Part shown: in pieces, positions 1 through 32,000 of the stretch
Position numbering within the stretch: position 1 is the first letter of the stretch
How the letters are laid out: each line of letters begins with the position of its first letter
Source of the DNA: Promethearchaeia archaeon
GTDB lineage: Archaea > Asgardarchaeota > Lokiarchaeia > Sigyniarchaeales > SOKP01
Length of the DNA: 32,000 bases
Assembly (NCBI GenBank): GCA_046497275.1
Contig: JAWOFX010000084.1
Span: 30,001-62,000 of the forward strand
Direction: 5' to 3'
Program-made: the position numbers and the translations under genes
The notes under the pieces: generated by a model
Seen by the model: the letters and a program-made list of their open reading frames with translations, nothing else
The model's database searches: none
Told to the model about the DNA's origin: nothing

Positions 1-284
1 CAAACATATTATTTCTTTTTCACTTTATGTTATAATTATTAGCATTTAAATTTTTAGATTATGATATATATTCCTTCTAATTAATTTAAATGATTTATCT
101 AAAAGAGAATCTATACTTAAAAACTTATCAATTTAGTTTAAACTAAAATGACTCCTTAAATTGAAGTAATTTGAGGAGTGAGTTCTATCATCAATATTAT
201 TAAACTTATAATTTAGTAAATATATGAAAAAATTTTATATGACATTTAGAATAAAATGTGAATAATAAAAAGAATATAGATATC

Positions 285-434
285 TTATTTATACTTTTTA
301 TCCCATTCTTTTTGTTTTTTTACTGGGTCATCTCTAATTTCACATTTTTTATGAATCATATCTTGCATTTCAAGGGTTTTATCTAATAAATCGTCAAGTT
401 CATCATCAGAAATCTCTTCTTCTTTTTCAGTCAT
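285..434 (-). CDS. Small acidic hypothetical protein, 49 aa (MTEKEEEISDDELDDLLDKTLEMQDMIHKKCEIRDDPVKKQKEWDKKYK); not in the ORF track
   Basis: Manually translated: ATG at 434-432, TAA at 287-285, 150 nt with no internal stop. Composition looks protein-like inside an otherwise very AT-rich intergenic region. Confidence 0.5.
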   Translation of the reverse strand: MTEKEEEISDDELDDLLDKTLEMQDMIHKKCEIRDDPVKKQKEWDKKYK

Positions 435-643
435 AGTTAAAATCAAAATCTGTATTATGATTAGAATCCATTTAAAACTAATAAGCTTTATTTTTATATG
501 CTATATATTAAGTTATGAGAAAATGTTCAAATCTTAATAATAATTATTTAAACCTATATGAAATATCAATGAAACTCAAATTACTTCATTTATTCTTATA
601 CTTATAAAAAAAAGATATATAACATATTTAAAAGGTTTCAAAT

Positions 644-2047
644 TTGAGTGATTTAGAAGGATTAACGAGAAATTTACTCCAGAAAGGATATTCAGATAAT
701 AAAATAATTAAACGATTAATTCAGGAATATGTTGATTTTAAAGAAATTAGTGAAGAAAAAGCAAAAATTCTTGCTGAAGCTGTTTTAGAGGAATGCAAAA
801 AAAGTGATATTTCATCTATTTCTGATCCATTTATAAAAAATTTGCTTTCAATAAATAATGCGGGCATTACGATAGGAGATCAAGGTGTAGGATGTCGTGG
901 TGCGGGGGACTTCTTTGTTCACAAGATGATAAGTGAATTTTCGGATGCTGGAATTGAGGCATATTTATCTCCTAAATCTTTGGATGATGCAGGGGCAGTG
1001 CTTTTAAAGGATTTTAAATTAATAAAAAAAATGCTTAAGAAGCAAGGAGAAAATTTGATAATTGTTTCTAAAATGGAGGGAATCCATTCTCGTCTGAGTG
1101 ATTTCCCATTTATATGTGGTTTTCATGTTACGAGGGCTGCTCTCCGAGATTTATATGTGAAAGGAGCTATACCAATTTCGATATTAGTTGACGTTCATTT
1201 AGGAGATGATGCTGATGTAGGAAAACTATTTGATTTTATGTCTGGAATTACTGCAGTATGCCAATTATCTAAAGTTCCCTTAACAGCTGGATCTACTCTT
1301 CGTATTGGAGGTGATATGGTAATCGGGAATCGCCTAACTGGAGGAATTGGAGGAGTGGGTATTGCAGGTTCTAATCTTTTTGCGAGGAGAAATATAAATC
1401 CCGATGATAGAATCTTAATGACGGAGGGAGCAGGAGGAGGAACTATCTCAACAACAGCTATTTATTCGGGAAATCATGAAGTTGTAAAAGAAACAATGAA
1501 TATCAAATTCTTGGAGGCATGTAATATAATTTTAAATTCAGAATATAAAAATGGAATTCATGCAATGTGTGATGTGACCAATGGAGGATTAAGAGGGGAT
1601 CTCTATGAAATCAATTATGAATCCAATTGTGGAGTCACAATTTACGAGGAGGATATTAGAAAATTAGTAAATACTAAAGTATTAGATCTATTAGAAAACG
1701 TAGGAGTTGATTATTTAGGAGTATCTCTAGATGCTCTTCTGATATATTGCTCAAAAGAGGTAGAAGAGAAAATTATTAGTGATTTAACTAAAAACAATAT
1801 CAATTGCGTCGAAATTGGATATGTAGATGATTCAAAAGAAGTGAATATGGTTTTTGAGGATAAAAAGAGTAAAAAAATATTACCAAAATTTAGAGAATCG
1901 GCATATACTAAAATTAAACAAGAAATAGGGGAAGAAACTCCGGAGAAAAAAGAAATAATGGAAAATAGAATTGAAAAAATCGCTTCAAAAGCTTTAGAAA
2001 AAAGAAAAAAAATCGTTGACTACATTAAAAATTTTAATAAAAATTGA
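644..2047 (+). CDS. AIR synthase-related protein (PurM/HypE/SelD/ThiL superfamily, archaeal type)
   Basis: Motifs GVGCRGAGDFFVH, LDDAGAV, GIHSRLSDFPFICGFHVTRAALRDLYVKGA, DVTNGGLRGD; TTG start. Confidence 0.85.
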   Translation: MSDLEGLTRNLLQKGYSDNKIIKRLIQEYVDFKEISEEKAKILAEAVLEECKKSDISSISDPFIKNLLSINNAGITIGDQGVGCRGAGDFFVHKMISEFSDAGIEAYLSPKSLDDAGAVLLKDFKLIKKMLKKQGENLIIVSKMEGIHSRLSDFPFICGFHVTRAALRDLYVKGAIPISILVDVHLGDDADVGKLFDFMSGITAVCQLSKVPLTAGSTLRIGGDMVIGNRLTGGIGGVGIAGSNLFARRNINPDDRILMTEGAGGGTISTTAIYSGNHEVVKETMNIKFLEACNIILNSEYKNGIHAMCDVTNGGLRGDLYEINYESNCGVTIYEEDIRKLVNTKVLDLLENVGVDYLGVSLDALLIYCSKEVEEKIISDLTKNNINCVEIGYVDDSKEVNMVFEDKKSKKILPKFRESAYTKIKQEIGEETPEKKEIMENRIEKIASKALEKRKKIVDYIKNFNKN

Positions 2048-2104
2048 TTCTATATTATAGAAGATATTTTAGAGTTTATAAGAAATCTAATATTTGTTAG
2101 AAAA

Positions 2105-2767
2105 ATGTTATGCGAGTATTGTGGCTCAGAGTTGAAACCCGGGTCAAGATATTGTGAGAATTGCGGAAAAAAAGTACATGAATATCAATCCATAGGCAAG
2201 AGTACTCAAACTCAATTATACATTCCAATAACCAATCAAAGAACTCTTTTTGATCCAAAATATTCTCTCTATATCATTGATAAAACAAACAATAAAATTA
2301 TTAGTGAGTATAATGAAGAACTTGGAAAAATTATTTTTAAAGAGAAATTTTTTAAGATAAAATGTAAAATATATGATTATAACGGAGATCTCGTTCTTCT
2401 AATCTCACCTGTTCTTTTATCGAAAGATATTTTCTATAAAATATCTGATGCAAAAGGAATGGAAATTGCTCGGATAACAAACTCTTCTCTCTCATCAATA
2501 ATAACTCATTTTTATATTGAATCTCCATTCAGAGAAAAATGGTTTCAAATCGTTAAAACATCAAATTATAAGATAAAAAGTATTGTTAAGGATGATATTG
2601 TAGCTGAATTTGGACGAATAACAACGTTTAATGAAATATTTCTCGATTTCGATATTATTAATCCCAATAATGTATATTTGTTGAAAATTAATGATGAGAA
2701 GGTTGATCGTGCCGTTATAATTGGGTCCTATTTAGCACATTATATGTTTTCACTGGGATATAAATAA
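2105..2767 (+). CDS. Zinc-ribbon protein with a possible LURP-one/scramblase (Tubby C-terminal)-like beta domain
   Basis: N-terminal CEYC-x10-CENC ribbon. The C-terminal part has short beta-strand units (KIYDYNGDLV, YKISDAKGMEIA) ending in a hydrophobic helix; the fold call is by eye. Confidence 0.55.
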   Translation: MLCEYCGSELKPGSRYCENCGKKVHEYQSIGKSTQTQLYIPITNQRTLFDPKYSLYIIDKTNNKIISEYNEELGKIIFKEKFFKIKCKIYDYNGDLVLLISPVLLSKDIFYKISDAKGMEIARITNSSLSSIITHFYIESPFREKWFQIVKTSNYKIKSIVKDDIVAEFGRITTFNEIFLDFDIINPNNVYLLKINDEKVDRAVIIGSYLAHYMFSLGYK

Positions 2768-2782
2768 TATTTTTGATAAAAA

Positions 2783-3616
2783 CTAGAGATTTATCATTCG
2801 ATTCATAGAGCCTGTTCTAAATCCCTTTATATCAAGAGTTATATATTCAAAACCTAGATCTTTTAATTTTTCTTCTATCTTTTGGAAGTCCGAGTCATTA
2901 CAGATCCTAAACATTTCATTTTTTAATAGCTCAATCCTAATAAGGTCCCCTTGATGATATCTAACTCTAAGCTGAGTAAAATCATATTCATTTTTTAGAA
3001 ATTCCTCTGCTATTCGTATTTTGCTTAATAAATCTTTATTTAATTCAACCCCATATGCTACTCTCGTAGCAAAGCATGCATTTGCAGGTTTAGAGTGGAC
3101 TGATAAATTGAAATGCTTACTCAGAACCCTAATTTCATTTTTTGAGATATTAAAATCTATATAGGGAACAGAAATTCCTAACTCTTTTAGAGCTTTGAAT
3201 CCCGGTCTATAATCTTGAAGTTCGGACTCATTAGTTCCATCAACAATCACATCAAAGTCATTTTGTTCTTTTATATTTAGTATTTCTGAATATAATACTG
3301 TTTTACAGAGATAACATCTATTTGGGGAATTAGCGACAAATAATTCGTCTTCCAATGGATCAAATTCCATTATGAGATAAGGGATTTCATAGTTTTCTGC
3401 AAATTGAGTAGCTTCACGTAATTCTTTCTCTGAAAAAAGACTTGAGGAGGCAATTAATAAAAGAGTTTTAGCAGCATACTTGTTTGAAAGATAAGCTAAT
3501 AAGGAACTATCAACTCCTCCTGAAAAGGCAACAATAACTTTTTTTTCCTTAAAAAACTCGACTAAACTTTCTAATTTCTTTTTAAGTTCTTCTGATAATC
3601 CCATATATACTTGCAA
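2783..3616 (-). CDS. larE: ATP-dependent sacrificial sulfur transferase LarE family (PP-loop)
   Basis: VAFSGGVDSS PP-loop, RCYLCK, DGTN..DYRPG, KPANACFATR, QLRVR, LDIKGFRTGSMN. A likely ATG start is at 3604. Confidence 0.88.
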   Translation of the reverse strand: MQVYMGLSEELKKKLESLVEFFKEKKVIVAFSGGVDSSLLAYLSNKYAAKTLLLIASSSLFSEKELREATQFAENYEIPYLIMEFDPLEDELFVANSPNRCYLCKTVLYSEILNIKEQNDFDVIVDGTNESELQDYRPGFKALKELGISVPYIDFNISKNEIRVLSKHFNLSVHSKPANACFATRVAYGVELNKDLLSKIRIAEEFLKNEYDFTQLRVRYHQGDLIRIELLKNEMFRICNDSDFQKIEEKLKDLGFEYITLDIKGFRTGSMNRMINL

Positions 3617-3670
3617 ATAGGTTTAATAAATTATAAAAATAACTCAAATAAATATTAAAAAAATAAGAGA

Positions 3671-4822
3671 TTAATCTATTGGGTCTCCAAGTCTAGCTGC
3701 TTTATAAATATTGAAGAATACAGTAAGTACAAGTATAATTGCCAGTGCTGCACCAACCCAGTGGTAAATATCGAGAACTAATCCTGGAGTAATGGCACTT
3801 ATTTGAAATCCACTAAATAAATATATGGGAAAGATGTCTGGTCTATTGATGAGATATATTAATAAGGGAAAATAAGCGATATTAAATAATCCATTAATAA
3901 CCAACATAACTTTTTGCCCACCAATATTATTTGCTCCAATCGCTAATCTAATCACTTCGATGAGGGCTCCTATTAATACCACCAAACCAAAAAATCTTAA
4001 CCATTCAAGAAATTCTAGTTCAAAATAAGGTTCTAAGATATAAAATGGCTGGATTATGCATACTAACCCAAAAATAATTCCGAGGATTGATCTTGCGATC
4101 AAATCTCCCGTGGAGACCGTTCGGATTTTCTTTTTTGCTTTTTTATGTGCCTCCGAAACCTTTTCTTTTGCTTCAATTATATTTTCTTTTGCCTGGGTTA
4201 TAGTTTCTTTTGTTTTCGTTTTTGTCTCTCTTATCTTCTCCTTTGTTTCAATAGTGATAAACTCTCTTCTTTCTCTTTCAGATATCATATCTGCTGTTTT
4301 GCTTTGTATAATAAGGCCTAAGTATCTTGGTAATTCTCCAAAGTCTTCCGGTAAATATCCCTCCATTGATAAAAAGACGAAAAGACCAGATACAATAACA
4401 ATAACTATTAAAAATCCTATGTATACTCCGCTAAAAAAATCTAGAATTAATAAATACCATACTTTGAAGAAAAATTGAACGACGATTCGAATAAAATTTA
4501 CCACAACCACTATTGCTAGAGAAAAGAGTAGAGCTCTTAAATAAAAGTCCCATAATTCTTCAGTAATATAAAATTTAGGGGTTCCACGTTTCTTATAGAT
4601 CTTTGCGATTGATTCAGGTGGACCTATTGCATATATTGCTTTTTCAATAACGGATTGAGTAAGTTCCTCTAACCCAGAAAATTCGATAGCTTTTTCTCGA
4701 ATTTGTTGTTCTAAATCAAATAATATTTCGTTAACTTGATCTGGTTTATCTTTAAGCCACTCAGGTAATTTATTCTTTACTTCTTCTAAAAAATCATCAA
4801 TAAGATTATTTTTTTCACTCAT
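3671..4822 (-). CDS. Multi-pass membrane protein with an N-terminal HAAS-like helical domain
   Basis: N-terminus (IDDFLEEVKNKLP...EILFDLEQQI...AIGPPESIAKIY) matches the HAAS pattern; several hydrophobic segments follow. Confidence 0.6.
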   Translation of the reverse strand: MSEKNNLIDDFLEEVKNKLPEWLKDKPDQVNEILFDLEQQIREKAIEFSGLEELTQSVIEKAIYAIGPPESIAKIYKKRGTPKFYITEELWDFYLRALLFSLAIVVVVNFIRIVVQFFFKVWYLLILDFFSGVYIGFLIVIVIVSGLFVFLSMEGYLPEDFGELPRYLGLIIQSKTADMISERERREFITIETKEKIRETKTKTKETITQAKENIIEAKEKVSEAHKKAKKKIRTVSTGDLIARSILGIIFGLVCIIQPFYILEPYFELEFLEWLRFFGLVVLIGALIEVIRLAIGANNIGGQKVMLVINGLFNIAYFPLLIYLINRPDIFPIYLFSGFQISAITPGLVLDIYHWVGAALAIILVLTVFFNIYKAARLGDPID

Positions 4823-4923
4823 AATCTTTTTCTCATTAATTATTATTCGTTTAATTCTATTAAAACTCAGTAATTATTATTATTTACAGAGTCCAATTTT
4901 TTAAAAGGATGAAGATTCGGAAT

Positions 4924-5637
4924 TTAGGTTTTAAGTGTTTTATGAATGATAATGTATATTGGGATTATCCATATCATTATAGAGAACAAAATCATCCATT
5001 CCAGAAAAGGTTGAGATAAAGAGGTGGGGTTTATAATGAATAGAATCCCCGTTGCTGGAGTAGCAAAAAACATGAATAATCCTATAGCTTTATAAAACAT
5101 AGTGTCTTTTAACATTATCACGACTCCATTATATAATGATGCAAGTCCAAAAGCTCCAAATACAAGCACAGAAAACTTCAAATGAAGCCCTAACTCAGTT
5201 GTTCTATCCTCTGAAAACAACCCAATTCCGAAAAATCCTATAATCGCTAAAAACAGAAAAAATAAACCGATAATCGAAATAATCTTGGTTATTATTGAAA
5301 ACACTTTTCCGAACACCCCTGGATATTCCTCGTAGTCTTTAAATAAAAGAGAGGCAAAATAAATAAAAATCGGGATAAATAAAATCGATGTTATCATGGC
5401 GCTGAAATCGAGAAGAAAGGGAGCAGGAGTATAATTAAAAGACCCAAGATCTGAAATATAATTGTCCCAAATTGTATAACCTTCGGGACCAAAGAAAAAA
5501 GCAATTATCACACCAAGTGTTAAAGAAGGAAGAAAAATTAAAAGTGAGGCATACATACAAGCTTTTATTAACTTAGGATTTGTGATATATGAATATATGT
5601 TTATGAATGATTTAATGATGGAATTATCTCGTTTCAT
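4924..5637 (-). CDS. DUF998-like membrane protein
   Basis: YISDLGS motif after the first TM helix, about six hydrophobic segments, and conserved-looking H and EW in later helices. Confidence 0.6.
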   Translation of the reverse strand: MKRDNSIIKSFINIYSYITNPKLIKACMYASLLIFLPSLTLGVIIAFFFGPEGYTIWDNYISDLGSFNYTPAPFLLDFSAMITSILFIPIFIYFASLLFKDYEEYPGVFGKVFSIITKIISIIGLFFLFLAIIGFFGIGLFSEDRTTELGLHLKFSVLVFGAFGLASLYNGVVIMLKDTMFYKAIGLFMFFATPATGILFIINPTSLSQPFLEWMILFSIMIWIIPIYIIIHKTLKT

Positions 5638-5755
5638 TTTTTATTAGTTCTTAGTTTTCTTCTATTTATTAATCCTAAATAATTAAATGCTTAAAAATGT
5701 AGAGAAAAGTTTGATATTTATATATTATACCCTTTGCCCCAAAATTTTTCATGAC

Positions 5756-6664
5756 CTAAATACTTGCAAAAACAAAAGATAAGAGTCCTAAAAAAGCTCC
5801 AACCTTGAGAAATAAACTAATTTTTCCAAAACTCTTTTTTGAAAGATCACTCACCACAGAAAGAATGAATGCTATAATGACAACCGCAAGACCAAAAAAC
5901 ATCGAAAAAAGGTAAGCCCAAAAGTTAATGATATTAGTAAATATAGGTAAGATAAAGAAACCTATTGCTAGTAAATCAAAAGCCATTGAGAAATATAATG
6001 CATTCTGAACTCCAAGAATTATAGCTAATGTCTTGACCCCTCCTTCTCTTTTATCTCCTTCAATATCCTCACAACCTTTCACAACTTCTCTAGCAAATAA
6101 TAAAAAGAATGCTGTTAAAAAGAAGAAATAAATGTAAAGAGGGATATTATAACCGTTTAAGATTGCTCCATATAATAATCCGATTGAAAATGAAATACTC
6201 ACAATAATATTACCAAATATTCCACTCTTTTTTCCATAAGCTGCATAGAGCCATCCTATAAATCCAAAAAAAACGGCAACAATAATATTAACATAACCTA
6301 AGTTCAATAATAAACTATGGATAATAGCCAATAATATACCAATTGTTAATATGATAATGTAGTAATATTTTGCTTCTTTTAAGGAAATTTCTCCCATGGG
6401 GATCGGTCTTTCAGGGCGATTAATTCTAGACACTAACAGAATCTATCTGTTAATTTTATCTATTTCGACATCATAAATGTCGTTAACTATCATCCCTGAC
6501 CCAGCAATTAATATATAAGTCGCCACTCCTATTATGAAATTTAAGATAAGATCTAATAGAGGGACGCCGGTTCTTGTATTCAGAACACCTATGATAACTG
6601 TTAAAGCTCCCATCAAACAATTGATCGGGCGTATTATTTCAATATAAGCTTTCTTTAATGTCAT
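5756..6664 (-). CDS. Digeranylgeranylglyceryl phosphate (DGGGP) synthase, UbiA family; two exons (6664-6456 and 6425-5756) around a candidate 30-nt BHB intron, 292 aa after splicing
   Basis: ORFs 6443..6676 and 5756..6433 are in the same frame. IRPINC, NDIYDVEID and REVVKGCEDIEGD are DGGGPS/UbiA motifs. Removing 6426-6455 gives NDIYDVEIDKINRPERPIPMG. ATG at 6664 is preferred over TTG at 6676. Confidence 0.85.
6426..6455 (-). other. Candidate bulge-helix-bulge (tRNA-type) intron in mRNA, 30 nt
   Basis: mRNA reads AAU|AGAU|AAA|AUUAACAGA-UAGAU-UCUGUUAGU|GUCU|AGA|AUU. This gives a 4-bp central helix (AGAU/GUCU), two 3-nt purine bulges, a 9-bp intron stem and exon-exon pairing; the in-frame UAG is in the loop. 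Confidence 0.8.
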
Positions 6665-6751
6665 GTGTTTTAGCAAAATTGATTTTTTTATTAATTATTA
6701 ATAAAAAAGTAATTACTAAATACTTTACGAAATATATTTGACAAAATTAGA

Positions 6752-9700
6752 TTAAAAGTTATCTAATTTAATAAAGGTAGAAGAATTTTTTACAATTCTA
6801 GCTCTTTTTACCGATTTGATATATCTATTGGAGGGAATTTTGATACCTTTTTGAATCGCCAATCTTCTCCAGCTAACCTTCCAACTTTCGGGGACAAGAC
6901 CATTCTTAATTTTTTGAATGTTTTCAGTTAGAATATTAGAAAAAAATTTCAAGAGATCTTTATCATAGCGATCTGCTGCGTTTATAAATCCATGATTATC
7001 TCTAAAAAGATAGACTAAATTATTGGGATCTAAATTATATTTCTCAAAATCAATATGATGCAAAATAATATCTCCATTGTTAAAATCCTGAAGATTGAAT
7101 ACTTCCCCTGTCAACATATCAACGAATTTCCACTGTTTATGATTTGTGAGATATCTAAATAAACTCTTGAGTGTCTTGAATTCTTTAGAAACATTAAAAA
7201 TTATTAGTTTTTCCTTATTTAATAGAGTGAATATCTGAGATTCCGCATTGAAAATGCGTAATTTCCTATTCTTGAATTGTGCGGGATACCCATGGCATTG
7301 AACATCATAACCAAGATCTTCATAAGATGGATCTAAATCCTTTATTAAATGATTCATCGAAACCTCTAACCTATCTTTAAACCAACGAGCTCTAACTTTA
7401 TTTAATATCGTTAATTTATCTATATCTAATCCGATTATATCTTTTTCTTTTCTAAGATTTTTGATAGTCGGAAAATAACGCCCTTTTCTAATTTCAGATA
7501 ATTTAGAATCGAGGTAATCTTCTAATCGCCGAGTATCACTCATAATTCCATTATTATAAAGATATTCAGTAAGATTAGGAGCAATGTTGTTTTTATCTAA
7601 CCAACGAGATATGTATATTGATAGCCATTGAAAATCAGTAAATTCATCTGTAATATTCATTATATTTTCGGGTGTAGGAAGAAAAGTATAATTTGTAATT
7701 TGTTCCTTTAATGGATTTAATAAATCACGTAACTTTTTTTTATAAGTTGCCAAACCAGCCTTTTCTTGAAGTTCTGTTATTAGAGGCAAGTTATTTTGAT
7801 TTAACCAAGAATTTACTAATGAAGGTAAAGTATCAAAATTCAAATCTGGTCGCTCTTGAATAATATTTTCAACAGTAGGAATGAAATTATAGGATTTTAT
7901 TTCAATCAACTTCTCATCTAAAAATTCATAAACCGGGACACTCTTTATTAGTCCAGCGTCTTTTTTCAAATCTGTCAAATACTCATATGAAATTTTTCCG
8001 TCTGAAAACCTAGCCTTAAACCAAACTGCAATTTGGTCAGAAGTTACATCCTCATAACCTGTATCTTTAATTACGCGATCCAATGTGGGTATATATCTCA
8101 AATTATTAATATCATCTAATTTAGAATCTAAAAATTGATTTAGCTTATGTTGCAAAGGTACATAAAATCGATTACTAAAATCTAAATTTAGTTTTTTCTC
8201 TAAATATTCAAGAAAACGATAAATGACAGGCTCAGAAAGTCCGACTTTTTCAATTAAATCTTTTTTATAAAGCTCATCACCCTCTTTATTAAATAAATAA
8301 TATATAAACTTATAACATTTAATTACCAAATCTTTACGAGCTTCATTATATTTATATTTAAAAGTATCTGTAATAATCCCTTTAATTAAACTATCATTGC
8401 TTTTAAAACGCGAAATAGATTTAATCCCTTTACAGAATAGTTTATAACAAATTTCCATAATAGAATCTAAATCATCAGCTAAAAAAGTACTAGAAATAGA
8501 AAATTTATCATCTAAGTTAAGTCCGCATGACTCTAAAACGTTAGTTATCCTTCTTAAAACCTTTCGAGAAAGACTGAATTTTTTAGCAAGATGTTTTTTG
8601 GGTAATAATCTATCATGGAAAAGTAAATGAGAAATTACTTGAAAGTATTTCTTGATGACGCCAATACGCGATTCTGTGAATAAATAACCAAATTCCTTAA
8701 TTATATTAGATAAAATACTTTCTTTGTTGGATTCTATGTCTTTAAGAGTATATTTACCACTTTCTAAAATCTTGTAGCATTTCTTTATGATTTCTATAGA
8801 ATCTTCAACTGCGAAAAGTACATATACACGCGAAAAACCCTTCTCAATATACTTGCCTTCAACCTTAGAATTTGATTCTTTATCCATATTTTCCATGATA
8901 TTGGATAATTGTTTAGATGGTGGAATAATAAGATCTTTTTCTTGTCTAATTTTCTCAAATAAAGGATAAAAAGGTAACCCATAATTTCTCATTAGGATTT
9001 TATTTATCGCATCCAAACCTAACATGATATCAGTTTTAAAAGTCTCTTTCATATTGTTTTTAAGCAAGAAATTATCAGTATAGGTCTGATCATATACGCA
9101 AAACTCCACATCCGAAATGAAATCACCTTGCTCTGAAATATTCAATACACCCGAAATGGTGATCTTTTTTCTTTTCTTCTCGGGAAAAAATTGATCAGCG
9201 AACTTACGGGGCATAATCGATATAAAGGAACCAGAATCAAGAAAAGCGGTAAGGGATTGACCTTTAATTGTGATTTTAAATGGTTTATCAGTTCTAAGAG
9301 ATTTTCCTATAGGAGAGGCATAAAAACATTTAATAGCTGTGTTAATATTAGGTCTAGAATATATCCAAAGGGAAGGTTGTGTGAGGAATCTACTCTTTTT
9401 TCTATTATCTATAGTAAAATAATTCCGCAATTGTCTCTCAGGCATGAAAATATCTCCACAGGATAACAAAGATTTTTTCATATCTTTTATTGAGTGTTTG
9501 GTATTATGAGAAGTTAAAAGGAAACATCTCAACGCTCCAAAATTTGAATCTTTTGGCTTGAATAGATTCCCATTTTGAAAAAGTAAATAGATAAAAACCT
9601 CGACTTGAGTGAGATTGAGATTAAATAGAGATGCAATATCTTCAAATAATAATTTTTTTTGTTCATTCACATAATAATTGCGTACGAAATGCATATAGTC

Positions 9701-18688: not shown

Positions 18689-19732
18689 CTAAAATAAATG
18701 CTGATCCACAGTTTTAGAGCCGTAATCAGCTTGTCGTACTTTCACGATATCTATTTTTGGAATACCTATATCCTCAATCATTTGCTGAGCATCATCAAGA
18801 TCTTCAGTTCTGCATAAACAATGAATATTAGGACCCGCATCAACCGTGAAATAAAACTCGATTCCTTCGTTCTTTCTTTTGCGTGTAATGGTTTTAATAA
18901 CTTTTAATGTATTAGGATTCCAATAAAACAAGGGGGGACTGGAAGTCATCATTACACTATGCATATAAAGACAATTTTTCTCGGCGATTTGTCCGACTGT
19001 GCTAAAATCATTATCTTCTATGGCTTTTTTTATCTCTTCGCTTTGTTTTAGGGATTGTTCTATTCTTATTTGATTGAAAGCACTGGATTGTGCATAATTA
19101 ATTCCCACATCAGAAGACACCTCCTTTTCTCCTCTATTAATAACTGCGATGACAGCGGCGATATCAAATTCATTACATTGACATAATTGTTCAGCGTAGG
19201 AAGAATCATGAGAATTTCCTCGGTGCCACCATACAAATCCCCCATGAATTGAGCGAGATGCGGAGCCTGACCCTAATCGCGCATACTTCGACAGTTCTTT
19301 CTTGTCCAGATTGAGATTTAATGCTTTCGCAGCGCAAGTCGCGAGTGCGGCGAATGCTGATGCTGATGATGCTAACCCTGCTGCGGTAGGAAATTTATTT
19401 TCACTAACCATTTTAAAATTAAGGTCAATTCCCGCTAATTCTTTCAACGGATTAACTACTTTATTTATTCTTTCCATCTGGATACGATTGAATGGAATTA
19501 AGGTCTCTTGGTCCTTTAAGAACCCTGTGTCTTCAGAAAATTCTTCAGAAAATTCAATTGTTGTATGAGTAAGGAGTCGGATTCCCGTGGCTTCGGTATC
19601 AATAGATTCTTTTGTCATGCTTATACTATCATTTGTAGGAATATTAAGATGGGAAGGATGATTTGGATTACGCCCCCAATACTTTATGAGGGCAATATTA
19701 GGATGTGCTAAACTTGAGGCTTTAAATTTCAT
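18689..19732 (-). CDS. mvaD: Diphosphomevalonate/phosphomevalonate decarboxylase (GHMP family)
   Basis: AHPNIALIKYWG, FPTAAGLASSASAFAAL, GSGSASRS, FTVDAGPNIH. Confidence 0.9.
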   Translation of the reverse strand: MKFKASSLAHPNIALIKYWGRNPNHPSHLNIPTNDSISMTKESIDTEATGIRLLTHTTIEFSEEFSEDTGFLKDQETLIPFNRIQMERINKVVNPLKELAGIDLNFKMVSENKFPTAAGLASSASAFAALATCAAKALNLNLDKKELSKYARLGSGSASRSIHGGFVWWHRGNSHDSSYAEQLCQCNEFDIAAVIAVINRGEKEVSSDVGINYAQSSAFNQIRIEQSLKQSEEIKKAIEDNDFSTVGQIAEKNCLYMHSVMMTSSPPLFYWNPNTLKVIKTITRKRKNEGIEFYFTVDAGPNIHCLCRTEDLDDAQQMIEDIGIPKIDIVKVRQADYGSKTVDQHLF

Positions 19733-19957
19733 AAAACATCTTGATTTTTTTTTATTAATAAATAACTACTTTCCTACTACAAAAAAAAGTTTTCCTTTAT
19801 ATACTACTAATTTACGGAATTTTTAAGATAAGATCGTCGAAAAATCTAAATTCCGTTAATGATAACTTTTCATGTATTAATCACATAGTATTTTATTAAA
19901 TAGATTTTATAATTTATAAACTAAAGGTCTTAATACCGAAGAAGATGATTTAAGATT

Positions 19958-21121
19958 ATGAAAGAGTATTCTTCAGATATATCTGGTTTTTATAAACTTA
20001 CTATTGAGGAAAGGTTAAATCTCATCAAGGAAAAAGTTGGACTTACGAATGAGGAGACATCAGTTCTTAAAAATTTTGGATATTATAAACCAGAAGAGAT
20101 GGATATTATAATCGAAAATGTAATTGGAAGTTATCAATTACCGTATTCAATTGCCTGTAATTTTAAAATTAATGGGAGAGATTATCTTGTTCCGATGGTA
20201 CTGGAAGAGCCCTCTGTGGTGGCTGCGGCATCCAATATTGCCCGAATGACTCGCGATACGGGAGGGTTTCATTGTGAAAAAATTGATCAAATTATGATAG
20301 GGCAAGTCCAGATTGTAGATATTGAAAATGTTCCAAAAGCAGTTAGTGAAATTGAAGCACATAAAGAAAAGATTATTAAAATGGCAAATGAACAGGATCC
20401 TATTCTTATTAAATTTGGGGGAGGTGTGGTAGATGTTAAAGTCAGACCCATTGAAACAAAAAAAGGTCCTATGATCATTGTTCATTTACTTGTCAATGTA
20501 TTGGATGCGATGGGAGCTAACGCTGTAAACACTATGGCAGAAGCTGTAGCACCTTACTTGTCAGAATTAGCGAATGGAAACGTTTATCTTAGGATTATTT
20601 CTAATTTAGCAATCCATAGAATGGCACGGTGCAGAGCAACTTTTGACAAAGAAATGTTAGGAGGAGAGGACGCTGTTGAGGGAATATTGTATGCTTATGC
20701 ATTTGCAGAAGCTGATCCATATCGAGCAGCAACTCATAACAAAGGAATTATGAATGGAATTATCGCATTAGCATTGGCAACGGGCAACGATACACGAGCC
20801 ATTGAAGCGGGTGCCCATGTGTATGCTTCATTAGATGGATATTCTCCATTAAGTAAATTTGAGAAAGATGCAGATGGAAATTTAGTTGGTGAATTAGAAC
20901 TCCCGCTTGCATTTGGAATTATAGGAGGATTAACTAAAACCCATCCATTAGCACGAATTTCTTTGAAGATTCTTGGTGTGGAGAGCGCTGAAGAGTTAGC
21001 TCAGGTTGCTGTAGCGCTCGGCCTTTGTCAAAATGTAGCTGCCTTACGTGCTTTATCATCAGAAGGAATTCAAGCAGGTCATATGAAATTACATAAAAGA
21101 AAAGAACAAAAAATGAAATAA
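19958..21121 (+). CDS. mvaA: Class II HMG-CoA reductase
   Basis: IENVIG, EEPSVVAAAS, DAMGANAVNT, ISNL, RAATHNKGIMNG, GNDTRAIEAGAH, GHMKLH. Confidence 0.92.
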   Translation: MKEYSSDISGFYKLTIEERLNLIKEKVGLTNEETSVLKNFGYYKPEEMDIIIENVIGSYQLPYSIACNFKINGRDYLVPMVLEEPSVVAAASNIARMTRDTGGFHCEKIDQIMIGQVQIVDIENVPKAVSEIEAHKEKIIKMANEQDPILIKFGGGVVDVKVRPIETKKGPMIIVHLLVNVLDAMGANAVNTMAEAVAPYLSELANGNVYLRIISNLAIHRMARCRATFDKEMLGGEDAVEGILYAYAFAEADPYRAATHNKGIMNGIIALALATGNDTRAIEAGAHVYASLDGYSPLSKFEKDADGNLVGELELPLAFGIIGGLTKTHPLARISLKILGVESAEELAQVAVALGLCQNVAALRALSSEGIQAGHMKLHKRKEQKMK

Positions 21122-21129
21122 AATTTTAT

Positions 21130-22632
21130 TTATACTTTATTTTTTTCAGCATCTTCTAAAATCTTCTCGCAGGCGAGCTGCGCAGAGATGATTGAAACCG
21201 GAACACCTACACCTGGATGGGAATACATACCCGCATAGTATAGGTTATTAACCTTTTCGCTTTTATGATGTGGGCGGAATATGGCAGTTTGAAACAAGGT
21301 ATGTGCCAAACTAAGCGCGGTTCCTTTATAGGCGTTAAATGTTTTCTTAAAATGTTCGTGAGCAACAATTCTTTTTACAACAATATGCTCTTTAATCGAC
21401 TCACCACTGAGATTCTCTACCTTTTCGATAATTTTATCAAAATACTGTTCTCGGAAGGATTCTTCATCTTCCAGATCGGCAGAGACTAAAACAAGAATCG
21501 TCATGAGTTCGCCTCCTGGAGGTACAAGGGAGGGATCGGATTGGCTGGGTACAGTAATATAAATACTTGGATCCTCAGGCCACTCCGGATTTTCAAAGAG
21601 CTGATCAAAATACTTATCCCAATCGGAGTTAAAATAGAAATTATGATGGAGAAAATTATTTAATTTCTTATTAAGACCGAGATATACCAAATACGCAGCG
21701 GGTGCGATCATCTTCTTTTTCCAATATTTTTCTTTATACGTTCTATGATTTTTATCCAGTAATTCCATCTCTCCATGATGGTAATCTCCCGTATTTAATA
21801 TAATGTCAGCGTCGAATTCCCCATTGTTTGTTATGATTTTTTTGGCGCGTTTATCATCCACTTCTATCTTAGTAACTTCAGTATTAAATTTTATTTCTAC
21901 TCCTTGTTCTAATCCCATCTTCATAATAGCATCAACAATAGACCCGAATCCCCCCATAGGATACCAAATTCCTAAATTCATGTCAACATGGGCGAGCATT
22001 GAGTACACAGCTGGGCTAGTTGGTGGCGATGCTCCAACAAAGGCAACATGATATGAAACAATTTTTTTTGCTTTATCGCTGTCAAAAAATCTGTCAACGT
22101 ATTTTTTTAATTTGGTAAATATTTTTAGTTTCAATCCATCCACAATAAGTTTTCTATCTAAAAGATCTCGAAAACTCCAATAATCTTTATAGATAAAGTT
22201 TTGAAAAGCGATATCATACATTTTTTGGGAACGTGCTAAAAAATTTTTTAATTTTTCTCCTCCATTTTCTTCAAATGTATCAAATAACTCGATGTTTTTA
22301 TTTACATCATCCATTATATCATAAGATTCATTTTCGCTAAAGTAGACACGGTATGAGGGGTCTAATCGTATTGTTTCAAAATAATCTTCTGGTTTCTTAC
22401 CAAACTCGGCAAATAAATCCTCAAATGCTTCAATCATCATATACCAAGAAGGTCCCATATCGAAAGTGTACCCTTTTTCTTTCCATACCATGGCCCGTCC
22501 TCCAGGCCTGTCATTCTTTTCTAGAATAGTTACATCAAAACCATCTTTTGCCAACAAGGCAGCAGCAGATAAACCTGAAAATCCAGCGCCTATTACAAAA
22601 ACCTTTCTTTCTTTATTTTCGGTCATTATCAC
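21130..22632 (-). CDS. crtI: Phytoene desaturase family
   Basis: VIGAGFSGLSAAALLAKDG, EKNDRPGGRA, FDMGPSWY, GIWYPMGG, NLYYAGMYSHPGVGVP; translationally coupled to crtB (overlapping stop/start). Confidence 0.88.
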   Translation of the reverse strand: MIMTENKERKVFVIGAGFSGLSAAALLAKDGFDVTILEKNDRPGGRAMVWKEKGYTFDMGPSWYMMIEAFEDLFAEFGKKPEDYFETIRLDPSYRVYFSENESYDIMDDVNKNIELFDTFEENGGEKLKNFLARSQKMYDIAFQNFIYKDYWSFRDLLDRKLIVDGLKLKIFTKLKKYVDRFFDSDKAKKIVSYHVAFVGASPPTSPAVYSMLAHVDMNLGIWYPMGGFGSIVDAIMKMGLEQGVEIKFNTEVTKIEVDDKRAKKIITNNGEFDADIILNTGDYHHGEMELLDKNHRTYKEKYWKKKMIAPAAYLVYLGLNKKLNNFLHHNFYFNSDWDKYFDQLFENPEWPEDPSIYITVPSQSDPSLVPPGGELMTILVLVSADLEDEESFREQYFDKIIEKVENLSGESIKEHIVVKRIVAHEHFKKTFNAYKGTALSLAHTLFQTAIFRPHHKSEKVNNLYYAGMYSHPGVGVPVSIISAQLACEKILEDAEKNKV

Positions 22633-23462
22633 TTCAACCTAAATTTAAATGTATTTTTTAAAATGGTGGAAATTATCTTAAATTTAGAAGGCTTGACTTT
22701 CTCTTCATATATAATGAATGGATTATCCTTGATCTTTAATGCCGTCCAATTATACATATCTGAAGCAGTTTTTATTGGGATTAAATATCTTCTTGGTATA
22801 TATTTAAATCCCTGTTCAGCCTCCGTTTGCCACTTAAAGTAATAGTCAATTTGAGTATCAATGAATTTTTTGAATTCTTCTTTATTTCTCATCGTCTCTT
22901 CTTTCTTTAATGATTCAAGATTAAAATCAAATAATGGAAGATAGCGCCTTCCGTATTTAATATCTTCCTTAACATCTCGAATAAAATTAATATACTGCAT
23001 TGCCCTCCCTAATCTTTCAGCGGCAAAATAAGATGTCTCTGGCAAATCAAGAATTTTCGCCATAAATAACCCAATAACTTCTGCAGATCCATGTATATAT
23101 TCAAGAGTTTCTTCTAATGTGTCATAATTCTTTTTAGTAAGGTCTAATTCCATTGCATAAAGAAAATCATCAACCCACTCGGGTTTAAAATTTTTCCTTC
23201 GCATTAAATCCACGAATGAATCTATAACTATATCATCAACTTTCTCTCCTGAAAGTGCTTTTCTATATCTTTCGCAGAAATCTAAAAATTCTTCTTTTTT
23301 TTGTGGAACAGTATCTACAAAATCGTCAGCAACTCTTACAAATCCATATAAAATGAAAACATCTTTCCTTACAGCTCTAGGAAAGAAAATGCTACTATTG
23401 AAATAAGTCCTACTTCCTTTTTTAAAAATTTCCTTAAAAACTTCATCCTCGTCTTTACTCAT
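22629..23462 (-). CDS. crtB: Phytoene synthase
   Basis: GSRTYF, YGFVRVADDFVD, YIHGSAEVIG, LGRAMQYINFIRDVKED, RRYLP. Confidence 0.88.
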   Translation of the reverse strand: MSKDEDEVFKEIFKKGSRTYFNSSIFFPRAVRKDVFILYGFVRVADDFVDTVPQKKEEFLDFCERYRKALSGEKVDDIVIDSFVDLMRRKNFKPEWVDDFLYAMELDLTKKNYDTLEETLEYIHGSAEVIGLFMAKILDLPETSYFAAERLGRAMQYINFIRDVKEDIKYGRRYLPLFDFNLESLKKEETMRNKEEFKKFIDTQIDYYFKWQTEAEQGFKYIPRRYLIPIKTASDMYNWTALKIKDNPFIIYEEKVKPSKFKIISTILKNTFKFRLK

Positions 23463-23621
23463 AATTCAACTCACTGAAAGCAAATTTTAGATTTATCATG
23501 GATTAAGAAATTTTGATAAATTTCCATTTTAATGTAGCATTTACTTTAAAATTATTATAATTTATGTTTAGTAAATATAAATATTTTTAGCGAAATAAAA
23601 AGAAATTTCATGCTCACTGAA

Positions 23622-23654
23622 ATACGATAAGGGATCCATCGTATATTTTATAAA
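23622..23654 (+). promoter_or_regulatory. Putative operator palindrome (ATACGAT-N9-ATCGTAT) next to a TATA-like TTTATAAA upstream of crtZ
   Basis: 7-bp perfect arms at 23622-23628 and 23638-23644; TTTATAAA at 23647-23654, about 40 nt before the crtZ ATG. Confidence 0.35.
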
Positions 23655-23695
23655 GTAAAATTTTATTTTTTTGCCAATTCTATAATTTAAATAAT

Positions 23696-24208
23696 ATGGG
23701 AAATCCAATCGGTTTTTTGCCACTTCCGTTTGCAATAATAACTTCCATAAGCCTCGTTGTCTTTTTCTCCGTATTTATGGAAGGATTTGCATGGTTTCTG
23801 CACAGATTTGTCATGCATAAATGGGGCTGGTATCTCCATGAAGATCATCACCGATATACAAAAGGTAAGTTCCAAAAAAATGATAGTTTTGCTTTATTTT
23901 TCAGTATATTATCATTTCTTTTTATCGTTTCTGGTTTTATGTTTTATGATGTACTTCTCTGGATTGGCGTAGGAGTTACGTTGTATGGAATGGGTTACTT
24001 TATCTTCCATGATGTTTTATTTCATAAGAGAATTAGAAATCATTATAGGCCTAAAAATCGATATATGAAAAGGATATTTAACGCTCATTCATTTCACCAC
24101 CAAACAACAAATAGAAAAGGTTCGGATGGATATTCATATGGATTTCTTTATTCAAGCAAAAAATATATTAAAATGGCAAATGAATTAAAAAATAAGAAAA
24201 ATAAATAA
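23696..24208 (+). CDS. crtZ: Beta-carotene hydroxylase-like protein (membrane di-iron, fatty acid hydroxylase superfamily)
   Basis: MEGFAWFLHRFVMHKWGWYLHEDHH, FHDVLFHKR, AHSFHH, YGFL; His boxes are intact. Confidence 0.85.
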   Translation: MGNPIGFLPLPFAIITSISLVVFFSVFMEGFAWFLHRFVMHKWGWYLHEDHHRYTKGKFQKNDSFALFFSILSFLFIVSGFMFYDVLLWIGVGVTLYGMGYFIFHDVLFHKRIRNHYRPKNRYMKRIFNAHSFHHQTTNRKGSDGYSYGFLYSSKKYIKMANELKNKKNK

Positions 24209-24232
24209 TAAAAAAAAATAATTGATTGTATT

Positions 24233-25852
24233 ATGAGCGAATCGAACAATGATTTTTTCTTTAATGTAGGTATTGATTCAATGGGTTTTTACACTACAAA
24301 GCATTATGTTGATCTCACAGAATTAGCAGAAATTAGAGGTGTAGATCCAAACAAATATCTAATAGGCTTATTAACGAAACAAATGCGTATACCGGGACCA
24401 GGAGAAGATATTGTAAGCATGGCGGTAAAAGCGAGCCAGCACGCCTTGATGAAAGGGAACATTGATCCGAACGAGATCGATGCAGTTTTTCTTGGGACAG
24501 AAACCATGACCTATGCTGTAAAATCTGTTTCGAATATACTTTCTGAAATTTTAGACAGTTCAGTAAATTGTGTAACACAAGATGTCTACAATGCATGTGC
24601 GGGTGCAACACTAGCAGTTCTAAATGCGGTAGGATTAATCAATGATGGAATAATAAATAAAGCGATGGTTATTGGGGCAGATATTTGTAGTTATGAACTT
24701 GAAAGTCCCGGAGAACCAACTCAAGGAGCGGCTGCTGCTGCATTAGTTATTAGTAAAAATCCTCGGATCGCAGCTTTCGGAAAAAAATTTGGTAAATTAT
24801 CTGCAAATGTGTTTGATTTTTATAGATTACCTAAGGAGGAATATCCAGTAGTTTTTGGCAAATTTTCGATAGATTCATATGTTAGATTTCAAATGGGAGC
24901 GTTAGACGACTTTTACCAATACGCAGGAAATATCATCCCTGATTATTTAGTATTTCACTCTCCTTTTGCTAAATTACCTTTAAAAAACATAGAAAATCTT
25001 TTATTAAATAGATGGACCTTGATGAAGAAAATTCTACTTAATAAATCAGTGGATACCGAGAGCCCTGTTAAAATTCAGGAAGAAGCTTCTATAAATTTAG
25101 AGAAACTAGTTAACAATGTCTTGGATGATATAAAGAGAGAGGAAAATTTATCAAATACTGAGGACCTTAAAAATGATTTGATTAAAAGCCTTACCAACAA
25201 GGTGCTTCCAGCACTCAATGTCCCGATGTCAATTGGAAATATGTATTCTGCGTCTGTGTGGGGACAATTAATTTACATGTTAGAGAGCGTTGTAGAAGAG
25301 AATGATTTGATCTATTTTGGATCTTATGGATCGGGAGCAACGTGTATTTCAGGATTACTAAAAGTTATGCCAGAATTCAAAAAGATAGTAGAACAAACAC
25401 CTAAAGTAGAAAATTATATAGAGAAGAAAAAACAGATATCAATTGAAGAATATGAACGGTTAAGAAAAGAGAGTGATACTAGAAAATATGCATATGCTGA
25501 GATTGAACCTCATCCTTCGAATAAAAATTTCTTTATCAAAATGAACATCTGTGAAGGGGGTTGTTTGATATCAAAATTGGATGGAGTTGATTTTTGTCCA
25601 GATGGAAAAAACGATACTTATGTACTACGCTTACCTATGTATGCGATGGTTAAATCTGATCCTGTAGATACTATAGATGAGAAAGATTTATTAAATGAAA
25701 CTATTGTAAGGGTAACTCCTAAAACGAAAAAAGGGCAAATTGTCGAATATACTTTGCTTAGGGCTGGAAAAAACGAATCATTAGTTTGCGTTCAAAGCGG
25801 ATATATTAATTGGATTCCTACATATAAACCAGTGCCTTATCCACTCATATAG
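24233..25852 (+). CDS. mvaS: HMG-CoA synthase with an internal insertion and a C-terminal extension (possibly DUF35-like)
   Basis: GTETMTYAVK, NACAGAT (catalytic Cys), EPTQGAAA, FHSPF (His), IGNMYSAS, FGSYGSG; 539 aa. Confidence 0.85.
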   Translation: MSESNNDFFFNVGIDSMGFYTTKHYVDLTELAEIRGVDPNKYLIGLLTKQMRIPGPGEDIVSMAVKASQHALMKGNIDPNEIDAVFLGTETMTYAVKSVSNILSEILDSSVNCVTQDVYNACAGATLAVLNAVGLINDGIINKAMVIGADICSYELESPGEPTQGAAAAALVISKNPRIAAFGKKFGKLSANVFDFYRLPKEEYPVVFGKFSIDSYVRFQMGALDDFYQYAGNIIPDYLVFHSPFAKLPLKNIENLLLNRWTLMKKILLNKSVDTESPVKIQEEASINLEKLVNNVLDDIKREENLSNTEDLKNDLIKSLTNKVLPALNVPMSIGNMYSASVWGQLIYMLESVVEENDLIYFGSYGSGATCISGLLKVMPEFKKIVEQTPKVENYIEKKKQISIEEYERLRKESDTRKYAYAEIEPHPSNKNFFIKMNICEGGCLISKLDGVDFCPDGKNDTYVLRLPMYAMVKSDPVDTIDEKDLLNETIVRVTPKTKKGQIVEYTLLRAGKNESLVCVQSGYINWIPTYKPVPYPLI

Positions 25853-25895
25853 GTGAGTAGATAATAGAAATTTGGGATTAATCCTTTAATAATTA

Positions 25896-26990
25896 CTATA
25901 TTTCTAATTTTCTTTCTTTTATCCACTCTTTTAGAGAAGAACTAATTACAATAGGAGCATTTTTTAGTTCAACAGGATTTCTACTACTTGTTAATAGCAT
26001 AGTGATTTTTAATTCTGTTAAAGTTTTTTCTATGAAATTTTCAATTGAAGTTGAACCTTCTAGAGCAACCATTAGGAATGGTCGAGCCATAGCAGCGTAA
26101 TGTGCTCCAATTCTTAACGCTTTTGCTACATCAATTCCGTTTCTAATTCCACCACTCCCAATTATTTTAGTTAGTGAAGATTGATTTACCACTGAACTTA
26201 CCTCAAGAATGCTTGCAGCGGTTGGAATCCCCCAGTCCCAATATAACTTCCCTAAATCCATTTTGGATTGAATTTTTTCTTTTTTTGCTCTATAATATTC
26301 AACCGCGACCCAACTAGTCCCTCCCACACCAGAAACATCAATGACTTCTACTCCGATTTCAACTAATTTCTGTGCAATTTCTTTAGAAATTCCACATCCA
26401 CACTCTTTAACTACAATTGGGATTTTATATTGATTCTTAATCGTTTTTATTTTTTCAATTGTTCCAGAAAATACTTTATCACCTTCTGGTTGAATCAATT
26501 CTTGAATCACATTGAGATGTATTGCTAACGCATCCGCTTTAATGTTATCAATAATAGTTGCAATGTAATCAAAGTTTTCAGAAGCTGCCACTTGAGCTAT
26601 TCCTATATTTCCAACTATAGGAATATCTGGGGCATTTTCTCTCACGGCAGAAAATGTTTCTTTGGTTTCTGGATGTCTAACAATAACTCTTTGACTCCCA
26701 ACCATCATTGGGATATTATATTTTTGAGCAGCTTTAGCTAAAGACACATTGATTTTTTTTGTTAATTCTGTTCCACCAGTCATCGCTCCAACGATTATTG
26801 GAGCAGAGATTGATTTTCCTAGAAATTCGCTGGATAAATTGATATCGTCTAGATTTAATTCTGGTAATGCACTCTGCACAAATCTTATATGCTCCATCCA
26901 TGTGGTCTCATTACTCTCGACATCCTCTTCGCTTACGAGTAAAATATGCTCATCTTTTCTATTGGTTATGGGAATTTTAGATATATCCAT
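25896..26990 (-). CDS. fni: Type 2 isopentenyl-diphosphate isomerase (FMN-dependent)
   Basis: RKDEHI, AMTGG, VGSQR, HLNVIQELIQPEGD, VKECGCG, GVGGTSW, WGIPT, SGGIRNG; AGGTGA SD-like motif upstream. Confidence 0.93.
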   Translation of the reverse strand: MDISKIPITNRKDEHILLVSEEDVESNETTWMEHIRFVQSALPELNLDDINLSSEFLGKSISAPIIVGAMTGGTELTKKINVSLAKAAQKYNIPMMVGSQRVIVRHPETKETFSAVRENAPDIPIVGNIGIAQVAASENFDYIATIIDNIKADALAIHLNVIQELIQPEGDKVFSGTIEKIKTIKNQYKIPIVVKECGCGISKEIAQKLVEIGVEVIDVSGVGGTSWVAVEYYRAKKEKIQSKMDLGKLYWDWGIPTAASILEVSSVVNQSSLTKIIGSGGIRNGIDVAKALRIGAHYAAMARPFLMVALEGSTSIENFIEKTLTELKITMLLTSSRNPVELKNAPIVISSSLKEWIKERKLEI

Positions 26991-27156
26991 ATTTTCACCT
27001 TATCAAATTATTATTTATAATTTCTGTGAATTTTTAAGATTTCTTTATAATATAATCTTTTTCTGTTTTAATTCTAGATTTATATGACACACAATAAGTT
27101 TTAAAAAATTATTCTTTATTTTTACATAGTATTATTAAGAATTAAAATTAGGAAAT

Positions 27157-28425
27157 TTGAAAATGCTTCAAGTGGGAATAATTGGTGCTGGAGTTATCTC
27201 AAAATTGAATGCTTTAGGATATATTTATTCTAAAGATGCGGAAATAGTTGCCATAGCAGATAAAGATAAGGATAATGCTATTGAAAAACTGGAACGCTGG
27301 GGAATTAGAACAGCAAAAGTCTATGAGGATTATAAGCAAATGGTCGATAAGGAGGATTTAGATATTATAGAGATCCTAACACCTCATCACCTACACGCGC
27401 CCATGACAGAATATTGTGCTCAAGCGGGAGTTCCAGCTGTATCTGTTCAGAAACCAATGGCACATAACATTACAGACTGTCAGAAAATGATTGATACTTG
27501 CAAGGAAAATGATGTCAAATTGAAAGTATTTGAAAACTTTATATTTGCTCCCCATATATTAAAAGCAAAAGAGCTATTAGATCAAGGGATTATTGGAGAA
27601 CGACTTAATTTTCGTATTAACACAGTTCTGACTGGGGGACCTCATATGCATTATAGTTTGATTGAATCATATCTATGGCGGATTCAGGTTGACAAATGTG
27701 GCGGCGGACCTTTAATTTACGATGATGGCATTCATAAATTTTCACTAGCCTTATGGTTGATGAATCAAGAGAGAGTGGAGAAAGTTTATGCATGGATAGA
27801 TTATTTCTCGGGTATTATGGACGGTCCAAGTAATATTTTTTGGAAATATCCTTGTGAGGAAAATGAAGCACCAAAATATGGTTCTATGGAATTCAGTTTA
27901 GCTCCTAACTTTTATTTCCCAAGTAATTATTATGCCTGCGAAGAATTTATTGAGATTTCTGGAACGAAAGGTATAATGTGGATTAACCAATGTACATCAG
28001 GTGGGAATTTCCTCTCAAATACTTCCCAATATCCTCCCATTGTAGTATATTCTGAAGGAAAGGTAAAAAATTATGGAGAGGATTTGCCATTGGATTGGAA
28101 ATATTCCTTCATAAATTCAACAGAAAACTTCATTGATGCAATAAAAAATGACAAACGATATTTATACAAAGGTGAGGTGGGCATGAACCTTTCTATCTTT
28201 GCAAAAATGCCATATATTTCAAATCAAGAACAGAGAGAGGTATTTTGGGATGAAATTACTCCAAAAAATGAAGCAAATAATTCATGTGTAGTGGAAAAAT
28301 TCTTTACTAAACGAAAATCCATTTTTCAGATGCTTAAATATAATTGGCGCGTAAGAAAAGATTTGAAAAAAGGAGAAAAACAAGGATTAAATTATACTGA
28401 TTTTAAATACCAGTATGAGAAATAA
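27157..28425 (+). CDS. Gfo/Idh/MocA family oxidoreductase
   Basis: VGIIGAG Rossmann motif, LTPHHLH, VQKPMA, DDGIH; TTG start. Confidence 0.85.
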   Translation: MKMLQVGIIGAGVISKLNALGYIYSKDAEIVAIADKDKDNAIEKLERWGIRTAKVYEDYKQMVDKEDLDIIEILTPHHLHAPMTEYCAQAGVPAVSVQKPMAHNITDCQKMIDTCKENDVKLKVFENFIFAPHILKAKELLDQGIIGERLNFRINTVLTGGPHMHYSLIESYLWRIQVDKCGGGPLIYDDGIHKFSLALWLMNQERVEKVYAWIDYFSGIMDGPSNIFWKYPCEENEAPKYGSMEFSLAPNFYFPSNYYACEEFIEISGTKGIMWINQCTSGGNFLSNTSQYPPIVVYSEGKVKNYGEDLPLDWKYSFINSTENFIDAIKNDKRYLYKGEVGMNLSIFAKMPYISNQEQREVFWDEITPKNEANNSCVVEKFFTKRKSIFQMLKYNWRVRKDLKKGEKQGLNYTDFKYQYEK

Positions 28426-28472
28426 ATCCTTATTCATTCTATTCCGTTTATTAAATAATGGGAAAATCCGAT

Positions 28473-29579
28473 TTAATTATCCTTTATTCTCACTTCATAC
28501 CCCTTAGAAGCAGATTCAATGGCAGCTAAATTATATTGTAAGATTTCTCGAGCTTGCTGGCCACTCAATATTGGATCCACATTTCCTTTTGCAGCTTCTA
28601 TAAAATGATGAGTCGCGTTAATGAAACTATATTTCCAATCTTTTTGAAAATCATTATAGGATTCGACTTTTCCATCTCTCACTATTATAATAGGAGTAAA
28701 TGCTTCGGAATTCGACATTGAATTTCCTAGTGATGTTGCTTGGTTTATTTTCATCAAACCTCTTGTTCCAATAATCTCAATAAATTCATCTGTGGAGTAA
28801 TAGTTGGACGGGATGCTCATTTCTGGTAAGTAAATAAATTCCATATTTCCATATTGTGGGACTACATGCTTCTCTTTTTGTTGATATTTAAACATAACAT
28901 ATGCTGGAACATCTAATCCTTGATATATATCATTCCATGCAAATATTTTCTCAATTTTTTCTTTAAAAAATAATTTCGCTAGCGCAAATGAATGCCAAGC
29001 ATTATCAAATAAAATTGGTGAACCTTTTTCTGTATCTCCGCCTACTTTTTGCGGATCGCTTCTCCAATCCTTTGATTTACCTTCTTGCTTCCATCCTCCC
29101 TTTCCCGCCATTACAGTTTTAATTCTTATTGAAGTAGGTTCTCCAATATAATCATCATCAATAAGTTCTTTAGCTTTTAGAATATGTTCATCAAAGTAAA
29201 AATTCTCATATATTGAGAGAACAATTCCATTCTCTTCACATATTTTAATCATTTTATCCGCTTCTTCTAAGCTCAATGCCATTGGCTTCTGAACTGAAAT
29301 AGCCTTTACACCTGAATTTATTGAATCTATACACACTTGTGAATGTAAATAATTTGGAAGAAGAATTTCAACCATATCCAAATCTTCGTTTTTTAGCATA
29401 TTTTTATAATCAGAATAAAAAGTAACTTCCTCATTTAAATTAAATTTTTTGGCTTTATTTTTTGCTTTTTCAATAGTTCTATTACATAATGCGGTAATTT
29501 TTATATCTTTGTTATCCAAATATCCAAGAATGTTAAGATCGAAAATTCTTCCAGTTCCAATAAATCCTAAATTCATCAT
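28473..29579 (-). CDS. Gfo/Idh/MocA family oxidoreductase, paralog of 27157..28425
   Basis: LGFIGTG, LLPNYLH, VQKPMA, DNAWH; shares PSNYY, EFIEI.GT.G and DWKYSFIN with its neighbour. Confidence 0.85.
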   Translation of the reverse strand: MMNLGFIGTGRIFDLNILGYLDNKDIKITALCNRTIEKAKNKAKKFNLNEEVTFYSDYKNMLKNEDLDMVEILLPNYLHSQVCIDSINSGVKAISVQKPMALSLEEADKMIKICEENGIVLSIYENFYFDEHILKAKELIDDDYIGEPTSIRIKTVMAGKGGWKQEGKSKDWRSDPQKVGGDTEKGSPILFDNAWHSFALAKLFFKEKIEKIFAWNDIYQGLDVPAYVMFKYQQKEKHVVPQYGNMEFIYLPEMSIPSNYYSTDEFIEIIGTRGLMKINQATSLGNSMSNSEAFTPIIIVRDGKVESYNDFQKDWKYSFINATHHFIEAAKGNVDPILSGQQAREILQYNLAAIESASKGYEVRIKDN

Positions 29580-29751
29580 TTCAAATATAAAAATTATTAA
29601 TTAAATATATACTACGCTATTTTTAAAACAGGTTTATATTAAATATCCTAAAATGAATTATAGTTGGTAAAAAAAAATGAATTTTTTACAATAACCTTAT
29701 GGATTGATTTCCTATGTGTGGTTTTTTTCTACATAATAAAATAATCAAATT

Positions 29752-30558
29752 TTAATCTAGAAATTCTTCCATTTCTTTAATGTAATCATCTTTTGCTTCA
29801 TAATTTACCATATGACCAATTTTAGGAGAAAATACAACTAATTTAGAATTGGGTATTTTTTTATGCATCTTTTCAGATTCACTCGGTAGTATGAAGACAT
29901 CTTTATCTCCAGTAAGAATTAACGTTGGAACATCTATTTTGGTTAGGTTATCCTCAACATTATAATTATTTACAATAGAATTCATTGTTCTAAGTCCCAC
30001 ATATTCCTTATTCTCAAGAGTTTTTTCTACAAATTCTTTAATTAATTCTTGATTTTTTCTTTGGTATTTACGATTGAAACAGAGATTTATAAATATGGTT
30101 TCAATAATCTCTTCATCTATGATCTTCATTCTTCCAGCATTTAAATCTTCAATATATTGAATCAATCCGGGATTTTGAAGCTTCTGTGCTGTTCCCATTA
30201 AAACTAATTTTTTTAATCTTTTCGAAAAAGATGGATTAGTTGCATAAAGTAATGCTATAAAACCTCCCATACTATGACCATGCAAAATTATCTCTTCATC
30301 ACCGAGGATTTTTGACAGAGTTTCTTCGAGATATTGAGTTAAATCAGTCAGTTCATAAGCTTCTGATTCTGGTTTATCGCTTTTTCCATGACCAAGATGA
30401 TCTATTGCGATAACATGGTAATTATTAGAGAAATACTTTACGAGATCTTCATAAATCCAAGAACTTCCTAAAAATCCATGAATAAATACGAGATTTTCTC
30501 CCTTTCCTTCTTCTAAATAATGAATATTATATCCTTTGTCAAGTTTTATATACGGCAT
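29752..30558 (-). CDS. Alpha/beta fold hydrolase
   Basis: HGFLG oxyanion motif, DHLGHGKS, GHSMGG nucleophile elbow, TGDKD, GHM. Confidence 0.88.
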   Translation of the reverse strand: MPYIKLDKGYNIHYLEEGKGENLVFIHGFLGSSWIYEDLVKYFSNNYHVIAIDHLGHGKSDKPESEAYELTDLTQYLEETLSKILGDEEIILHGHSMGGFIALLYATNPSFSKRLKKLVLMGTAQKLQNPGLIQYIEDLNAGRMKIIDEEIIETIFINLCFNRKYQRKNQELIKEFVEKTLENKEYVGLRTMNSIVNNYNVEDNLTKIDVPTLILTGDKDVFILPSESEKMHKKIPNSKLVVFSPKIGHMVNYEAKDDYIKEMEEFLD

Positions 30559-30693
30559 TTAGATTCACAAGTTTTTGAAATAATTTTTAATTGAGTTAGA
30601 ATTTAGTTTAAAATCTATATAAATATTAAGATATTTTTGTTAAATTATAATTCTATAGCAAATTTCATTAATCAAATAAATTTATAGAACGTG

Positions 30694-32000
30694 ATGTCAT
30701 TAAATAGAGATGAATTAGATCAAAGGAAAGCATATGAACGAGCTTTATATCATGCGTGCGGATATTCCTATGAAGATTTAAAAAAACCAAAAATTGCGAT
30801 TGTGAATTCTTGGAATGATATAAATCCGGGGCATATCCATCTCAGAAAACTCAGTAAATTAGTAAGAAAGGGGATAAATGAAGCTGGAGGGACTCCTATG
30901 GAGTTTAATACTATTGCTATTTGCGATGGGATTGCCAATTCAGAAGACTTCTCGAAATATGTCCTTCCCACACGTGAAATCATTGCGAATTCAATAGAAT
31001 CTGTTGTGAAAGCTTACTGTTTTGATGGAATGGTTATGCTCTGTTCTTGTGACAAAATTATTCCTGGTATGTTACTCGCAGCGGCAAGATGTGATATTCC
31101 AACTGTTTTTCTTACTGGAGGTATTATGGATCCAAAAACATTTGATGAGGGTCTTTTAAAGGGCAAGACCTTCGTTACTTGTGATATAAAAGAAGCTATA
31201 GGTCAGTATAATCGGGGAAAATTATCCAAAAAAGAATTTTTTCTAATCGAATCTCAAACTTGTAATGTTGGAGCATGTAATATGATGGGAACCGCAAATA
31301 CTATGGCATGTATCGTAGAAGCCATGGGTTTATCTCTTCCAAATTGTGCTACAGCTAGCTCGCATGGATTAGAAAGAGATAATATAAGTGTGGAGACTGG
31401 AAAAATAATAATTGAATTGGTAAAGCAAAATCTCACAGCCTTAGATTTTATCACATATGAATCAATTGAAAATGCTATTAAGGTAGCATTAGCTTTTGGA
31501 GGATCTACTAATATGGTTTTGCACATGTGTGCCCTATCTTATGAAATAGGACAAGAACTGGATCATTTTGATTTTGAAACATTTAGTAAAAAGATTCCCC
31601 TATTGGCAAAATTTAAGCCTGCTTCGGAGATCAATCTAACTGAATTTCATAAAGTTGGAGGTGTAAAAGTATTGATGAAAAAGCTTAGCTCATTATTGAA
31701 TTTGGAGACAGAAATGGTAATTGGAAAATCATTAAAAGACTATCTCCAAGAAATTGATTATGAGGACCATGAAATTATAAGAGAATTAAATAATCCCATA
31801 GAATCACAAGGAGGGATTGCAGTTCTAAAAGGTAATTTAGCCCCAGAAGGAGCAATAGTCAAACAAAGTGCCATTAGTAAAAAGATGAGACATCATAAAG
31901 GTCCAGCAAAAGTATTTGAATCAGAAGAAGAAGTGAAAGATGCATTAATGAATAATAAAGTAAAAGAAGGAGATGTTTTAGTTATTAGATATGAAGGACC
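30694..32000 (+). CDS. ilvD: Dihydroxy-acid dehydratase (IlvD/Edd family), truncated by the window end; not in the ORF track
   Basis: Manual translation from ATG 30694: KPKIAIVNSWNDINPGHIHL, TIAICDGIA, CSCDKIIPG, CNMMGTANTM, GGSTN, LKGNLAPEGA, ending VIRYEG. Confidence 0.9.
   Translation, partial: MSLNRDELDQRKAYERALYHACGYSYEDLKKPKIAIVNSWNDINPGHIHLRKLSKLVRKGINEAGGTPMEFNTIAICDGIANSEDFSKYVLPTREIIANSIESVVKAYCFDGMVMLCSCDKIIPGMLLAAARCDIPTVFLTGGIMDPKTFDEGLLKGKTFVTCDIKEAIGQYNRGKLSKKEFFLIESQTCNVGACNMMGTANTMACIVEAMGLSLPNCATASSHGLERDNISVETGKIIIELVKQNLTALDFITYESIENAIKVALAFGGSTNMVLHMCALSYEIGQELDHFDFETFSKKIPLLAKFKPASEINLTEFHKVGGVKVLMKKLSSLLNLETEMVIGKSLKDYLQEIDYEDHEIIRELNNPIESQGGIAVLKGNLAPEGAIVKQSAISKKMRHHKGPAKVFESEEEVKDALMNNKVKEGDVLVIRYEG

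What the first reader, a model, noticed from the sequence alone, without database searches (positions are those of the whole stretch)
6413..6470. Candidate tRNA-type (BHB) intron in the mRNA of DGGGP synthase, a core ether-lipid gene
Seen: the apparently broken gene is one reading frame with 10 extra codons (INR*ILLVSR) inside the first Asp-rich UbiA motif. The transcript folds as outer pairing AAU/AUU (extended by CGA/UCG past a 2-nt bulge), central helix AGAU(6461-6458)/GUCU(6431-6428), bulges AAA(6457-6455) and AGA(6427-6425) each 3' of its central-helix strand, and an intron stem AUUAACAGA/UCUGUUAGU closing a UAGAU loop that holds the stop. Cutting after the second nucleotide of each bulge removes exactly 30 nt (6455-6426) and joins GAU AA + A AUU AAU CGC CCU = DKINRP, giving NDxxDxxxDxxNxPxRP with consensus spacing. 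Established: this geometry and cut rule are the substrate of the archaeal tRNA splicing endonuclease (EndA), with RtcB ligation; the classic mRNA example is the cbf5 intron of some Crenarchaeota. Inference: synthesis of the second ether bond here would depend on mRNA splicing, since unspliced mRNA gives a ~73-aa stub. Annotation pipelines would call such genes pseudogenes, so similar micro-introns could be overlooked elsewhere in this lineage.
Basis: partly seen in the sequence, partly recalled or inferred. Interest (0 to 1): 0.95.

Follow-up and report, generated by a model that had tools for sequence, protein, structure and literature searches.

The report
tRNA-type mini-intron in archaeal lipid gene
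The only working-looking copy of a core membrane-lipid gene in this Loki-type Asgard archaeon is interrupted by a 30-base intron of the kind normally cut out of tRNAs, and an environmental RNA contig lacks exactly those 30 bases, so this is very probably real archaeal mRNA splicing, published so far for a single gene (cbf5).

Summary

- **The insert.** A UbiA/DGGGP-synthase gene (minus strand, 5756-6664) carries a 30-nt insert (6426-6455) with an in-frame TAG inside its first Asp-rich motif. Removing it restores EIDKINRPERPIP, which 28 of 29 family orthologues compared have uninterrupted; none carries the insert.
- **The fold.** The insert forms a bulge-helix-bulge motif whose standard cut sites match the boundaries defined by homology (shuffle p about 1.5e-5).
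- **Conservation.** A homologous 30-nt intron sits at the same site in three other metagenomic lineages. There is one compensatory pair in the central helix. Both exons are under purifying selection (dN/dS 0.11).
- **RNA evidence.** Two DNA runs carry the insert. One metatranscriptome contig (319 nt, no mismatches) lacks exactly these 30 nt.
- **Machinery.** The genome encodes two EndA paralogues, consistent with an (alpha-beta)2 enzyme, and RtcB.
- **Other genes.** EF-1alpha, TFS and a ubiquitin E2 in this genome carry similar 30-32-nt introns.
- **Earlier scan reports.** This scan has reported such mRNA mini-introns before on other Asgard and DPANN DNA.
- **Caveats.** The RNA evidence is one low-depth contig from a different study. 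A 6-nt direct repeat flanking the insert leaves a reverse-transcriptase artefact possible.
- **Unexplained.** In three of the four intron-bearing lineages, a 6.2-kb insertion with a 1751-aa ORF lies immediately upstream.

The parts
6456..6664 (-). Exon 1 of the DGGGP-synthase-like UbiA gene: ATG at 6664, 69 codons plus 2 nt, ending ...GAU AA.
   Evidence: Translation. PF01040 match of the joined protein. dN/dS 0.096 against lineage B.
6426..6455 (-). 30-nt BHB intron. The register is equivalent anywhere within the AATTAA direct repeat. It contains the in-frame TAG at 6445-6443.
   Evidence: Absent from 29 orthologues. Homologous copies in lineages B, D and E. Left out of RNA contig X8 but present in DNA runs X1 and X2.
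5756..6425 (-). Exon 2, from A AUU AAU CGC... to the stop. Gene callers report it as a separate 225-aa ORF starting at a GTG inside the intron.
   Evidence: dN/dS 0.109 against lineage B.
6458..6461 (-). Central-helix 5' strand, AGAU, in exon 1.
   Evidence: Pairs with 6428-6431. 100% paired in four lineages, with one A-U to U-A compensatory change.
6428..6431 (-). Central-helix 3' strand, GUCU, in the intron.
6455..6457 (-). 5' bulge, AAA. Predicted cut between 6456 and 6455.
   Evidence: Sequence. Left unpaired in the MFE fold.
6425..6427 (-). 3' bulge, AGA (AAA in lineages B, D and E). Predicted cut between 6426 and 6425.
   Evidence: Sequence.
6432..6454 (-). Intron hairpin h': 9-bp stem with a 5-nt loop.
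   Evidence: 94% of cells paired across four lineages, with two one-sided pair-keeping changes.
6422..6424 (-). Outer helix 3' strand, AUU, which pairs with AAU at 6462-6464. Weak: only 2 bp remain in lineages D and E.
   Evidence: helix 1, 79% paired.
6752..12007 (-). 1751-aa ORF inside a 6.2-kb insertion (about 6665-12877) that separates pcrB from the DGGGPS gene. Its link to the intron is possible but unproven.
   Evidence: No Pfam family. The C-terminus has an HH-x11-N-x8-H motif and HNH-like Atlas look-alikes.
12888..13754 (-). pcrB (GGGP synthase). In at least 26 of 29 relatives, and in intron-less lineage C, it lies directly upstream of the DGGGPS gene.

Best explanation
The 30 nt at 6426-6455 are an archaeal bulge-helix-bulge (BHB) intron in the pre-mRNA of the genome's only catalytically intact DGGGP synthase.

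Proposed mechanism:
1. The transcript folds into a 4-bp central helix, formed by exon 1 with the 3' part of the intron. It is flanked by two 3-nt bulges, a 9-bp intron hairpin and a weak exon-exon helix.
2. The (alpha-beta)2-type splicing endonuclease EndA cuts after the second nucleotide of each bulge.
3. RtcB joins the exons, and probably circularises the 30-mer.
4. This recreates GAU AAA AUU AAU and so the motif NDxxDxxxDKINRPERP.
5. Unspliced mRNA ends after 73 codons.

Shown here: the structure, its conservation, the boundaries, selection on both exons, an RNA contig with the exact deletion, and the presence of the enzymes.

Inferred: which enzymes act, and that lipid synthesis depends on the splice.
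For: - **Boundaries.** Removing 30 nt restores EIDKINRPERPIP. 28 of the 29 family orthologues compared have this Asp-rich motif uninterrupted at this site, and none has the insert.
- **Geometry.** It is the canonical BHB and is unlikely by chance.
- **Homologous introns.** A 30-nt intron sits at the same site in lineages B (three assemblies), D and E. Between A and B, all 4 substitutions fall in the loop or a bulge, or keep a pair. Between A/B and D/E, the outermost central-helix pair changes from A-U to U-A, through a synonymous exon change plus an intron change.
- **Selection.** For A against B, dS is 0.50 and dN/dS is 0.108, with similar values in exon 1 (0.096) and exon 2 (0.109). For A against D, dS is saturated, yet the intron is still 22/30 identical.
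- **RNA.** In run X8 a 319-nt contig covers 6310-6658 with no mismatches and exactly 30 nt left out. DNA runs X1 (depth 7) and X2 (depth 20.7) carry the insert with no deletion.
- **Machinery.** There are two EndA paralogues (201 and 200 aa). The first shows Tyr, His and Lys residues at catalytic-looking positions by eye, and I found no such His in the second (not aligned to a reference). There are also two RtcB genes. Asgard EndA is reported as (alpha-beta)2 with the broad-specificity L1 loop (PMC5829648).
- **Same class elsewhere in the genome.** Joined proteins give continuous Pfam matches across 30-32-nt BHB inserts in TFS, a ubiquitin E2 and EF-1alpha. The EF-1alpha P-loop is restored with one residue, X in the joined read, at the break (GHIDHG-X-ST); the two exon ends read by eye give AAG, Lys.
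- **No back-up gene.** The other UbiA paralogues belong to other subfamilies or lack both Asp-rich motifs.
Against: - The RNA support is one contig of depth 2.4, from a salt-lake metatranscriptome of a different study than the DNA runs.
- No DNA from that same sample was examined, so an intron-less allele there is not excluded.
- The deletion is flanked by a 6-nt direct repeat and spans a hairpin. This is the context in which reverse transcriptase can skip by template switching.
- The outer exon-exon helix is only 2-3 A-U pairs. It is absent from the MFE fold, and a fifth central pair can compete with the 3' bulge.
- Only one compensatory pair was seen among four lineages, and the shuffle control is not significant on its own.
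- My genome-wide BHB scan showed no excess over a mirror-image decoy motif, so the motif alone does not discriminate in this AT-rich genome.
- An in-frame GTG or ATG lies inside the intron in all four lineages.
Confidence: 0.87

Rival explanations
1. Split gene. The insert is a short spacer with a stop and a restart, so two polypeptides (73 aa, and about 225 aa starting at the GTG or ATG inside the insert) are made and assemble into the enzyme without any RNA splicing.
For: An in-frame start codon lies 3 codons before exon 2 in all four lineages: GTG in A and B, ATG in D and E. Gene callers predict two ORFs. Purifying selection on both halves would also be expected under this model.
Against: - The RNA contig lacks exactly the 30 nt.
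- The break would cut the catalytic NDxxDxxxDxxNxPxRP motif and add extra residues on both sides of it.
- This model does not predict the compensatory change in the helix that joins exon 1 to the insert, nor the match between BHB cut sites and the homology boundaries.
- Sister introns in the same genome shift the frame, or leave a 16-codon exon, so they cannot work this way.
Confidence: 0.05
2. DNA polymorphism plus a decaying gene. The insert inactivates the gene in the sequenced populations, and the RNA contig comes from a co-occurring intron-less allele, or from reverse-transcriptase skipping between the AATTAA repeats.
For: A closely related intron-less lineage (C, about 89% nt identity) exists. 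The RNA and DNA runs come from different studies. The 6-nt direct repeat and the hairpin favour RT template switching (sequence).
Against: - dN/dS of about 0.1 in both exons across dS 0.5 (A-B) and across saturated dS (A-D), with no frameshift or further stop.
- The intron is itself conserved, and its changes respect the structure.
- The RNA contig matches lineage A at 319 of 319 flanking positions, whereas lineage C differs by about 11%.
- All five contigs carrying the exact lineage-A exon-2 ORF, whose start codon lies inside the intron, necessarily hold the insert. The three whose DNA was fetched show it in full.
- No other intact DGGGPS is present in a genome that is 98.9% complete.
Confidence: 0.05
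3. Translational recoding. Ribosomes bypass the 30 nt (as in T4 gene 60) or read through the stop, so no RNA processing is needed.
For: A stop follows directly after a possible take-off codon, and a hairpin follows. In lineage A, AGA occurs both before the TAG and at 6427-6425. In B, D and E, AAA occurs both before the insert and at its end.
Against: - No take-off/landing codon pair is conserved in all four lineages.
- The AGA-to-AGA hop would leave three extra residues inside the catalytic motif.
- The stop varies (TAG, TAA, TAA-TAG), which argues against pyrrolysine-type reading.
- Read-through would insert 10 residues into the Asp-rich motif.
- The RNA contig shows removal at the RNA level.
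Confidence: 0.02
4. Assembly or chimera artefact: the insert is not in the real genome.
For: None found. This was considered because the genome is a metagenome assembly of 188 contigs.
Against: The identical insert is present in two NCBI assemblies, two Logan assemblies and the window. Two DNA runs carry it at depth 7 and 20.7 with no variant. Diverged homologous copies exist in five further contigs of three lineages.
Confidence: 0.01

Closest known systems
cbf5 pre-mRNA intron of Crenarchaeota (Desulfurococcales, Sulfolobales; Watanabe 2002, Yoshinari 2006, Yokobori 2009 = PMC2738675)
   Same: A BHB intron inside a protein-coding gene. It is removed by the tRNA-splicing endonuclease of the hetero-oligomeric (alpha-beta)2 type. 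Its distribution among relatives is patchy, implying gain and loss.
   Different: The phylum (Asgard/Lokiarchaeia) and the gene (ether-lipid DGGGP synthase) are different. This intron is one of several 30-32-nt introns in the same genome (EF-1alpha, TFS, E2). PMC2738675 states that pre-mRNA splicing had not been confirmed for any archaeal gene other than cbf5, and my literature searches found no later published case.
Non-canonical BHB introns of Asgard tRNA genes (PMC11291895; bioRxiv 10.64898/2026.10.13.758758)
   Same: The motif is the same, the presumed enzymes are the same (two EndA paralogues in most Asgard genomes), and the introns show repeated lineage-specific gains. One tRNA gene of this genome has a canonical 28-nt BHB intron with an AAA 3' bulge.
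   Different: The host RNA is an mRNA, so the exon half of the motif must be built from codons. Here it is built from the synonymous-site-variable Ile-Asp codons. The splice must also keep the reading frame.
Collaborative homing of a free-standing endonuclease and an intron (cyanophage psbA intron with F-CphI; recalled from my own knowledge, not checked here)
   Same: The intron-bearing gene lies directly next to a lineage-specific ORF with a nuclease-like motif. The two co-occur in two phylogenetically separate clades.
   Different: The intron here is not self-splicing. The nuclease assignment rests only on a motif and on language-model look-alikes. Lineage E has the intron without the ORF, and the ORF has no paralogues next to other introns in the genome.
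Earlier reports of this scan on other DNA (for example e1-5051082, e1-5142328, e1-5395424 in Asgard; e1-5042322, e1-694666 in DPANN)
   Same: Mini BHB introns of about 17-32 nt in protein-coding genes, filed next to cbf5.
   Different: These are unpublished AI notes on other genes and genomes. As far as I can see from the notes, the present case adds an RNA contig showing the excised form.

Membership tests
Archaeal BHB (hBHBh') intron, substrate of the splicing endonuclease EndA | [quoted passage not shown] | tested here: met
   AGAU/GUCU helix with bulges AAA and AGA. The helix is 100% paired in four lineages, with one compensatory pair.
Archaeal BHB (hBHBh') intron, substrate of the splicing endonuclease EndA | Flanking helices: h' inside the intron and h between the exons | tested here: met
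   h' is 9 bp, or 8 bp in D and E. h is only 3 A-U pairs (2 in D and E) and is absent from the MFE fold. The motif is therefore closer to the relaxed HBh' form, which (alpha-beta)2 enzymes accept (PMC5829648).
Archaeal BHB (hBHBh') intron, substrate of the splicing endonuclease EndA | Cuts after the second nucleotide of each bulge give a functional, precisely joined product | tested here: met
   The predicted product is DKINRPERP, the same as in intron-less orthologues and in lineage C at the nucleotide level.
Archaeal BHB (hBHBh') intron, substrate of the splicing endonuclease EndA | The intron is removed from the RNA but present in the DNA | tested here: met
   An X8 RNA contig lacks exactly the 30 nt, and DNA runs X1 and X2 carry them. 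Weakness: one low-depth contig, from a different study than the DNA, with an RT artefact not excluded.
Archaeal BHB (hBHBh') intron, substrate of the splicing endonuclease EndA | EndA and RtcB are encoded in the genome | tested here: met
   Two PF01974 genes and two PF01139 genes.
Archaeal BHB (hBHBh') intron, substrate of the splicing endonuclease EndA | Cleavage by the cognate EndA, ligation by RtcB, and a circular intron | not testable with these tools
   This needs an in vitro assay or read-level small-RNA data.
DGGGP synthase (UbiA superfamily, geranylgeranylglycerol-phosphate geranylgeranyltransferase) | UbiA fold with both Asp-rich motifs | tested here: met
   PF01040 at 122 bits. NDIYDVEID is restored by splicing, and a second acidic motif, CEDIEGDKREG, is present.
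DGGGP synthase (UbiA superfamily, geranylgeranylglycerol-phosphate geranylgeranyltransferase) | Score above the NCBIfam equivalog cut-off | tested here: not met
   The best hits are PRK12884 (184 bits, cut-off 269) and PRK12882 (171 bits, cut-off 296). The assignment therefore rests on the top-ranked subfamily, on the names of close homologues and on gene context.
DGGGP synthase (UbiA superfamily, geranylgeranylglycerol-phosphate geranylgeranyltransferase) | Genomic linkage to the preceding pathway step (GGGP synthase, pcrB) | tested here: met
   pcrB lies directly upstream in at least 26 of 29 relatives and in lineage C. In this genome it is displaced by a 6.2-kb insertion.
Programmed translational bypass (T4 gene 60 type) | Matched take-off and landing codons, conserved among homologues | tested here: not met
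   AGA/AGA occurs only in lineage A, and AAA/AAA only in B, D and E.
Endonuclease-associated mobile intron (homing) | An adjacent recognisable nuclease gene that co-occurs with the intron | tested here: inconclusive
   The ORF co-occurs with the intron in A, B and D but not in E. There is no Pfam hit, only a motif and Atlas look-alikes. The AF2 model is unusable (pLDDT 50).

The most novel reading that the evidence does not exclude
The intron is not a passive relic but part of a mobile unit. In this reading, the 6.2-kb insertion between pcrB and the DGGGPS gene encodes a 1751-aa protein with an HNH-like C-terminus that targets intron-less DGGGPS alleles. The BHB mini-intron disrupts that target while host tRNA-splicing enzymes keep the gene working. 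That would be 'collaborative homing' using a protein-spliced intron. It would explain why homologous introns and the ORF occur together in two distant clades of the family, and why nucleotide identity to the intron-less sister lineage drops from 97% (pcrB) to 88% downstream of the insertion.
Probability: 0.15. Interest if true: 0.92.

Novelty: new member of a known kind. Interest (0 to 1): 0.8.

Why it matters
- **A rare phenomenon, extended.** Splicing of archaeal mRNA by the tRNA-splicing machinery is experimentally established for one gene (cbf5) in Crenarchaeota. [quoted passage not shown]
- **Three lines of evidence agree.** Comparative, selective and environmental-RNA evidence all point the same way.
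- **Not an isolated case.** EF-1alpha, TFS and a ubiquitin-system E2 in the same genome show the same kind of intron. Protein-dependent mRNA splicing may therefore be a regular feature of gene expression in this lineage.
- **Practical consequences.** Gene callers split such genes into stubs (73 aa plus 225 aa here). Metabolic reconstructions and pseudogene counts for Asgard genomes will be wrong where mini-introns are ignored.
- **A testable system.** This gives a concrete case for studying how introns enter protein-coding genes.

Tried and rejected
- **Genome-wide BHB scan.** I scanned for BHB motifs whose removal restores a long ORF. Real and mirror-image decoy motifs gave equal counts (776 against 783; with A-rich 3' bulges and L 26-35, 135 against 112). 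The scan cannot count introns. It only re-found this intron, the cdhA, TFS and E2 candidates, and EF-1alpha, which then needed Pfam checks.
- **Other copies of the insert.** blastn-short of the insert against the genome found none. Covariance model R1 found only the window's copy in 135 family genomes and in a 151-genome class sample.
- **Spliced fragments in the protein collection.** A search for short spliced protein fragments found none.
- **Word shares in RNA runs.** The index showed that RNA runs X22, X10 and X8 hold 0.50 of the sampled words of the 150-nt stretch around the junction, about what flanks without the intron would give. Only X8 was laid, and X10 showed no contig there, so I do not count these shares as evidence.
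- **Is the 1751-aa ORF a nuclease?** Pfam gave nothing significant. A PDB sequence search gave nothing. The AF2 model of the C-terminus had pLDDT 50 and was not searched. There are no paralogues of its C-terminus in the genome.
- **Terminal inverted repeats.** Those found around the 6.2-kb insertion are no better than the many chance pairs in this AT-rich DNA.
- **Comparison with the genome's tRNA introns.** ARAGORN's intron calls were too imprecise, and only one clean 28-nt BHB was recovered.
- **cdhA candidate.** The Pfam best stretch did not cover the junction, so it stays unverified.
Full report
**What is in the window**

On the minus strand, 6664-5756 is one reading frame of 303 codon positions (302 residues plus stops) with a single internal TAG. 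It reads ...GSGMIVNDIYDVEIDKINR*ILLVSRINRPERPIP.... The joined protein, with X at the break, matches Pfam UbiA (PF01040, 122 bits). In NCBIfam its best matches are the DGGGP-synthase-type models PRK12884, PRK12882 and PRK12883 (184, 171 and 141 bits), all below their equivalog cut-offs. Sources name close homologues as geranylgeranylglycerol-phosphate geranylgeranyltransferase of Lokiarchaeota or Promethearchaeota MAGs.

The genome (G000) is 3.85 Mb in 188 contigs, 98.9% complete, with about 30% G+C. Its order includes single-contig genomes of 4.4 and 6.0 Mb. I therefore treat it as a Loki-type Asgard archaeon.

**The observation**

- central helix AGAU (6461-6458) with GUCU (6431-6428);
- bulges AAA (6457-6455) and AGA (6427-6425), each 3' of its helix strand, which is the handedness of the tRNA BHB;
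- a 9-bp intron stem closing the loop UAGAU, which holds the stop;
- an outer helix AAU with AUU.

Cutting after the second nucleotide of each bulge removes 6455-6426 and gives GAU AAA AUU AAU CGC. The MFE fold reproduces the hairpin, the first bulge and the central helix (z = -2.55). It does not reproduce the weak outer helix, and it adds a competing fifth pair.

The excision register is therefore ambiguous over seven positions, and one of them is the BHB register. When the 30 nt are shuffled, a BHB that gives the same product arises in 1.5e-5 of trials at the observed quality and in 2.5e-3 at a minimal quality.

**Is it an insertion into a conserved gene?**

Yes. In 60 related genomes the orthologue was found in 52, and no full-length orthologue there has an internal stop (one partial second match in G036 carries three TAA). 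Of the 29 orthologues whose DNA I read, 28 have the Asp-rich motif (ND..D...D, mostly IDKINRPERPIP-like) at this site with no extra codons. The 29th (L034) has a variant motif, and none has the insert.

The other UbiA-family genes of the genome are not substitutes:
- a PRK12871-type prenyltransferase;
- a decaprenyl-phosphate phosphoribosyltransferase-like protein;
- two very weak hits;
- a paralogue on C124 that lacks both Asp-rich motifs.

In at least 26 of 29 relatives, and in lineage C, pcrB (GGGP synthase) lies directly upstream of the orthologue. This supports the lipid-pathway assignment.

**Is the insert real DNA?**

The exact lineage-A exon-2 ORF occurs on five contigs: two NCBI assemblies, two Logan assemblies and the genome's own. 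The three of these whose DNA could be fetched carry the identical insert. Two DNA runs cover it at depth 7 and 20.7 without variants.

**Comparative evidence**

The 90%-identity protein cluster around the gene led to a second lineage, B, seen in three independent assemblies. B is 87.8% identical in nucleotides and is split in the same way. An exon-anchored degenerate pattern with a fixed 30-nt gap found two more lineages, D and E, in metagenome contigs. All other matches in metagenomes, and all four matches in the species-representative genomes, were unrelated chance hits.

All four lineages carry a clearly homologous 30-nt insert at the same site.
- **A against B.** There are four substitutions: two in the loop, one in the 3' bulge, and one A-U to G-U.
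- **A/B against D/E.** The outermost central-helix pair changes from A-U to U-A, through a synonymous ATA-to-ATT change in exon 1 plus a U-to-A change in the intron. One U-G pair becomes U-A. The pair next to the loop is lost.
- **Overall.** The central helix is 100% paired and the hairpin 94% paired. Sliding the partners by 1-3 columns drops pairing from 91% to 24-50%.

With four sequences the shuffle control is not significant, so this is supportive rather than proof.

**Selection**

The spliced reading frames of A and B differ by dS 0.50 and dN 0.054 (omega 0.108). Exon 1 (0.096) and exon 2 (0.109) give the same result. For A against D, dS is saturated and omega is about 0.14. Yet the intron is still 22/30 identical, far slower than neutral. 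A gene killed by the insert would not behave like this.

**RNA**

Public metatranscriptomes of a salt lake hold near-identical sequence. When run X8 was laid on the window, it gave a 319-nt contig covering 6310-6658 with no mismatches and one gap of exactly 30 nt, placed at 6420. That placement is the left-shifted equivalent of 6426-6455. The DNA runs show no such gap.

There are three caveats:
- it is one contig of depth 2.4;
- the RNA comes from a different study than the DNA;
- a hairpin flanked by a direct repeat is the classic setting for reverse-transcriptase skipping.

Lineage C, the nearest intron-less relative, differs from A by about 11% in this gene. The contig therefore comes from lineage A itself, and every lineage-A DNA contig found carries the insert.

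**Machinery and context**

The genome has two EndA paralogues. In the 201-aa one I see Tyr, His and Lys residues at catalytic-looking positions by eye, and in the 200-aa one I see no such His. I did not align either to a reference. There are also two RtcB genes. This fits the (alpha-beta)2 enzyme with a broad-specificity loop reported for Asgard archaea (PMC5829648), and the two-paralogue pattern in 44 of 60 Asgard genomes (bioRxiv 10.64898/2026.10.13.758758).

First-stage notes of this scan list many further candidate mRNA BHB introns in this genome. I checked four of them, or new ones, by Pfam continuity across the joined protein:
- **TFS:** 30 nt; the TFIIS zinc ribbon is continuous.
- **Ubiquitin E2:** 32 nt; UQ_con is continuous.
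- **EF-1alpha:** 32 nt. The P-loop is restored with one residue, X in the joined read, at the break (GHIDHG-X-ST); the exon ends read by eye give AAG, Lys.
- **cdhA:** not decided.

The DGGGPS intron is therefore one member of a set.

**Distribution**

In a maximum-likelihood tree, A, B and the intron-less lineage C form one tight clade (100/99). D groups elsewhere in the family, next to a genome of another genus (83/94). Model R1 finds the intron in no other species-representative genome of the family (134 others) or of a class sample. This means either several losses or transfer between lineages.

**An unexplained neighbour**

In A, a 6.2-kb segment (about 6665-12877) sits exactly between pcrB and the DGGGPS start. 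Lineage C has only 13 nt there. Identity between A and C falls from 96.9% upstream to 87.7% downstream of the segment.

The segment encodes a 1751-aa ORF with no Pfam family. The ORF's C-terminus carries a conserved HH-x11-N-x8-H motif and has HNH-like look-alikes in the ESM Atlas (0.91-0.93).

The ORF is found upstream of the gene in A, B and D. It is not found in C, in E, or in the 29 relatives. It has no paralogues near other introns.

Earlier scan notes on other genomes describe mini-introns beside homing-endonuclease-like genes, and that is why I looked. The result is suggestive only.

**Rivals**

- **Split gene.** A model with a restart at the in-frame GTG or ATG inside the insert fits the ORFs and the selection. 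It does not fit the RNA contig, the break inside the catalytic motif, the register match, or the frame-shifting sister introns.
- **Pseudogene plus intron-less allele, or RT artefact.** This is contradicted mainly by selection and by conservation of the intron.
- **Translational bypass.** There is no conserved take-off/landing codon pair.
- **Stop read-through.** The stop varies (TAG, TAA, TAA-TAG).
- **Assembly artefact.** Excluded.

**Comparison with the known, and verdict**

This works like the cbf5 pre-mRNA intron of Crenarchaeota. PMC2738675 states that no other archaeal gene had confirmed pre-mRNA splicing, and five literature searches found no later published case. Only tRNA introns are described for Asgard archaea (PMC11291895; the 2026 preprint).

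It meets every defining feature of a BHB intron that can be tested in silico, plus RNA-level removal. Enzymatic cleavage remains untested. I file it as a new member of a known kind, in a new phylum and a new pathway. This scan has reported the same phenomenon before on other Asgard and DPANN DNA.

Confidence in the splicing explanation is about 0.87.

Noticed in passing
window 6665-12877 (1751-aa ORF at 6752-12007, minus strand; 179-aa membrane ORF at 12151-12690, plus strand): A 6.2-kb lineage-specific insertion splits the otherwise conserved pcrB-DGGGPS gene pair. Its large ORF has no Pfam family, but it has a C-terminal HH-x11-N-x8-H motif with HNH-like Atlas look-alikes. It lies upstream of the intron-bearing gene in lineages A, B and D only. 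Nucleotide identity to intron-less lineage C falls from 96.9% (pcrB side) to 87.7% (DGGGPS side).
   Followed up: partly
G000 contig C83:19114-19145 (L070:215-246, plus strand): The EF-1alpha gene is interrupted in its P-loop by a 32-nt BHB insert: helix AUGG/CCAU, bulges UAU and AAA, and a 10-bp stem. Joining at the standard cuts gives a P-loop reading GHIDHG-X-ST (X at the break; AAG, Lys, by eye) and a continuous GTP_EFTU match.
   Followed up: partly
G000 contigs C130:8745-8774 (TFS, 30 nt), C79:2991-3022 (ubiquitin E2, 32 nt, minus strand), C46:5373-5403 (cdhA, 31 nt): These are further BHB mini-introns in protein-coding genes, also listed in first-stage notes. Pfam domains run continuously across the junction for TFS and E2. 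For cdhA the best match did not cover the junction.
   Followed up: partly
G000 contig C124:6899-7753 (L066:397-1290, minus strand): This is a UbiA-like paralogue, 31% identical to the DGGGPS and conserved in relatives, that lacks both Asp-rich motifs. It is probably a non-catalytic or differently acting membrane protein.
   Followed up: partly
L046-L049 compared with the window (DGGGPS gene): Closely related lineages are mosaics. For example, L049 is C-like at its 5' end and A-like at its 3' end. This points to recombination within this population and complicates any gain/loss count for the intron.
   Followed up: no
whole genome G000: ARAGORN finds only 26 tRNA genes in a genome that is 98.9% complete, and 14 of them have called introns. 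Many tRNA genes are probably too interrupted to be recognised, as reported for other Asgard archaea.
   Followed up: no
window 6428-6436 and the homologous positions of L040, L054 and L056: An in-frame start codon lies within the intron's 3' arm and central-helix strand in all four lineages: GUG in A and B, AUG in D and E. The G-to-A change that creates the AUG also turns a U-G pair into U-A.
   Followed up: partly
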